NCBI GenBank assembly: GCA_963745075.1
Contig: CAVUWV010000009.1
Coordinates: forward strand, 64,001-128,000
From: Candidatus Hydrogenedentota bacterium
GTDB lineage: Bacteria > Hydrogenedentota > Hydrogenedentia > Hydrogenedentales > SLHB01
Direction of reading: 5' to 3'
DNA: 64,000 nucleotides
The notes below the pieces were generated by a model. The model worked only from the letters and a program-made list of their open reading frames with translations. It was not told the DNA's origin and ran no database searches. The position numbers and the translations under genes are program-made. Positions 1 through 64,000 of this stretch are shown here, one piece after another (positions within the stretch are counted from its first letter, which is position 1; each line of letters starts with the position of its first letter).

Positions 1-132
1 ACGCAAAGGTTGGTTCGCCGCCCCGCCGGAGGCGCAAGTTGGTTACGCTGAGTTCCCGCGCTCCGGGCCGTGGAGGCGATTAGAAACGTTGCAGGGACCG
101 CCGATATCACCCAGAAGGCAGTTCCTCTAAAG

Positions 133-161
133 AGGATAGCGCAATTCGGGACTCGCGTCAA
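133..161 (-). promoter_or_regulatory. putative sigma-70 promoter reading toward the window's left edge
   Basis: Minus strand TTGACG (156-161), 17 nt spacer, TATCCT (133-138), just past the stop of the GlmU-like gene. Confidence 0.45.
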
Positions 162-177
162 TTCACCAACGGAATCC

Positions 178-1395
178 TCACTTCTGTGGCGTTCGCCGGG
201 TTTCCGTAACGTCTTTTCGGATGACTTCGCCCGGATAAGAAAAGGTATCCGGCCAGAATTTCCGCCCCGGATAGATCGCCGTATTGATGCCCGTGTGGAC
301 GTTGTCGCCGAAAATGGCGCCGAATTTGATCCGGCCGGAGTCCACGCGCTCGCCTTTAACAAGAGATGGGATCGTGCCGGCATCGTGCCGGAAATTCGCC
401 GTAATCGTTCCGGCCCCAAGGTTGGTGTGCGCCCCGACGACGCTGTCGCCGACATAACTGAGATGGGGTACCGCCGCGCCGTCCATCAGAATCGAGTTCT
501 TGATCTCGACCGCATGCCCAACTTTGCACTTGGTGCCGATGGTGGTACCGGGCCGGATCCAGGCGTTGGGGCCGACCGTCGCTCCGGGGCCGATATACGC
601 CGGACCGTCGATGACCACGCCGGATCGAACGATCGCACCGGGCGCCACGTAGATCCGGCCGTTCAGGTGGGCTGCGGGGCTCACGTCGCCCTCGATCCCC
701 GGTTCGAGGTGGTGTTCCAGCATGTACTCGTTGGCGTCGAGCAAATGCCAGGGATAGCCGATCGGCAACCAGTATCCTTCCATCTCGACCACGCGAAACG
801 CGCCCCCTTCGGCAAGTGTCTGCACAGCGGACGTAATCTCGATCTCGCCCCGTTCCGATTTTGGCGTCGTCTTGAGGATGTCGAGAACGCCCGCGTCGAA
901 CTTGTACGCGCCGACGTTCGCGAGGTCGGAAAAGATCTCCTTCGGCTTTTCCACGATGCGTTTGGCGGAACCGTCCGCATTGACTTCGTAGATGCCGTAG
1001 AGGCTGGGGTCGGCGACCCGTTTGGCCAGGGCGCCCTGCTCGCACTCCGCCAGACGGGCCAGATCGCGGGGATCGTAGAGATCGTCGCCGTTCATGGCGA
1101 TAAAGGGCCCCTGAATGCGGTCCGCGCATTGCAGCACGGCGTGCCCGGTGCCCAACGGTTCTTCCTGGTCTACGTAGCCGAGCGAAATGCCCTCGAAACG
1201 GTCGCCGAAGGCTTCCCGGATCATTTCATGCTTATAGTGCACAACAACAATCACCTCGTCGACGAAGCGCGCGAGCGCCCGGAGTTGGTGCTCAAGAATG
1301 GTTCGATTGGCGATTTTCAGCAGCGGCTTGGGGCGTGTCAGCGTGAGTGGATACGTGCGTGTCGATTTCCCCGCCGCCATGATGACTGCTTGCAT
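178..1395 (-). CDS. bifunctional sugar-1-phosphate nucleotidyltransferase/acetyltransferase (archaeal-type GlmU-like)
   Basis: N-terminal AAGKSTRTYPLT...PKPLL nucleotidyltransferase motif, SERGEIEIT, C-terminal hexapeptide beta-helix (PHLSYVGDS, NLGAGTITANFRHD). Confidence 0.88.
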   Translation of the reverse strand: MQAVIMAAGKSTRTYPLTLTRPKPLLKIANRTILEHQLRALARFVDEVIVVVHYKHEMIREAFGDRFEGISLGYVDQEEPLGTGHAVLQCADRIQGPFIAMNGDDLYDPRDLARLAECEQGALAKRVADPSLYGIYEVNADGSAKRIVEKPKEIFSDLANVGAYKFDAGVLDILKTTPKSERGEIEITSAVQTLAEGGAFRVVEMEGYWLPIGYPWHLLDANEYMLEHHLEPGIEGDVSPAAHLNGRIYVAPGAIVRSGVVIDGPAYIGPGATVGPNAWIRPGTTIGTKCKVGHAVEIKNSILMDGAAVPHLSYVGDSVVGAHTNLGAGTITANFRHDAGTIPSLVKGERVDSGRIKFGAIFGDNVHTGINTAIYPGRKFWPDTFSYPGEVIRKDVTETRRTPQK

Positions 1396-1455
1396 GGCCG
1401 GTCTCTCCTTGTTGCGGCGGATGGTACCCCAACATGCGGTGCAGCGGCAAACCGG

Positions 1456-2217
1456 TTAGGTTGCGAAAAGGGATGTGGCGTTTCGAAACGCGATGGCTTC
1501 GCGCTGCGTTACATTCAAATCGGCGCACTGCAGCTTATCCACATTCGCCCGCGGGTGCAGCAAGGGTGCGTTCGTGCCGAAAAGGACGCGGTCCTCGCCA
1601 AACGTGTTTACGGCATGCTCCAGTTCCCCCAATCGCTCGTAGCTGGAGGTGTCGAACCGGAGATTCTTCGGCCAAGGCGCGTGGATCTGTTCCGCTTGGT
1701 CGTATTTCAGCCCCAGTGCGACCACCGGCAAGTCCGGATGCCGCCCCGCAAATACGCCCACGGCCTCCACAGGCGTGTCTTCGACGATCAGACGCCGGAA
1801 TTGCCGTCGGGGATCTTCGAGACCGATCTGCACGAACACGACCGCATTCTGGGCCAGACAGAAGTCGACCATCGTCAGCACTTCCGGGTTCTCCGCGTCG
1901 TCCAGGCTGAAGCGATGGTAGTTCGGATAAAGCACCGCACCGCGCATGCCGTACGCGTCGAGACAGTGCCTCAGATCGTCGTCCCAACCCGCCAGATTGG
2001 GGCGAACGACGGCCAGGGGAATCAGTCGATCGCGGTGTTTGTCGACGGCGCGATGCAATTCCTCGTTGCCGTCGTTCGGATTGAAGTAATGCACCGCGTT
2101 CAAGGAGGACACCGCGGCGCGTTCGATGCCGTACGCATCCATGTTTCGCAAGATGTCCTCGAGCGTCGCTACCGGCCGGTAGGGCCACTGCCCAATCTTT
2201 ACATTGATGTCAAACAC
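1456..2217 (-). CDS. amidohydrolase family protein (Amidohydro_2)
   Basis: TIM-barrel amidohydrolase pattern, NLRFDTS and RVLFGTNAP motifs; the N-terminal HxH is degenerate. Confidence 0.8.
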   Translation of the reverse strand: MFDINVKIGQWPYRPVATLEDILRNMDAYGIERAAVSSLNAVHYFNPNDGNEELHRAVDKHRDRLIPLAVVRPNLAGWDDDLRHCLDAYGMRGAVLYPNYHRFSLDDAENPEVLTMVDFCLAQNAVVFVQIGLEDPRRQFRRLIVEDTPVEAVGVFAGRHPDLPVVALGLKYDQAEQIHAPWPKNLRFDTSSYERLGELEHAVNTFGEDRVLFGTNAPLLHPRANVDKLQCADLNVTQREAIAFRNATSLFAT

Positions 2218-2956
2218 GAAGCCACCGTCGAACGTTTTCGCCCAGAATCATGCGTTGTACTTCTTCAGAGAGTCCGGCGCACAACACTTTGCTCATCTGC
2301 ACCGAAAAGCTTCGTCCCGGAACATCCGAGCCAAAGAAGATGCGCTCCGGCCCGATATGCTTTAGCAGGCACGGCACGATGCCGTCTTCCGGTTCCCCGC
2401 CGGACAGGTCCATGCAAAGGTTCGGCACCTTCGCAGCGGCCCGGGCTGCATCTTCCCACCGCCCGCTGTAGTGGGCCATCCAAACCTTGAGATCGGGATA
2501 CCGTGCCGCGAGGTTGGCGACATGGCGATGCGTCGATTCCTTGGTCATGTTACCGGTCGCTTTGACCCACGTATGGGCCATCACCGGCACGTCCAGTTCG
2601 ATCGCCCGTTCGATGATGCGATTCAGTCGCGTGTCATCGGCAAACTGCGAGATCCAGAGTTTGACGATTTGGCTGGGGCCGTTGGCGATCTCCTGATCCA
2701 TCAGTTTCAACGACGTTTCTACGTGGTCGGCGCTGACATACGTAAACCCGATGAAACGGTTGGGGTGTTTTTCGCACGCCGCGCGCACGTCCGCCGCGGC
2801 CTCCTGTAACTCGAGCGTGGTCGGAAACTCGACCCACTTGCGCGACAGCGAACAAATGCACAGTTTTTCGATCCCGCTGCGGTCGGCGGCGTTGAGTATC
2901 GCGGCAAGGTGATCGTCTTCCGCGTTCAGAATATGCACGTGGCAATCGATGATCAT
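2210..2956 (-). CDS. amidohydrolase family protein (Amidohydro_2)
   Basis: IIDCHVH, MAHYSG, RIFFGSDVPG, ILGENV motifs. Confidence 0.88.
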   Translation of the reverse strand: MIIDCHVHILNAEDDHLAAILNAADRSGIEKLCICSLSRKWVEFPTTLELQEAAADVRAACEKHPNRFIGFTYVSADHVETSLKLMDQEIANGPSQIVKLWISQFADDTRLNRIIERAIELDVPVMAHTWVKATGNMTKESTHRHVANLAARYPDLKVWMAHYSGRWEDAARAAAKVPNLCMDLSGGEPEDGIVPCLLKHIGPERIFFGSDVPGRSFSVQMSKVLCAGLSEEVQRMILGENVRRWLRV

Positions 2957-4647
2957 GTCTGCGCGATGTCCTCCTCCACATCTTCCAGGAAGTAATTGTA
3001 CGTACGCGCGCCCATATCCTCAATGATCTCCCACGCGTCATTGGGATCCACCGCGGCGATAAGCCGCTCGCGGACGATGGGCTCCGACACCATGCCCGCG
3101 AGACCCGCCATAACTTCGAGGTGGTGTTTCTCGTGCTCCGTGGGGGTGGCGATCATCATAATCAGCTTGGCCGGCTCTCCGTCCGGCGCGTCAAAGGGGA
3201 TTCCCGTCCGGGAGATCCCCAGGACGCCCTGGACCTGATCCGTGATGTCGAGTCGGCCGTGCGGGATGGCGGCCCCGTGGCCGATGGCGGTCGTGTTCTG
3301 CTTCTCGCGTTCCACGATGGTGTCGTAGAGTGCCTTGGCTTGCCCCCTATTCAGCCGGTGCGCCTTCACAAAGAAGTCAGTAAGCTTTTGAATTGCCTCC
3401 CATTTGTCGTCGGCCTCCAGGTTCGTGAGGATGAACTCTTCCTGAAGGAATTCCATGAGGCGCGGCCGGTCCAGTCCGGCTTCCTTCGAGCGGGTCACCG
3501 CAAATCGAGTGAACAGGGGACCCAGGATTTCGTTGATGGTCACCGCCGCGACGAGCAGCGTGCCCACCCGCGCGGAAATCTCGGTCGGGATGCGCGGATC
3601 GCCTTCGAGGAGGACCAGCAGCCCGATCACCACGCCGGCCTGCGGCACGAGGGCAAAGGGAACGCTGCTGGCGATACGCGGCGAACACCGGGTGGTCCGC
3701 GCGCCCAGGTAGGCCCCCCCCATCTTACCCACGCCGCGCGCGATGACGTACACGATGCAGAAGACTCCGGCGGTCGCGAGCGCGTCCAGGTGAACCGACA
3801 TCCCGGCCAGCGTAAAGAAACACGTGTACAACACGGGCTCGATGGGTTCGAATTCGCTTACCAACCGGTCGGATTCATGCGACATGTTCCCCAGGCATAT
3901 GCCGAACACGAGGCAGGCGATGAGCGGACTGAGATTCAGCGCCGCCGCCAGCTCCGTGCACACCATGACCGCGATCAGCAGCGTGGTGAACTTGTGCATG
4001 TTCGGAATGTGAATCAAACGGTCCACGATGAGTCCGACAACGAGCCCCACGCCGAGGGAGCCGAGGAGTTGAAACCCCGTTGTCGCTATCGCTTCTTCAA
4101 TTCCCGCGGTGGTGCCCGCGCCCGTGTGGATGTTGGCGACCAGTGTCTGTACGAAAGCAAATACGGTGATGCAGAGTCCTGCGTCGATGGCGACCACGCC
4201 CAGCAAGGTCTTTACAAAAGGACCTTTCGCGCGCATTTCCCGAATGACGGCCAGGGAGGTCGCCGGCGCCGTGGAGATCGCCAGACTGGCCAGGAGCAGC
4301 GCCGACACCCAGTCGGCTCCGAATCCCAGTGTCAACGCCGCGACGCAGACAAAGGCGACGAACGACTCGAACAATGCAATAGCGAGAATGCGCCGGAGGG
4401 CCGAGCGAATGCGCCGGTACGCGAATTGGTGACCCACGGCCACGGCGATGAGGGAGGTGGCAAACGTCGAGAGTGTCTGGAGTTGCCGGGGGACGTCCAA
4501 CTCGTTGAACACGGTCAGCCCGATTACCGCGCCGATGACGATGTTTCCCGTGATGCCGGGAACGTGGAGTTTGCGGGCCAGCCAACCTCCGAACAACCCC
4601 GCCAAAACGACGGAACTCAGAAGAAACAGGGGGCTCGCATCCTGCAT
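2953..4647 (-). CDS. cation:proton antiporter (CPA2) fused to a C-terminal PTS EIIA-type domain
   Basis: Many TM helices (STAPA, FFTLAG, PQAGV), then EREKQNTTAIGHGAAIPHGR and FDAPDG EIIA motifs; start placed at ATG 4647. Confidence 0.88.
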   Translation of the reverse strand: MQDASPLFLLSSVVLAGLFGGWLARKLHVPGITGNIVIGAVIGLTVFNELDVPRQLQTLSTFATSLIAVAVGHQFAYRRIRSALRRILAIALFESFVAFVCVAALTLGFGADWVSALLLASLAISTAPATSLAVIREMRAKGPFVKTLLGVVAIDAGLCITVFAFVQTLVANIHTGAGTTAGIEEAIATTGFQLLGSLGVGLVVGLIVDRLIHIPNMHKFTTLLIAVMVCTELAAALNLSPLIACLVFGICLGNMSHESDRLVSEFEPIEPVLYTCFFTLAGMSVHLDALATAGVFCIVYVIARGVGKMGGAYLGARTTRCSPRIASSVPFALVPQAGVVIGLLVLLEGDPRIPTEISARVGTLLVAAVTINEILGPLFTRFAVTRSKEAGLDRPRLMEFLQEEFILTNLEADDKWEAIQKLTDFFVKAHRLNRGQAKALYDTIVEREKQNTTAIGHGAAIPHGRLDITDQVQGVLGISRTGIPFDAPDGEPAKLIMMIATPTEHEKHHLEVMAGLAGMVSEPIVRERLIAAVDPNDAWEIIEDMGARTYNYFLEDVEEDIAQT

Positions 4648-4855
4648 ATTTGAAAACAGTGAGGCTTCCAGTGTGGTTCCATCCCAGGGGCGATGCCACC
4701 CCGATCCGTCTTCCGCTGCCATCTCTCGGGATTGGTCATTCGTGGCCCATCGCATTCTAGATTCGCGATCCGGAACTTGCAAGCGTCGAATTACGGATGA
4801 TTGGCTCGCGGAGGGTTCGCATGGTAGAATCTTCACGAAGGGGTGGCAGGATTCC

Positions 4856-5326
4856 ATGCGAGAACATCTGGCCAAAACGACCAAAACCTACGCAAAGAAC
4901 CTGGGGAAGCACTTCAAACGGGTCGTGCTCCGTCAGGAATCGGTCCGGGACGCCGCGGCGGATATCGCAAACGATTCCGACCGGCTCGTGCGTACGGTCA
5001 AGGGGTCGCGCAAGCCCGGCGATCACCACCGCGCGGCTCGCTACGTCGAAAAGGGCCGCAAGGCGTACAACCAGAAACGCTACGCAGCGGCGGAAGATCT
5101 TTTCCGCAAAGCGCTCCTGGAAGATCCCAAGTATGCCCTTGCTCTCTGTCATATGGGCTCGGCGATGTATAAACAAGAAAAGCTTCGCGAAGCGATCCAG
5201 TATTGGTCGAAGGCCGCCGAACTGGAACCCGGCTCGGAAGCGGCCAAACGCGCGGAAAAAAGTTTGAGCCGGGTCCGAATGCAGCGCAAGCAAGTCATTT
5301 CCGCCCTCGAGGAACGTCTTGACTAG
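4856..5326 (+). CDS. tetratricopeptide repeat protein
   Basis: TPR pattern YAAAEDLFRKALLEDPKYALALCHMGSAMY...EAIQYWSKAAELEP; start uncertain. Confidence 0.75.
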   Translation: MREHLAKTTKTYAKNLGKHFKRVVLRQESVRDAAADIANDSDRLVRTVKGSRKPGDHHRAARYVEKGRKAYNQKRYAAAEDLFRKALLEDPKYALALCHMGSAMYKQEKLREAIQYWSKAAELEPGSEAAKRAEKSLSRVRMQRKQVISALEERLD

Positions 5327-6473
5327 TCCGCCCCTCACGCCGTTCCAGTATCATGTGCCGACCCAACTCGTTTTCGGGTCCGGATGTTTTGACTCGCTCG
5401 CCGAACACTCCCACAAACTGGGCCGCCGGCCTCTTCTCGTGACGGGGATGAATTCCGCCCGCAAAATCGGCGCCCTCGACCGTGCCATGGCGCAATTGGA
5501 GCATGCCGCCGTATTCGACGCGGTCGAAGAGAATCCCGGCACGGCGACCTGCGAACGCGGCGCCGATCTGTGCCGGCAGTTGGGCTGCGACCACGTGATC
5601 GCCATCGGTGGCGGCAGCCCCATGGACGTGGCGAAGGCCGTTGCCGGGTTGGCCGTTAATCGCGGGACCTGCGCCGACCACTTCGGATCGGGCGGATTGC
5701 AGGAAGGGGCGCTGCCGATCGTCGCCGTCCCGACCACGGCCGGCACCGGCAGCGAGGTCACGCCCTATGCCGTTATTGTCGATGAGGCAAACAAGACGAA
5801 GAAGACCATTTCGGCCACGGTCTTGTTTCCCCGCGTCGCCCTGCTGGATCCGGACCTAACGACAGCGTTGCCGCGATCCGTGACGATCCACACCGGACTC
5901 GACGTGCTCAGCCAGGCCATGGAAGGCATGGTCTCCAAGAAGGCCACCCCGTTGGGCGATGTCCTCGCGTTGGATGCGTGCCATCGCGTGCGCGAATTCC
6001 TGCCTCGCGCCGCGAAGGACGGCCGGGACGCCGAAGCCCGTGCCCAGATGCTGTACGCATCCATGCTTTCGGGCTGCATCATCGCCCAAAGCGGGACCAC
6101 GCTTGTCCATGGCATGGGGTATTACTACACCCTCGAGTGCGGTATCTCCCACGGTCTGGCGAATGGGTTGCTTCTGGCGCCCCTCTTTCGCCATAACGCA
6201 CGCCACGCCCCGGACCGCGTCACGGCGCTTGTCGATGCCCTGGGAACCCCCGTTGGCGCCCCGTTGGAAGACCGGGTTACGCGGGCCATCCACGACCTTT
6301 TCGAGGAACTGGAGGTGTCGCCAGCCGCGAGGGACCAAGGGGCTAAAGCGGACCAATTGAACGCCTTTGCGGCCGCCGTGGCCAGCGATCCATACCGTTT
6401 TCGGAACCAAATCGGCGAGATCACGGAGCCGCTAATCTGCGAATTCTACGAGCAATCCTGCCAAGGACGGTGA
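5319..6473 (+). CDS. iron-containing alcohol dehydrogenase
   Basis: IGGGSPMDVAK, PTTAGTGSEVT, HGMG, HGLANG motifs. Confidence 0.93.
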   Translation: MTSPPLTPFQYHVPTQLVFGSGCFDSLAEHSHKLGRRPLLVTGMNSARKIGALDRAMAQLEHAAVFDAVEENPGTATCERGADLCRQLGCDHVIAIGGGSPMDVAKAVAGLAVNRGTCADHFGSGGLQEGALPIVAVPTTAGTGSEVTPYAVIVDEANKTKKTISATVLFPRVALLDPDLTTALPRSVTIHTGLDVLSQAMEGMVSKKATPLGDVLALDACHRVREFLPRAAKDGRDAEARAQMLYASMLSGCIIAQSGTTLVHGMGYYYTLECGISHGLANGLLLAPLFRHNARHAPDRVTALVDALGTPVGAPLEDRVTRAIHDLFEELEVSPAARDQGAKADQLNAFAAAVASDPYRFRNQIGEITEPLICEFYEQSCQGR

Positions 6474-6590
6474 AATCCGCGTTCTCGCGTAAGTGTATTT
6501 AGGTGAATAGGTTAGATGCAGGATAGCCCATCGACGTGCCCTCTCCCGCGTCCGGTTTTCGAATTATTTGAGAAAGTTCAGCGATCCGGC

Positions 6591-6618
6591 TAAAGTAATG
6601 ACCCGTAGCTGCCGATAA
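6591..6618 (+). promoter_or_regulatory. sigma-28 (FliA/SigD) promoter of flgM
   Basis: TAAA (6591-6594), 16 nt spacer, GCCGATAA (6611-6618); matches the sigma-28 consensus directly upstream of flgM. Confidence 0.85.
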
Positions 6619-6679
6619 ACAGAACGGAGAAATCGCCTCCGGTGAGGCGAGATAGCGTAAGAGTTAGGGAGATGGACAT

Positions 6680-6979
6680 ATGGTTGGCATACAGGGCATA
6701 GGCGGGGTTCCCGAACCTGCACCCGATCGGTCGGCCGGCGTCCGGGACAAGAAGCGCGACGACGGCGTCAAGGGACAGCAGTCTCACGATGACCTCCTGA
6801 TCAGTTCAGAAGCGCAAGCGGCGGCAAAGATCGCCCAGTTGGTGCAGGTTGCCCGGGAACAGGGCGATGTTCGCGCCGAGCGGGTTGCCGCGGCCAAACA
6901 AGCCATCGATCGGGGCGACTACAAGAAACCCGAAGTCGTCCAGGAAGTGGCCCGCCGGATCCAGAATTTCCTCGGATAA
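6680..6979 (+). CDS. flgM: anti-sigma-28 factor FlgM
   Basis: DDLLISSEAQ...DVRAERVAAAKQAIDRGDYK...VARRI matches the FlgM C-terminal motif; sigma-28 promoter and GGAG RBS upstream. Confidence 0.85.
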   Translation: MVGIQGIGGVPEPAPDRSAGVRDKKRDDGVKGQQSHDDLLISSEAQAAAKIAQLVQVAREQGDVRAERVAAAKQAIDRGDYKKPEVVQEVARRIQNFLG

Positions 6980-7104
6980 TCGCCGCGATTGCACTCATGG
7001 TTCGAGCGTAGTCGCGGTTTTTCTGTGCCCGGCCACCAATTCTGTCCAAACCAACGTCATTAGACAAGACTGCGGTGTGGGCGACCCGCCCGCTCAAATT
7101 GCAA

Positions 7105-8520
7105 TCACCGCGCCTGAAGCAGGTACAAATTCTTCTCCCCGCGCAGCAGGATGCTCGTCCGGCCCTTGCCGCTGAGGTCGACGGTTTGTAAAGTCTCTTC
7201 GATTGGCTCCGGGAAGGTATGGGACCAATCTGGGTCGCGTGAGAAGCCGTCTGCGGCCAGCCAGACCTGGATCTCGTTCTCATCCGTTCCCAGCGCGATA
7301 TCCGTCTTTTGATCCCCGTCGAAGTCGGCGAGGATTAGATTCTCGAAGGGCCCGTGCGCGAGAAACCACGTCACGGGTACTTTGCAGTTAATTGCGTAAG
7401 CGGGTTTGGGTTCAAAGCGTTGCTTATCCGGCGAATACAGATGCACGGTCATTCGAATCGGCCACGATCTGCTGACGACCGTGCGCATGATCGACTCCAC
7501 GGACATCCCGGGTTTCGGGGCGTCCCACAGGATGAGGTCCATGAATCCGTCGCCATTGAAATCGGACCGTTCGCTTAGCGTGTCGTTTGCCGACCACCGG
7601 TACCGGGAAAGGATCCGCCCCGGATACCGGCGAACGGGACCATTGGTGGCGTTGGTCCAATCTTCCCCTTCGGACGTCAGCGGCACCTCTCGCATGAACG
7701 CGAGCGTGTTTCCGTTTTCATCACTCCGGAGCATGGCATACCGAACGCTGTTCGTATCCCTCGACACGATTACACCATCCCAGGAACCCTTGTATTCTCC
7801 GTTGTCGAAGGAGAACCGTGCCGACAAGGGAGGCTCGATGTTGGAGTCGGCGGGCTTGTTGTGTGTGATGGCGAGTGGTAGTTGTGGTGGCTGTAATTCC
7901 GGAGGCAGGTCTGGAATCAACTCCTTCGCCTGCCATACTACGGTCGAGTTTGTGCCCGGAGCTAAGCCGCCAAAATCATACCACGCGCTGCTGTGGAACT
8001 CGGGCGCGTACCGCGGCGCATCCGGCAAATTGGGGAACTCCGCCACGATCGATCCATCCAGGGCGAATGCGGTCAGGCTTTCGGATTTCGGTAAGAGAAC
8101 CACCAACTTCTGCTGAAACGTCTTAACGAGCACTTGTCGGCACGGCGCATCGGTTCCCATGGCATACAGGGAGTCCGCTTGGAAGAGAAGCTGTGCAGGG
8201 GATTGCTTGTCTGTACTGGTCGCAAGTTCCAGGGCCAAGACTTCCCGACCACGAACGGCGACAATTTCGCTGGCAGCATCGTCGTCAATGTTGACGATGT
8301 CGTATGCAGCAACGCTTTCGGGAATGGCGATATGACGTTCAGTGCCGCCGTCCAGTCTTATGTGCAGATCATAGCCGTCTTGTACGACCAGGTCCGCAAT
8401 ACCGGCCCCGTCCACATCTGCAAAGAACACGGGGTCGTTCTTGTGCTCGACCGCAACGGACGCAACCACGTATACGTGGGAGGCGCCGAACAGCTGAAGT
8501 AATACGATGGCATGTATCAT
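7105..8520 (-). CDS. secreted FG-GAP/VCBS-repeat protein
   Basis: Signal-like N-terminus; DVDGAG, DFNGDGFMDL, DFDGDQKTDI, DLSGKG repeats. Confidence 0.8.
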   Translation of the reverse strand: MIHAIVLLQLFGASHVYVVASVAVEHKNDPVFFADVDGAGIADLVVQDGYDLHIRLDGGTERHIAIPESVAAYDIVNIDDDAASEIVAVRGREVLALELATSTDKQSPAQLLFQADSLYAMGTDAPCRQVLVKTFQQKLVVLLPKSESLTAFALDGSIVAEFPNLPDAPRYAPEFHSSAWYDFGGLAPGTNSTVVWQAKELIPDLPPELQPPQLPLAITHNKPADSNIEPPLSARFSFDNGEYKGSWDGVIVSRDTNSVRYAMLRSDENGNTLAFMREVPLTSEGEDWTNATNGPVRRYPGRILSRYRWSANDTLSERSDFNGDGFMDLILWDAPKPGMSVESIMRTVVSRSWPIRMTVHLYSPDKQRFEPKPAYAINCKVPVTWFLAHGPFENLILADFDGDQKTDIALGTDENEIQVWLAADGFSRDPDWSHTFPEPIEETLQTVDLSGKGRTSILLRGEKNLYLLQAR

Positions 8521-10016
8521 GGCGCGGAATCCCGAAGCAGGTACAGGACATCACGCGGTGGCGTGTCGGGGTTTTCTGTGTCGTGATGGGAAACGACCAT
8601 ATCGCTGTGACCGTCGCCATCGAAGTCGGCGACAAAGAACTCGGAATTGGGGGTCGCGGGGGCCTCCGCATATGTGCTGTTCTCGAAGCCGTTCGGCGAT
8701 CCGAGATAGATTGCGATGCGATCCGGCCTATCGTGAACGGCCGCATCGTGGTAGCCGTCGCCGTCGAAATCGCCTTCCAGATTCAGAATCCCTCCTTCAT
8801 ACAGAATGTGCGCCATCTCCGACCACTGAATGGGTGGTTTGTCGAGTTCCACCTCAAATGTCTCAACGATACTGGGGGAGTCCGTGAACGTATTCGCTTC
8901 GGTCTGTAAGTATACGTGCGTGAGAAGATCGACCCGTCGCCGGCTGGTGACCCGCAACACGGTCTCGCGAAGGCCCCCGTCAAAGTACCCGGTACCCTGG
9001 AGCACCAGATCTTGACGGCCATCCTCATTCAAATCGACGATTAGCGGATCGGCAACGCTGGCGATCATTTGGAATGTTACGAAGTCCTTTCCGGCATCGG
9101 TCGACACTTTCACATTGACGATGGGCATTGGCAGCGACGAGTGATAGACCTTTCGCCAATCCACCTTAAGAAAATCGATCGTATCGTCATCGTTCAACCG
9201 AAATCCTCCGAACGACCGGCCTTCCACTACCTCGCTAGCGGTTTCGGTCGCTGGGCCAAGAACGAAGCCGTCGTTGTCCTTAAGAAGCAAGGTATAGCCA
9301 ACGGTGTGCAACCGGTATTCGCGTGGAAGAAGGTTCTCCCCGTAGACAACCGTCACGCGGTTACCTTCGAAACGGTACGAGCAATTGCGGTTTAGCGTGG
9401 GCGGTTGTATGACCCGTTCGCTCTCCGGCCACAGCGTGACATCGGTACGTGGTTCCAGCCGGATGGGGGGATAGATGTCCAGCACGCCAGCGGGTTCGAA
9501 GAAGGCCCCGTTTCGCCGGTAGACCTGTACGCCATCGGGACCGGGGAGGGCGATCTCCGCGACGCCATCGCCGTCAAGGTCAAACAGGTAGCCACCAAAT
9601 TGGTTAACGGCGGCCCGTCCGGCTTCCTGGGGTCCGTCGCCCGCGTCCAAATCCCCCGCACTCGGAAAGTCAATTTTCTGGCTCAGGACGCGTTTCCAGC
9701 TGGAGTTCTCCCAACGGATGACTTCCAAGCGAGCGGCCATCCGAAAGTAGATATCGCGATTCCACGCCTGGCATATTGCCGACTCTCCGAAATCAGGAAG
9801 TGCATGCCGGTTTTCAACCCGAAACGCCCCGTCCTGCTGAAACACGGCCTCGTCTGCAAGCAGCAGGTCTGCGTTACCGTCTCCGTCCAAGTCACAGGTG
9901 CGATAACCCGGGTTTGAGTAGCCGGAACCCGTTTCCCAAAATGTAAACGGCACCGCATACTCCTGCTCGACAAAGGCGGCCCCATGGAACGCCAGCATGC
10001 AGACGGCGGCGATCAT
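8517..10016 (-). CDS. secreted FG-GAP/VCBS-repeat protein
   Basis: Start MIAAVCML at 10016 overlapping the permease stop; DLDGDGNADL, DLNEDGRQDL, DFDGDGYHD, DFDGDGHSD repeats. Confidence 0.8.
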   Translation of the reverse strand: MIAAVCMLAFHGAAFVEQEYAVPFTFWETGSGYSNPGYRTCDLDGDGNADLLLADEAVFQQDGAFRVENRHALPDFGESAICQAWNRDIYFRMAARLEVIRWENSSWKRVLSQKIDFPSAGDLDAGDGPQEAGRAAVNQFGGYLFDLDGDGVAEIALPGPDGVQVYRRNGAFFEPAGVLDIYPPIRLEPRTDVTLWPESERVIQPPTLNRNCSYRFEGNRVTVVYGENLLPREYRLHTVGYTLLLKDNDGFVLGPATETASEVVEGRSFGGFRLNDDDTIDFLKVDWRKVYHSSLPMPIVNVKVSTDAGKDFVTFQMIASVADPLIVDLNEDGRQDLVLQGTGYFDGGLRETVLRVTSRRRVDLLTHVYLQTEANTFTDSPSIVETFEVELDKPPIQWSEMAHILYEGGILNLEGDFDGDGYHDAAVHDRPDRIAIYLGSPNGFENSTYAEAPATPNSEFFVADFDGDGHSDMVVSHHDTENPDTPPRDVLYLLRDSAP

Positions 10017-10804
10017 GCCTGGATGTTCCGGCGGCGGAGGGCGAAGATCGAGACGGCCGTGAAAACGGCGATGGAAACGAGGGAGGTGGCGAGGCAGTAG
10101 TAAAGCGTCGGGGTCCACGTTGCGTCCATGCCTTCGCAGTTCATGGTGAACACCTGCCACGGGGATTCCATGTAGGTCGAGAATAGAAACGGCGCAATGT
10201 GCAGGGGATACTTGACGGTGTCCAGCACGATCCAGATGCCGATCGCGGCGCCGACCGCCGCACCGGTATTGCGAACCAACGTCGAGAGCATCACGGAGTA
10301 CGCTACGGCGGCGAACTGCGGGGCAAGTACGACAGAAGCGCCCAGCGCATAGGTGGACGCCATATGCGTGCTGGTGAACAGCATTTCACCGCCGTACTCG
10401 ATGCCGGCGAGCTTGCCCTTGATCGCGGCGATGATCCACGTGGCGGCCGCCACAATGGCCGTCAAAAGCAGAGCGTAGGTCATGCCGTGCAACAGTTTGG
10501 CCAGTAGGAATTCGTGCCGGCGGAGTGGCCGAACCAGGATCAACCGGATCGTGCCGCTGGACATTTCCGATGACACGAGGCCCGCGCAGTACGTCAAAAT
10601 GAGCAACAGTCCGAGCAGATTCAAGACCATGGGCGTAGCAAACGCGATGAAGTTGTACGCGCTCGCGCTGTCGTCGGAGATCGGTTGGATGAACGGCGTC
10701 AGCAACGCCATAATCGCGACCAGCAACGGCCCCACAAGCGCCGACTTGGACCGTAAGGCCTTCGAGCACTCCACCAGGTAAGCGTTGATCACGCGTTGCA
10801 TCAT
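10013..10804 (-). CDS. ABC-2 type transporter permease
   Basis: SSEMSSGTIRLILVRPLRRHEFLLAK motif, about 6 TM helices, coupled to the ATPase gene. Confidence 0.88.
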   Translation of the reverse strand: MMQRVINAYLVECSKALRSKSALVGPLLVAIMALLTPFIQPISDDSASAYNFIAFATPMVLNLLGLLLILTYCAGLVSSEMSSGTIRLILVRPLRRHEFLLAKLLHGMTYALLLTAIVAAATWIIAAIKGKLAGIEYGGEMLFTSTHMASTYALGASVVLAPQFAAVAYSVMLSTLVRNTGAAVGAAIGIWIVLDTVKYPLHIAPFLFSTYMESPWQVFTMNCEGMDATWTPTLYYCLATSLVSIAVFTAVSIFALRRRNIQA

Positions 10805-11700
10805 GAGTGGAGAACCTTGACGAAATAATCCTGCAAGGTGCGGCGCCGCGGGATCACCCCCGAGATGCGGTACCCTGCCCCGATTAAGAACGTCGTGAGC
10901 TGGTGGACCGATGCCCCATCCAGCGTGACGTTGACGCGCCCCGGCTGGGTCGTCGCTGAGGTCACCCACGGCTGTTCCCGCAAGCGTTTCGCCGCCGCTT
11001 CCGGCGCGTCGATGAGTACGTCGGCCTGATTCGGGTCGTAGGAAATCAGGCGGTCGGTCTCCTCGCACGCGAGCAACCGGCCCTGGTTGATGATCGCCAC
11101 CCGGTCGCACAGGATTTCCACCTCGTGCAGCATGTGGCTGGAAAGAATTATCGTCACTTTGGCCTCATCGGCGAGAAACCGCAACAAGCGGAGGATTTCC
11201 TGGGTGCTTTCGACGTCCATCCCACTCGTGGGTTCGTCGAGAACCAGGAGATCGGGCTCCGTCAACAAGGCCTGGGCCAAACCAAGACGTTGTCGCATGC
11301 CATGGGACATAGCCCCGACTTTTCGCCCCCCGAGATGGAGCAGGCCGACCCGGTCGAGGGCCCGGTCTACCGTGACTTCCTTGCGCGAAAGCCGGGCGAG
11401 GAGTTGAAGGTTACGCTTGGCCGAGAGATGGTTGTAGAACGACGGCCGTTCCACCATGACCCCCATGCGGGCCGAGACCTCCAGGAAGTTGCGGTGCAGG
11501 TCCTTGCCGAAGAGGCTGATTGACCCCGACGTGGGAGAAATAAGCCCGCACAGGGCCAAGAGCGTCGTGCTTTTTCCCGCACCGTTTGGTCCGAGTAAGC
11601 CAAACACCTCGCCTTCGCGCACAGACATGGTGAGTCCACTGACCGCGACCACCGAGCCGTAGCATTTTGCCAAGTTTTCCGTCTGCACACACGCAGCCAT
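10801..11700 (-). CDS. ABC transporter ATP-binding protein
   Basis: Walker A GPNGAGKST, signature MSHGMRQR, Walker B LVLDEPT, SSH. Confidence 0.95.
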   Translation of the reverse strand: MAACVQTENLAKCYGSVVAVSGLTMSVREGEVFGLLGPNGAGKSTTLLALCGLISPTSGSISLFGKDLHRNFLEVSARMGVMVERPSFYNHLSAKRNLQLLARLSRKEVTVDRALDRVGLLHLGGRKVGAMSHGMRQRLGLAQALLTEPDLLVLDEPTSGMDVESTQEILRLLRFLADEAKVTIILSSHMLHEVEILCDRVAIINQGRLLACEETDRLISYDPNQADVLIDAPEAAAKRLREQPWVTSATTQPGRVNVTLDGASVHQLTTFLIGAGYRISGVIPRRRTLQDYFVKVLHS

Positions 11701-11747
11701 GCGGGGGATAGTAGCAAGTTCGCGACGCGCACTTCCAAACGCAGCCC

Positions 11748-11808
11748 GGAGTCTGGAGTCTGGAGAGGGCTGTCCGTGCTCGTCCGTGGCTGTCTATGCG
11801 GGTTCGTG
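11748..11808. repeat. short intergenic tandem repeats
   Basis: GGAGTCT x2.5 (11748-11765), then GT[CT][CT][GA]TG at 11772, 11782, 11792 and 11802 (10-bp period). Confidence 0.55.
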
Positions 11809-11817
11809 TCCCGCTCC

Positions 11818-13515
11818 TCACCCCGCGGGCCGGATATCCTTGAGCACCAATTGCACGCTGGTTTCACCGCGCCACGTGTTGAACTGTGGCGAGAACGCCA
11901 CGTCCACCGTGCCCGACCCCGTCAGTTCGGGCAGCCGCTCTCCCATCCGGAATCCAATGGCATCCATGACGCGATTGCCGTTTCGCAACGCCACTTTCAT
12001 GTGGCCGCCGCGTAGTTCCCGCCAGGACCGCGGCAGCGGTTCCACGCCGAAGCTGCAAAACAGCGGAGCGGGGTTGGTGTTTCCGAAGGGTTGCAGTCGT
12101 TCCAACTGCGTGACCAGTTGGCTGTCGATTTCCGAGAGGCCGACTTGGGCATCGATGTGCAGTTGCTTCCTGAGATCGCCTTCGGGGAGCCGCTTGGCGG
12201 CCTCCGCCTCGAATGCTTCCTGGAAAGCCGCGACACATTCTTCGCGAATGGTGAGCCCCGCCGCCGCGGCATGGCCCCCGCAGGTGACAAGATGTGCGTC
12301 GCACGCGGACATGGATTCCGCGATATTGAACCCCGCCACGCTTCGCGCCGATCCCCGGCCGATGCCCTCGTCATCGATCCCAATCAATACCACGGGGCGA
12401 TAGTGCGTTGCCTGAATTCGGCTCGCCACGATTCCGATGACGCCGCGATGCCACCCCCGCCGGGCCAGCACGATGGTCCGCTGCTCCGGCCGGTACGTTG
12501 CTTCAAGTTCGCTTAACGCCTCGGCAACCGTTTCGTTCTCGAGATATCGACGTTCCTGATTCGCGGCGTCCAGTTCTCCTGCCAGCGTCTCCGCTTCCTC
12601 GATTGATTTCGTCAGTAGCAGGGAAAGTCCCATCCCGCCATCGCCCATGCGTCCACTGGCATTAATTCGCGGCGCCAATTGAAAGGCGATTTGTTCGGCC
12701 GTCAGGCTGTCGAGTTGCACCCCCGCGACCTTCGCCAGCATTCGAAGTCCCGGTCGTTCGCCCCGCCGTGCTTCGAGCAGCCCGGCGGCCACGAGATTGC
12801 GGTTTTCACCGCGCAACGGCACAACGTCTGCCACGGTCCCCAGCGCCACCAGGTCCAGGTCCTCGGTTTCCCCGGTCAACGCACGCGCGAGGTGGAAGGC
12901 AACGCCGGCGCCACAGATTTCACGGCCGGGGTAGTCCGGGGATTCACGCTGTGGATTAATAACTGCAAGCGCGGGCGGCAACGACCCTTCGATCAGATGA
13001 TGATCGGTGACGATTGCGTCGATACCGAGTTCGCCGGCACGCCGACAGGCGTCATGCGCGGCAATCCCATTGTCGACCGTCACGATAAGCGATACGCCTT
13101 CCTCTTTTGCGGCATCGACCCGGTCGGCGCTAAGGCCGTATCCGTCCACCAATCGATTGGGCATGTCGTAGCGACACGACGGGATGCCGAAACGCTGCAG
13201 CGCGCGAACCAACAACGCCGTGGCGGAAATACCGTCCACATCGTAATCGCCGAAGACCAAGACGCACTCGTTTCGGTCTCGCGCGTGTGCGATCCGGGCG
13301 ACGGCAACGTCCATGTCGGTCAACCGGAATGGATCGCTCAAACCGTCCAGCGACGGTTCCAGATACCGGCGCGCGCCGTTGGGCGTCAGAATTCCCCGTC
13401 CGGCCAAAATGCGGGCGATAATCGGATGAATCGAGACCTCGGCCGCAAGCGCGCGGGCAGCCCCACGATCGGCGTCGCGAACCGTCCAATCGATATGTCC
13501 GTTTAATCCGCTCAC
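11818..13515 (-). CDS. recJ: single-stranded-DNA-specific exonuclease RecJ
   Basis: GDYDVDG, TVDNG, TDHH, GTVADVV, PRINASGR, RGSARS, GGHAAAAG motifs. Confidence 0.97.
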   Translation of the reverse strand: MSGLNGHIDWTVRDADRGAARALAAEVSIHPIIARILAGRGILTPNGARRYLEPSLDGLSDPFRLTDMDVAVARIAHARDRNECVLVFGDYDVDGISATALLVRALQRFGIPSCRYDMPNRLVDGYGLSADRVDAAKEEGVSLIVTVDNGIAAHDACRRAGELGIDAIVTDHHLIEGSLPPALAVINPQRESPDYPGREICGAGVAFHLARALTGETEDLDLVALGTVADVVPLRGENRNLVAAGLLEARRGERPGLRMLAKVAGVQLDSLTAEQIAFQLAPRINASGRMGDGGMGLSLLLTKSIEEAETLAGELDAANQERRYLENETVAEALSELEATYRPEQRTIVLARRGWHRGVIGIVASRIQATHYRPVVLIGIDDEGIGRGSARSVAGFNIAESMSACDAHLVTCGGHAAAAGLTIREECVAAFQEAFEAEAAKRLPEGDLRKQLHIDAQVGLSEIDSQLVTQLERLQPFGNTNPAPLFCSFGVEPLPRSWRELRGGHMKVALRNGNRVMDAIGFRMGERLPELTGSGTVDVAFSPQFNTWRGETSVQLVLKDIRPAG

Positions 13516-14186
13516 CAGGCAGCCCTCACCAGGGCGACGATGGCTTCGACGGCTTCATCCGGTGTCATGTGGGTGGTATCCACGACCGTGGCGTCGTCGG
13601 CGCGCCGAAGTGGCGCGATTTCCCGCGTCATATCCTTTTCGTCCCGGGTCCGGATCTCCTCAATCAATCGTTCCCAATCCATTTCGATTCCTTTTTTCGC
13701 AAATTCCTCTGCGCGCCGACGGGCCCGTTCTTCAAGCGATGCGTCAAGATACACCTTGCATGCCGCATCGGGAAAAACGACCGTTCCAATATCTCGTCCT
13801 TCCGCCACCGTGGGCCCCTTGGCGCCGATCGCGCGCTGCAGTTCGACCAGACGCGCCCGGACACCGGCGCTCCGATCGAGTTTATGAATGTTCCGCGTAA
13901 CCTCCGGCGTGCGGATCGCTTCTGTGACATCCTGTCCGTCGACACGGACCGTTTGGCGGCCGCCGTCTTCGCGAAGATCCAGTTCCATTGCGCGCGTCGA
14001 GTTTTCCAACGACTTTGGGTCATCGAGATCGACCCCGAGGTGCATCGCCCGCCACGTGGCCGCGCGGTACATCGCGCCGGTGTCGAGAAAAGCGAAGTCC
14101 AACGCCTTGGCGGCCCGACGCGCGATGGTGCTTTTTCCCGCGCCGGCCGGTCCGTCGATGGCTACAATAAACTGCCCGTTCGTCAT
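13512..14186 (-). CDS. cmk: cytidylate kinase
   Basis: AIDGPAGAGKST, LDTGAMYRA, EGRDIGTVVFPDA motifs. Confidence 0.97.
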   Translation of the reverse strand: MTNGQFIVAIDGPAGAGKSTIARRAAKALDFAFLDTGAMYRAATWRAMHLGVDLDDPKSLENSTRAMELDLREDGGRQTVRVDGQDVTEAIRTPEVTRNIHKLDRSAGVRARLVELQRAIGAKGPTVAEGRDIGTVVFPDAACKVYLDASLEERARRRAEEFAKKGIEMDWERLIEEIRTRDEKDMTREIAPLRRADDATVVDTTHMTPDEAVEAIVALVRAAW

Positions 14187-14201
14187 ATTCCCGTGGCGTC
14201 G

Positions 14202-16229
14202 CTACGAGGCGGCCATGACCTTCCCTTGTTCGCGGATATAGGTGCGGCGCTTATCACTTCCAGCAAGCGTTTCGATCATGCTGCCCTTAGGCAGCGCGGG
14301 CTCGTTCAGAAGATACGGGTCCGCATAGATCTTAACCCCCGACTCGAAGAGCCCCGTCACGCGGGGCGGCGTCCTGATTTCATCGTCCGCAGGCACCGCG
14401 ATTTGAAAATCCTTGCGTAACACATCGGCTACGTCGTGGAGTTGTTCGCCGAGCTTCTCTTTGGAAGCGACAAACTCGGCAAGCCGTTCCATGCGCGTAT
14501 TTACCGTTCGCAACGAAAGCTGCATGAAACTCGCCTGCATCCGCCGGCCGATCGTATCCGCGGGATCCTTCGCGCGGGCTCTCGCGGCGACCAGGAGCTG
14601 CTTGAGCAGCGCAACGGTCGGCAGTGCGCCGGACTGATTGTCCAGTACCTCCTTGGCCGTGAACACCTCCCGGAGTTCCGCCTCATACTTGGCGATATGA
14701 GCGCGCAGTTCGAGCGATTCCCGATCCCAGAAAGCGCGCCGGTCGCGCATTTGATGAAGCAGCGCGGCGGCCTTGCGAATATCGCTGGTCGGCGCCATCA
14801 ACCGTTCCTTCAGACCTGCGATGTCGGCCAGCTCTTCCGTTACGTCCTTGGCAAACCCGCCTTCCGCCTCGAGCTGCGCAAAGTCCGTGGTCATTTCATC
14901 GAATGACGAGGCTTCGTCGACTGTCTCATAATCGTCTTGCGACAGGCCCTTATATCGTTCGATGCGAGCCAGCTTTTCCTCGGCCATTTCGACGAGCGTC
15001 TCCAGCACTGCGCGAATTCGATTCACCTGCGCCAGCCGATGCTCGGCCTGCCCCAGTTTTTCCGCCACCGGATGAAGCTGGTCCTTGCCCGTCATGTAGA
15101 CGATAGCGTTTCGCGCGGCGTGTTCCGCTTCGGCTTGGGAATACTGAATGCGCGTCTGAAGCGCTGAGATACGTCGCTGCAACCCTGCGACTTGTGCCAG
15201 CAGTCGCAGAGCGTCCGGTCCGGGCTCCTCCCCGTAGTCCTGGCACGACAAGCCCGTTCGCAGGACGATGGCGAGTTCCCGCGAGTCGGATTGGCGAAAG
15301 CGCTCGGCCGTGAGTTCCCGCGATACCATGAATACGCCGCCGTATACGTCGCCACGCACGTGAATCTCGGGGGAGATGTATTTCCCCATAATCGCGGACT
15401 GTTCGATCCAGATTTCGGATCCGCCGAATACCAAATCCGGAGACTCCGATTGCCGGCAATGCACACCGCCCCATTTGGACACGACGTAGGCGCGGACGAT
15501 GATGTTCCGGGCACGAATGTTCCCTTGCCGGACGACGACCACCCCGGAAATGTTTTCGCGCACTTCACAGTGCTGCGACGCCGCGACTTTGCCCATGACG
15601 AACCCGTCGACACTGCACGACCCCTCTTCGATAACCAGCGTGCAGTTCTCCGGAACGCTTCCCAAAACCTTGAGGTGGCCGGCGCGGTGAATCAGCACGG
15701 GACCCCGGCCCTGAATGTTGATTCCAGCGAACATCTTGATCTCACGCGGCTTCGCGCCGACGATGTCTCGCTCCGTTACGACGTGCAGCCGGGTGGACAA
15801 TGCCGGGAGACGAGGGGTAACGCTCATCTTCTGGTGCCGGTCTTCCATGGCCGTGGCGTGCCGGTCCAACAACTGGATCACGCGTGCAAATCGGTCCGGC
15901 TGGTTGCACGACTGCGCCAACTGAAGCGTGGCCAACAGCATGTCCAGCTCGTCCCACGCCAGAAAACGCGCATTGCCGGCATCTAAATCATCGATCAGTT
16001 CGCGCAACACCCATTGGTGCCGCCGGCCTTCCGTCTGGAATTCGGCATTCGTGGCGAACGCCTTCCACGCAGTCACGCGAACAGGGATCTGCGCGCACGC
16101 CGTCAGCGCCTCGGGGTCTCCGGCCAACGATCGGTGCCAGGAATCGCAGATGGCGATATCCTGCAAGGTGACTTCCCCCACCTCCTCATCGGGAAGCTCC
16201 GAAACATGTTCGATGAGTCGGTCCAGCAT
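14202..16229 (-). CDS. hypothetical protein, FapA/DUF342-like (beta-helix plus coiled coil)
   Basis: Gly/Val-rich beta-solenoid segment (GHLKVLGSV...GSCSVDGFVMG...GNIRAR), long coiled coil, C-terminal RVTGLFESGVKI. Confidence 0.55.
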   Translation of the reverse strand: MLDRLIEHVSELPDEEVGEVTLQDIAICDSWHRSLAGDPEALTACAQIPVRVTAWKAFATNAEFQTEGRRHQWVLRELIDDLDAGNARFLAWDELDMLLATLQLAQSCNQPDRFARVIQLLDRHATAMEDRHQKMSVTPRLPALSTRLHVVTERDIVGAKPREIKMFAGINIQGRGPVLIHRAGHLKVLGSVPENCTLVIEEGSCSVDGFVMGKVAASQHCEVRENISGVVVVRQGNIRARNIIVRAYVVSKWGGVHCRQSESPDLVFGGSEIWIEQSAIMGKYISPEIHVRGDVYGGVFMVSRELTAERFRQSDSRELAIVLRTGLSCQDYGEEPGPDALRLLAQVAGLQRRISALQTRIQYSQAEAEHAARNAIVYMTGKDQLHPVAEKLGQAEHRLAQVNRIRAVLETLVEMAEEKLARIERYKGLSQDDYETVDEASSFDEMTTDFAQLEAEGGFAKDVTEELADIAGLKERLMAPTSDIRKAAALLHQMRDRRAFWDRESLELRAHIAKYEAELREVFTAKEVLDNQSGALPTVALLKQLLVAARARAKDPADTIGRRMQASFMQLSLRTVNTRMERLAEFVASKEKLGEQLHDVADVLRKDFQIAVPADDEIRTPPRVTGLFESGVKIYADPYLLNEPALPKGSMIETLAGSDKRRTYIREQGKVMAAS

Positions 16230-16235
16230 GTGCCC

Positions 16236-17294
16236 CTAGGCGGAGATCGCAACCTGCCGCGCCATGGCCGCGATGGATTCGCGGTACGGTGGCCGCAGGA
16301 TGCCGTGCTCCGTAATAATCCCGGCGATGAGCTCATTCGGCGTCACATCGAATGCCGGGCTGTACACTTTAACGTTTTCGGGCGCGGTTCGCGTGCCGAA
16401 TCCGTTGGTTACTTCGTCTTCCTTGCGCAACTCGATAGGAATCCGGTCACCGGATTCGAGGGACAAATCGAAGGTGGATGATGGCGCAGCGACATAGAAG
16501 GGCACCTCATGCGCCTTGGCAATCAGCGCAACGTTGTACGTCCCGATCTTATTGGCGGCGTCGCCGTTTGCGGCAATCCGGTCCGCGCCCACCACTACAA
16601 GCTGGATACGGCCCTCGCGCATCACTTGTGCCGCCGTGTTGTCGCATATCAGCGTCACGTCAATCCCGGCGTTCATCAATTCCCACGCGGTGAGCCGGGC
16701 GCCCTGAAGCAGGGGACGGGTCTCGTCGGCAAACACGTGGAACGCGCGGCCCATTTCGTGCGCCCGAAACATGACCGCGAGAGCGGTGCCATAGTCGGCG
16801 GTTGCCAAGCCACCCGCGTTGCAGTGCGTGAGTACGCCATCGCCTTCCTGAATGAGCGCGGCGCCGTGTCTCCCGATCTCCCGGCAGGTCCGCTGGTCTT
16901 CTTCCAGAATGGAGGTCGCCTCCTGTTCGAGCACTTGAAACAGGGCTTCGGCGCTGGAGGCCTTCGCGTTTCTATCTGCCACCGCGCGCATGCGGTCCAA
17001 GGCCCAAAACAGATTGACGGCGGTGGGGCGGGACGTAGCGAGGTAGTCGGCCGTCTCCCGAACGGTCTCGAGCATGGCGGGCACGTCCTCAGGGGCGCGG
17101 TCCCGAACGCCGACGAGCACCCCGAATGCCGCGCATACCCCGATAGCGGGCGCCCCCCGAACGCGCAACGACTTGATCGCCTCCCAAACCTGCTCAGCCG
17201 TATCGAGCCGGATTTCCTTGAACTCAAGCGGTAGCAGCGTCTGATCGATGATAAAGAGCTGACCGTTCCGCCATCGCAATGTCGCCTGTGCCAC
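16236..17294 (-). CDS. mtnA: S-methyl-5-thioribose-1-phosphate isomerase
   Basis: VRGAPAIG, SRPTAVNL, LTHCNAGGLAT, ETRPLLQGARLT, GADRIAANGD motifs. Confidence 0.97.
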   Translation of the reverse strand: MAQATLRWRNGQLFIIDQTLLPLEFKEIRLDTAEQVWEAIKSLRVRGAPAIGVCAAFGVLVGVRDRAPEDVPAMLETVRETADYLATSRPTAVNLFWALDRMRAVADRNAKASSAEALFQVLEQEATSILEEDQRTCREIGRHGAALIQEGDGVLTHCNAGGLATADYGTALAVMFRAHEMGRAFHVFADETRPLLQGARLTAWELMNAGIDVTLICDNTAAQVMREGRIQLVVVGADRIAANGDAANKIGTYNVALIAKAHEVPFYVAAPSSTFDLSLESGDRIPIELRKEDEVTNGFGTRTAPENVKVYSPAFDVTPNELIAGIITEHGILRPPYRESIAAMARQVAISA

Positions 17295-17370
17295 CTGGAA
17301 CCTCTCCCATTCCCCTTTAATCTACATGCTATAGAAGGCGAGGCGCAATGGCAAGCGGCATCGACGGCGG

Positions 17371-18670
17371 CTAATCCTCTTCGGGCGGCGGCTCTTGGAC
17401 CTTGACGCGTTGGTTTCCCAGTAACCAGCGCATGCGAATCAGCATACCGGCGCTGAGTACCGCGCCCGACCGGGCCAGAAATCGCCCCTCCTCGTCGTAG
17501 ACGTTCTCCGCGAGGATGAGTCCGGGCCGCACCTCCTGAACCGGCAGCTCCCTAACGTCTTCTTCGGCGGGCCCGACGAAGGCATGGCCTGCGCAACCGA
17601 TGGCGATTTCGACCAATTCCGGATCGTAAATCCGCCCGCGTCCCGCAAGGAGGTGTTTGCGAACTTCCTCGATCGGGTGTTTATCCCCGCTGCTGAACAT
17701 GAGATGCGTATCGCAGCCGTCCGCGATGCGGACGAGGCGCGCCCCCAAAGGAATTTTGTTGCCCTTGAGTCCTCGCGGAAACCCGGACCCATCATAGTTT
17801 TCCGCGTGGGCTTCAACAATCTCCGCGACCTTTTCCGCGCCGCGCACCTCGCTCAACAGCATCGCGCCAATTACGGGATAAGCCTCGAAGACTTTCCGTT
17901 CCTCCTCACTCAACATCCAGGGCGGTTTCATCCGAAGGAACGTCGGGCATGCCGAATTGGCCCACGTCGTGGAGCAAGGCGGCATACACCAGAGTGCGCT
18001 GCTCGTCGGCGGATAACTTGAGCTTCTCCCCCATGCACCCCGCCAGCTTCTCCGCGCGGGCTGCATGGCTGCCTTGGGCCGTTCCTGCCTGGTCGAACAA
18101 ATTAGTCAGGATTCGCAACGACCCGTGAAACCCTTCCTCCAATTCCTCTTTCTGGTGTTCCAGTTGCCGTATGGCCGACTCGAACGACGAGGTTATATCA
18201 GCGAGTTGTGTCCGCATCGCGTCCGACGCCTTGCCGATCTCTTCGGCAACCATCGAGGCGCCGTCGATCCCTGCACGAGGCGAGCGCTGTTCGGTTTGGC
18301 GCGCCAACAGGGCTTTGACTTTAGCGGCGATCACGTCGAAGGCGAGGGGCTTCTGGATAACGTCGGCAACGCCGCGCTTGATGAGATCGGACACCAACCG
18401 CGGTTCCATCACGCCGGTCATCGCCACGATTAACGGAGGCGAATCTCGCTCCAGTACTTCCATGATGAGTTGATGCCCATGCTTGCGCGGCATCCGGAGA
18501 TCTGTAAGGAGGATGTCGTATCGATTAGCCTCGAGCATGTACTCGGCGACGAGACCGTCTTCCGCGACATCGCAATTGATTTGTTCTTTTTGCATCGCGC
18601 GCGAAAGCAGGGCGCGGAATTCGCGAGAGTCATCCACCACCAGTGCGCGAGGTAATCGGTGCGGTTCCAT
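17371..18670 (-). CDS. response regulator receiver plus HD-GYP domain protein (apparent frameshift near 17938)
   Basis: REC domain (VVDD, TDLRMP, QKP), LLHDVGQFGMPD; removing one base near 17938 continues into LRMKPPWML...YDGSGFPRGL...IPLGAR. Confidence 0.85.
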
Positions 18671-18810
18671 AAACGCTCCTCAGTCACCTGCGAACGAGAA
18701 AAAGACGAATCGGCACCGGAACAGCTTGTAGTATAACATAGGTGGATACGCTACATTTGTGCAAGTCGTTTGCGGTACCGTGGGAGCGTGTGATGACCGG
18801 GTTCCGCGAC

Positions 18811-21649
18811 CTAACGCTCACCGGACACGTCCGTGAGCGGCACGAGCGCATTTCCGCGACGAATTGCCGAAACCAATTCCGCCCGGCCTACGACGATTCC
18901 CGGGTGCTCGCTCGTGAAATCGATCTCGATAAGTTCCGGATTTGCGGTGAGGTCCATGCGCAACGAGCCAACGGTAATCGTGTCGACATTCCACAACGCC
19001 GCCCGCAACAATTGCGTCTGCGCGATTGTGAGCAGGGCCATCGTGCCATGGGCGTGAACGTCCTCGCCCGGCAGCTCCATCGCCAAGGGGGAGTCGCCGA
19101 TGGCGTACAGGAAGACTTCGCGGATTCCGTCCGTGCGATGCACGACGACGCAAAGATACGGCTCTTCATCCTGCTCCGGGGTAACGGAAGGGACGGCAAT
19201 TCGCTCGATAGATTCGATCGCACGGTTGCCTTCGTACGGCTCAACCACGGCAACGAATGTCGAAGCCAGCGGCGCCGTATCGCTTTCTCTCCGAAGGAGC
19301 ACGCGCGGAATCCAGCGGGACTCCGATCCGTAGAGCCCCACGTCCACCCAGCCTTCGGCGAGGTAGGCTTCCGCGTCACGCGTCAGATCCGTATACCGCA
19401 GATGGATGTTCCGTGCGGGATCGACGTAGCCGTACGGATCTTCCAGCGTCCAATCGACGCTCCAACCCGGATCGGGATTCGTATCGGCGCGAAACGCGCG
19501 CATCTGCGCGTTGTCGATGCACGGCGGCGCGTCGACCAACGTCAGTCCTTCGGTCGCCACCGTCCCGAAAGACGAATGAAAGAACTTCGTGTGATTCGTG
19601 CCGCCGGCGACGTCAAATACGTCGATGACGTAGAAGTTCTTCTCGTCGATATCCACCAGGGCCACCAGCCGCTCGTATCGGCCGCCGCCGATCATGTCCG
19701 GTGCCGACGCGCGAACGGCGTGGAACCGGTCCCCGTTGGCCCAGAGCGTGGTCTCCCCGGCGGTCGCCGCCTGATTCTTGCCGTCCACGGCAACCGTCAC
19801 ATGCGCCGCGGTCATCGTGTACCAGACCGCGCGCGGTGCGCCCCAGCCCCCGTACCCCACCGGCGGGTAGCCGAAGTCGGGCACCAGGTCGAGGCCCTTG
19901 GCGAACAGTCCCATGTTCATCCCGTCGCGATGGCTGTGCCGCTCGTTCGAGTCGTAGTCCAGCCACAACGCGCGCCGGTTCTCCCCCTCACCCGATCGCA
20001 GGATGGCGAGGTGCCATTGTTGCTTGTTCACGCTTCCGAGTTTCGGCGTCGATCCGTTCGCGTCGATCACATCTTGAACTTCTTGCTGAAACGCCGCCGG
20101 GTCCTCGGCGAAGAGGTCGTGAGGCAACCCCTCCACTTTCGAACCGTTCGCGAGGTAGAGGACTTGCACCAACCCCGGATCGTTGGTCAAATCCGCCACG
20201 TCCATCAGAAAGGCGTACATGGACGGTTCCGCGCCAGGATTCGCGATAAACGGCACGCCCACGTACGTTTCGTTCTTCTTGCCGATCACCCCCGTATCGC
20301 CCGACCGGGGATACCAGGATTCCATGCACCACGTGTCGAGGTGAAAGCGATACGTCTGCCGGAGCGGGGGATGCCGTTCGTACACGGTTTCCAGAAACCC
20401 CGGTTCCAGACGGCGCATTTGCGACAGGATTTCCGCGAGCGCGTGGGGTGCAATGGTGGTGTATCCGGCCATGCCTTTCTCGCCGCTGACCCCGTCCACC
20501 GCAGTCGCCTTTTCGACGATGCCGTCCAGCAATCCGAGCACTTCCTCCTTGTTGCCCGGCCAACCGAGCACGGTCTTAATCACGAGCATGGCGATATCCG
20601 TACGCGGATAGTTCGACTCGATCCGATTGCGATGGTTCAACGTGTCGACGAAGATGCCGGTCTCGATGTTGCGCTGGATGTCGGTCCAGGAGGTTTTCGG
20701 GTTATCGAGCTTATATTCCTGCGCCTTGGTCGCCAGGTATTTGGTCAGTTCAGTTTCCTGGGCTTTCGCTCCGTCGAAGATGCGGTCATACGCGAAAGCG
20801 AGGTGACGCACTTCTTCGCACGCGTCGTGCCACGTGGAGATCTGCCCGCGTGTGCCCGACGTTGTCTCGTAAACTAGCCCGCCCTGGGTATGGAAATCGA
20901 AAGAGGAATAGAGGTCCCCGACGCGATCCAGCATGATCGCCGCTTTGAACGCGTACTCGGGATTGCCCGTTGCGGCGTATGCCGCGCTCAAATTCACGAT
21001 GCCCGCGTGGACGTACTTCTTCCAATGCCCGAAGATCACGTACCACCCGATGAAGCGCCACCTGTGCCCATCCGCCTGATACCCGGTCCCGTCGTCCACG
21101 CCGAACAAGTGCAGCGGATCGTCGGGGTCCGGATGCTCCGTATTGAACAACAGCGAACGATCCGCCAACTCCGGCTGAAACACGCCATGCTCATCCAACC
21201 CGGATTTGTGGAACGCCTCGAAATCGTTTTTCGGAAACAGTTCCTTGCAGTGGGGACACCGCACTTTCCACGGAAAGGCAAAGGGGTCCACTTCCCACGT
21301 GTACATCCGCACGTCTTCCTTGCACGCGGGACAGTATCCGTCCGACCAGACCATCCACGTCCGCGGGATGTTGGGCCCGAACATGGCCTCCCAGAGTTCG
21401 TCATTGGAGAGATCTATCCAGGGCTTGGCGCGGTCGACGAGTTGCTGCTGCATCGCCTTCGCCCAATCCTGCTCGGCAGCATTCGTCTTCGCGCGGGCGA
21501 GAAGGTCTTGCGGGTAAAAGGCGCTTTGGGTCTTCGTCGGCATGTAATCGGACCGATCGGTCGGAGTCCGTCGGATCGGCTCCTCGCGCCAATCCAGCGG
21601 CCAGCACCACGGCCAAAGCCGCACCCCACATCTGCAGCAAACGTTTCAC
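18811..21649 (-). CDS. secreted heparinase II/III-like protein (apparent frameshift near 21555)
   Basis: AAGGAG RBS plus GTG 21649 and a signal peptide in one frame; large alpha-toroid and HSHRDGMNMGLFAKG...WYTMTAAHVTVAVDG heparinase-type domain in the other. Confidence 0.75.
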
Positions 21650-21720
21650 CAGACTCTCCTTAACCAAGTGCAACTTCCGGCAGCATGGCGTTTCGTTTGT
21701 CAAAAGCCGCTCGGCCAAAA

Positions 21721-21903
21721 GAACATCCCCCTTGATCCCCCTTCAAAGGGGGAGTTGTGCTTAACACCATTTATAGGTAATGGCGTGTGCAACCCACTGA
21801 AGCGACGACCCCGGATTTCCCAATTCGCGCCGCGAAGTGGGAGTCAAAATTCCCCCTTTGAAGGGGGCAGTCACGCCGGCAGCGTGACGAGGGGGATGTT
21901 TCT
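21721..21903. repeat. inverted pair of CCCCCTTTGAAGGGGG palindromic (REP-like) elements
   Basis: GAACATCCCCCTTGATCCCCCTTCAAAGGGGGAG at 21721, inverted against TCCCCCTTTGAAGGGGG-hairpin-GAGGGGGATGTTTC at 21851-21902. Confidence 0.85.
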
Positions 21904-21915
21904 TCTGAATTCCCT

Positions 21916-22740
21916 TCAGCAATGTTGCGAATACGCGTCCTTGATGCGCTCGACAAACGCGGCCTGATCCCCAGCCCAAAACTCCTCCGAAAAGATCTCC
22001 ACCTCATTGTAGCCGGAGAACCCCTGCGCTTCGACCCAGCCGCGAATCTCCGGAATGTTGATGCAGCCTTCACCCATGAGGCCGCGATCGTTCAGGAGAT
22101 CCCGCGTCGGCGTGCGCCAGTCGCATAGATGAAAGGAGAAGATCGAATTGCCCGCACGCCGGATCTGATTCTCCAGGTCCGGGTCCCACCACAGGTGATA
22201 GACATCCACCGTCACCCCGAGGAACGGCGACGCCAACGCCTCGACCATGTCATTGGCCTGGGCCAGCGTGTTCACCGCCGACCTCGAGTCCGCGTACATG
22301 GGATGCAACGGTTCGATGGCCAGCTTCACATGCGACGCCTCGGCGTGGGGGAGCACCTTGGCGATCCCGTCCAGAATCTGTTTCCGCCCCTCCACGAGCG
22401 CCATGCCCGGAATCGCCCCGCACACCAACACCACCAACGGCGCGCCAATCGCGGCCGCTTCGTCAATGGCCTTGCGGTTCATTTCCAACGCCGCCTGCCG
22501 GCGCTCCGCCGTGTCCGCCGGAAAGAACCCCCCGCGACACAGGCTCACCACCTGCAACGCCGAATCCCGCAGCATCTTCCCGGCCTCTTCCGCGCCGTAC
22601 GGTTCCAGATGCTGCCGCCACACCGTGATCCCCGGCACCCCCGCCTTCTCATACCCCGCAATCGCCTCCCCCAACGACCACGGTTTCGTGGTCATCGTGT
22701 GCAGACAGAGTTTGGAGTGATCGGAAATGGTCGTTGCCAC
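21916..22740 (-). CDS. sugar phosphate isomerase/epimerase (AP endonuclease 2 TIM barrel)
   Basis: LAIEPLHP, VDVYHLWWD, FHLCDW, DRGLMGEG, EVEIFS motifs. Confidence 0.93.
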   Translation of the reverse strand: MATTISDHSKLCLHTMTTKPWSLGEAIAGYEKAGVPGITVWRQHLEPYGAEEAGKMLRDSALQVVSLCRGGFFPADTAERRQAALEMNRKAIDEAAAIGAPLVVLVCGAIPGMALVEGRKQILDGIAKVLPHAEASHVKLAIEPLHPMYADSRSAVNTLAQANDMVEALASPFLGVTVDVYHLWWDPDLENQIRRAGNSIFSFHLCDWRTPTRDLLNDRGLMGEGCINIPEIRGWVEAQGFSGYNEVEIFSEEFWAGDQAAFVERIKDAYSQHC

Positions 22741-22952
22741 AGTCCCTGACTCCCTTAATTAAACGTTCATCGGCCGATTGCTCGCAAAGCGAGCATCATA
22801 ATCCTATCGGAGCGGGTATGGGTAAACCCTATTCCTAGGAAAACTGCGCACGCGACGTAACTTATTACGCACAAATCCCTTACGCGAGTAAAGGCTGGCA
22901 CGACGTAACGCGGATTGTCAAGTTCCAACAAGGGACAGCCAAGCGGGATCAA

Positions 22953-23077
22953 TGGGAGCGCCAGGCACCAGCCTGGCGGGTTTCGGAGTGTCTACCGACG
23001 GCAATGTATTGACTTCGCCTTCACGGCCCAGGTGGCGTTGCTCCGAAGCTTCGCCAGGCTGGTGCCAGGCGCTCCCA
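22953..23077. repeat. REPIN-like inverted repeat pair
   Basis: TGGGAGCGCCAGGCACCAGCCTGGCGGGTTTCGGAG (22953-22988) is nearly the reverse complement of CTCCGAAGCTTCGCCAGGCTGGTGCCAGGCGCTCCCA (23041-23077). Confidence 0.8.
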
Positions 23078-23238
23078 GTGATGACAGAACCCCGGTCTTC
23101 GTGAAGTGATGTACGGGCGATTGCCCTGAAGTTCCAACCACCTTGCCGGTTTCGCCACTCCGTGATATGCTTGGGGTACGCCACAGACGAATGGCTAGGG
23201 GCAAGTATGAACGTGTGTCCGAGATAGAGGGGGCAATC

Positions 23239-24132
23239 ATGCGACTTTTCGTTACTGTAGTTCTCGCCGTTGGGTTGCTCGCGGGGCGCGTGCATGGGCA
23301 GGTTTTGGACTCGGATGCTGCTTACATTTCGTCGTTAGTTGAACAGGCAAAAAAAGGTGACGCAAATGCTCAAGCAACCCTTGGCATTGCTTACGACTTC
23401 GGTCAGCGTGTTCCCGAAGACGACCGAGAAGCCGTGAAGTGGTACCGCAAGGCCGCCGAGCAAGATTACCTCCCTGCGCAATACTTCCTCGGCTGTGCGT
23501 ACGCCAGCGGTGAGGGTGTTCCCGAAGACGACCGAGAAGCCGTGAAGTGGTACCGCAAGGCCGCCGAGCAAGGCTTCGCCCCAGCGCAAGACAACCTTGG
23601 CGCTGCCTACGCCAGCGGTGAGGGTGTTCCCGAAGACGACCGAGAAGCCGTGAAGTGGTACCGCAAGGCCGCCGAGCAAGGCAACGCTTCAGCGCAATAC
23701 AACCTTGGCGGTGCGTACGCCAGCGGTGAAGGTGTTCCTAAAGACGACCGAGAAGCCGTCAAGTGGTACCGCAAGTCCGCCGAGCAAGGTGACGCCCCAG
23801 CGCAAGACATGCTTGGCTTCGCATACGACCTCGGTGAGGGTGTTCCCGAAGACGACCGAGAAGCCGTCAAGTGGTACCGCAAGTCCGCCGAGCAAGGCTT
23901 CGTTCCTGCGCAATTCCACCTTGGCCATGCGTACGCCAAGGGTGAAGGTGTTCCCACCGACTACGTACAGGCTTACATGTGGTTGAACTTGGCCGCTGCC
24001 CAAGGACATGAAGACGCGCAAAAGAATAAGGAACTCGTATCTCAGAAAATGACCCCCGAGCAAATAGCCGAAGCCCAAGCCAAGTCCGCCGAATGGTGGG
24101 CCAAGCACAATGAGCAAGCGGCCAATGAGTAG
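23239..24132 (+). CDS. secreted Sel1-like repeat protein
   Basis: Signal peptide MRLFVTVVLAVGLLAG; six 36-aa SLR repeats (AQ.NLG..Y..GEGVPEDDREAVKWYRKAAEQG). Confidence 0.95.
   Translation: MRLFVTVVLAVGLLAGRVHGQVLDSDAAYISSLVEQAKKGDANAQATLGIAYDFGQRVPEDDREAVKWYRKAAEQDYLPAQYFLGCAYASGEGVPEDDREAVKWYRKAAEQGFAPAQDNLGAAYASGEGVPEDDREAVKWYRKAAEQGNASAQYNLGGAYASGEGVPKDDREAVKWYRKSAEQGDAPAQDMLGFAYDLGEGVPEDDREAVKWYRKSAEQGFVPAQFHLGHAYAKGEGVPTDYVQAYMWLNLAAAQGHEDAQKNKELVSQKMTPEQIAEAQAKSAEWWAKHNEQAANE
23410..23960 (+). repeat. 108-bp coding tandem repeat (SLR units)
   Basis: GTTCCCGAAGACGACCGAGAAGCCGT..AAGTGGTACCGCAAG recurs at 23410, 23518, 23626, 23734 and 23842, with a diverged copy at 23950. Confidence 0.9.
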
Positions 24133-24186
24133 GTTTCGTGAGGATTAGGAGCGATGCGCATGGGCCGCGACCTATAGGGGGCAACA

Positions 24187-25074
24187 ATGGCAGATTCTCA
24201 GATTAGGCTAGCGTGCCCTCACTGCGGCAAGCCGTTGAGCGTTCCATCAGAATTTGGCGGGCAACCTGGACGTTGCCGTAACTGTCAACGCATTTTTCAA
24301 TTTCCGCCATCTATACCCATCGTTGCGCATGCCCCGAAGTCAACCGCACTCTAGCCCTGACCGCGTTGTGGTCAGGCATTGCAAATCTACTCTGCTTCGC
24401 CCGTCTACTCTCTCCACTGCCCATCGTAACTGGCCACATAGCCTTGAGTAAGAACCCCAAGTCTAAGTACGACACTTCTTCAAATCGAAAGATGGCGGGG
24501 ATTGGTCTTGCACTAGGCTACATCGGAGCATGTCTCTTTATTGTCTTCATAAGTGGCATCACTGATTCTCAACACAGATTGGCTTCGGGCCTTGACCAAG
24601 CACGCGCCACACCGACGGCACCTAAACGGCAACCGACGACACCCAGCGAGACGAATGAAATACCTACGCCAGCTTTGGGAACGGTGGAATGGCTAGAACT
24701 CGAAATCAAGCACGCCTTGCGTACCTCAAATCGCGATCTTGAGCGGCCGAAAAGAATTGATATACAAGATGGGACCATTACAGTCGTATTCCCAATGAAT
24801 GATAATTTAACAAACGGTCTCATAAAAAGAGGTGCGTACATTGACATTAGGGACACGCTCAAAGCTATACAATCATCCGGCTTTCCCTACACGAGTGTAA
24901 CCCTTGAGAGACCTTTCCTCTTGCAGACAAGTTTGGAAACTCAAGCGAAGAGGTTGTTGTTCGTGTATCTTACTACCGTTCAACGGTGGATAGATCAACT
25001 GGGAGAATTTCTTAACTGACAATGTCATTGCAATCGCCGATTCAGTCTGGACTCACCCCGCAATGAGCAAATGA
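24187..25074 (+). CDS. membrane protein: Zn-ribbon, DUF4190-like TM hairpin and extracellular domain (several indels)
   Basis: MADSQIRLACPHCGK...CRNCQ; GHIALSK...MAGIGLALGYIG; tail reconstructs as TFPLADKFGNSSEEVVVRV...INWENFLTDNVIAIADSVWTHPAMSK with shifts near 24340, 24910 and 24995. Confidence 0.6.
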
Positions 25075-25077
25075 TAA

Positions 25078-25734
25078 TTAACCCCCACCGCATATCTTGC
25101 AGGCTTCATACCCTTGTGCTATTGCCTGCGCTTTCGTGGCGGTCACAATTTGGTTCGCCTTGGTCAACCCTCGACAATCTTGTTTGGCGTGATACTTGTT
25201 GCCGGACTGCGGTGCGATGTAAACCATGCCCGCCTGTGAGGTTGCCGAATACTGTGGAGTTTGCGTGGGGGCACGCTGTTGGTAGCCCGCAGTTGGCGCG
25301 CGCCTTTGGGGCTGCGGAGTCGCCGCTTCGTTCGTGTATTCGGTTACGCTGCTTTCGGCAAGGGCGTCGCCGTCGATGTACCCGTTATAAACACCACCTG
25401 CGCCGTCAGAGATCTGTGCCGAGTACCACGTGGCATCGCCACTTGGTTCTTTGCGCACGCACTGGAAATATCCGTCCGCCGGTATCATCACGGCGGCACT
25501 TCGCGCTGCAGCGTCTTTATTCATTGTCGGATAGAAAGGAGTAGCCTCGCGCACTTGATAGGTTTGTCCGGGCACAAGCGCAAAGGCCGGCGTTGGCGCG
25601 GGAGTAGGCTGCACTGGCGTTGGCAGAGTTGCTGTCGCAGGCGCTGTCGATGCAACGGCTTGCGAGTTCGGTGATTCCGAACCGCACCCCGTGATGAGAA
25701 ACAGAATAGCAAACAATACAAGTGCTGTTCGCAT
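25078..25734 (-). CDS. lipoprotein with Pro/Thr linkers and a C-terminal Cys/His metal-binding domain
   Basis: Lipobox LITGC; C-terminus VYIAPQSGNKYHAKQDCRGL...GYEACKICG. Confidence 0.8.
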   Translation of the reverse strand: MRTALVLFAILFLITGCGSESPNSQAVASTAPATATLPTPVQPTPAPTPAFALVPGQTYQVREATPFYPTMNKDAAARSAAVMIPADGYFQCVRKEPSGDATWYSAQISDGAGGVYNGYIDGDALAESSVTEYTNEAATPQPQRRAPTAGYQQRAPTQTPQYSATSQAGMVYIAPQSGNKYHAKQDCRGLTKANQIVTATKAQAIAQGYEACKICGGG

Positions 25735-25864
25735 GACAGACTACCTTCTCCGTGCGCTTTTGGGTAGTATATCACAACAGTAAGAGTCCGCATCGAACAC
25801 CCGTCTTTCGGGCGAGAAGGTGTGACTCCACGAATCCGACGTAAGCACAAGGTAGTGGCGTACG

Positions 25865-27351
25865 GTGACAGACAAGATCAGATTCAATGCACGAGAGTTG
25901 ATGGAGTTGGCCATCAAGGTTATGCGTCAGTCTGTGCCTGAGCCTCGTACAGATGGCAAAGCAAGTCCAAAAGTGGGTGCGGTCTTGTACAAGCCCGACG
26001 GGACTACGGAAACGGCTTGTCGTGGAGAACTTCGGCATGGCGATCACGCGGAGTTCACGCTTCTCGAGAGGAAGAACCGGGGCAATAAACTGGATGGGTC
26101 GATCCTATTCGCGACGCTGGAGCCCTGCGCCAGCGGAGCGCGAAGCATCCGAAACTGTCATGTGCGGAACGCATTTTCTTGGCCCGCATCAAGGAAGTTT
26201 GGGTCGGTATTCAGGACCCTGACCCTACTGTTGCGCGCAAAGGCATCGGGTATTTAATACGTCAGGGCGTGACGGTCCACATGTTTGACCGGGATCTCCA
26301 GGAGGTCATCGAGAACGAGAACAAGGAGTTCCTCAAGCAGGCGACAGAACGGGCCGCTGAGATTGAAGAGGAACCGAGCAAGACCGCTCTTTCGCCCCTC
26401 GAAGACAAGTTGCCGGCTGCGGAACTCAACGACTTCTCTGAGAACGCTCTGAAAGCATATCGTGATCAAGCACGAATCGCGGAAACAGTCAGTTCCAATG
26501 CGTTCAATCGTCGTCTCCTCCGGCAAGGCCTCCTCAAGAAAGTAAGTGGTGTTTTGGTTCCAACGGGATTCGGATTCCTCCTATTCGGCAGCGAGCCACG
26601 AACGGCATTGCGTCAAGCGGGACTACTCGGGGTCATTCGCTACCCGAATGGTGAAGAAGAGCGCCGCGAATTTGACGAACCGGCCGTGCTGATTCCCGAT
26701 CTCCTGGAAAAATGGCTCAGAGACAAACTCCCAAACGTTTTTGATCGGAACCAGGCACATCGGCAAGACCGTACGGCGTTACCGTTCGAGATGCTCCGCG
26801 AGGCCGTGGCCAACGCGCTCATCCATCGCGACTACAGTATTGACGGTGCCAAATGCCAAATCGTCGTGACTGATGAAGCAGTGACCGTGCAGAGTCCCGG
26901 CGGACCACCACCGCCGATAACTTTGGAACAGCTTCAGGACTTCAGTGCTCCGATGCTGAGCCGCAACCCTGAACTACATTTCGTATTCTCCCGTTTGGGC
27001 ATGGCAGAAGAGCAGGGCCTCGGTCTGGCTTCTCTACGCGACCGAGCAAAGGAACTCGGCCTACCCCTTCCAAGATATAAATGGGACGAACCCTATCTTG
27101 TGCTGACGTTATATCGTTCTCCAGAGGGTGTGACGAAGGCGCTTGGTGAGGACACGCTGGAGGCTCTGAGCAAGTCGGAGCGGAAGGGCTGGCAGTGGCT
27201 TGCCGCGCGCGGCCAGACGAAGTCTCGCGAATATGCTGAAGCTTTAGGGGTGGAGGTTAGGACTGCGCGTCGTCACTTAGGGCATTTTGAAAAGCTTGGG
27301 CTTGTGAGAAAGACCGGTTCCGGTCCTTCCCTGCGGTACGAGGTCAGGTAA
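25865..27351 (+). CDS. CDA/RibD-like Zn deaminase fused to a HATPase_c_4 (RecG C-terminal type) domain and a wHTH (one-base frameshift near 26142)
   Basis: SPKVGAV, HAE, ATLEPC; restoring the frame gives KHPKLSCAERIFLARIKEVWVGIQDPDP; then REAVANALIHRDY, SPGG, SRNP, EEQGLG and a terminal HTH (VRTARRHLGHFEKLGLVRKTGSG). Confidence 0.85.
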
Positions 27352-27360
27352 CGCGTAGGG

Positions 27361-27448
27361 GGACATTCTTTCGGACAGAATGTCCGAAAAATGGTCATTT
27401 CGGCGATGAGAATTAGCTATACGGACATTTATGCGGACAAAATGTCCG
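27361..27448. repeat. two 26-bp direct repeats built of GGACA/TGTCC palindromes
   Basis: GGACATTCTTTCGGACAGAATGTCCG (27361-27386) and GGACATTTATGCGGACAAAATGTCCG (27423-27448). Confidence 0.75.
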
Positions 27449-27555
27449 GGTAAGAACCGAAGATAAGGGTAGGGTGTGATCCTGTGCAAATCCGGGCCGT
27501 GACCTTCCTGTAGCGCTCTGTTGAAAGAGATAAGGTCTCCCCCATGTATTTTCCC

Positions 27556-28646
27556 TCACCCCTTCGCCGCGTCCATCATCGAAATGAACCGCGCGAACAA
27601 ATACCGGCTGTCATGCGGGCCGGGCGACGACTCCGGGTGGTACTGCACGCTGAACACGGGCAGCTTCTTGTGCTCCATGCCTTCCACGGAACCGTCGTTC
27701 AGGTTCGTGTGCGTGACGCTCACTTCCGACGGGTCCAGCGAATCCGCGTCCACCGCGAACCCGTGGTTCTGCGCGCTGATCTCGACTTGGCCTGACGTGT
27801 GGTTCATCACCGGCTGGTTGCCGCCGCGATGGCCGAATTTCAGTTTGAACGTCTTGCCGCCGAAGGCATGGCCCAGAATCTGATGGCCCAGGCAGATGCC
27901 GAAGATCGGTTTCTTGCCGAACAGCCCTTGCACGGTGGGGTAAATGTACGGCAACGCCGCCGGGTCGCCGGGGCCGTTAGACAGGAAGATCCCGTCCGGC
28001 TTCTGGGCCAGCGCTTCCTCCGCCGTGGCCGTAGCCGGCATGACGACAACGCTACACCCCGCCTCCTCCAGCAGCCGCAGGATGTTGTATTTGATGCCGT
28101 AATCGAATGCCACGACCCGGTACTTGCCCTTGAAATTCGGATTCCATTCGTACGGCTCCGTGACGCTCACGGCCTTGACGTAGTCGCTTCCCGCCATGTC
28201 CGGCGAGTCAATCGCCTTCTGGATCAGCGTGTCGTGGTCGAATTCCGTCGTGCTGATGCACCGACTTCTTCGCGCCCTCGGTCCGCAGCATCTTCGTGAT
28301 GCGCCGCGTGTCGACCCCGTCGATGGCGACGATGCCGTGTTCCTTCAGGTATTCGGGCAGCGTCTGCGTCGCGCGCCAGTTGCTCGGTTCGAAACAGCAC
28401 TCCCGCATGACGAAGCCCTCAACGAAAGGGCTTGCGCGACTCCACGTCCTCGGGATTGACGCCATAATTGCCGATGAGCGGGTAGGTCATCGTGACGATT
28501 TGGCCGGCATACGACGGGTCCGTCAGGATTTCCTGATACCCCATCATGCTGGTGTTAAAGACCAGTTCGCCGAAGGATTCGCCTTCCGCGCCGACCGCCC
28601 GGCCCTCAAAAACCGCTCCATTTTCGAGCGCAAGTATCGCTTTCAC
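27556..28646 (-). CDS. carA: carbamoyl-phosphate synthase small subunit (apparent insertions near 28425 and 28258)
   Basis: [56 protein letters not shown] spread over three frames. Confidence 0.95.
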
Positions 28647-28755
28647 AGACTAAATCCTCGCAGTTGGTAAATTCCAGATATCATAGCGGAACGGCGGCAA
28701 AACCTTCAAATGTTCCGGGCGTTCAAAGTATCACCCGGGGTAAATCTGACGAACC

Positions 28756-29157
28756 AAACATCCCCCTCGACGCTTTGCGTCTGCCCCCTTCAAAGGGGGA
28801 TTTCCGCGCCCACGCCTCGCGGGGTGTGACAGTTGATCGGAAACCTGCGAATCGTCCATTTGGCATTGTGCCAACCCAAAGCGCGGATTGGCACGGCTCC
28901 GCCTTTGAAGGCGGAACCGACAAAAGACGCCGCTTTGATTGATGCACTGGGAGAGGAATGCGGACTTGGCCAAGAATCTGCAGGAATGCCAATAGCCTCG
29001 GTCTAGGCGCTCCCCCTTTGAAGGGGGAAACATGTATCCCCGGTTTTTCTGTATCGATTAAAGCAAACGAGCACAAATCCAGTTTTCCGTCGCGGCTAAC
29101 GCGCCGCGAAGCGGCTGCGCAAATTCCCCCTTTGAAGGGGGATCAAGGGGGATGTTC
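28756..29157. repeat. cluster of four CCCCCTTTGAAGGGGG-family palindromic elements
   Basis: Copies at 28756-28803, 28897-28915 (CCGCCTTTGAAGGCGG variant), 29010-29028 and 29121-29157; the last is the reverse complement of the 21721 copy. Confidence 0.85.
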
Positions 29158-29291
29158 TTCCGTCTGGTCCGATCCCGTTGCCACTGATTGGACCAGTCGG
29201 ATCGCAGGCGTTATGATCGAACCCTTGGGGGAATACGGCGTGGGAGCGTCAGCTAACGGGAGAAACGACCGCGATCCTGGGAGGACAGCCC

Positions 29292-29749
29292 ATGATTCGA
29301 CGTTCTGGAAAGCGGCACGGCCGATTGGTTTAAGAATCGCTTGATGGCTATCCGGCCCGACGCGCACCCGAAGTGGGGGAGACTTACCCCCGCCGGACTC
29401 ATGGCCCACCTGCGGTATTCGTTCCAAGTGTCCGCAGGCGAGATCGAGGTCGCGGACACCAGCAATTTCTTCATGCGGACCCTCGGCCGCATGCTGGCCT
29501 TCCACCTGCTCACGAAATGGCCCGGCGGCAAAATCAAAGCCCCGCCCGACTGGACACCCAAAACCCGTCGCCGAATTCGAGGCCGAACGCGAGCAAACCC
29601 TCGCCGCGCTGGACCGCTTCGTCGAAGCCGCCACCCTCGACCCGACCCGCCGCACCGTCAGCCCGCTGCTCGGTCCCATCACGCTCGATTACTGGCAGCA
29701 CGTCCACGGTGTGCACCTGGCTCATCACCTTCGGCAGTTCGGGGTGTAG
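29292..29749 (+). CDS. DUF1569/DinB-like protein (indels near 29295 and 29562)
   Basis: GGAGG RBS; PKWGRLTPAGLMAHL...PLLGPITLDYWQHVHGVHLAHHLRQFGV stop. Confidence 0.8.
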
Positions 29750-29754
29750 TGCGG

Positions 29755-30108
29755 CTAGTCTTTCTCGCGTTCGTGAAGTTCCAGCAGCCGCCCGTCCGGG
29801 TCGCGGAAATAAGCGGACCGTCCCCACGAATACGTGCGCGGTTCGTTCTCGAAGGTTACCCCCTGCGCGCTGAGCGTGGCAGCAACGGTGTCGAGCTCCG
29901 CTACGGGCAGCGCGAAATGATCCTCGAACGGCAGACCGCCTTCTCCTTCCTCCAGAATCGCGTGGATGAGGATTCGCAGCGGTCCCGTCTTGAAAAGCGC
30001 CATACTTGCGTCGTGATGAACGGGAGCGACGTTAAACAGTCGCTCATAAAACGCGGCCATCGCCGCCACGTCGTGGGTGAACAACGTAAGTTCTGTTATC
30101 GCTCGCAC
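29755..30108 (-). CDS. VOC/glyoxalase family protein
   Basis: DVAAMAAFYERLF, YSWGRSAYFRDPDGRLLEL motifs. Confidence 0.92.
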   Translation of the reverse strand: MRAITELTLFTHDVAAMAAFYERLFNVAPVHHDASMALFKTGPLRILIHAILEEGEGGLPFEDHFALPVAELDTVAATLSAQGVTFENEPRTYSWGRSAYFRDPDGRLLELHEREKD

Positions 30109-30120
30109 AACGCCGTCTCC

Positions 30121-33108
30121 CTATCGCTCGAGCCGGGCGTTTCCCCAGGTCCCGAGATCGTCGTAATTCGAGTCGCCGCCGTTCGTGGTCTTGAGCGCCA
30201 AGCGTTTGACACCTGGAATCGCCACGTCCACGGCAATCGGCGCGTCGCCTTCGCGGAGCACGGGGGATTCGTACAACACTTTGCCGTCGCCTTCGACGAT
30301 AAACGTGCTGCTTCCGACTTTGGACGCGTCTGATTTTCGGTCCGCAGAAATGCCGTGCATGCCGACCTCGGCTTTGAACCGGGCAAAGGCCCCGCCGATG
30401 TCGATTACAACTTCCGACGGCGCGTGTACGCCGATACCCCGGCTGTACGTAACCTTCCCCACGCGTAGCACGGGGTCCTCCGGCCAGCAGGACTCGTCCC
30501 AGCCCAAGTGGAAAAACCCGACTTTGGATTCGAGGCAGCGGTTGCGCAGGTCCGCGATGGGAATCGTGTTCCCCTCGGGCAGCGGCGGAAGCGGCATCTG
30601 GAACGTCGCAACCGGCAGCAACGTAGCCAGTCGCCGGTCACGCTCCGCTGCGAAAACGGGGAAGAAGTCGCCCTGCGGCGTCGGAATGGACTTTGAATTC
30701 TCTGACACAAGGTTATAGTCCGCCCGCAGCCACGCGCCGATCTGACCCGTACCGCGTCCGGCCATTGTTATCGCAACCTTGTGTTGCCCCTTCGGCACAT
30801 CGATCAACGCCCAGGCATCCTGACTCTTGCCGCGGGTACGCTCGTGGAATGCGACTGTCGTCGTCGCGCCATCCACCGTTACGGCCGGTTCCTGCACCTC
30901 GCCGTGATCGGGCAGCATCATCAGTTGAATCTGTGCCGATTCGCAGCCCTCGGGAACGTCAACAGTTCCGCGCAGGACCAGCGTGTCGGATTTCGTGTCG
31001 AGGAGGAGCCGGCCCGACGGAACGTCTGCCAAGACATCCACATTGCACACGCGCGATACGCCGTCCTCATCCGTCACCCAGCGCACGCCTTCCGGCGCAT
31101 CGGCAAACTGCCGCGATTTCGCGCGCACTTCCAGCAGCATTACGTCGTAGTCACGCAGTGGAATCGACGCTGCAGCGCCAAAGTCCACCTGACCGAGGCA
31201 TGCGCGATACGGATACACCACGTTCAGATAGAGCGGCTCCGTGACGAGACCGAGATCCAGCGTTTCGTCGATGGACAGTTCAAAGGTGCGGGGTTCGATC
31301 CAGGGATTGCGCAACGCGATCAAACTGCGGCCGCGGCCGTCGCCATGGCTGTACCCGTAAGGCTGCCGCTCCGCCGGTTCGCCGCCGAGCAATTGGAAGT
31401 TGCGGTAGAGGATCGCGTTCCGTTTTGCCCAGTTCCCCACGTCGCCAAGAAACTGCAACCCGCCCGCCGATTGGTCCAACACACCGAGATCGCAGCAAAT
31501 GATGTGGTTCTGCACCGCACCGCGTCCAGTCAGCGCGAGCACGTACTCGTCCTCCCACCGCGCGGACATGGCTTCGCCTTTGACTTCGACGCCGTCGATC
31601 AAATGATCGGCACGGACTTGCGTACCGTAGAGATCCTCCGCCCACAGCGGGAACTGCCGCCGTTGCCGCCGGTGTTCATTGAACACCTGGATGTCGCGCA
31701 CCGTGATCAATTCGTCCCGCAACCACGGCGAAGGGATGTCGCACCCCAACGTGTCCCCCGCCACGGAGTGCACGCCGTCCAGCTCCGTCAGCCACCACGG
31801 GCTCGCCCATTCGTTGCACACGAACAAGTCCAGCACGATTCCCGGATTGATCTGACGCAGCGATTCGAAGATCGCCAACTTGTTCTCCACGACACGTTCC
31901 GTGGAGTAGACGCCCTGTTCATCGCCGATGCCCACCAGATGTCCATGGCCCGGTTGATTGCATCCGAACCCCTGTCCCCAGAACATACCGTCGAAGTTGA
32001 TCGTGTTCATGCCGTACGTGCGCACGATGTCTTCCAACCGCGCCCGGATCGCCTGGTAGTACACAGGACCCGCGAGGCAGTAGCTCTTGTCGTGCTGCAA
32101 TTCATAGCCCTGCGTCTTGCCCCACGCATGGGTCGGCGTATCGAAGATGGGGGAGAAGCTCGTCCAGAACCCCAGCGGCGTGTCGAGTCCTCTCAGCGCC
32201 TCGCGCGTCTTGTCCCAGATGTCCGCCTCGTTCGGCACGAACAGCGCATCCGGCCGGTACATGTCGAATCCCGCGTCGTAGCTCCAGCCGTCGAAGGTAA
32301 AGCCCGTCAATTCGCGCAGCTTCCGCGCGTACTGCACCATGGCAACGCCTTGCTCGGTTCGGTTCGGCGGTTTGATGACCCGGAATCCGTTCCAGTAGAT
32401 GTTCGCGCGGGGCGGATCGGGGATGGGAGTCAACGTTGCCACGTAGTCGAAGAATGCGTCCTGCACGCGGCCGGGTGCCGCCACGCCCACCACGGCCCGT
32501 TTGGTCCTATAGGCGCCGCCCGGTTCCAAGTCGACTCCGGGATGATGGCGTAGGAAGATGACGCCGTCCCGCGTCGCCGCCGATCGCGTCGCCGGAAACT
32601 CCACGCCGAACCACAACGACTCGGTATAGACCGGTTGCCCCCAATCCGCGAGCGATGGAAAGTCGGGATTGACGGAATAGGTGATTGCCTCGTCCACGAC
32701 CGTGAGATGTTCCAACTCGACCGTTCGCAGCAGAAACGGCGTGTCCCCGAAGTTCGTGAAGGTGATTTGCTTGTACAACCACGGCCGCCCCGGTGAGCCT
32801 GTGTAATCGATGTCCGCTTGCAGGCCGAGTCCAGCGTTGACCAACGTCGCCCGAATCCCGTTCGGCGTTTCTTTCAACGCCACCACGCCGAACGACTCGC
32901 TCGTGGTCGCATCGCCGTTGCCATACGTGATTTGGAATTCCGGCCCCGCCGTGCGAAGGGAACGGCCGATCAGATTGTTGTGGATGGCAACCGTGTGCAG
33001 CCGCCCGTCGTCGACATCGAGCACGCGGCTCACCTGATTGCCCGGCACGACAAACGTGCTGCCGGCCAGAGACATCGTCGCGAATAATGCAGATAGTCCT
33101 GCCAACAT
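30121..33108 (-). CDS. secreted glycoside-hydrolase-like protein with a C-terminal NPCBM/NEW2 domain
   Basis: Signal peptide; TIM-barrel-like core (YDAGFD, YCLAGP, INFDG); C-terminal RGIGVHAPSE...GDGKVLYES...GDSNYDDLGTWGNARL. Confidence 0.75.
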   Translation of the reverse strand: MLAGLSALFATMSLAGSTFVVPGNQVSRVLDVDDGRLHTVAIHNNLIGRSLRTAGPEFQITYGNGDATTSESFGVVALKETPNGIRATLVNAGLGLQADIDYTGSPGRPWLYKQITFTNFGDTPFLLRTVELEHLTVVDEAITYSVNPDFPSLADWGQPVYTESLWFGVEFPATRSAATRDGVIFLRHHPGVDLEPGGAYRTKRAVVGVAAPGRVQDAFFDYVATLTPIPDPPRANIYWNGFRVIKPPNRTEQGVAMVQYARKLRELTGFTFDGWSYDAGFDMYRPDALFVPNEADIWDKTREALRGLDTPLGFWTSFSPIFDTPTHAWGKTQGYELQHDKSYCLAGPVYYQAIRARLEDIVRTYGMNTINFDGMFWGQGFGCNQPGHGHLVGIGDEQGVYSTERVVENKLAIFESLRQINPGIVLDLFVCNEWASPWWLTELDGVHSVAGDTLGCDIPSPWLRDELITVRDIQVFNEHRRQRRQFPLWAEDLYGTQVRADHLIDGVEVKGEAMSARWEDEYVLALTGRGAVQNHIICCDLGVLDQSAGGLQFLGDVGNWAKRNAILYRNFQLLGGEPAERQPYGYSHGDGRGRSLIALRNPWIEPRTFELSIDETLDLGLVTEPLYLNVVYPYRACLGQVDFGAAASIPLRDYDVMLLEVRAKSRQFADAPEGVRWVTDEDGVSRVCNVDVLADVPSGRLLLDTKSDTLVLRGTVDVPEGCESAQIQLMMLPDHGEVQEPAVTVDGATTTVAFHERTRGKSQDAWALIDVPKGQHKVAITMAGRGTGQIGAWLRADYNLVSENSKSIPTPQGDFFPVFAAERDRRLATLLPVATFQMPLPPLPEGNTIPIADLRNRCLESKVGFFHLGWDESCWPEDPVLRVGKVTYSRGIGVHAPSEVVIDIGGAFARFKAEVGMHGISADRKSDASKVGSSTFIVEGDGKVLYESPVLREGDAPIAVDVAIPGVKRLALKTTNGGDSNYDDLGTWGNARLER

Positions 33109-33256
33109 AGATTCCCCGCTCCTTTCACGCGTGCGGGATGCCGTGCCCGCTATATCTATCGTACTTGAGGAGTATCGAGAAACGAAGCAACGGTCCGCAA
33201 CCTCAGAGCAAGGCAATGCGCCAGAACGACCGGAAGCGAATCGAGAAAAGCAGGAA

Positions 33257-34705
33257 CTAGGCCGTGCCCGTCCGGTTCAACTGCTCCAGCGCACGCAGGT
33301 GCATGGGCGACGTGACGGCCCCCTGTAAGATCGGATCGTCTGTTTCCCTGAGATGCGTCATGAGCTTACCGAGCAGGGCATCGCGGACGGTGGCGTGCTC
33401 CGGGGACTCGGCGAGATTGACCTGCTCCCAGGGGTCCGCCTCGAGGTCAAACAACTCCAGCACCTTGTGGTAATCAAGCGCATGGTTCGGCGGTACGACG
33501 GTATCCGACCGCGGCCGCCACGACTGCGAAGGATCCATAAACGACGGCGCACTGGAGAAGTTCGCGATGAGCTTGTGCGTTTTGGTTCGCACGCATCGGC
33601 GCGGATCGTAATAGTCGTGATACGTGATCTCCGCGAACAGCGTGTCGCGTTCGGTGTAGTCCCGTCCATCCAGCAGTGGCGCGAAGCTGTACCCGTGCAG
33701 GGAAGGCGCCGGTTGCAGCCCAAGCACGTCAAGCAGCGTGGGGACCACGTCGATGTTCTGGATCATCGGCTCTATAACGCGTCCACCGTGCCAGCCGTCC
33801 CGGTTGGGCCACCGTATTATCAGGGAAACCTGAATGCCGGGATCGTATACGGAGCACTTCGCGCGCGGCATAGCGATACCGTGGTCCGTGGTGAAGATGA
33901 CGAGCGTGTCGTCAGCGAGGCCGGACGCTTGCAAGGCGTCCAGGATACGGCCAACCTGCGTATCCACGTGATGAAGGGATCCCTGCAACTCGGCCAACTC
34001 CGTTCGCGTGCCTTCGGTATCGCGAAGATATCCGGGGATCTGAGTGCCGAGCGTGGCGTCCGCCTCCAACTCCGTGCCGAGGAATCCCTGATCGGCGTCT
34101 TTGCCCGTGGACAGGCGGTGCGGTTCGATGAAGCCGACCTGCAGATAAAACGGGCGATCCGATGAAGTGTCGCGGCCTTCGAGATAGGCCACGGCCTCGT
34201 CGGTCGCCTGCGTGGCCCGGGCCGGACGTTTGTAGTAGTCCAACCCGCAGCGCTTCGGACCTCCGCGCGTCTCGTGAATGATACCGATACCGGCGGTCTC
34301 ATACCCGGCCTCTTTGAGATACTGACCCAAGTGCTTTTCGTCCGGATACAAGTCCCACGCAAAGTCCGCGTGCGTGAGACCCAGCACGCCCGTGCTGTGG
34401 GGATAGCGGCCGGTAAACAACGACGCGCGTGAAGGACTGCACTGAGGCGCCGTGCAAAAACTTTGGCGGAACCGGACGCCTTCGCCCGCGAGCGCATCGA
34501 GATTCGGCGTACGAACCGTTTCGACGCCGTAACAATGGAGATGCTGGCCAAGGTCGTGGCAATGAATGAATAGGATATTCGGTCGCGTGACACTCGGTAC
34601 GTTGCCTGCTTGCGCCGCGAATGCCAACGGGGTGACCGCCGCGGCAGTCGCCATCGTTTGCAAGGCCTCGCGCCGCGCCATCCGGTGCTTGGCAGTGGTA
34701 TCCAT
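33257..34705 (-). CDS. sulfatase (Tat-type signal)
   Basis: RREAL leader, RPNILFIHCHDLG, CSPSRASLFTGRY formylglycine motif, TTDHG. Confidence 0.95.
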   Translation of the reverse strand: MDTTAKHRMARREALQTMATAAAVTPLAFAAQAGNVPSVTRPNILFIHCHDLGQHLHCYGVETVRTPNLDALAGEGVRFRQSFCTAPQCSPSRASLFTGRYPHSTGVLGLTHADFAWDLYPDEKHLGQYLKEAGYETAGIGIIHETRGGPKRCGLDYYKRPARATQATDEAVAYLEGRDTSSDRPFYLQVGFIEPHRLSTGKDADQGFLGTELEADATLGTQIPGYLRDTEGTRTELAELQGSLHHVDTQVGRILDALQASGLADDTLVIFTTDHGIAMPRAKCSVYDPGIQVSLIIRWPNRDGWHGGRVIEPMIQNIDVVPTLLDVLGLQPAPSLHGYSFAPLLDGRDYTERDTLFAEITYHDYYDPRRCVRTKTHKLIANFSSAPSFMDPSQSWRPRSDTVVPPNHALDYHKVLELFDLEADPWEQVNLAESPEHATVRDALLGKLMTHLRETDDPILQGAVTSPMHLRALEQLNRTGTA

Positions 34706-34776
34706 GGGCTCTTCCTCCTCCGCACAGACTACCACATGCTTGTGACCGATGTACCGTGCGCGGCGGCACGCCAGAA

Positions 34777-35322
34777 TTACATGCGGAAGAGCCCCAGCGC
34801 CATCATAACGAGCCCGGTCAAATTGATGAGCGCCAGAAACAGCACGGTAAATCCATACGCCTTCCACATATTCACTTGCGCGTAGTGTGCGTAACAATAG
34901 GCCAGGAAGAGTCCCGTCGCGAAGGCGCATGGGAACGCGGCTATCGGTGAGAGCACCACCATCACCAAGGCAGACAGACCGATGAACCACCACGGTCTTG
35001 CCCGGCGCGGCCGTCGGCAGAAGAACAGATACAGCACCGCGCACTCGAACGCGATCAGGAAGATTGGCACCAAGATCACGCCACCGACGAATTGCTGCGT
35101 TGCAGTCACGTTCATCGCGTCCTTGAGAAACTCGGGTTCTGCTGTGCCGTATAGAAGAATTGCTAAGCCGTATTGAACCGGCATCAGCAAAGTAACAACC
35201 GGCCACCGAACCAACCACAGAATCGTAAAGAACGACCAGTCCGGCAGTTGATCCATTTTGTCGAGCGTACGGACAAAGCGGTTTTCCTCGTGCAACGCGT
35301 TCATCGTCATGTCCTGCGTCAT
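34777..35322 (-). CDS. hypothetical membrane protein
   Basis: 4-5 hydrophobic segments; start overlaps the blaR1 stop. Confidence 0.65.
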   Translation of the reverse strand: MTQDMTMNALHEENRFVRTLDKMDQLPDWSFFTILWLVRWPVVTLLMPVQYGLAILLYGTAEPEFLKDAMNVTATQQFVGGVILVPIFLIAFECAVLYLFFCRRPRRARPWWFIGLSALVMVVLSPIAAFPCAFATGLFLAYCYAHYAQVNMWKAYGFTVLFLALINLTGLVMMALGLFRM

Positions 35323-37033
35323 GGCTTCACCTCCCGCAGCTCGACGTCGTCCACCCACAACTCGCCGGGCCAGTACATTTGCAGGGATACTTCGATCTTC
35401 TTCGTGCCCGCCGGCACGTACGCATAGTCCACGTATTGTTTCCAGTCATTCGTGCCGTCGTCCCACGGTTCGCCGATTGTCCGAACCCAAATGTGGTAAA
35501 CCCACTCGTCGTGTTCGTCGAGAAATACCAGGTCCAGGACTGCCTTACCGACGTCTTGCGCTTTCACCCACGCCGAGAGTTGGACAAGACAATCGTCGCC
35601 CGGGGCCGCGATGGTTTGAAGAAACGACGCGTAGGGGAACTTGCCTTCCGTCTTGGCAATGTGAACGCCGCGACTGCCCTCGTATCCGAGCCCGTCAGCC
35701 CATTCAAACGAGATCAGCCCCTCTTTCCGCAACGTCCACGGTTCCGGCACCAGCCCTTCGCCTTTCTCGAAGTCGCCGTTGGCAAGCAGATTCCTCCCGG
35801 TGCTCAAGGTGCTCGCCAACTCGCCCAACTCGGAGCGGATTACCGTGACCGCATCTTCATCGCTTCGCTGATCGGACAGCGCTTTGCCGAGTTGCAGCGC
35901 ATGCTCCATGGGCGAATCTGCGGCTGTGGAAAGACGGACGGAAGGTTTTGCGGTTGTCTCCTCAGCCGTTGCGGCGCGTGGTTGTGCCAAGGCGGCCGCG
36001 GCAACCGCGCATGCGAACAGCAGCGAAGCGGCTACACTCCATTTCCGCCCCACCTGCGGTTGAAATCCCGCTTTCGTTGACGTAATTCGGCGTATCCGCC
36101 GGAGCAGATGTCCCTTGTTACTCGCTGCCGCTTGGACGAACGCGGGTCTCGGCTGTACGGCCACGTGCAGCAACGATTCCGCGTACCCGGCCGCGTCCGC
36201 GCCGTTGGTAGTCAGAGCCCAATCGTCGCAGGCGTCTTCACTCAACAAGGACAGCCGGTTGCGCGCCCACCACGCCAGCGGATGCCACGGCAGGAGCACC
36301 AGGACCAATGCGGAGAGCATATCCGCGAGGTGATCGCGCCGAACGTAGTGTGCCAATTCATGGGTGAACAAGCGTCGACCAGTCCGCGTGCTTCATCCGC
36401 GCCTTGAGTTTGTGGTACCAGCAGGGCCGGATGCACGCGCCAACACCATACCGATGGACTTCGCACCGCGCCGGACGCGAAGATCGTAGGCGTGACCTCG
36501 AGGCCCAAATTATCAGATGCGTGGCGTGCACCCTCCGTGTACGAAGTCTCCGTGACGAGCCGGGCGGAACGAAGGATACGCAGTCCCCCGAGAAACGATG
36601 CCACGAAGTACAGCACTGCAAGCGCTGAACCCACTCCCCACAACCACGGTGCGATGGCGTGCCACGAGACGCTACCGCCAGCCTTGGGCGGGGGTGAAGT
36701 ACCAATGTCGTGTGACTTGGCGGAAGTGGGCGGGAGTGCATCGGGGGATTTCTTCACGTCAATCGCCCCTTGTTGTTGAATGAATTCGTAACCCGAAGGT
36801 TCGACGTCTGCTCTGGCCGGCTGTTTCAACAGCCCAAGGCCCAGTTCTCGCACCGCCAGCGAAGCGGCAGGTAGCACTACAGCCGCCACCAGCGCCAGCG
36901 TCAACGCACGGTGTGCTCGCGCAGGATGGTTACGCAGCGCATAGCTCGCCGCCAGCCCCGCGCCCAGCGCGACGGTGACCTGAAGGAGTATAAGCCCAAT
37001 GAACCCGTTCGATAAGACCCCGTCACTTTCCAT
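35319..37033 (-). CDS. BlaR1/MecR1-type M56 metallopeptidase with a C-terminal carbohydrate-binding-module-like domain (indels near 36370-36410)
   Basis: HELAHYVRRDH, PWHPLAWW, SEDACD, YAESLL; C-terminal NLLANGDFEKG...SAWVKA...GTNDWKQ...GELWVDDVEL (CBM4/9-like). Confidence 0.85.
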
Positions 37034-37419
37034 CCCGCCCCCTCTCGCGCCGCGCATCGATCATGGCGCGCATTTCGGCCAAATCCGCCGGCGTCAGTTC
37101 TTCGTCTTCGAGAAGATGCTGAAACATCAGCAAGGGGTTCCCCTTGAACGCCCGCGACACCAGCCGCTTCATCGTGCCGACGCCGACCTCCTCCCGCGAA
37201 CGGGTCGCGCGAAAGACGTGCATGCGTCCGTCCGCGCGGTGTTCCAGCCAGCCCGCCTTCTCCAGCTTCTGCATCGTCGACAGGATCGTCGTGTACGCCA
37301 GCGACTTCTCTTTCGCCAGCCGATCCCGCACTTCATGGACCGTTGCCTCCCGGCAAATCCCAAATGGCCTCCATGACCGAGCGCTGCAAATCGCCCAACC
37401 CCTCGATGGACTGTCGCAT
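37023..37419 (-). CDS. BlaI/MecI/CopY family repressor (one-base insertion near 37353)
   Basis: LGDLQRSVMEAIWDL, then REATVHEV...LAYTTILSTMQKLEKAGWL. Confidence 0.9.
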
Positions 37420-37442
37420 GGTTTTTCTCCCACGAAGTTAAT

Positions 37443-37482
37443 TACTACATCACATAGTACTAAAGAACGTAGTGTTTGTCAA
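37443..37482 (-). promoter_or_regulatory. sigma-70 promoter overlapped by two BlaI-type operators
   Basis: Minus strand TTGACA (37477-37482), 17 nt, TACTAT (37454-37459); dyads TACTAC-N5-ATAGTA (37443-37459) and TACTAA-N5-GTAGTG (37458-37474). Confidence 0.8.
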
Positions 37483-37536
37483 CCCCCAATTTTGGATGTG
37501 TTTTCCCGGGGTTGAATGACCTGGCGGGCGGGAACA

Positions 37537-37620
37537 AATGTAGCGCAGGCGTCTCGCCTGCATCCCCCGGAGTGGTTTCCCAACCTTTCTAAGATGCAGG
37601 CGGGACGCCTACGCTACATT
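37537..37620. repeat. GTAG-type REP doublet (REPIN)
   Basis: AATGTAGCGCAGGCGTCTCGCCTGCATC (37537-37564) inverted against GATGCAGGCGGGACGCCTACGCTACATT (37593-37620). Confidence 0.85.
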
Positions 37621-37635
37621 ATCTGCGTCTGGTCC

Positions 37636-38931
37636 CTACCCCAACGTCCAGGGCGCGCGATACTCGTAGTGCAGGTACTCGTTCGCCGCGTCGTTATTCG
37701 TGATCCGCTCGTTCTCCGCGTCCCATTCGAGGCGGCTCCGAGTCCACAGCGAAATATTGCCGAGATGGGCGATGGTCGTCGAGACGTGCCCGATGGCCAC
37801 GTCGGCGTTCGGCCGGTTCCGGCTTTTCACGCAGTCCAGGAAGTTTCGCATGTGCGCCTGGGTGTGGTCCGGGTCGGAGGACTTCACCTCGATGGGTTCG
37901 AAGGGCCGCTCCCATTCCTGGAATTGACCCGGCCGTTCGGGCGTGACCTTGTACCCTTTGCTGCTCCCGTAGATCGTGCCGAGCGTGCCGCGCAGTTCGA
38001 TTTCACCGGGGATCGCGGCGGTGCTGCTGGCCTCGTACTGACCGAACTGGATCAGCCGTCCCGCGGGAAACTCGAAGATGCTCGTCATCGTGTCGGGAAT
38101 CGTGCGGTCGTCGTCCACGGCGTAGACGCCGCCCATGGCGCAGATCGAGGTGGGCGCTTCATCGCCGACCAGCCAGCGCAGCAGGTCGAAGTAGTGCACG
38201 CCCCAGTTCGTCGTCTGCGACGAATACGCCTTCCACCAGCGGAACTTGTACGGCGCGATGTCTTCGTTGAACGGCCGCTCGGGCCGCGGTCCCAGCCACA
38301 TGTCCCAATCCAGGTCTGGAGGCGGATCGCTGTTCGGCGCCTTCCCCATTCCGTTGGGGTACATGTTGCTCAGCCGAAACGCCTTCGACACCGTAATGTG
38401 ACCGAACTCGCCGCCGCGAATTCGCTCCCCGAGTTCCGCGTACATGGGGGAGGAGCGGCGTTGGGTTCCCACCTGCACCACGCGCCCGGATTCCCGCGCG
38501 ACGTCCACCATGCGACGGCCTTCATGAATCGTGTAGGCCAGCGGTTTCTCCACGTAGACGTCTTTGCCCGCCTTGCACGCTTCGATTGTCATATACGCAT
38601 GCCAGTGGTCCGGCGTCGCAACGGTTACCGCGTCAATGTCGTCCCGCTCCAAGACCTTGCGAAAGTCCTGGTACGCCTGCACGTCCGGCCCCAGCTTCTC
38701 CTGCCACTGATCCAGGTATGGCTGGTACACGTCACATATGGCGACGATCTGCGCGTCCTTGTGCGGCAGAATCGCGTTGATATCTTGCCCCCCCCGGTTG
38801 CCGACCCCAATCACCGCCATCCGAACCCGGTCGTTCGCGCCCTGCGCTCGCGCCGGAGCTAGCCCAGCCACGACCCCCGCCGCCACCGCGCCGGTCTTTA
38901 CAAAGGTTCTGCGTGTCATCTCCGAAGGCAT
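37636..38931 (-). CDS. Gfo/Idh/MocA oxidoreductase (Tat signal)
   Basis: TRRTFVK, IGVGNRG, ATPDHWH, YVEKP, WGVHYFD motifs. Confidence 0.95.
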   Translation of the reverse strand: MPSEMTRRTFVKTGAVAAGVVAGLAPARAQGANDRVRMAVIGVGNRGGQDINAILPHKDAQIVAICDVYQPYLDQWQEKLGPDVQAYQDFRKVLERDDIDAVTVATPDHWHAYMTIEACKAGKDVYVEKPLAYTIHEGRRMVDVARESGRVVQVGTQRRSSPMYAELGERIRGGEFGHITVSKAFRLSNMYPNGMGKAPNSDPPPDLDWDMWLGPRPERPFNEDIAPYKFRWWKAYSSQTTNWGVHYFDLLRWLVGDEAPTSICAMGGVYAVDDDRTIPDTMTSIFEFPAGRLIQFGQYEASSTAAIPGEIELRGTLGTIYGSSKGYKVTPERPGQFQEWERPFEPIEVKSSDPDHTQAHMRNFLDCVKSRNRPNADVAIGHVSTTIAHLGNISLWTRSRLEWDAENERITNNDAANEYLHYEYRAPWTLG

Positions 38932-39136
38932 GATGCTCTCCTTTGGTTGAGTGCTCTCAATGCCGCATCGTAGCGCATGCGACGGTCTTCGGCCAACGTT
39001 CTGAGACGAGGCTCATAGTGCCGTGTCCGAGGCGCGTAAGCTTGCCCCGGAATTTCGTCTTCCCGCTCGGCGTTTCTTCGATATTCCGATGTATTACCAA
39101 CGGCATTGCCATATCCAGAAAGGGGAATGACTGACC

Positions 39137-39655
39137 ATGACTGAACGGACCGGAGAACTGACCTTCAAAGGAAGCCCCTTGACCGTATTGGGTAAGAAAG
39201 TCAGCGTGGGGGACAAGGCCCCGGATTTTTCGTTGCTCGGCAACGATCTGTCGAATGTAAGTCTAAGTGGCAGCGCGGGTAAGGTGCGCATCCTGAGCGT
39301 CGTGCCGTCATTGGATACGCCTGTATGCGATACGCAAACCCGCAAATTCAATGAGAAAATCGCGGATCTCGGCGACGGCGTCATCTGCTATACCATCAGC
39401 GCCGACCTGCCGTTCGCGCAAAAGCGCTGGTGCGGGAATGCGGGTGTGGATCGGGTTGTTACCTTGTCCGACCACCGCGACATGGGGTTCGGTGACGCTT
39501 ACGGGACGCACATCAAGGAATTGCGGCTCGAACAGCGTTCCGTGTTTGTCATCGATGGAAGCGGTGTCGTTCAATACGCCGAATACGTGCCCGAGGTGGC
39601 CCAGGAACCCGAGTACGAAGCGCCTCTCGCGAAGGCGAAAGAACTTTTGGGATAA
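39137..39655 (+). CDS. tpx: thiol peroxidase
   Basis: VVPSLDTPVCDTQTRKFN, SADLPFAQKRWCG, EYVPEVAQEPEY motifs. Confidence 0.96.
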   Translation: MTERTGELTFKGSPLTVLGKKVSVGDKAPDFSLLGNDLSNVSLSGSAGKVRILSVVPSLDTPVCDTQTRKFNEKIADLGDGVICYTISADLPFAQKRWCGNAGVDRVVTLSDHRDMGFGDAYGTHIKELRLEQRSVFVIDGSGVVQYAEYVPEVAQEPEYEAPLAKAKELLG

Positions 39656-39683
39656 AAAGACAGAGCGCAAGGCTGTCTGGGAT

Positions 39684-39726
39684 AAAGGCCGGCATCAGGT
39701 AGGTGGATGCCGGTCTTTCGTTTCTT
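39684..39726 (+). terminator. intrinsic terminator after tpx
   Basis: Stem AAAGGCCGGCATC / GATGCCGGTCTTT followed by a T-rich tract, between convergent genes. Confidence 0.6.
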
Positions 39727-39765
39727 CTCGAATCGGAATACGCTACCCCGTACCCCGCATTCCCC

Positions 39766-39800
39766 ATCGTAATCGTAATCGTAATCGTAATCGTAATCGA
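39766..39800. repeat. (ATCGTA)5 hexanucleotide tandem repeat
   Basis: ATCGTAATCGTAATCGTAATCGTAATCGTAATCGA read directly. Confidence 0.9.
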
Positions 39801-39805
39801 TTCTT

Positions 39806-40534
39806 CTACTTCCCACCGCCGCCGAGGATATCGCCCAACAACCCGCCGATGGGGCTTTCGGTCATCCCACCAAGATTCGTCTCCTGCAACAGACGCTCCA
39901 TCACCTTCGCCAGGATCTGATTCGCCGGCAACCCCGCACCGTCTTTCCCTTCGAACGACATTTCGAACGGCCCGAATTCGTGGGACTTGGTCTGCGCGCT
40001 GAGAAGTTCGGTTGTGATATTCACGGTCGACGTGTCCAACTTCGCTTTATCGATCTTCCAAAGCTTCTGTTCACCGTTGCCACGCAACCGGCCGCCGCGT
40101 CCGCCTTTTCCGCCACCCAGCGCCTGAACCCGTTTCGCATTATCCATCAGGGTCTTCAGATTGTTTCCCTTGCCCAAGGCCGTATCAACATTGACGGTAA
40201 TGCTTCCCACGTCGACGAGCCGGATTTCCGGCTGGTTGGACAGAAGCGACTGCAGGTTCGACTCTACCGAAACTTTCTTGAGCGAAATCGCGTCGCCGTC
40301 TCCGAACCCTTCCGGATTGCCGATATGTACGTCCATGAGATCCAGTCGTTGCTTCTCGGGGTCCCATTTGAAATCGCCCACGCGGGTCGGCGCATCCAAC
40401 ACGCGGGAAACCACCCGTTCCACGCCAACTTTGACGAGTCCCTGCAGATTCTCCGGCCGCTCGCCCGGCGGCGGGGTCAGGGGACGGAGCAACGGACCGG
40501 CCATCACAGCCAACACGACGCACAACGATGTCAT
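39806..40534 (-). CDS. AsmA-like hypothetical protein
   Basis: N-terminal anchor; LDLMDVHIGNPEGF...SLKKVSV...NNLKTL pattern typical of AsmA-N-like proteins. Confidence 0.65.
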   Translation of the reverse strand: MTSLCVVLAVMAGPLLRPLTPPPGERPENLQGLVKVGVERVVSRVLDAPTRVGDFKWDPEKQRLDLMDVHIGNPEGFGDGDAISLKKVSVESNLQSLLSNQPEIRLVDVGSITVNVDTALGKGNNLKTLMDNAKRVQALGGGKGGRGGRLRGNGEQKLWKIDKAKLDTSTVNITTELLSAQTKSHEFGPFEMSFEGKDGAGLPANQILAKVMERLLQETNLGGMTESPIGGLLGDILGGGGK

Positions 40535-40683
40535 TCAAAACCTTCCTTTCGTTCCTTCACAGCGGTAAGGTATGGTACCTATCTGATCCATGGCATCGCC
40601 TTCCGGTTGCAGCTGGAGGCGGCAGGGATCGGCAACTTTCTCCCGTTCTTAGGGATAGACGTTTCAAGGAGGAATTCTATTCT

Positions 40684-41565
40684 ATGCGCGCAGTATCCGT
40701 ATGCTTCCTCGCGGTAGCCGTTGCCGTGCCGGCGTTTGCCCAGGTTCCACAGACCATTACCAATACAGAACTTACGCGCTATCTGGACCGCGCGACCAAG
40801 GCCATGCGCACGGCCAGCGACGACGCTGCGGCCACCGATGGCGTCGCCCTGCGCGAATCCCTCAAGCGCGCCCAGGAAAACTGGATGGCCTGCTATAGCA
40901 AGTATCGCGAATGGGTTAGCGCGGATACCAACTGGAAATCGGATTTTGACGCCATTACCGCGTCTATGACGAATGCCGTGAACGCGCTTACTCCGGGTAA
41001 CAATATTCCTAATGCAAAGATTCAGATCGATGCGGCCTTGGCAAAGCTCACCGCCCTGCGGAACCGCAATGGTGTTCCCGATCTCGAAGGCACGGTGAAC
41101 GACGTGGCGAAATCGTTGCAGGCCATGCAAACAACCAGCAAATCATTACAAGGCAAACGTCTGACGTTGGACGACCTGAGCACCCTTCGGAAACCGTACG
41201 AAGACGCAACGGGCAGTTGGCAGGAGTTCACGAAGGCCGTCATCGACCTCAACGCGCTCGGCCTGAGTTCGGGCGAACTCGACAAACTCAAGCAACTGGT
41301 TGCCCTGCAGAACCTCAAGTTCGACACCATCAACAACATTCTGAGGAATCCCGATACGGCGCGGCTCGTCACCGAACTTCAGTCTGCACGCGATCAACTC
41401 GCCCAACTGGTCGACGAACTGAGCCCGAATCTACCCGATTCGACCGGTGACGGGTCCGCCAATGATTCTACGCTGACCGGAAACGACGGCACGTCCCCAA
41501 AGGGACTCGGGCGGGACCGTCCTCATCCGTTCCGCGACCGGCCCCGATTACTCCCGCGGCGCTGA
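40684..41565 (+). CDS. secreted alpha-helical hypothetical protein
   Basis: AAGGAGG RBS, signal peptide MRAVSVCFLAVAVAVPAFA. Confidence 0.75.
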   Translation: MRAVSVCFLAVAVAVPAFAQVPQTITNTELTRYLDRATKAMRTASDDAAATDGVALRESLKRAQENWMACYSKYREWVSADTNWKSDFDAITASMTNAVNALTPGNNIPNAKIQIDAALAKLTALRNRNGVPDLEGTVNDVAKSLQAMQTTSKSLQGKRLTLDDLSTLRKPYEDATGSWQEFTKAVIDLNALGLSSGELDKLKQLVALQNLKFDTINNILRNPDTARLVTELQSARDQLAQLVDELSPNLPDSTGDGSANDSTLTGNDGTSPKGLGRDRPHPFRDRPRLLPRR

Positions 41566-44013
41566 GGGGTCCTGGCGCAGGCTCGCCCACTGGAACCGGT
41601 GAACCGGCAAGGGCATCTCCGAATCCGCGCCTTTGACACTCTTCCACACGATCTCGTTCAAGGCGAACATGGGAGCCCGGTCGTAATCGGACAGGTCCAT
41701 TTCGGAGGACTCATGCGCGCCCCACGCCGTAGGCTCGTTCCGTTCTTCCAAATCGATGTTGGGCTCGAGATGGGTGTACGGTGAGAGGTCGGGCGTGTCC
41801 GAGAAACTCGCGTACATGGGCGTGGCCGCCGCGTCGTACTGGCTCATGGGTTGCAGGCCCAGCAACAATTCCATCGTGCGCAACATCGAACTTGTCGTGT
41901 AGTGCGTGCTGTCCACGATTCCGCGTTTGCAATACGGGCTGATGACCAATCCCACCGTTCGCCGGGCATCCACGTGATCCGGTCCGTCTTGTGCGTCGTC
42001 CTGAATCACGAAGATCGCCATCTCCGGCCAATATTTGCTGTGACTGACGCGGTCGACAATCATCCCCAGCCCGTAGTCGTTACTCGCAACCGCCGCACGC
42101 GGAGTGGGGGCACCAGGACTGGTTCCCTTCGTATGATCTTCCGGCAGCGCCATGACAATGTAATTGGGAAGGCGCTGGTCGGGATTTGCACTATCATAAT
42201 TCGCCTCGTACTGGTCGAACTCGCGAATGAACTCTGCGGCGTTCTCCGTATCGCGCGCCCCCCAGGACAAGTAGTTCGGCGCCACGTGGCCCACCAGCCC
42301 GGCGGCTTTGTCCAACGCCTCCATCGCTTTTCCTTCACTCACTCGCGCCGCGGATTCGCCGTAGGTACGGTATGTGAGCCCTTTCCGCTTACACTGGTCC
42401 CACAGGTATCCCGCGCCGGGAATCATCGCCAGCGACGGACCGTACTCCGTCTTGCCACCGTAGGACGCGGGCCAGTTCTTCTCGATGAAGTCCGTGGCGT
42501 ACGCCGCGTTCGACCAGGAATGGCCGTCCCGGCTCACCTCCGCGTCGCAGAAAATGTTGTCGAGCAGGACAAACTGTTCCACGATGGCGTGAATGTTCGG
42601 CGTCACCTCGCGCCCGAAAATCGCCAGCCGGGGATCGCCGTTGCCCTGGGGGAGATCGCCCAACACCTGGTCGTAGGTGCGGTTCTCTTTGATGACGTAA
42701 ATGACGTGCTTGATCGGCGAGCCTACGCCGACCTTACTCGGCACAACCGTCGAACGATCCTTCGGCGGTTTAGCCTCGGTCAAAAGTTCGTCGTTGTACG
42801 GGCAATTCGCATAGGCTTGAAGCGTCAGCTCGCGCAGTTTCGGCTTGTTGAGATTCAGATCGACGATGTTCACCGTTCCTCTGGTGAGCGACTTGACCGA
42901 ACCTTTGCCTTCCTCTCCGTCGGGCAGCGGACTATGCGGTCCGCGGACGTCCGATACGGATGCGTTGCCCTTGGCATTGCCGATGTACAGTTTGTCGCCC
43001 GTCGGCGAAACGTTTACCGCCGACGGGTACCACCCCGCCGGAACGAATCCGAGCACCGTGCTTTCGCCCGGCTCATCGATGTCAACAACGCATACGTTAT
43101 TGTTGTCGGCGTTCGCTACGTAGAGGGTATCGGACGTTGGGTCCAGGGCGAGCGCGTTGGGCGTGGAGCCTTCCGGTGACCGCTCAGTCAACGACGTGAC
43201 GATGGTTTCCGTGGCGCGTTCCTTTGCCGTATCGATGACAATCACCGTGTTGTCGTTCGCGCAGCACACGAAGAGCCGTCCGTCTTCAGACAACACCATG
43301 TCGGTCGGGTTGTCGCCCACGGCGACCGTGCGGACCACGGCAGCGGTCGACGTGTCAATCACGCTGACGCTGTCGCTGCCCCAGTTGCTGCAATAAAGGG
43401 TCGAGCCATCTTCATTCAGCACCAGGTCATAGGGGTTCAGTTCCGTTGGAATCTTGTCTTCAATCGCTCCGGTTTCACTGTTGAAAACCACAATTTCGTT
43501 CGAGGCCCGGTTCGCCGCATATAGCAACAGCTTCGCCGGATGATGCACGAGTCCGGACCAGAAGATCTGTTTCGGATCCAGCGTATCGGTAAACGTGGTC
43601 ACGGGTTGATCTGAAAGCTTGCCGTCCGCATACGTGAAGGCGTAGACCGGTGCGCGGATACCTTCCTTGGCTTTGTCGTTTCCGCCAGACACGTACAACT
43701 TCGATCCGTCCGGCGCCCACGCAAGCCCGAACCAGGCCGTCGGAAGTGGGATTCGTTGTACGACCTCGTCACTATCCACGCTGATAGTGACGATCCCGTG
43801 TGGATTGAAGCCGCACTGCAGTGCGACCATGATCTTTCCATCAGGGGCCGGCACAATATTTAGGGGCAGGTCGTTCATGGGAATCGGCGTGCCCACCGGC
43901 GTGATGCTCCAACCGTTGGGCAGGTAGAAGCCCTTTTCCACGGGTCCGGGCAGCTGGGCGAACGCCGCCCCCACGCAAAACCCAATGACGAGCAGCCCCT
44001 CTCGTACGCGCAT
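41548..44013 (-). CDS. YVTN beta-propeller plus phosphoesterase-family protein
   Basis: YVTN-like blades (LYVANADNN, LYCSNWGSD) and IKHVIYVIKENRTYDQVLGD, DDAQDGPDHVDARR. Confidence 0.9.
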   Translation of the reverse strand: MRVREGLLVIGFCVGAAFAQLPGPVEKGFYLPNGWSITPVGTPIPMNDLPLNIVPAPDGKIMVALQCGFNPHGIVTISVDSDEVVQRIPLPTAWFGLAWAPDGSKLYVSGGNDKAKEGIRAPVYAFTYADGKLSDQPVTTFTDTLDPKQIFWSGLVHHPAKLLLYAANRASNEIVVFNSETGAIEDKIPTELNPYDLVLNEDGSTLYCSNWGSDSVSVIDTSTAAVVRTVAVGDNPTDMVLSEDGRLFVCCANDNTVIVIDTAKERATETIVTSLTERSPEGSTPNALALDPTSDTLYVANADNNNVCVVDIDEPGESTVLGFVPAGWYPSAVNVSPTGDKLYIGNAKGNASVSDVRGPHSPLPDGEEGKGSVKSLTRGTVNIVDLNLNKPKLRELTLQAYANCPYNDELLTEAKPPKDRSTVVPSKVGVGSPIKHVIYVIKENRTYDQVLGDLPQGNGDPRLAIFGREVTPNIHAIVEQFVLLDNIFCDAEVSRDGHSWSNAAYATDFIEKNWPASYGGKTEYGPSLAMIPGAGYLWDQCKRKGLTYRTYGESAARVSEGKAMEALDKAAGLVGHVAPNYLSWGARDTENAAEFIREFDQYEANYDSANPDQRLPNYIVMALPEDHTKGTSPGAPTPRAAVASNDYGLGMIVDRVSHSKYWPEMAIFVIQDDAQDGPDHVDARRTVGLVISPYCKRGIVDSTHYTTSSMLRTMELLLGLQPMSQYDAAATPMYASFSDTPDLSPYTHLEPNIDLEERNEPTAWGAHESSEMDLSDYDRAPMFALNEIVWKSVKGADSEMPLPVHRFQWASLRQDPSAPRE

Positions 44014-44189
44014 GATAGTACTCCCGTGTTGTAACCACTTTCTGGCGGGCGGACCAATCGGCCCGCAGTTCCTGGATGATAGGGCAGCGCGGGAACGGGT
44101 GCAACGTATCCCATACGAGCCCAGTGAGTACAAGCCTGCCCGACTTTGAGCAGAGAATGATTAGGAAACTTGATATCTTTCACAGAATA

Positions 44190-44208
44190 GACTAAACTTA
44201 GTTTAGTC
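44190..44208. promoter_or_regulatory. toxin-antitoxin operator palindrome
   Basis: Perfect dyad GACTAAACT-T-AGTTTAGTC 20 nt upstream of the antitoxin start. Confidence 0.7.
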
Positions 44209-44228
44209 ACTAATGAGGATTTTGAACC

Positions 44229-44468
44229 ATGAAACAATCCAATATCCACGAAGCGAAGACCCATCTGTCCCGGTTGGTTGAGCGGGTCGCGCAGGGTGAG
44301 GAGATTATCATCGCGAAGGCCGGCAAGCCCATGGCCAAACTGGTTCCCTATCGTGAGGACGAGGGTCCGCGCCAGCCCGGCTACTGGCGCGGCCAGGTTG
44401 AGATTCGGGACGATTTCGACGTTTTGCCCGACGACATCGCGGCGGCTTTTGGCGGCGAGCGACCGTGA
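44229..44468 (+). CDS. Phd/YefM family antitoxin
   Basis: NIHEAKTHLSRLVERV..GEEIIIAKAGKPMAKLVP. Confidence 0.95.
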   Translation: MKQSNIHEAKTHLSRLVERVAQGEEIIIAKAGKPMAKLVPYREDEGPRQPGYWRGQVEIRDDFDVLPDDIAAAFGGERP

Positions 44469-44842
44469 ATCTGCTTCTTGATACGCATACCTTGCTGTGG
44501 TGGCTGGCTGACCACGCGGGACTGTCCGCCGAAGCGCGCGCAATCATTCGTGACTCGAAGGACATGGTCTACGTGAGTGCCGCCACGGCCTGGGAGATTT
44601 CGATCAAGAGAACGCTAGGCAAACTCCGTGCTCCGGATGACCTGGAGGACGCGATTGCCGCAAGCGGATTCCGGGAAATGCCGATTACGATTGGGCACGC
44701 GCTTGCGGCCGGCCAGCTTCCCATGCAACACAGCGATCCATTCGACAGGATGCTAATCGCACAGGCCAAGCTGGAGTCCCTGACGTTGGTCACCCGCGAC
44801 AAGCGCATCCAAAAATACGGAATACCGACCATAGACGCATGA
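44465..44842 (+). CDS. vapC: VapC PIN-domain toxin
   Basis: LLLDTHTLLWW, SAATAWEI, HSDPFDRMLIAQA, LVTRD; GTGA overlap with the antitoxin. Confidence 0.95.
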   Translation: MNLLLDTHTLLWWLADHAGLSAEARAIIRDSKDMVYVSAATAWEISIKRTLGKLRAPDDLEDAIAASGFREMPITIGHALAAGQLPMQHSDPFDRMLIAQAKLESLTLVTRDKRIQKYGIPTIDA

Positions 44843-44979
44843 CTGGCCCATTCGGTGGCCATTCCGTTGAATCCGATCAGTATGACCCCCAACGTAAGAC
44901 GGCGCGTACGACTCCCTAGCCCGGCCCCGACATTGAAACGGCCCGACGCCGCCGGTATCGTCAGCGCGGAGGGTTAATC

Positions 44980-46431
44980 ATGTATAAGCCGTTGACCGTC
45001 TTCTCGCTCTTTTTCTTTTTGATGACGCCGGCCGCTAATATCGCCTTGGCGCAAACGCCCGAACCCCTGCAACTCGGTTCACGGTTGGAACTCTTCGTCG
45101 ACAATTACCTCGTCGATCGGTTCGACGGGGCGGAACTGCGTCTGCACCCACCGGTCGAAGGCGACACCGTGATCCGGTTCGACAAACCGTGGGAAGGGCG
45201 TTACTGCGGCTACGTCACCGTCATCAAAGACACCGACCGCTACCGCCTCTATTACCGCGGTCTTCCCGTGGCGGGGAAGGACGGTTCGGCGACGGAGGTT
45301 ACCTGTTACGCGGAAAGCCCTGACGGAATTGCCTTCACGAAACCCAGCCTGGGCTTGTTCGAAGTCGACGGCACACAGGACAACAACGTCATTCTCGCCG
45401 ACAATCCGCCGTTCTCCCATAATTTTGCGCCGTTTCTCGACACGCGTCCGGACGTGGCGCCCGAAGAACGGTTCAAGGCCCTCGCCGGTACCCGGCAAAG
45501 CGGTCTCTGCGCGTTCGTGTCGGCGGACGGGACGACGTGGAAGAAGCTGCGCGACGAACCGGTTATCACCGAAGGCGCCTTCGATTCCCAGAATATCGCG
45601 TTCTGGTCGGAGGCGGAGGGGATGTATGTCAGCTACTTCCGCATCTTCAGCGACGGCTTTCGCAGCATCAGCCGGACCACCTCGCCCGATTTCAGGACGT
45701 GGTCCACGCCGGTCGAAATGACGTATGGCGATACACCGCGCGAACATCTCTACACGAACCAGACCGCGCCGTATTTTCGAGCGCCGCACGTCTACGTGTC
45801 GATCGCAGCGCGTTTCATGCCGGGCCGTCGCATCGTGTCCGAAGAGCAGGCCAAGACGCTCGGCGGCGACGTCCAGTACTCCGGCGACTGTTCCGACGCG
45901 ATCTTCATGACGACCCGCGGTGGCAGCGTCTACGACCGCACCTTCATGGAAGGGTATATCCGGCCTGGTCTCGGTCTTGGCAACTGGACTTCGCGGACCA
46001 ACTACCCCGCGTACAACGTCGTCCCCATCTCCGACACGGAGATGGACCTCTACGTTCAGCGCAACTACGGCCAGGACACGCACCACCTGCAACGGCTCAA
46101 ACTCCGCACGGATGGCTTCGTGTCGGTCAACGCCCCGTACGAAGGCGGCGAGTTTCATACCAAACCGTTCACGTTCACCGGTAGCCAGCTCGTCATCAAC
46201 TACTCGACCTCCGCCGCGGGGAGTGTATGGATTGAATTGCAGGACGCGAACGGCGCACCGCTCGAAGGTTTTTCCCGCGACGACTGTGATGAGATTGTCG
46301 GCGACGAAATCGCCCGCATCGTGACGTGGAAGGGGAATGCGGCTCTCTCGTCGATTGTAGGGAAGCCGGTTCGGCTTTGTGGTGTGATGAAAGACGCCGA
46401 TCTGTACTCGATTCAGTTTCGCGAGTCATAG
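44980..46431 (+). CDS. secreted five-bladed beta-propeller glycosidase-like protein
   Basis: Signal peptide; LELFVDNYL, YAESPDG, SADG..W, FDSQN, LRTDGFVS, DADLYS motifs. Confidence 0.75.
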   Translation: MYKPLTVFSLFFFLMTPAANIALAQTPEPLQLGSRLELFVDNYLVDRFDGAELRLHPPVEGDTVIRFDKPWEGRYCGYVTVIKDTDRYRLYYRGLPVAGKDGSATEVTCYAESPDGIAFTKPSLGLFEVDGTQDNNVILADNPPFSHNFAPFLDTRPDVAPEERFKALAGTRQSGLCAFVSADGTTWKKLRDEPVITEGAFDSQNIAFWSEAEGMYVSYFRIFSDGFRSISRTTSPDFRTWSTPVEMTYGDTPREHLYTNQTAPYFRAPHVYVSIAARFMPGRRIVSEEQAKTLGGDVQYSGDCSDAIFMTTRGGSVYDRTFMEGYIRPGLGLGNWTSRTNYPAYNVVPISDTEMDLYVQRNYGQDTHHLQRLKLRTDGFVSVNAPYEGGEFHTKPFTFTGSQLVINYSTSAAGSVWIELQDANGAPLEGFSRDDCDEIVGDEIARIVTWKGNAALSSIVGKPVRLCGVMKDADLYSIQFRES

Positions 46432-46457
46432 CATTCGCGAATGGGGATGGGGGAACC

Positions 46458-47546
46458 ATGACCTTCAAAGACATGCACCTGGCCGTGTTTCGTCGCGAGT
46501 CTACGGGGGGGCGCATTCTGTGGCAGCCTCGTATCGAGCATTGGTACCACACCAACAAGGCGCAGGGCACGCTGCCGGAGCGTTACCGCGAGCTTTCCCT
46601 GCTCGAAGTGTTCGACGACCTCGGTTGTTCGGTTCGGCCCTATTGGGCGTTCAACGAGTGCCTCCGGATTGTGGATTCCGAGGAACTGGTCCGTGAGGAA
46701 CGCGAAGACGGCCTGCTCACCACTGTCACCGAGCGAACACCGGTCGGTGATTTGGTGACCATTACGGAACGCGCGTCCCAATCGACACACACGCGCAAGT
46801 ATCCCGTCGTCACGACCGAGGATATGGCCGTCATGGAATGGCGATTGCGCAACCGGCGCGTATCCTTCGACCTCGCGCGGTACGAGGAACGTTGTGTCGA
46901 GATCGGCGACCGCGCCGCACCGTGTATCTACATCCCCCGGATCAACCTGTTACGGCTGGTCATCGACTTCATGGGTTTCGAAGGGGCGCTCACGGCCTTC
47001 TACACCATGCCGGCCGAAATCGAACGGCTTATCCAAATTATCAACGAAACCGACGATGCGATTCTCGAAGCTGTTTGCGACAGCCCGCTCGAGATCATCA
47101 ACTTCGGCGACAACGTGCATCAGGCCTTCTGTCCGCCGAACCTGTTCCGCCAATGGGTCATGCCCGAATACATCCGGCGCAACGAACGCCTGCACGCCGC
47201 CGGGAAGAAGACGTATCCCCATTGGGATGGGGACTGCGCGCAGTTGTTGCCCTACGCACAAGACTGCGGATTCGACGGGTTCGAAGCCATTACCCCCGTC
47301 CCGCAGGGCGACGTGACGTTGGAGCGGGTTCGCGACGCCCTCGGCGACCGCATCATGGTGGATGGTATTCCTTGCACGGATTTCCTGACAACCGAACCCG
47401 TTGAGAGTCTAATTGCCAACACGCATAAGTGCATCGAGTACTTCGCGCCGAACCTCGTGTTGGGCATTTCCGACGAGATCTCTCCCGTCGGCGATATCGA
47501 GCGCGTGCGTCTTGTCAGCGAAATCGTTGCGGAATCCGGAAACTAG
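46458..47546 (+). CDS. uroporphyrinogen decarboxylase (URO-D) superfamily protein
   Basis: NFGDN, HWDG, EAITPVPQGDVT, LVLGISDE motifs. Confidence 0.8.
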   Translation: MTFKDMHLAVFRRESTGGRILWQPRIEHWYHTNKAQGTLPERYRELSLLEVFDDLGCSVRPYWAFNECLRIVDSEELVREEREDGLLTTVTERTPVGDLVTITERASQSTHTRKYPVVTTEDMAVMEWRLRNRRVSFDLARYEERCVEIGDRAAPCIYIPRINLLRLVIDFMGFEGALTAFYTMPAEIERLIQIINETDDAILEAVCDSPLEIINFGDNVHQAFCPPNLFRQWVMPEYIRRNERLHAAGKKTYPHWDGDCAQLLPYAQDCGFDGFEAITPVPQGDVTLERVRDALGDRIMVDGIPCTDFLTTEPVESLIANTHKCIEYFAPNLVLGISDEISPVGDIERVRLVSEIVAESGN

Positions 47547-47598
47547 CACCGGATGACGATACGGGTCGCCCCGCTCAAGATGGCGATAAAGCCGGATT

Positions 47599-48546
47599 CT
47601 ATCCTTCTTGCGATTCCAGCCAGCGGGATGCGTCGATGGCCGCCCTGCACCCGCTGCCGGCAGCCGTGACGGCTTGACGATAGACCTTGTCCTTCACGTC
47701 ACCCGCGGCGAATACGCCTTCCACATTCGTGTAGGTCGAGTCGGGCTTGGTGATCAAGTATCCGGTTTCATCCATATCGAGCACGTCTTTGAACAAGTCG
47801 GTGTTCGGCTTGTGACCGATGGCCGAGAAATAACCCGCGCAGTCAATTTCGCGGGTTTCGCCGGAATTGACGTCCTTGATGCGAACGCCCGTCACACCGT
47901 TCTTATCGTTCCCCAGAATTTCTTCGACGACGGAGTTCCATTCCACCTGAATCTTCTCATTGGCCAACGCCCGGTCCCCCATGATTTTGCTGGCCCGGAA
48001 CTCATCCCGGCGATGGATGATGTGCACCTTGCTGCCGAAGCCAGCGAGGAAGAGCGCCTCTTCCATGGCGGTATCACCCCCGCCTACCACGACCAGCGGT
48101 TTGTTGCGAAACCGGGGCAGGGCGCCGTCGCACGTTGCGCACGCGGAGACGCCCTTGTTCATGAACTTTTCTTCCGATTCCAGGCCCAGATACCTGGCCG
48201 TGGCGCCCGTGGCGATAATGATCGCCTTGGCCTGCCACGTCTCATCCTTGGCTTTCACCGTAAACGGCCGCTTGGAGAAATCGACCTCGGTGATGGTCTT
48301 CGAGAGGATCTTTGTGCCGAATCGTTGCGCCTGCTTCTTGAATAGATCCATCATTTCCGGCCCGGTCACGCCGTCGGGGAAACCCGGGTAGTTCTCGACC
48401 TCGGTCGTGGTCATGAGTTGCCCCCCGGGCAGCACGTCTTTGCTCAGGGCGCCCTCAAACAGCAGCGGTTCCAGATTGGCGCGCGACGTGTACAGCGCCG
48501 CCGTGTATCCCGCCGGGCCGGAACCGATAATGATGACGTTTTCCAT
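47599..48546 (-). CDS. trxB: thioredoxin reductase
   Basis: [52 protein letters not shown] motifs. Confidence 0.97.
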
Positions 48547-48779
48547 GGGATGCTCCGATCATGAGGACGTGGCACACAACCCGGCCACGCCTTCGAATGT
48601 TATTGCACTATGAGTTGGCGAATGGAACAAATTATACGATCCGTCCTCTAAGGAGGGCAAAAAAACGAACCGAAGGTGGCGCTGGCTTGACGTACACCGG
48701 TCGCACCCACAACATTGCACGCCCCCGAGTTTTGTTCAGAATCCTCCTTTAGGGGTGTGCGCGTGCAACAACATTCCTA

Positions 48780-48809
48780 TTGACAGAAAGCGAGTGTCCG
48801 TGTTAGTGT
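48780..48809 (+). promoter_or_regulatory. putative promoter of the M4 peptidase/peptide locus
   Basis: TTGACA (48780-48785), 18 nt, TG-extended TAGTGT (48804-48809). Confidence 0.45.
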
Positions 48810-48888
48810 CGCTTTGTGGGTTGTACCAGAGGTTGCGTGAAGTAGTGTTTTGGAGGCGCATAGTAACACGCAAACGGGGGAACAAGCC

Positions 48889-50652
48889 ATGAGAAAAGTG
48901 CTATTGGGGGGGTATTCCGGCAACAGTTTCTTTGGGCGGGGGCTTGCGGCGCTGATACTTACGTCAGTGGTAACCATGCTATCTGCTGCGGCGGAAGGCG
49001 TCGAAGCGGATCAGACGGTCGTTGCGTCTACGCTCATCGAGAGTATAGGGGAATTGGCGCCTGATGAGACTCCGCGAATCGCGGTGGACAGTCGGGGCGT
49101 CGTGACCCATTTCGCCGCGCCACGGGGGCACTCGATGAGCGTGGAGGGCGCGTCGCCGGATGACGGCAAGGACCAACGGGCCTTGAAATTCGTGGAAACG
49201 CACGCGCAAGCGCTCGGGCTCGCCAGCGACCGTGTTGGACTGAACGTCCACGCCATCACCACGACCCCGGAACGCTCGTATGTGCGAATCAAACAGCAGT
49301 ACGACGGAATCCCGATCCACGGCGCGGAAATCGTCCTGCAACTCCAGCCGGACGGCACGGTGAAGTCATTTCTGGCGGATATCATGACCGAGACCGCCGC
49401 TCTGGACGCGGACCCGGGGGCCACGGAACCGGGGTTGAACGCGGCCGAAGCCGCCGAGTCCGTCCTGGAAATCGCCAGTGAACGCCTCCAGAAGGCGCAG
49501 GAGAAATACCGGTCCGATGTGACATTGGCGGTCGAATCGGGAGAAATCGACGCGGAAACGGCGCAAGAACACCTCGATCAAGCAAGCGCAGCAGTCGCGG
49601 AGCTTACAGACAACGGCGGACTTCAGATTTACGCGCCGCACGTTATCGGCGATTCCGGCACGAACGCGCTGGTTTGGGTTTTCAAGGTAGATGACACGGC
49701 GGGAATCACGAAACCGGTGCAAATATTTATCGACGCAGATACTGGAGAGTTGGTTCACGTGAATCCACTCGTTGCGGACGCCATAGACAGAAGACTCTAC
49801 GACAATCACCTCAATGGATTGGATGGAATCCCGAATGCGACGCTGCGCCGCACAGAAACGAGTGGTCCGGTGACAATATTCGACACAATCTTTTTTGCCG
49901 ATTTCAATGCCCACTGGGACATTCTTGGATATGTGTACGACTATTTCGATGAGAACCACGGATGGGACGGCTGGGATGGGGTTGGCGGGTCGATATACTC
50001 GTACATACGGTTTGATCTCGTATCCAACGCCGTATGCGATACAGATAACGGTTACATGTGGTTCGGGACAAACGGGATCGCGGTCTCGGACGACGTGGTG
50101 GGACACGAGTTCACACACGCCGTGGTGCACGGCGTGTGTGAACTGCAATACTGGAGACAATCAGGAGCAATCTCAGAATCCTTGGCTGACATGTGGGGCG
50201 AGTTCATTGACTGGTCGTGCCCCGTTTTGGGAAATGATTTGGCGTCAGTGAAGTGGCAAATCGCTGAAACTATCGGAAGTGGACCACTTAGGGACATGCA
50301 GGATCCACACCAACGTCTTCAACCGGACATATATCAGGGCACGTACTGGGTTTACGGGAACGGCCAAATGACAGAAGAGGAAAATGACGTCTTTGTCCAT
50401 ACGAACAGCGGAGTCGGCAACAAACTCGCATATTTGCTCACCGACGGCGACACGTTCAATGGCAGTTTTGTCAGTGGCATGGGGGTAGCGGTAGTTCGCG
50501 ACCTGTATTGGGAAACCGTACAGCTGATGGGAACAAGCTGCAATTACCACGATCTCCATGACCTATTATTGGATGCAGCGGACAATCTAGACCTGACCAC
50601 CGGCCAGGTTGATAACATCCAAGCCGCCTGCGAAGCCGTTGAAATTGACTGA
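48889..50652 (+). CDS. secreted thermolysin-family (M4) zinc metallopeptidase preproprotein
   Basis: Signal peptide, FTP (YVRIKQQYDGIPIHG), PepSY (IFIDADTGE), DVVGHEFTH, QSGAISESLAD, LRDMQDP, VHTNSGVGN. Confidence 0.95.
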   Translation: MRKVLLGGYSGNSFFGRGLAALILTSVVTMLSAAAEGVEADQTVVASTLIESIGELAPDETPRIAVDSRGVVTHFAAPRGHSMSVEGASPDDGKDQRALKFVETHAQALGLASDRVGLNVHAITTTPERSYVRIKQQYDGIPIHGAEIVLQLQPDGTVKSFLADIMTETAALDADPGATEPGLNAAEAAESVLEIASERLQKAQEKYRSDVTLAVESGEIDAETAQEHLDQASAAVAELTDNGGLQIYAPHVIGDSGTNALVWVFKVDDTAGITKPVQIFIDADTGELVHVNPLVADAIDRRLYDNHLNGLDGIPNATLRRTETSGPVTIFDTIFFADFNAHWDILGYVYDYFDENHGWDGWDGVGGSIYSYIRFDLVSNAVCDTDNGYMWFGTNGIAVSDDVVGHEFTHAVVHGVCELQYWRQSGAISESLADMWGEFIDWSCPVLGNDLASVKWQIAETIGSGPLRDMQDPHQRLQPDIYQGTYWVYGNGQMTEEENDVFVHTNSGVGNKLAYLLTDGDTFNGSFVSGMGVAVVRDLYWETVQLMGTSCNYHDLHDLLLDAADNLDLTTGQVDNIQAACEAVEID

Positions 50653-50706
50653 GGCCAAGTGAGGCTCCCATATGATGGCACAGGACAATAGAAAAGGAGT
50701 GATCAC

Positions 50707-50886
50707 ATGTCAAGAATAAGACTCGTGAGCCGGGTTCCCTTCGTCGATCCGTTGCTCCCGGCACCAGCTATTCAAGCGGAAACCCCGAAGGAGCGATACA
50801 AGACCTGTGAAGACGAGCAAACGTCCCTGATAGGCAAGGCCGCCTGCTACCGCACGCTGGTACAGGAGAAACTTACGGGCAAGTAG
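50707..50886 (+). CDS. small peptide P1 (59 aa) MSRIRLVSRVPFVDPLLPAPAIQAETPKERYKTCEDEQTSLIGKAACYRTLVQEKLTGK
   Basis: AAGGAG RBS, translated by hand; paralogous to P2-P5; below the ORF-track cutoff. Confidence 0.88.
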   Translation: MSRIRLVSRVPFVDPLLPAPAIQAETPKERYKTCEDEQTSLIGKAACYRTLVQEKLTGK

Positions 50887-50994
50887 TCCAAACTCACGTT
50901 GAGAATTCTTGGAAAACAGGGGTCGAGTGGCAGTTCTCGTAGAGCGCTGTTCGCTACTTTCTTCAGTACCATGATGAAAGGCAAAGTATTCGCA

Positions 50995-51174
50995 ATGGAT
51001 AGAATTCGAAGCATGAGTCGTGTGCCATTCGTCGAGAATCGCAGGCCCGCCGTGGCGGTCTGGCAAGGGAACGCGGTCACCCACTTGAAGGAGTGTCTCT
51101 CGCACCAGACCACGGTCCGTGGCAAGAAGGAATGCTACGAGACGTACCAGGCGGAGAAAGCTGAGAAGCAGTAA
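50995..51174 (+). CDS. small peptide P2 (59 aa) MDRIRSMSRVPFVENRRPAVAVWQGNAVTHLKECLSHQTTVRGKKECYETYQAEKAEKQ
   Basis: Same leader and C-x12-C spacing as P1; C-terminal part of track ORF 50899-51174. Confidence 0.85.
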   Translation: MDRIRSMSRVPFVENRRPAVAVWQGNAVTHLKECLSHQTTVRGKKECYETYQAEKAEKQ

Positions 51175-51200
51175 CAGGGATTCGTGGTGAGGTATGAGTC

Positions 51201-51380
51201 ATGCATAGAATCAAGTCTGTCAGCCGCATTCCCGTCGCCACACAGCCGCGATACGCGGCGCTTCCCCCTTCTGCATGGGAGCACTACAAGGCTTGTGTAA
51301 ACGAGCAATCGACGTTGGCTGGCAAGAAGGAGTGTTTCCGCAATTATATCGGGGAGCGTTCCGAGGATAAAAACCCATAG
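51201..51380 (+). CDS. small peptide P3 (59 aa) MHRIKSVSRIPVATQPRYAALPPSAWEHYKACVNEQSTLAGKKECFRNYIGERSEDKNP
   Basis: GAGG RBS, translated by hand; paralog of P1; absent from the ORF track. Confidence 0.87.
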   Translation: MHRIKSVSRIPVATQPRYAALPPSAWEHYKACVNEQSTLAGKKECFRNYIGERSEDKNP

Positions 51381-51395
51381 TCTGGAGAGGGTGCG

Positions 51396-51701
51396 ATGTA
51401 CTGGGTGTTCGCGTTTGGCGCAGGTATCGGCGCCAACGGAAACCAGCTCCGCGCTTGGACGCACGCTAATGGTTGCGTGGGCAATAGACTTGCCTATCTA
51501 CTCACGGACGGCGAAACGGTTAACGGGATGGGCGAGTTACCCGTGCGGGAACTTTATTGGGAAACCCTCCAATTGATGCCGGTCGATCCCGATTACAATG
51601 ACTTGTATCAATTGCTTTTAGACGCAGCAGACAATCTCGGTATGTCGCCAGCAGAAGTGAGCAATATCCAGAATGGTTGTGAGGCCGTCGAGATCGACTG
51701 A
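51396..51701 (+). CDS. orphan C-terminal fragment paralogous to the upstream M4 peptidase (101 aa)
   Basis: YWV...THANGCVGNRLAYLLTDG...LYWETLQLM...LLLDAADNL...CEAVEID aligns with the last ~100 aa of 48889-50652; no HExxH; GGAG RBS upstream. Confidence 0.85.
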   Translation: MYWVFAFGAGIGANGNQLRAWTHANGCVGNRLAYLLTDGETVNGMGELPVRELYWETLQLMPVDPDYNDLYQLLLDAADNLGMSPAEVSNIQNGCEAVEID

Positions 51702-51752
51702 GTGCGGAAGTCATTCAACCCAACTTACCTTAACAGAAAAAGGAGTGCTCGA

Positions 51753-51932
51753 ATGCGCAGAATCAAGTCTGTCAGCCGCGCCCCGTTTGCCGGTCCGATT
51801 CCTGCGGCGGCAATCCGGGAGATGGAACCGTGGGAGTACTGGTTGGCCTGTCTGATCAGTCCCCTATCCTGGATAATCGGCATAAAGGGATGCTACTGCT
51901 CCTATAGCCATGATTGGACACAAGAAACTTAG
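51753..51932 (+). CDS. small peptide P4 (59 aa) MRRIKSVSRAPFAGPIPAAAIREMEPWEYWLACLISPLSWIIGIKGCYCSYSHDWTQET
   Basis: AAGGAG RBS; same leader; hydrophobic C-x13-C-x-C core. Confidence 0.87.
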   Translation: MRRIKSVSRAPFAGPIPAAAIREMEPWEYWLACLISPLSWIIGIKGCYCSYSHDWTQET

Positions 51933-52017
51933 GAGGGCTTCGGATACCGGTGCGTCAGCCGCTCGATCGTACACCGGGCGACGGATGGGTGCGGGCGAAA
52001 CGAATGAGATCTCACTG

Positions 52018-52203
52018 ATGGGTAGAATCAAGCGTGTGAGCAGCGTTCCGTTTGTCCATGGTTCGATTCCGGCGCCTGCGGTTTTGCCGGAAACTGATTC
52101 GGAACGCTACAAGGCGTGTCTTGACAAGCAGACCACGCTCGGGGGCAAGGTGGGCTGTTTTGTCGACTATATGATCGCGCTTTCCGACAAGAGCCAACTG
52201 TAG
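52018..52203 (+). CDS. small peptide P5 (61 aa) MGRIKRVSSVPFVHGSIPAPAVLPETDSERYKACLDKQTTLGGKVGCFVDYMIALSDKSQL
   Basis: Same leader and C-x12-C core as P1. Confidence 0.85.
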   Translation: MGRIKRVSSVPFVHGSIPAPAVLPETDSERYKACLDKQTTLGGKVGCFVDYMIALSDKSQL

Positions 52204-52282
52204 GGATTCGCGTCATCAGAAGAGCGATGAGAAGCTGCCTCGCCTCGCCGCGGTACTACGTCGATGCTGTGGCGGTGCGAGG

Positions 52283-53353
52283 CTACTTGAATGAATCCAT
52301 GATCTTCTCGAAAGTCTTCGCCGAGGGTCGAATCCTGGATTCGGGCAGCGTCGCCAGCGGCTCGTCGACCAGATTGAGGTGGTCATCCAAGGCGTCCCGG
52401 TCGCGGCTGTAGTAGACCAAGCCCGTGTAGAACAGATTGTGCTCTTTGGCCTCATCGAGCAGTTTCATCGCCCGATGGCGGTTATGGGAATCGTGGTCCA
52501 GTCCCAGCTTCTTAAGCGTGATGCGAGACCCGTCGTGCAAGGTTACCACCGTGGTCGCGCCCTCGTCGTACTCCACGTGAATGTCCTCGTAATGGGGAAT
52601 GAAGTCCATCTCGTGGAGGGGTTCTTCGTGGCTTCGGGCATACGCAACGCTCTTGGTGGAACCCTCATGATTGTTAAACGTCACACACGGCGAAACGATA
52701 TCAAGCACCGCCGTGCCCCGGTGGGCGATGGCCGCCTTAATCAGCGTGCGCACCTGCTGCGTGTCGCCGGAGAAAGACCGCGCCACAAATCCGCAGCCCA
52801 TCTGGATCGCCAGCGAGCACAGGTCCACCGGCGAAGACTCGATGGTCGTGCCGCTCTTCATGCGCGTGCCGCGATCCGCCGTGGCCGACGCCTGGCCCTT
52901 GGTCAATCCATAGCATCCGTTGTTCTCGATGATATACACGATGTGCGCGTTGCGCCGCACCATGTGAGCAAAATGGCCGAGCCCGATGGAGGCCGTGTCG
53001 CCGTCGCCGCTGACGCCGATGTTGACCAGCTTCCGGTTTGCGAGGCTCGATCCCGTCGCAATCGTGGCCATGCGGCCGTGCAACGAGTTGAACCCATGGG
53101 ACTCGTTCAGAAAGTAGTTCGTCGTCTTGCTGGAACACCCGATGCCGCTCAGTTTTGCGACCTGGTGCGGATCGATCCCGAGTTCGAAGAACGCCTTAAT
53201 TATGGAACTCGTAATGGCGTCGTGACCGCAACCCGCGCACAGCGTCGACTCCGCGCCGCGGTAATCCTGCATCGTCAGGCCGATACGGTTCGTCTTCGCA
53301 TTCTTCGCCGCGGGCTTTGCCTTCTTTGCGGCATCCGCTACCGAGGTACTCAT
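52283..53353 (-). CDS. korB: 2-oxoacid:ferredoxin oxidoreductase subunit beta
   Basis: LCAGCGH, SGIGCSSK, LHGR, SGDGD, ENNGCYGLTKGQ, SPCVTFN motifs. Confidence 0.93.
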   Translation of the reverse strand: MSTSVADAAKKAKPAAKNAKTNRIGLTMQDYRGAESTLCAGCGHDAITSSIIKAFFELGIDPHQVAKLSGIGCSSKTTNYFLNESHGFNSLHGRMATIATGSSLANRKLVNIGVSGDGDTASIGLGHFAHMVRRNAHIVYIIENNGCYGLTKGQASATADRGTRMKSGTTIESSPVDLCSLAIQMGCGFVARSFSGDTQQVRTLIKAAIAHRGTAVLDIVSPCVTFNNHEGSTKSVAYARSHEEPLHEMDFIPHYEDIHVEYDEGATTVVTLHDGSRITLKKLGLDHDSHNRHRAMKLLDEAKEHNLFYTGLVYYSRDRDALDDHLNLVDEPLATLPESRIRPSAKTFEKIMDSFK

Positions 53354-55204
53354 TCCGTTCCTTTCTGCTCCGCAATGCGCTGGAGCACCAATTCCACTAC
53401 CGTCTCCGCGTCGAGGGGCATTCCGCTATAGTGCAACGCCGTCTTTAAGCGTGTGCCGAATTCGGGATATTCGCTGCGCAGGATGGAGGCCACTTGACCG
53501 TCCCGATTCTGTTCTACGACGCATACGAGCCGGTGTTGTTCGCAGAACGCGCGGACCTTCCCATTCACGGGGAGCGCCCGCAACCGAAGGTATGCGGTTT
53601 TGACCCCGTGCTTCGTCTCGAGAATCTCGCGGGCCTCCTGTACGGCGGGGTCGCTTGACCCATACGCAATGATTCCGGCCGCTGCGTCCTTCGGTTCGTC
53701 GATAACCGGCTGCGGCACGATCTCCCGCGCCGTATCGAACTTGCGCTGCAAGCGTTCGATATTCTTAAGCCAATCCTCCGGCTTCTCAGAGTAGACCGCT
53801 TTATCCGTGTGACCCGTTCCGCGCGTGAAGTACGCGGCATTCGGGTGCGCCGTTCCCGGCAGGGTCCGGTACGGAATGCCGTCGCCGTCCACGTCGCGAT
53901 ACCGCGCAAATTCACCGTTCCGGTTGAGGTCTTCCGCTCTCAGCACCTTCCCCCGCGCGATCGGTTTGGTGGGCGGTGTAATCGAGTCCGACATCCACTT
54001 GTTCATGCCGAGGTCTAGGTCGGACATGACAAACACCAAGGTTTGAAGCTGCTCGGCCAACTCCAGGGCCTCGCTCGTGAAATCGAAGCACTCCTGCATA
54101 TTCCCGGGCAGAAGCAATACGTGTTTGCAGTCGCCGTGCGATAAGGTGTATGCCTTCCCAACGTCGCCCTGGGACGTCCGGGTCGGAAGCCCCGTGCTCG
54201 GACCCATCCGCTGCACGTCAACGATGACGGCAGGCACCTCGGCAAAATAAGCCAGGCCCGCCATTTCGGACATGAGGGAGATTCCCGGACCGGACGTGGC
54301 GGTAAACGCCCGGGCGCCCGCCCAGCCTGCGCCGATAACCATCCCCATGGACGCCAACTCGTCCTCCGCCTGGATGACCGCGTAGGTGGCCTGATTGCGT
54401 CTCCGGGTCGCGCCGGTACTTGTCGAGGTACTTGATAAGATGTTCGCAGAGGCTGCTACTGGGCGTGATCGGGTACCACGCCAGGAAGGTGACGCCGCCG
54501 AATAGCATGCCCAATGCCGAGGCCTCGTTGCCTTCGATTATGATCTTGTCTGTGGTCAGTTCGCGCCGCTCCAGCCGGTGCAGCGTCTGCTTGGGCAGAT
54601 GTTCTTCCGCCCAGGCGAAAGCGGCGGACGCCGCCGTCTTGTTTAGTTCCGCGGCCTTCGCTTTCCGGGCGAACTGCCAGTCGATCGCATTCCCGATTTC
54701 CTCGAAGGGGATGCCCAGCAGCGACGCAAGGACACCCACGTACATGACGTTAACTACCATCTTCCGGAGGCGCGTGTCCGCACAGGCTTCCTTCACCAGC
54801 GTATTGAAGGGTACATAGAAGACCTGGAGATCCTCGCGCGTGACCAGCCGCTTCAGCGTTTCGTCGATGATCAGCATGGACCCCGGTTCCAATTCAGCGA
54901 TATCGTCCGCCGCGGTCTGCGGGTTCATCGCCACTATCAGGTCGGTCTTTTCCCGATGCGCCAGCCATCCACGTTCGTTTACCCGCACGGTAAACCATGT
55001 CGGCAGGCCTTGAATGTTCGACGGGAAAAGATTCTTCGCGCCCACCGGAATGCCCAGTGTGAAGATGGAGCGCATGAGAATCAGGTTGGCCGACTGGCTT
55101 CCCGAACCGTTTGGCGTGGCAATCTTGATTACCACATCATTGATGGTAGGGGTCGACGCCGAGCGGGATAGACTAGCGTCCGCGTCGGCAACTGCGTGGC
55201 TCAT
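53350..55204 (-). CDS. korA: 2-oxoacid:acceptor oxidoreductase subunit alpha (one-base insertion near 54398)
   Basis: NGSGSQSAN, WYPITPSS, QAEDELAS, TATSGPGISLM, QRMGPSTGLPT motifs over two frames. Confidence 0.93.
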
Positions 55205-55614
55205 AACAACGATGCTCCAATCCTTGGTCCATTGCTTTCCACGTGAGGGGTTGGTTGGATAACCCGGTGGCGGGTGCCGTTTTCTTCGGCTCGCTGTTTG
55301 TCACGGACCGGGAGCATCAGAAGCGGACGCGCCGCCTCGGCGGCGGAACCCGCGACGTTTCTCATGGTACGACCCGATCGTACCTCACGACTGTTCAGTA
55401 CTGAACGCACTTCTGCCTTGCTCTGGCTTTCGCTCCGCTTACCGCCGTCCGTGGAAGACCGAACCACGAACCAACGTCTCACGCCGCGTCCGGCTGTGTT
55501 GATGCCCGCGCAAGAATGTACAGCCCAAGGGGTTAACGTGTTACGCCCACGCCCCAACGGGGTGCAACTCCATGGCGACATTCCCAACAACAGCCACTGC
55601 GACTAAACCCTTTT

Positions 55615-55643
55615 ATATTAACCGATTCGGTCATAATAGTCAA
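55615..55643 (-). promoter_or_regulatory. sigma-70 promoter with an operator-like dyad, about 400 nt upstream of korA
   Basis: Minus strand TTGACT (55638-55643), 17 nt, TAATAT (55615-55620); TAACCGA-T-TCGGTCA dyad at 55619-55633. Confidence 0.65.
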
Positions 55644-55785
55644 GTTTCATCCGCTGGGACGCTATTTTGGGATCGACTTCTGCCGTTTTCCGAATAGTCG
55701 ACCTATCTTTGGTCAATAACGGAGAGATTGCGAGCGAATATTCCCGGCGGCGTTCGCGGCTCGCTTTGTCCAACCGGGAATTGCC

Positions 55786-56199
55786 CTATTCGCCCGGGTT
55801 CTCCGGTGTCGGAAACGTGTCGGAGTGCACGGCCGGGAGGGGAACGGAAGGTTTGGTGAACCAATGCGCTTGTTCGTGAACGATCGCGATCGTCATAAGT
55901 CCAAGCGCCGCCAGAATGATGGCCGACAACCAACGGACCGTGGTCCGTGACAACCCGGGGTGGCTCGTTCTTCTGCGCCGCATTACGGCATACGCTATCA
56001 GCGCCGCAACCGCACTGATTCCCAGCGCCACGCCGGATCGGCCGTACCAACCCATCCCCGGACCTTGCCCGGGTTCCACCAAGTGCCACGCATGTTCGAG
56101 CGGGAAATACGTCGGGGTGGGAATGTGAACGAAGTAGACGGCCCCGAAGGCAAGGACCGCGACCAGAAGCACGGCAATGACGACATCCGGCCGCTGCAT
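55786..56199 (-). CDS. hypothetical membrane protein (3 TM)
   Basis: MQRPDVVIAVLLVAVLAFG..., three hydrophobic segments, coupled to the upstream gene. Confidence 0.65.
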   Translation of the reverse strand: MQRPDVVIAVLLVAVLAFGAVYFVHIPTPTYFPLEHAWHLVEPGQGPGMGWYGRSGVALGISAVAALIAYAVMRRRRTSHPGLSRTTVRWLSAIILAALGLMTIAIVHEQAHWFTKPSVPLPAVHSDTFPTPENPGE

Positions 56200-56200
56200 C

Positions 56201-56689
56201 TTATAGCGACCGGATCGTGCCGAGGTACCAACCGCAGCACGCGTTGAATGTGACCGTAAAGAGCACGAATCCAACCATACCGATGTAAAGCGGATAGTAT
56301 GACCGGTGTTCGGGGGATCGCGTGTTCAGCGCTCGCGAAAACGCCAGAACGCCGAGCACCGGCAGTAGCCCCACCGTAGCCAACATTTCCTTCATCTCGA
56401 ACAGGCCCGTGGCCCACGGCAGGGCCGCATCGAAAAGCGTGTACCGCACTTGCACGCGGAAGGCCGGATAAATCAGGCCGCCCAGCACCACTGAGAATAG
56501 ATAGGCGCACGTCAGCAAGAGCGCGTGAAGCCTCACCTGCCCGAGAAAGGCGCCGGGATGTCTATACGCGTGAATTCCCCGGAGCAGCAGGTGGACGGAC
56601 GTTGCAATACAGATGACGCCCGCGACGAGGTGCAGGAATAGGAGCGGCTTGCTGATCTGCTCGAAAACTACCGGTTGCATTGATTTCAT
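56201..56689 (-). CDS. hypothetical membrane protein (4 TM, His-containing)
   Basis: LLFLHLVAG, SVHLL, GLIYPAFRVQVR, FEMKE. Confidence 0.7.
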   Translation of the reverse strand: MKSMQPVVFEQISKPLLFLHLVAGVICIATSVHLLLRGIHAYRHPGAFLGQVRLHALLLTCAYLFSVVLGGLIYPAFRVQVRYTLFDAALPWATGLFEMKEMLATVGLLPVLGVLAFSRALNTRSPEHRSYYPLYIGMVGFVLFTVTFNACCGWYLGTIRSL

Positions 56690-56780
56690 TTCGCGTCAGT
56701 TCGGCGGATTCAGACAGGGGTACATCTCTTGTGAGAATGATTCGGGCCAATCACATCGGGTCGGCGCGGGGGCGGTTGCT

Positions 56781-57713
56781 TCAGGAGTTCGTCTCCCCGT
56801 TGCTGTCATCCACCGCGCCCGCCGCGATCCACATCCGCAACTCGCGAAGTTCTTCGTCGGACAATGGATATTCATCTTTCGGCATTTGCGGTTGCAATTC
56901 ACCTCGGACGTATTGGATCAGCGGGCTTGCGTCGGGATTTCCAGGTACGATCGCCGGACCCAGTTTCTCGCCCCCTTCCAGCATCCCCGCGACGGTCGTC
57001 AAGTTCAGTTCACTCTGCTTTCGACGCGGACGGTGACAGTCGGTGCATACCTCTTTCAGCAATGGCGCGATGTCTCTCGAGTAGCTGACTTCCTTCGCCT
57101 CTTCCAATGTAAACGGCAAGATCGCCGGTTCCAGGCCGTCGCTCGCAGGTGCGATACTGAACGACGCCGGGCCGACGGGGGCGGGATTTGTCGCCGTAGG
57201 CGTCGATTCCTTCGTGGGGACCGGCTTGACGCCTACGTATTGCATCGCGGGCGTTCCTACACCATACTCGTAGACTAGCATGCCCCCATGGTGGCCCGTA
57301 ATTGCGACCCAAGCCCCCATGCCCAGGCTGGCCAGGAGCGCGAGCGTCATGACCGTGCGCTGGACCGGGCGGATCTTGATGGCGCCCAATGCCACCAACA
57401 CTGCGGTGACCGTTCCCAGAATCCAGACCTTTTCGCCCAACGCTTCGTGATACTGGATCTGGTCCCATACCTCTTTGGAGAGTTGTGCCGGCGCCTTACC
57501 CATGGCCCCTTCGCCGGATTGCATGGCGATCACCGCGGTGAGCGCGGCCAAGGCATAACAACCGACCGTTACCCAGCGCAACACTTCGTTGTCACGCGTG
57601 GAGACCGCGCAGAGATAAACGAGTGGTATCCCTACGACCGACAACGCGATGGGCAGATGCACCACCGCCGCGTGAACCATGGAAGGATCGCTCAGTGTTT
57701 CCCAGATACTCAT
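56781..57713 (-). CDS. DUF2231-like membrane domain fused to a planctomycete-type cytochrome c domain
   Basis: HAAVVHLPIAL, HEALG, GHHGGMLVY; CTDCH heme motif, AIVPGNPDASPL, QMP, WIAAGA. Confidence 0.85.
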   Translation of the reverse strand: MSIWETLSDPSMVHAAVVHLPIALSVVGIPLVYLCAVSTRDNEVLRWVTVGCYALAALTAVIAMQSGEGAMGKAPAQLSKEVWDQIQYHEALGEKVWILGTVTAVLVALGAIKIRPVQRTVMTLALLASLGMGAWVAITGHHGGMLVYEYGVGTPAMQYVGVKPVPTKESTPTATNPAPVGPASFSIAPASDGLEPAILPFTLEEAKEVSYSRDIAPLLKEVCTDCHRPRRKQSELNLTTVAGMLEGGEKLGPAIVPGNPDASPLIQYVRGELQPQMPKDEYPLSDEELRELRMWIAAGAVDDSNGETNS

Positions 57714-58076
57714 CAATTGCTTTCCCAAAGTCCGCGGCGTCGCACAGTGTTTGACGCCAGTTGTCGGACGACAAATCGAACGCAGTTGTGAACCGCGTTT
57801 CCCGGTCGCTTCCCCAAGTTGTAGCTGCGGGTGGCATCGGTATCGCGGCGGGGTTCCGCACGCGAATTTCGTTGCTGGCCGACAGCGACGCGGAGCATAC
57901 CATATATCCTCGCGCTGGTCACATTGGAGTTGAACGAACCCAGCATTGCGGCCATTTCGTACGGAATATCCCCATGGCTCATACCGTTTAATCGAGCAGG
58001 GGATCGCGGTTTACGTGAGGGTAAATTAGTCATACGTGTGGTCATTGTAAGGAGTGAAAGGAGGGGTCCCTATCTT

Positions 58077-58694
58077 ATGAATGTCAGTATTCGGAGAAAA
58101 ATGCGCCTTTGCTTTATGGTGATCGGTATCGCCGCAATTACCAGTTGCGGCGGCCATTACATCGAAGTTGGACCCGTTCGTTTCACTGCGAATGTGGGCG
58201 ATGGAAAGGTCCTTCAGGATCTCTTCTTGCCCAAGGGCGGGCCCTCCGTAACGTACCGGGAAGATATGTGCGACATTCCGTCCGAGAGCGATCTGGAAAG
58301 TCGTTTTCTGCAAGTCGGCGGTGTCGACATCAGCAACTTCATCCGCTTGAGCGGTCTGGATTTGGTTGAAACCAAGATTACCGCGACTTCCGGAAACTTC
58401 AATTTCCTCTCATCGATGACGGTCCGGTACATTCCGGCGCCGGTGAACGGCCAGGATCAGGACCCCGTCGTGCTGGGCACGGCGACGAATTCGAACGGTC
58501 TCGGCACGGAGATTTCGCTCGTCCCGCCGGAACCGGTCGACTTCCTCGATCTTATTCGGGCAAACGATGCAAACGATTCCCAGGAATGCCCTAAACTCGA
58601 AGTCGAAATGACGCCGAGGTCCATTCCCCTCCAGGACGTGGAATATACGGCCGACGTGACCGTGGACGCCTACGCGCAAGTGGGTTCGTTCTGA
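58077..58694 (+). CDS. lipoprotein of unknown function
   Basis: AAGGAGG RBS; lipobox ITSC. Confidence 0.75.
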   Translation: MNVSIRRKMRLCFMVIGIAAITSCGGHYIEVGPVRFTANVGDGKVLQDLFLPKGGPSVTYREDMCDIPSESDLESRFLQVGGVDISNFIRLSGLDLVETKITATSGNFNFLSSMTVRYIPAPVNGQDQDPVVLGTATNSNGLGTEISLVPPEPVDFLDLIRANDANDSQECPKLEVEMTPRSIPLQDVEYTADVTVDAYAQVGSF

Positions 58695-58721
58695 TCGAGG
58701 ATCAACGGGAGTCGTTCGCCG

Positions 58722-60248
58722 TCAAGGCGCGAGGGCGGTCGCACCTCGCACTACGGCGATCCGTGCCGATCCGTCCGATTCCGGCTGTACCGTCAGCGTC
58801 AGGGATCCGTTTTCGAGATGGACAGCGCCCGCCGCGTCCGTCTTGAATTGGGCGCCGGCAAACGCCGGTACGGCGCGTTTGGCTAAGACAAACGCCTGGG
58901 GAATCGACGCACCGGGCACAACGAGTGATGTGCTTGTGGGTCCTTCGGTCTGCAAACGGGCCCCACCTTGATAGGTCACGGTGGTTCCGTCGCCAGTACC
59001 GCCGGCGGCAGGGCTCAGCTTGGCGTGTGCGTACTCGGCGAGACCAGCGCTGGCCCGGTCCGGCGCCGGCAAAGGCGAGAGGTAGGCGTCAAACACGAAG
59101 CCGCGCAGCCCCGAAAAATCCACCGCGACCCACTGTCCGGGCATCCCTTCCGAAACCAGGGGGACGTTGGCGTTCTCGTTCGGCGCAATCACGACGCGGG
59201 CGCCGTAGGGAATGCCCGTGACCAGGTCCGCGCCGAGTTCCGGTCGGGAGCGCATGTTCAGTTTTGAGGCCAGCACGTAGTACTGCGCGCCAGTCGTGTA
59301 GCTGCGCAGCGTTTGCGGCGTCTGGGTCTGAGGTGAGGAAGGTTGACTCGGCTTTGCGCCCAAGTGGACGATTATCCGGTTGATTCTGAGATTCAAACGC
59401 GCCACCGCCGCCAAGTCCGACGAGAATACGGTGTCTCCTGCAAATGCGAGGTAGTCGTCCGGGTGCGGTTCCGGCGCCGCGAGATTCAGTTCGAAGCGCG
59501 AGCCGAGTGTATAGGAACGCTCCAACGCGCCGTCGTTCCAACTCGTCACGTAGCCGCTGTTGTCCCACTCGAAGCCCGCGAAACTGACGGGTTTGCCGTT
59601 CAGTCCCACGAGCGTGCTCAGCGGCGTGCCAATACCAACGCCGTCGAGGGATTTCCATTGGCTGCCTTCCGCGGAGATGTACACCGCTTTCGGCTGCTTG
59701 CGGTAGACGGCCCACTGAATGACCACGGCGTTCGGCGTGTTCGCCAGGACTGCGGTCCCTGGTTCGGTTTCGCCCTCACCGAGATGGACCGGCGCGTCGA
59801 TCACGTTCTCCGCTCCGAAGAAACTCACCAACGCGTCATAGTCTGTTTCCGCCGTGATCGGTCCTACGCGCGCTCCGGGCACGAAGGTCCAATCGATGCG
59901 CGTATCCAGCGGCGGGGGGTCCGGCGAGAGAAACCCGTCGAACACGTAGCCCTTGTACGCGCCGTGTTGCACGTATAGCCAATGGCCCTTGATGCCTTCT
60001 GCTTCAAACGAGACCGGCACCCGGTTGTCCTCCAGCACCGTGACCTGATCGCCGCGCTGGATATAGTGAATGCGTTCCGTATCGAGCGATGGTCCCCTCC
60101 GGAATGCCAGCCCCGACGCGTTTACGTAGAGCTTAGACCCCGGCGTAAAAATGGGGGCGGGTTGAGGGGTCACGTTCGGGGCAGTCGCCGTCGGCGCTTG
60201 TCCGAGCGCCGTCGCAAGTGTCAACAAGAAAGCCGCGCAAATGCTCAT
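58722..60248 (-). CDS. secreted protein with two bacterial SH3 domains
   Basis: YVNASGLAFRRGP...GYVFDGFLS and YVLASKLNMRSRP...GFVFDAYLS. Confidence 0.85.
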   Translation of the reverse strand: MSICAAFLLTLATALGQAPTATAPNVTPQPAPIFTPGSKLYVNASGLAFRRGPSLDTERIHYIQRGDQVTVLEDNRVPVSFEAEGIKGHWLYVQHGAYKGYVFDGFLSPDPPPLDTRIDWTFVPGARVGPITAETDYDALVSFFGAENVIDAPVHLGEGETEPGTAVLANTPNAVVIQWAVYRKQPKAVYISAEGSQWKSLDGVGIGTPLSTLVGLNGKPVSFAGFEWDNSGYVTSWNDGALERSYTLGSRFELNLAAPEPHPDDYLAFAGDTVFSSDLAAVARLNLRINRIIVHLGAKPSQPSSPQTQTPQTLRSYTTGAQYYVLASKLNMRSRPELGADLVTGIPYGARVVIAPNENANVPLVSEGMPGQWVAVDFSGLRGFVFDAYLSPLPAPDRASAGLAEYAHAKLSPAAGGTGDGTTVTYQGGARLQTEGPTSTSLVVPGASIPQAFVLAKRAVPAFAGAQFKTDAAGAVHLENGSLTLTVQPESDGSARIAVVRGATALAP

Positions 60249-60371
60249 ACGATCCTCAGCGAAAGTTGGATTGTCTGGTACTGGATTACCATACCAACCC
60301 CGGCCCCGAAGTTGCACGCCCGGCTCTGTGCTACCATGTCGCCGCTGAACAACGGGCGGGTGAGCACCAGC

Positions 60372-61181
60372 ATGAGACGCAAACGACTAACGAACTGGCA
60401 GAGTAGAAGCGTTGTGATCACCGGCGCATCCAGCGGCATCGGCCGGTTGCTGGCGCTCCGTGTCGCCTCGGAAGGAGCCCGAGTGGCTCTCGTGGCGCGC
60501 CGGGAAGACCGGTTGCGCGAGGTCGCCGAAATGATTCGGGCGCAGGGATCGGAAGCGGTCGTCGTACCCTGCGACGTCGCGAATCGCGACGATGTCGAGA
60601 GCGCCGCCCAAATCGTCCTCGATCGATTTGGCGTCGTGGATGTCTTGGTGAACAACGCCGGATACGGCGGCCACTGCGATTTCCTCGAGTGGGATATTGA
60701 CGACATCGAACGCATGGTCCAGGTCAACTTTCTCGGCAGCGTGTACTGGACCAAGGCGCTTCTTCCGCACATGGTGGAACGCGGTTCGGGATGGCTCGTG
60801 TTCATGGCTTCGGTAGCAGGCAAGATCGGCGTTCCCGGCGAGAGCGCATACTCGGCTACCAAGTTCGCCATGATCGGTCTGGCCGAAGCGATTTCCATCG
60901 AGACCGAAGACAAAGGCGTTCATGTTCTCACCGTATGCCCCGGCGCCATCGACACGGAGTTCTTTGACGAAGCCGCACGAAAACGTATGCCCGACGTAGC
61001 CCTGCGCTCCATGATCCAACCCGAACCCGTCGTAGACGCAGTCATTCGCGCCCTCGCCCGCGGCAAACGCGAAGTCACCGTGCCGAAAAGCATTGCCGCC
61101 GCCTATCCCGTCAAGGCTGTAGCGCCGGGTATCGTCCGCGCCGGCGTCAAACGGAGCACGCGACCCAACCGTAAGGCTTAA
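60372..61181 (+). CDS. short-chain dehydrogenase/reductase
   Basis: TGASSGIG, NNAG, YSATK motifs. Confidence 0.95.
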   Translation: MRRKRLTNWQSRSVVITGASSGIGRLLALRVASEGARVALVARREDRLREVAEMIRAQGSEAVVVPCDVANRDDVESAAQIVLDRFGVVDVLVNNAGYGGHCDFLEWDIDDIERMVQVNFLGSVYWTKALLPHMVERGSGWLVFMASVAGKIGVPGESAYSATKFAMIGLAEAISIETEDKGVHVLTVCPGAIDTEFFDEAARKRMPDVALRSMIQPEPVVDAVIRALARGKREVTVPKSIAAAYPVKAVAPGIVRAGVKRSTRPNRKA

Positions 61182-62086
61182 CCTCCGCCCGCCGCGTCCC
61201 GTTGTTCCACCCGTTCCAGTTCTTGGTAGTACGGTTCCGTCGCCAACTTTTCGGTGATCATGGGGTGGACGAGGTTGTAGGTTTCGGGCGTGGTGAATTC
61301 TCGCAAATAGGCCCACGCCGCGTTGGATTGGCCCATGTAGCACATTTCGAGGGTCCAGGCGACCAGCGACGACAAGGCGCGCCGGCTTTCCTCGTTCCAC
61401 CGGTCGTATTTGTAGGTGTCCTTGGTCGCCGGGCTGCTTTCAAACGCTTTTCGATACCGATCCGCCTTTTCGCTCAAGACGCTCGTGAATCGGTGGTTCT
61501 GGCACATGTACTTCTTCGCGTCGGCGCGGTACGAAAAAACCACCGTCGGAAACGGGCTCTGTTCCCACGGCAGGTCGAAAAGGTACGCGTAGTGCCGGGA
61601 CACGCCGACAATCTCTGGCCAGCCGTCGTTGTCCAGGTCCTTGACCAGGTTGAAATTAAATTCGCCGACGGAGTGGAAGAGTGATCGGAAGTTGACCTTC
61701 AGACTGATTACGTCAAGCGCGTCCGGTCCGTGGGCGCCGCCCGCGTATCGCAGCACGAACAGGAGGTCGGGGTCCGGCGCCTCCACCGGCCAGAGCATGA
61801 ATCGCATCCAGTCTTCGCGTTCCCCACAGTCGCCAAATTCCATGACGGTTGCGCCGCGCGAGCGAAGTTCGGCAAGCCAGAGTCCTTCGGGATTCTTCAC
61901 CTTCTCGATCTCCCAATCCGGCCCGCGGATGGCCCGGACGCGCAGAAATCCCATCGCGTCCGCCGTATTGGCCGTATTGGTATCGGCCGCGACCACTTCC
62001 GTCTCCGTCGAGTTGGCAGCGGGTTGGGAGAATGCCGTGGTAACGAGTCCAACGTGGAGAAGGACCAATACAATTCGTTGCAGCAT
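61178..62086 (-). CDS. secreted hypothetical protein
   Basis: Signal peptide; YAGGAHG and DLDNDGWPEI motifs. Confidence 0.7.
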   Translation of the reverse strand: MLQRIVLVLLHVGLVTTAFSQPAANSTETEVVAADTNTANTADAMGFLRVRAIRGPDWEIEKVKNPEGLWLAELRSRGATVMEFGDCGEREDWMRFMLWPVEAPDPDLLFVLRYAGGAHGPDALDVISLKVNFRSLFHSVGEFNFNLVKDLDNDGWPEIVGVSRHYAYLFDLPWEQSPFPTVVFSYRADAKKYMCQNHRFTSVLSEKADRYRKAFESSPATKDTYKYDRWNEESRRALSSLVAWTLEMCYMGQSNAAWAYLREFTTPETYNLVHPMITEKLATEPYYQELERVEQRDAAGGG

Positions 62087-62215
62087 ATCGTCTCCAGTCT
62101 CCTGGGTTATACGGTGTTGCGCCTCGACGGGCCTCTCCGAATTGGACACTGCCCGCGTCCATTTGCAACACTACGTTCACTGACCGGCGAACGCTCATCA
62201 CCAGGTAATCATATT

Positions 62216-63212
62216 ATGCACTATCGCCGTCTGGGCTCCAGCGATTTTGATGTGTCCGTGCTCGCATTGGGTGCGTGGCAATTCGGCGATCCGTCTTACT
62301 GGGGCGACACTCCCGAGAAGAAGATACAAGCGACCGTCGATCGCGCCCTCGACGCCGGTATCAATCTATTCGATACCGCGGAAATGTATGGCAACGGCGA
62401 ATCCGAACGGGCGTTGGGCAAAGCCCTTGGCTCTCGCCGGGACGACGTATTCATCGCATCGAAAGTCGTGCCCGAGCACTGCGCTCCCGGCGCATTGCGG
62501 AAGGCCTGCGAAAACAGTCTGCGACGATTGAACACGTCGGCGATCGATCTGTACCAAGTTCACTGGCCCATCCGAGACACCCCCATCGGCGAGGTCTACG
62601 GTGTGCTGGAGCGCTTGCGGGACGAGGGGAAGGTTCGCGCCGCCGGTGTTTCCAATTTCGGCGTTCAAGACCTGACCGAATGGTGCGACGTGGGGGACTG
62701 TGTGTCGAATCAATTGGGATACAACCTGCTCTTTCGCGCGGTCGAATGGGACATCCTGCCCGCATGCCGCGCGAAGGGGGTTGGCGTACTGGCGTACATG
62801 CCCTTGATGCAAGGGTTGCTCTCCGGACGTTGGACGGTTCCCGACGAAGTCCCCACGCAACGGCGCCGCACGCGCCACTTTTCCCGCGACCGCGACGGCA
62901 CAAGGCACGGCGAAGCGGGATGCGAGACGGAAACGTTTCAAGCGCTCGACGGGTTACGCAAAATTGCAGACGATTTGGGTCAGTCCAATGGCAACAGTCG
63001 CGCTGGCGTGGCTTCTTGCAAGGCCGGGCGTCACGTCGATCGTCGTCGGCGGCCGGAATCCGGAACAGGTGTCGCGCAATCTTGCCGCCGCCGAGTTGAC
63101 ACTCGATCAGAGCGACGATCGACGAGCTGGACCGAATCACAGACCCCCTGAAACTGCATTTCGGCGTCAATGCCGACTTGTGGGAGTCCGGTCCGACTGC
63201 CGAATTCGATAA
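62216..63212 (+). CDS. aldo/keto reductase (indels near 62985, 63110 and 63195)
   Basis: LGAWQFG, FDTAEMYG, DLYQVHWP, GVSNF, YMPLMQGLLSG, ALAWLL motifs. Confidence 0.92.
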
Positions 63213-63226
63213 GCAGTGGAGCTCCG

Positions 63227-64000
63227 CTATTTCCCCCAGCGAACCTTCTGGGCGCGCTCCGAAAGCCAACCGCACTGTATCGCGAGCCGCTCCATCCAGG
63301 AGGCTGCCGTGTGACCCGCAACGATAGCGCCCTGTTGCTGGATCTGATACGACACCGTCGCGATATGCTTGACGCCGACCGCATAGTAAAGGGCGGCTTC
63401 CTCGTAATACGACAACGTCCGATAGCGCTGGTAGTGGTCCAGTAATTGATCGGTCCGTTTCGCCAGCCGCTCTTCCCGCATCGTCGTTCGTACGCAGAGA
63501 TTGGAGATTGCGTACGCCAAATCCTCCAGGTAGCAGCCGTCGCCCGCGAACTCGAGATCGACGATGGCTGTGAGATGCGCTTCCTGAAATATCAGGTTTC
63601 CGCTGTGCCAGTCGCCGTGGATGAGACCCGTCTCAAATCGCCCGCGTTGCTCCAAGCTTAACGCCTCCCCGGCATCGCGCAGGAAGAGGGCGATTCGATT
63701 GCAGTGCGCGTTGAGTTCGTCCGGTTCGGCCTGCGTCTTCGCCATATCGTACAGCGCCGCAAAGGACGAACGCGGCACTTCGCTGAACCGCCACATCCGC
63801 GTATCCCGTTCCGGCCGGGGAAAATCGCGGCACACCTCGTGGAATCTGCCGAGTGCTTCCGCCGAAATCGCCAGCGTCTCTTTCGAGACCACCATGGGTT
63901 CGCCCCCGACGAATTCCTGCAGCTCCAGCGCCCAGGTCTCGAGTTCGACGATCCGTTTCCCGTCGTTGGCCGGTTGGATGGCGGCCACGGGGAGATTGTT
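63227..64000 (-). CDS. homoserine kinase type II / APH-like phosphotransferase (5-prime end outside window)
   Basis: LGRFH, LIHGDWHSGNLIF, VDLE motifs. Confidence 0.88.
   Translation of the reverse strand, partial: NNLPVAAIQPANDGKRIVELETWALELQEFVGGEPMVVSKETLAISAEALGRFHEVCRDFPRPERDTRMWRFSEVPRSSFAALYDMAKTQAEPDELNAHCNRIALFLRDAGEALSLEQRGRFETGLIHGDWHSGNLIFQEAHLTAIVDLEFAGDGCYLEDLAYAISNLCVRTTMREERLAKRTDQLLDHYQRYRTLSYYEEAALYYAVGVKHIATVSYQIQQQGAIVAGHTAASWMERLAIQCGWLSERAQKVRWGK

Follow-up and report, generated by a model that had tools for sequence, protein, structure and literature searches.

An M4 protease gene and the five small peptide genes behind it (P1-P5), which lie in a 64,000-nucleotide window of a Candidatus Hydrogenedentota genome, are on balance best explained as a satellite precursor cassette of a leader-peptide, RiPP-like pathway found throughout the Hydrogenedentota. 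The peptides would be co-transcribed with the protease and processed and exported in trans.

The protease-peptide array and its conservation

The M4 gene and P1-P5 all lie on the plus strand at the positions given in a preliminary description of this DNA. The gene order reported there (M4, P1-P3, an orphan M4 end, P4, P5), the peptide sizes of 59, 59, 59, 59 and 61 aa and the Cys at residue 34 of P1, P2 and P5 all agree with the coordinates and translations. The locus comprises the following features:

48780..48809, + strand: candidate sigma70-type promoter; TTGACA, 18 nt, TAGTGT, with TG ahead of the -10 box
48889-50652, + strand: M4 preproprotease, 587 aa, from Pfam and alignment to thermolysin
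50707-50886, + strand: P1, core type A, 59 aa; leader to about A21; C34, K44, C47
50995-51174, + strand: P2, core type B, 59 aa; C34, K44, C47; weak RBS
51201-51380, + strand: P3, core type C, 59 aa; C32, K42, C45
51396-51701, + strand: orphan M4 3' end, 101 codons; M4_C only, without HExxH
51753-51932, + strand: P4, core type D, Trp-rich with three Cys, 59 aa; C33, K45, C47, C49
52018-52203, + strand: P5, core type E, 61 aa; C34, K44, C47; weak RBS

In all five aligned upstream regions the -35 box is invariant, the spacing is 18 nt and the -10 box reads TA[GC][TA]GT, and the candidate is kept even in G002, a genome of the same genus in which the M4 gene is mostly deleted. A strict consensus scan for promoters and terminators yielded nothing above shuffled sequences and did not call the 48780..48809 candidate; its conservation nevertheless suggests that it functions as a promoter. 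The P1 start lies 55 nt past the M4 stop, and the protease and the peptides downstream are presumably co-transcribed. A divergent thioredoxin reductase gene was rejected as a member of the system because the neighbours differ at other loci.

The protease matches PF01447, PF02868 and PF07504 (M4, M4_C and FTP; E 5.5e-8 for PF07504) in Pfam, and alignment places H406, E407 and H410 (HEFTH, 406-410), E430 and H504 in register with thermolysin. It therefore has the hallmarks of peptidase family M4, namely HExxH, the third zinc ligand Glu, the catalytic His, a signal and an FTP propeptide, and it is short, with no C-terminal extension. Its N-terminal hydrophobic stretch (KD11 2.36) was judged by inspection to be a Sec-type signal, and pN/pS is 0.22-0.30 among four orthologs and paralogs. 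The peptides, at KD11 0.6-1.4, have no such hydrophobic stretch and would thus need a dedicated exporter.

The preliminary description also listed an orphan M4 C-terminus. Rather than a component of the system, this is best read as a scar, most likely of tandem duplication: it is 52% identical to the tail of the upstream M4, the tail repeats are spaced about 1050 nt apart, and orphan ends likewise occur in the arrays of G002 (two), G106 (one) and G071 (two), making four genomes with this one. We rejected it as an enzyme since it is without HExxH, and its pN/pS of 0.24-0.34 could be a legacy of an earlier, intact gene. The array thus appears to have grown by tandem duplication of a unit consisting of the M4 3' end and peptide genes.

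The leader pattern first proposed matches 5/5 peptides, while the proposed core consensus holds for P1, P3 and P5 (3/5) and fails for P2, which departs from it, and for P4, which is Trp-rich with a different Cys spacing. Similarly, the notion of a conserved leader with a variable core is correct among paralogs and is reversed between genomes, where same-type peptides share 70% identity in the core versus 43% in the leader, with dN/dS of about 0.13 and 0.30, respectively. This purifying selection bears out the view that these are real paralogous leader-core peptides. The P1 core is the same as its paralog on contig C18 of this genome at 29/31 positions and as the G003 and G005 copies at 26-27/38; core identity is 22/37 to 32/38 across six same-type copies for P2, 21-24/40 to four copies for P3, 18-19/37-38 to the C18 and G003 copies for P4, and 30-36/40 to the G002, G003 and G005 copies for P5. 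Two Cys columns are invariant in 38/38 array members. Consistent with the helical-hairpin core suggested earlier, the AlphaFold model of P5 (mean pLDDT 78) predicts a helix-turn-helix, with helices at 27-37 and 41-59 and a leader without secondary structure. The array cores are hydrophilic (GRAVY -0.85), with a net charge of +1 to -3.

None of P1-P5 matched Pfam and none of the 38 array members matched NCBIfam. Sequence searches of the PDB returned chance matches (best E 0.12), the clusters reached in the ESM Atlas were uninformative (best 0.90, no Pfam), and Foldseek and VIA searches with the predicted fold found generic helix pairs (Z at most 4.1). A literature search, which covered main texts and few subscription papers, found no paper on these peptides.

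An HMM built from P1-P5 and run against six-frame translations, as the preliminary description had proposed, recovered three further copies at a second locus of this genome (G000:C18, E 3e-26 to 6e-16), the next match there having E 0.055, and 9, 12, 10 and 1 copies in 4/5 other genomes of the genus. In G002, eight peptides with intact leaders persist despite the M4 deletion, and a search of that assembly (93% complete) turned up no intact short M4, which argues that the M4 is not obligatory. Farther afield, two weak genome matches lay outside the phylum (E 1e-4 and 2e-4), and of eight weak matches within it (E 0.002-0.05) inspection left G110:C228 as the only leader-bearing small ORF. Three long matches from a search of representative sequences (P0035-P0037) were discarded as unrelated repeat proteins, and the sole metagenome match (L114), in eukaryote-like sequence, as spurious.

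Leader class, positioned lysine and a remote operon

Across the phylum, small peptides carry a leader of the form M-K-H-[IVL]-x-x-[IVL]-[ST]...P-x-x-A, hereafter MKH, and the array leaders, which have Arg for His, are by sequence a variant of it. A leader profile was trained on 59 leader peptides, all from other genera and none of them an array member. Among 31,991 short RBS-bearing ORFs of this genome it ranked P4 26th, P3 29th, P1 37th, P5 about 53rd and P2 96th, placing them among about 19 solitary MKH peptides; 32/38 array members scored above the 99th percentile and 6/38 below it, a test that is partly circular because the training-set pattern was written after both groups had been seen. 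The terminal P-x-x-A is well kept in the array (Pro in 35/38, Ala in 34/38). The His, present in 53/59 training leaders, is absent from the array leader, which is also longer. The training cores are mostly amphipathic (GRAVY 0.24), and just 5/55 have two or more Cys. A reversed-pattern control was set aside as proof of specificity since the pattern catches ordinary proteins too.

The two groups also share a positioned lysine. A hydrophobic-x-x-K motif falls at core positions 20-29 in 29/38 array cores (shuffle mean 8.4, maximum 17), a count that does not stand for 38 independent events because the members are paralogs, and in 39/55 leader peptides of other genera (shuffle mean 9.3, maximum 19). 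All five window peptides have it, and 9/38 array members are without it.

That no modifying enzyme or transporter adjoins the peptides, as first described, is true of the array neighbourhood, yet the genome does contain machinery of this kind, in an operon on another contig (G000:C20:133685-140571). Besides two MKH-leader peptides, the operon encodes three GNATs along with a CPBP protease, an ABC exporter and a CteB-like protein that has RRE and SPASM regions, no radical-SAM Cys motif and a GNAT-like domain at its end. The similarity of this protein to CteB spans the N-terminal RRE and the SPASM region (E 1.4e-20), and its match to TIGR03974 is far below the cut-off (E 8e-22); it is the only CteB homolog found in the genome, and CxxxCxxC is absent from it. 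The three GNATs match PF13302/PF13420 only in Pfam, and the one searched was closest to diamine/spermidine N-acetyltransferases. A CteB-like gene occurs in 10/10 other genomes tested, all array-bearing ones among them. When the RRE part (residues 1-95) was modelled in complex with P5, the score was 0.01, a value uninformative either way, and a search with one solitary leader peptide retrieved neither CteA nor anything else.

In the pathway we propose, M4 and P1-P5 would be transcribed together from the conserved promoter, and the RRE protein of the remote operon is quite likely to bind the array leaders in trans. The GNATs may then acylate the conserved Lys at core +23 to +25 (K44 in P1, P2 and P5), a step to which we give somewhat less than an even chance, whereas cleavage and export of the core by the CPBP protease and ABC transporter are probable. 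Closure of the helical hairpin by one disulfide outside the cell is slightly favoured; a point against it is that searches of this genome (89.7% complete) recovered no DsbB and no VKOR. The Sec-exported M4 would be the co-transcribed extracellular partner. Its single most likely role, ahead of the rivals, is to trim or release the exported cores, although even this is tentative. Cores in the genus array commonly begin with a hydrophobic residue, as expected for a thermolysin-like P1', but most M4-linked peptides outside the genus do not, which speaks against this reading.

Pairing with short M4 proteases and rival explanations

What is new here is that short M4 proteases are followed, across families, by MKH-leader peptides with unrelated cores. 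The proposed link between the peptides and M4 recurs outside the genus: 4/7 assessable short-M4 loci carry 1, 2, 6 or 7 peptides with canonical MKH leaders, often Cys-rich, and 3/7 carry none, against 0/12 long-M4 control loci, which were hand-picked from >100 matches. The pairing occurs in four families in all. Further short-M4 candidates that run off their contigs (G046:C21, G084:C44, G098:C138) or lie at contig ends (G025:C563, G121:C187) were not counted. Downstream DNA was scored for a hand-picked set of 24 of the M4 matches in the 135 genomes. Although the M4 active site is conserved, the M4-linked cores of different genera have no recognisable similarity. Independent origins of the link were not accepted: a free tree splits them, but these quick M4 trees with long branches do not distinguish one origin from two (AU p 0.18).

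If the protease shared only promoter and timing with the peptides, the latter could be co-secreted effectors, released via the remote operon and acting on other cells or surfaces in antagonism or signalling. The common promoter, the survival of the G002 array after M4 loss, the solitary leader peptides of this genome with no protease neighbour (about 19) and the several conserved core types, which suggest a panel of targets, all fit this explanation. We nevertheless regard it as unlikely, since it leaves unexplained the occurrence of unrelated cores downstream of short M4s in four families and their absence downstream of all 12 long M4s, and the net charge of the cores is unlike that of typical cationic bacteriocins. 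Less likely still is a protease-inhibitor pair, in which exported, perhaps lipid-anchored hairpins shield the producer surface from its own M4 and the orphan M4 ends would serve as exchangeable cassettes, by analogy with the orphan modules known in polymorphic toxins. Small genes close behind the M4 stop, strongly constrained cores and the repeated layout of M4, peptides, orphan M4 end and peptides in G000 (this genome), G002, G106 and G071 would suit such a pair, and protealysin and emfourin are described as an M4 and a downstream inhibitor in one operon (PMC9505478). Against it, cores differ between genera despite the conserved active site, 5-12 distinct cores per enzyme exceed what one target needs, the G002 array persists without the enzyme, and the peptides match no inhibitor family by sequence.

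A version that follows the preliminary description, a self-contained system independent of the remote operon, seems to us very improbable. In it the leader would be no more than a propeptide removed by M4, and the cores would form disulfide hairpins without modification. It draws on the divergence of the array leader from the canonical form and on the residue after P-x-x-A, which is F/V/I/L/M/Y in 30/38 array members; a hydrophobic residue at P1' suits thermolysin specificity. However, the peptides linked to M4 outside the genus have the canonical leader, and the Lys position is common to array and operon peptides. Moreover, a secreted M4 would be out of reach for precursors that have no Sec stretch and no adjoining exporter.

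A more far-reaching form of the satellite-cassette reading, possible but held with reserve, is that the Hydrogenedentota have a general peptide lipidation-export line built on a de-radicalised ranthipeptide maturase, with short M4s as dedicated extracellular partners, each heading an expandable cassette of exported Cys mini-proteins. M4 would then mature the cores or be controlled by them, and cassettes would grow and swap via duplicated M4 ends. If true, a thermolysin-family step and a two-pathway design (Sec for the enzyme, ABC for the peptide) would for the first time be part of a RiPP-like route; a literature search covering few subscription papers found no paper on an M4 step in RiPP maturation.

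Relation to known systems

The CteB-like protein relates the remote operon to the SCIFF/ranthipeptides, CteA-CteB, whose leader start may resemble MKH. The likeness lies in the RRE and SPASM regions (PDB 5WGG; TIGR03974), and the leader is described as binding the CteB RRE as a beta-strand (PMC6231123). Unlike CteB, the C20 protein is without CxxxCxxC and carries a fused GNAT-like domain, and in place of a six-Cys precursor beside its maturase, the array peptides have two or three Cys and are encoded behind a protease on a different contig. Selidamides are described as maturing from leader-core precursors through GNATs, with Lys probably accepting the acyl group, and for one cluster in the same paper protease and exporter genes are suggested to act in trans (PMC8784127). 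Leader-core peptides, GNATs in the genome and a positioned Lys are shared by the present system, where acylation is a prediction from sequence. The selidamides described have NHLP or Nif11 leaders (with a Gly-Gly junction in two NHLP cases), lanthionine synthetases and PF00583 GNATs (PMC8784127), whereas here the leader of about 21 aa ends in P-x-x-A and matches neither NHLP nor Nif11, the GNATs belong to PF13302/PF13420 and the operon is without LanM.

In the published account protealysin is an intracellular enzyme whose operon holds a single inhibitor gene, emfourin (PMC9505478). The small gene directly behind M4, probably co-transcribed, is alike, but here the M4 bears a Sec signal and precedes 3-12 peptides that have leaders and match no family. 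Plant alpha-hairpinins (luffin P1, vicilin-buried peptides) are among the weak structural matches to the two-helix hairpin model with facing Cys, at E 1.9-9.9 and Z 3.6-3.9, level with unrelated helix pairs. Alpha-hairpinins have two nested disulfides (CX3C...CX3C), compared with one Cys pair here. Class II bacteriocins have a double-glycine or Sec leader and an adjacent transporter and immunity gene, in contrast to our peptides, which are without a Gly-Gly junction, hydrophobic stretch or nearby transporter. The MKH-leader operon peptides are alike in leader type and positioned Lys and encoded in the same genome, and different from the array peptides in that the latter have Arg for His, a longer linker, hydrophilic two-Cys cores, a remote site and coupling to a secreted M4. 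We found nothing in print on peptide products of the Hydrogenedentota, an uncultured phylum.

Our analysis connects what looks like an orphan array with specific enzymes encoded elsewhere in its genome and points to one residue as a candidate for modification. Should the operon take hydrophilic two-Cys hairpins as well as amphipathic helices, leader-directed acylation and export would be very tolerant and useful for making lipopeptides. Satellite cassettes of this kind are missed by neighbourhood-based mining, and the recurring protease-peptide pairing would either bring thermolysin-family enzymes into RiPP biology or give new M4 inhibitors.

Peptide genes and their conservation

All seven reading frames of the preliminary description (the M4 protease, peptides P1-P5 and an orphan M4 end) were found in place.

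47599-48546, minus: thioredoxin-reductase-like gene, divergent from the M4 promoter
48780-48809: candidate promoter element TTGACA-18-TA[GC][TA]GT, conserved at 5/5 loci
48889-50652, plus: M4 protease (Pfam M4, M4_C, FTP)
50707-50886, plus: P1, no Pfam match
50995-51174, plus: P2, no Pfam match
51201-51380, plus: P3, no Pfam match
51396-51701, plus: orphan M4 end (Pfam M4_C)
51753-51932, plus: P4, no Pfam match
52018-52203, plus: P5, no Pfam match

The flanking genes, for a thioredoxin reductase and for the beta subunit of a 2-oxoacid oxidoreductase, lie on the opposite strand, and the thioredoxin-reductase-like neighbour is not retained next to other arrays. By inspection, two ORFs at 44229-44842 (plus) form a likely VapBC-type pair: the first is antitoxin-like (79 aa), the second PIN-domain-like (125 aa). 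The protease retains its zinc ligands and catalytic residues (H406, E407, H410, E430, H504). A 17-bp perfect inverted repeat with a 3-nt loop (50108-50144) spans its HExxH codons. Most relatives have HGV at the point where this copy has HAVVHGVC, which suggests a template-switch event; the zinc ligands are unaffected.

The array peptide genes are real genes. The proposed leader pattern matched all five peptides, while the proposed core consensus held in three and failed in the other two; P1-P5 represent five distinct core types, every one with counterparts at other loci. A second locus in the same genome (G000:C18:191445-193922) carries an M4 paralog (69% identity) and three peptides, and a six-frame HMM scan gave its next match beyond these two loci only at E 0.055. 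Scanning 41 genomes revealed further copies in four others of the genus (G002, 9; G003, 12; G005, 10; G004, a single copy at the end of its contig) and none in G001 or in 35 genomes of other genera. In G003 and G005:C154 the arrays sit behind the orthologous short M4. Of 135 phylum genomes, just five gave strong profile matches, and all five belong to this genus. Protein libraries yielded only short homologues (20 matches in one search, 19/22 in another), and the named relatives are Ca. Hydrogenedentota. One record titled Nitrospiraceae (L048) holds a P5 homolog at 74% identity, reflecting either mislabelling or transfer.

In an alignment of 38 array members, from which two fragments were excluded, two cysteines are invariant (38/38). 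Across 19 same-type pairs, which are not independent and have synonymous sites close to saturation, cores share 70% identity (dN/dS ~0.13) and leaders 43% (~0.30). An AlphaFold model of P5 has an unstructured leader and helices at 27-37 and 41-59; fold searches were uninformative. At the C18 locus, a P1-type paralog (193755-193913; L001:9756-9914) is cut short by TAG to 52 aa, and the M4 gene has ATT in place of the ATG of other copies; a further ATG stands in frame a few codons before it.

A wider leader class and a remote operon

The array leader is part of a wider leader class. In G000, scanning with the leader alone turned up ~19 solitary ORFs (32-71 aa) beginning M-K-H-[IVL]-x-x-[IVL]-[ST] or near (MKH peptides), with leaders usually closing in P-x-x-A and unrelated cores. 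An RBS-plus-start pattern occurred in 130/135 phylum genomes, where ordinary proteins were caught too; in G000 all nine matches were ORFs of at most 73 aa, eight of them MKH peptides. A profile built from 59 leader peptides, all of other genera, ranked P4 26, P3 29, P1 37, P5 ~53 and P2 96 among 31,991 candidate ORFs, P5 being scored separately because its RBS failed the filter. It placed 32/38 array members above the 99th percentile, with a training filter devised after both groups had been inspected. Array leaders carry Arg, whereas 53/59 training leaders have His. At core positions 20-29, 29/38 array cores carry a hydrophobic-x-x-K motif (shuffled mean 8.4, maximum 17), as do 39/55 other-genus peptides (shuffled mean 9.3, maximum 19).

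Clusters of such peptides adjoin GNAT genes at many loci sampled. In G000 a remote operon (C20:133685-140571) encodes two MKH peptides together with three GNATs (PF13302/PF13420). Its other products are a CPBP protease of the Rce1-like kind, the ATPase and permease of an ABC transporter, and a CteB homolog of 641 aa. This homolog retains RRE and SPASM regions but has no CxxxCxxC, and its C-terminal part is a GNAT-like domain. The operon, complete or partial, was present at six of nine other loci fetched (G044, G047, G057, G041, G061, G064), and a CteB-like gene in 10/10 genomes examined. A second SPASM-like protein of ~500 aa, present in some genomes (G002:C218:116015-116320; G001:C186:5842-6120; G043:C178:27815-28897), was not found in G000. 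By inspection, plsX-like and fabG-like genes converge on the operon (G000:C20:131482-133534; L104:1483-3535), possibly an acyl-donor link or chance. Neighbours assigned likewise include an ECF sigma/anti-sigma-like pair upstream of three consecutive solitary MKH-leader peptides (G000:C17:124637, 124920, 125250, minus), and an asparagine-synthetase-like gene, possibly an extra tailoring enzyme, immediately upstream of a 32-aa MKH-leader peptide (G000:C30:9996, minus).

The M4 link and array growth

M4 genes, mostly encoding long multidomain proteins, occur in 93/135 phylum genomes. We fetched loci for all matches with an open frame <750 aa except orphan fragments, plus nine hand-chosen long ones. 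The M4-peptide link recurs outside the genus: of seven other-genus short M4s with readable downstream DNA, four have leader peptides within 2.5 kb.

G030:C99, family f7: 1 leader peptide downstream
G106:C88, family f1: 2 leader peptides downstream
G043:C132, family f10: 6 leader peptides downstream
G071:C18, family f3: 7 leader peptides downstream

None were found behind the short M4 of G108, that of G121 (only 2.5 kb readable) or that of G018:C76 (only 1.2 kb readable), nor at any of 12 long-M4 loci. The M4-linked cores of other genera have the canonical leader, are often Cys-rich, and resemble neither P1-P5 nor one another. Quick trees separated the genus M4s from other short M4s, with a single clade not rejected (AU p 0.18). 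In G030:C99 (L115:1623-2019) a TAA splits M4 from a ~130-aa C-terminal domain that is fused in other short M4s and has no Pfam match; in G106:C88 an IS200-like transposase (L118:3948-4640; PF01797) separates the first peptide from the orphan M4 half.

M4-tail repeats are spaced ~1050 nt apart in the window; G002 has two tails (88% identical), G071 two additional gene-end copies (92% and 68%) and G106 a single orphan half. Arrays therefore appear to grow by duplicating the M4 end and the peptides behind it.

Proposed mechanism and the role of the protease

The sequences show the layout of the genes, the selection acting on them, the class of the leader, a positioned Lys, machinery elsewhere in the genome and the recurring M4 link. 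M4 and the peptides would share one transcript, and the RRE protein would capture the leader, by analogy with CteA-CteB (PMC6231123). GNATs may then acylate the Lys, as in selidamides (PMC8784127) and because the one GNAT searched was closest to diamine/spermidine acetyltransferases. Since the array peptides have no Sec stretch, the CPBP protease would cleave them and the ABC transporter export them. The disulfide would form outside the cell, although neither DsbB nor VKOR turned up in G000 (89.7% complete). The protease would take the Sec route and encounter the cores extracellularly.

Trimming of exported cores by M4 is our first choice among its roles, itself a doubtful one. The cores may instead inhibit M4, as emfourin does protealysin (PMC9505478), or M4 may simply be co-expressed with the peptides. 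In G002 the promoter and M4 start are fused to the last ~250 bases of M4, the array behind is intact, and the assembly yielded no complete short M4; an array intact despite M4 deletion counts against an obligatory M4 role. We consider an M4-dependent reading of the array rather unlikely.

No publication on an M4-linked peptide array was found among titles and abstract openings, largely of open-access papers. Judged by the defining features of each group, the array does not belong with the ranthipeptides, the selidamides, the class II bacteriocins or the alpha-hairpinins. The array is real, and in its proposed working it resembles a RiPP satellite cassette.

Follow-up and report, generated by a model that had tools for sequence, protein, structure and literature searches.

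The five short peptides P1 to P5, encoded behind an M4 (thermolysin-family) metalloprotease gene in a 64,000-nucleotide stretch of a Candidatus Hydrogenedentota genome (here called the window), carry a front tag which by its sequence belongs to an undescribed leader family of Hydrogenedentota, defined here as the MKH-leader family. The tag occurs on small peptides in almost the whole of this uncultured phylum and is likely read and removed by a distant, phylum-wide enzyme kit and not by the neighbouring M4 protease. It hints at a pathway for peptide maturation that has apparently not been described. In the preferred reading, with a probability of roughly 55%, P1 to P5 would be remote substrates of a phylum-wide operon in which an RRE reads the leader, a CPBP protease cuts at the PxxA motif and an ABC transporter exports the core, with the secreted M4 protease acting afterwards.

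The M4-peptide row lies on the forward strand and is flanked by opposite-strand trxB-like and 2-oxoacid:ferredoxin oxidoreductase-like genes (named from sequence alone). It is headed by a probable sigma-70-type promoter, TTGACA plus TG-n-TAGTGT (48780..48809), recognized from a three-locus alignment in which TTGACA and the -10-like block align across the window, a paralogous locus on contig C18 of the same genome and the locus of genus relative G002. A consensus scan for promoters and terminators gave nothing above shuffled sequences and did not call this promoter. The M4 gene (48889..50652) encodes a predicted prepro-metalloprotease of 587 aa, with Pfam Peptidase_M4, M4_C and FTP above cut-off and a HEFTH zinc-binding motif at residues 406 to 410 (50104..50118) that aligns with thermolysin HELTH. 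The precursor P1 (50707..50886; 59 aa) has a ribosome-binding site (AGGAG), a leader of residues 1 to 21 and a putative two-Cys helical-hairpin core, with PxxA|I at 50770. P2 (50995..51174; 59 aa) has PxxA|V at 51058, P3 (51201..51380; 59 aa) reads PRYA|A-L-P-P, P4 (51753..51932; 59 aa) has a Trp/Tyr-rich core and PxxA|I at 51813, and P5 (52018..52203; 61 aa) has PxxA|V at 52081. Between P3 and P4 lies a remnant of a second M4 gene (51396..51701), comprising only the last 100 or so codons (101 codons) without HExxH (Pfam M4_C, E value of 8.7e-6), which is 57% identical to the window M4 and 72% identical to the M4 on contig C18. Contig C18 carries an M4 of its own with three P-type peptides (peptides of the P1-to-P5 type), and a copy of P1 there is 87% identical.

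The window M4 aligns with thermolysin at an E value of 5e-19, including HEFTH, GAISE and VHTNSG. Like thermolysin-family enzymes, it has a prepro architecture (FTP, E value of 5.5e-8; PepSY weak) and keeps HExxH, the equivalents of the third-ligand Glu and of Tyr, Arg and the catalytic His, and the S1' residues. Unlike them, it has NAVC for NAFW and Asn for Asp226 (thermolysin numbering). It has no C-terminal extension beyond the catalytic domain, whereas most other M4s of the phylum are 850 to 1,400 aa long. Four copies show dN of 0.10 to 0.26 versus dS of 0.66 to saturation. The residues are compatible with proteolysis with a hydrophobic P1' preference. The N terminus has a hydrophobic stretch at residues 18 to 28 followed by SAAA|E, a predicted Sec signal peptide with an h-region score of 2.36. 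Because of this predicted signal and the intact catalytic residues, the enzyme probably acts outside the cytoplasm.

P1 to P5 are real genes: they share a start register, most have a ribosome-binding site, selection on their cores is purifying, and 38 members of the family can be aligned. The start codon lies 33 codons upstream of the first Cys in most family members. The five peptides are tandem paralogues, with P2 to P5 36 to 46% identical to P1, and their alignment shares M1, R3, I4, S8, P11, P18, A21, C34, G43 and C47. Among 13 chosen pairs, cores show dN of 0.03 to 0.33 versus dS of 0.37 to saturation, which indicates purifying selection; for P2, the values are 0.07 to 0.19 versus 1.1 to saturation (three pairs), and the P5 core has dN of 0.045 to 0.11. 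The predicted leader-core boundary is supported, since across family pairs the cores are better conserved than the leaders and residues 1 to 26 of the P1 structure model are without secondary structure, followed by helices at 27 to 37 and 41 to 57 (mean pLDDT of 75). Foldseek comparison of this model with PDB gave no match at an E value of ≤0.001, inhibitors included, and Pfam, NCBIfam and PDB sequence searches with the five precursors gave nothing above cut-off. The first-pass annotation held that the leaders lack both a Sec h-region and a double-Gly motif, and both points agree with the present scans: the best 11-residue Kyte-Doolittle means are 0.17 to 1.31, versus 2.36 for the M4 N terminus, and no GG occurs in residues 1 to 25.

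In the genus, P-type arrays were found in relatives G002 (9 peptides), G003 (12), G005 (10) and G004 (1, in an array cut by the contig end) and not in G001, an 81% complete genome. The full-length peptide model gave no strong match beyond this genus among 135 genomes. The family alignment contains 38 of 40 members from four genomes of the one genus; it omits the fragment from G004 and a G002 copy whose start codon is unclear. Protein database searches gave 18 and 22 matches. Three repeat-rich proteins among them (P0035 to P0037) were discarded as spurious; all the others are family-like short peptides, and the named ones are from Hydrogenedentota. Scans of metagenome contigs with P2 and with the P5 alignment gave no confirmed locus. 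A search of sequencing runs listed no RNA run, and four DNA runs with small shares yielded short pieces only.

The first-pass annotation had proposed that all five leader-core junctions match thermolysin specificity and that the adjacent M4 may be the dedicated leader peptidase. Four of the junctions stand as claimed (P1, PAPA21|I22; P2, PAVA21|V22; P4, PAAA20|I21; P5, PAPA21|V22), but that of P3 requires a one-residue shift. In the alignment register, the P3 motif is P16-R-Y-A19|A20, and the claimed RYAA20|L21 puts Pro22 at P2'. Proline at P2' blocks thermolysin. Among the 38 members, the residue after PxxA is F in 11, V in 9, I in 6, A in 3, S in 3, Y in 2, and L, M, E or H in 1 each, so that I, L, V or F follows in 27 (71%) versus 18.9% of all family residues. 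The hydrophobic bias is therefore real, yet it comes from one expanding family. As evidence for thermolysin cleavage, the match at the junction is weak. The five junctions are not five independent cases, because the peptides are tandem paralogues, and each peptide contains 7 to 12 thermolysin-legal sites. Positions 4 (89%), 7 (92%) and 41 (82%) of the family are more hydrophobic than the site after PxxA, and in six P5 orthologues, whose cores are nearly invariant from Thr26, the residue is V, Y, F, A, E and A.

The MKH-leader family is defined by the start M-[KR]-[HR]-[IVL]-x-x-[IVL]-[ST], followed by (P)xxA. A leader-only model links the window peptides with distant ones and finds the tag on unrelated cores in five genomes (G110, G027, G105, G013 and G061), with no M4 within the stretches read. 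Weak matches of this model were mostly spurious on inspection (4 of 25 real), as were most of the 1,515 matches of a loose leader matrix. The stricter motif named earlier, RI[KR]xVSRxP, is exact in three of the five leaders, P2 having M for V and P5 having S for R. A genome search with the exact motif, as had been suggested, returned only the two M4 loci; the pattern is too strict, and looser forms of the leader occur free of M4. In the window genome, at least 21 more leader-bearing short ORFs, picked by eye, lie at M4-free loci, and 6 of 21 such unlinked peptides have I, L, V or F after PxxA.

The candidate machinery is encoded elsewhere in the same genome (G000:C20:133684-140571, reverse strand) by an operon headed by two of these unlinked leader peptides. 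Its other genes encode three GNATs, a CPBP/Rce1-like protease, an ABC ATPase and an ABC-2 permease, along with a 640-aa CteB homologue. Of 20 genomes inspected, 19 have leader peptides 5' of the operon, and 54 aligned operon peptides have near-invariant M1, H3, A12 and K34, the Lys after the helix. The conserved Ala is followed by D in 18, Q in 11, A in 9 and E in 7 of these peptides and by I, L, V or F in none, a zero that depends on register, as 13 of the 54 (of the xA-D/E-A-F/L type without Pro at P4) would place F or L at P1' with the cut shifted two residues downstream; the 33 with Pro at P4 would not. A matrix trained only on these 54 peptides, all from other genomes, with ribosome-binding-site words required upstream, gave 35 matches in the window genome, including P1 to P4. 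P5 is not among the matches, and its upstream DNA is without the required words. This recovery of four of five peptides, together with the co-occurrence of peptides, RRE protein and CPBP described below, gives good comparative support to the earlier suggestion that the leader motif marks the peptides for recognition or export by machinery encoded elsewhere. Since the window leaders are about seven residues longer than the operon type and have Arg3 for His3, they may have diverged in handling.

The only PDB match of the 640-aa operon protein is CteB (5WGG; E value of 1.5e-20), covering the RRE and SPASM regions. Residues 5 to 173 align with CteB residues 6 to 174 (E value of 1.8e-6) and thus form a putative N-terminal RRE-like region. 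The CxxxCxxC motif occurs in none of 70 homologues and four SPASM cysteines are invariant; the C-terminal region is GNAT-like (PF13420 on many homologues). Co-folding of RRE domain residues 1 to 98 with P1 residues 1 to 32 scored 0.02 against a mark of 0.32, a result that counts neither way. CPBP (type II CAAX) proteases are characterized by EExxxR, FxxxH and HxxxN/D motifs. The operon CPBP matches PF02517 above cut-off, and all of 21 sequences share its catalytic motifs EExxxR, FxxxH and HxxR without variation (E125, E126, R130, F162, H166 and H204). No C39 domain was found in the ABC ATPase. The RRE protein is present in 123 of 135 genomes (83 of 86 of high quality), the CPBP in 119 (83 of 86) and operon-type peptides in 123 (82 of 86). 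Nine genomes of family f3, which are 72 to 97% complete and four of which have an M4, gave no match to any of the three; as these genomes are kin, the nine co-absences may represent one or few losses. Exceptions to co-presence are G042, with CPBP only, and G102, an 88% complete genome without an RRE match.

In the preferred reading, the precursor would be made in the cytoplasm and its leader bound by the RRE of a dead radical-SAM/GNAT scaffold, as the homology to CteB suggests. The CteA leader is described as binding the CteB RRE as a beta-strand (PMC6231123). An operon GNAT might then acylate a lysine, by analogy with selidamides; the near-invariant Lys is seen in operon peptides only, and the P-type family itself has a G-K-K-x-C motif and a C-terminal Lys. 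The CPBP membrane protease would cut after PxxA, a step proposed from gene context and from SagE, a CaaX-like protease "believed" to take the leader off a RiPP prior to export by an ABC transporter (PMC4513790 and PMC4603692). The core would be exported by the ABC transporter, and a Cys34-Cys47 disulfide would close the helical hairpin. In the favoured but least certain step, M4 would turn over or trim the exported peptides outside the inner membrane.

The strongest alternative, which is nevertheless unlikely, is that the tag routes intact precursors through the RRE and ABC transporter and that the co-transcribed, secreted M4 then trims the unstructured leader, in the manner of GelE acting on EntV, as far as the last hydrophobic site (21/22) ahead of the hairpin held by the disulfide. 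The contrast between 27 of 38 M4-linked peptides of this genus and none of 54 operon peptides with I, L, V or F is the shift that a peptidase role of M4 predicts and counts against the preferred reading. In addition, the catalytic and S1' residues are kept. In P1, P4 and P5, no further thermolysin-legal site lies between 21/22 and the first helix, and for these three cleavage by CPBP and by M4 predicts an identical N terminus. The preferred P1' residues of thermolysin are L, I, V and F, and Ala is accepted at P1 (PMC12643060); GelE converts EntV to its active form by cutting at Leu and Ile (PMC6606811). However, the Glu, Tyr and Ala tolerated at the site in P5 orthologues and the Pro at P2' in P3 argue against such trimming, as does the retention of PxxA (Ala at P1 in 34 of 38 members), which would be needless for a P1'-driven enzyme.

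The distribution of M4 across the phylum bears on this alternative in both directions. M4 matches occur in 93 of 135 genomes, mostly as long forms, and do not track the peptides; five genomes that are 93 to 100% complete (G011, G009, G035, G014 and G027) have peptides and no M4 match. The expectation that the enzyme occurs wherever the leader does failed, since leader peptides occur in genomes and at loci without an M4 match. Among 20 further M4 loci inspected, several of which end too near a contig edge to judge, leader peptides lie directly 3' of M4 at three (G071, five peptides; G043, five; G030, one), which rules out a linkage peculiar to one genus. The linked M4s fall in two places of a tree that samples only 20 M4s, with long branches in play and the frame-slipped G005 M4 left out, and a single clade is rejected (AU test, P = 9.9e-5), which rules out a single origin. 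The linkage is thus real and recurrent, with at least two origins, and such recurring rows favour a role of M4 in trimming. However, the cores at these three loci are unrelated to those of P1 to P5, and the residues after Ala (G, S, A, S, A; F, F, D, S, W; and Q) include I, L, V or F in only 2 of 11, so that a thermolysin P1' is not the rule of M4-peptide linkage. In G002, the promoter and first 15 or so codons of the array M4 are fused to the last 83 or so codons, and nine peptide matches persist; no other short M4 was found in this 93% complete genome. The G002 remnant still shows low dN, and the deletion is no proof of independence from M4 because the loss may be recent. The earlier proposal of M4 as a dedicated leader peptidase recognizing P1' therefore fares poorly: the same leader occurs on many M4-free peptides with a non-hydrophobic P1', few peptides behind unrelated M4s have a suitable residue, the G002 array is kept with its M4 internally deleted, and a Sec-type signal peptide is present on M4 but not on the precursors.

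A rather improbable alternative is that the operon has ceased to process the peptides, whose leader likeness would be inherited. They would instead be small disulfide-bonded partners of M4, acting as inhibitors or regulators or being its co-regulated cargo, or would be carried along passively in a cassette that moves as a unit. The cassette lies in differing neighbourhoods in the window genome (twice), in G003 and G005, and in G002, the M4 3' remnants inside arrays indicate repeated duplication of units of M4 end plus peptide, and some family members are without parts of the leader motif. Against this, most of the 38 members, short-leader variants included, retain the basic strand, the Pro-x-x-Ala motif and the spacing between them; with no Sec signal, it is not evident how else the peptides would reach a secreted protease; and the P1 model matched no solved inhibitor fold in the search above. 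Cleavage of an A-x-A-like junction by signal peptidase I after an unusual export route is very improbable: Ala just before the cut (34 of 38 members), frequent Ala at -3 and upstream Pro give the junction the look of a signal-peptide c-region, but the h-region is absent, the -3 residue is often not small in the wider family, and a dedicated protease sits in the operon that tracks the peptides.

The preferred reading, with a remote operon acting on the tag, describes a pathway that appears RiPP-like in its leader, RRE, protease and exporter, yet falls outside SCIFF/ranthipeptides and double-Gly bacteriocins. In the SCIFF system (CteA-CteB, 5WGG; TIGR03974 and NF040492), the counterpart of the 640-aa protein is homologous from the RRE through SPASM, and the short, basic Hydrogenedentota leader with alternating hydrophobic residues presumably resembles the start of the SCIFF leader. 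Unlike in SCIFF, the operon homologues have no CxxxCxxC (70 of 70), have lost most auxiliary-cluster cysteines and have a GNAT-like domain fused, the operon protein scores 77.6 versus a cut-off of 425, and many unlinked precursors have unrelated cores. SCIFF precursor models gave no match to the 5 window peptides and 16 others, and the P-type family has two conserved Cys, not six. The pathway is placed outside SCIFF/ranthipeptides on account of the missing CxxxCxxC and the absence of a six-Cys precursor. Double-Gly bacteriocins differ in that the five leaders here have no GG and the operon ABC ATPase has no C39. Streptolysin S-type clusters (SagE and the SagGHI ABC exporter) share a CPBP protease beside an ABC exporter and leader-bearing precursors; in the operon here, no heterocycle-forming enzymes were seen, the cores are helical and not runs of Cys, Ser and Thr, and the system is near-universal in the phylum. 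Selidamides (GNAT fatty-acylated RiPPs; PMC8784127) have GNAT maturases beside precursors, and the conserved core Lys here would be a candidate acceptor; they differ in that the leaders here are 11 to 21 aa and not proteusin or Nif11, with four GNAT domains matching Acetyltransf_3/4. EntV/GelE of Enterococcus faecalis (PMC6606811) likewise combines an M4 with a small two-Cys helical peptide activated by cleavage before hydrophobic residues, but EntV becomes a 136-aa propeptide through processing in the course of its secretion, while the precursors here are of about 60 aa, with no signal peptide and a family-wide leader. M4 as a dedicated leader peptidase, the less likely reading, would be a modest extension of this precedent. 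A literature search at the level of titles and abstracts, with most subscription papers outside its coverage, found no such system described.

In a broader and more tentative view, at a little under even odds, the secretion and maturation of small peptides by one general pathway would be a core function of Hydrogenedentota. An enzyme of radical-SAM descent that has lost its chemistry would serve as RRE docking scaffold, fused to an acyltransferase, one CPBP and one ABC exporter would serve dozens of scattered, unrelated peptides, and secreted M4s would have repeatedly captured peptide arrays as a second, extracellular tier. If true, a short tag would define a phylum-wide pathway of one kit and many substrates that domain-based mining misses, because the five precursors fall below Pfam and NCBIfam cut-offs and annotation of the key enzyme goes no further than "SPASM domain-containing" or hypothetical. 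The dead radical-SAM protein reused as a leader-reading scaffold would be a testable case, and the peptides would provide natural substrates for a CPBP protease, a member of a class for which a role as leader peptidase is described as no more than suspected. The tag might also offer a promiscuous tool for cleavage, acylation and export.

Rows in which an M4 (thermolysin-family) protease gene is accompanied by leader peptide genes also occur in other Hydrogenedentota genomes. Independent rows with unrelated cores were found in G071 (L118:3169-5076), G043 (L122:4106-5140) and G030 (L114:2104-2259), and the M4-linked peptides of G071 have Cys-rich cores, several of which finish with Lys-Cys. Three long-leader peptides are encoded in tandem without M4 in G110 (L074:3760-4497, contig C228, minus strand), with a TrkA-like gene on one side and an outer-membrane-like gene on the other.

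The array of the genus relative G002 (contig C243) is headed by an internally deleted M4 gene (L023:6842-7150, minus strand), in which the promoter and first codons are joined to the last ~83 codons, and a second M4 3' remnant lies within the array (L023:5479-5817). In G000, the genome that contains the window, the P1 copy on contig C18 is truncated by a TAG codon to 52 aa, versus 59 aa (L001:9756-9911, G000:C18:193755-193913).

The RRE region of the operon's CteB-like RRE protein (L081:5688-7607, minus strand) contains a CxCxxC run at residues 23 to 28 that is invariant or nearly so among 70 homologues but is absent from CteB; it may be a metal site. The RRE protein, the CPBP membrane protease and operon-type peptides were not found in nine genomes of family f3 (G072, G073, G074, G076, G078 to G081, and G037), which are natural loss lineages usable for comparison.

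Two other short peptide genes were observed in G000. One (C10:373502-373654, plus strand) encodes a peptide of 51 aa that begins with basic residues and contains the TTLAxGEE unit twice, resembling a graspetide-type precursor. The other (C23:5502-5594, minus strand) has a strong RBS and encodes a 31-aa peptide with a CxC motif close to its end, possibly a separate RiPP precursor. In the window, a neighboring 2-oxoacid:ferredoxin oxidoreductase alpha-like gene (53350-55204, minus strand) is split into two overlapping frames near 54400 by a frameshift or an assembly error.
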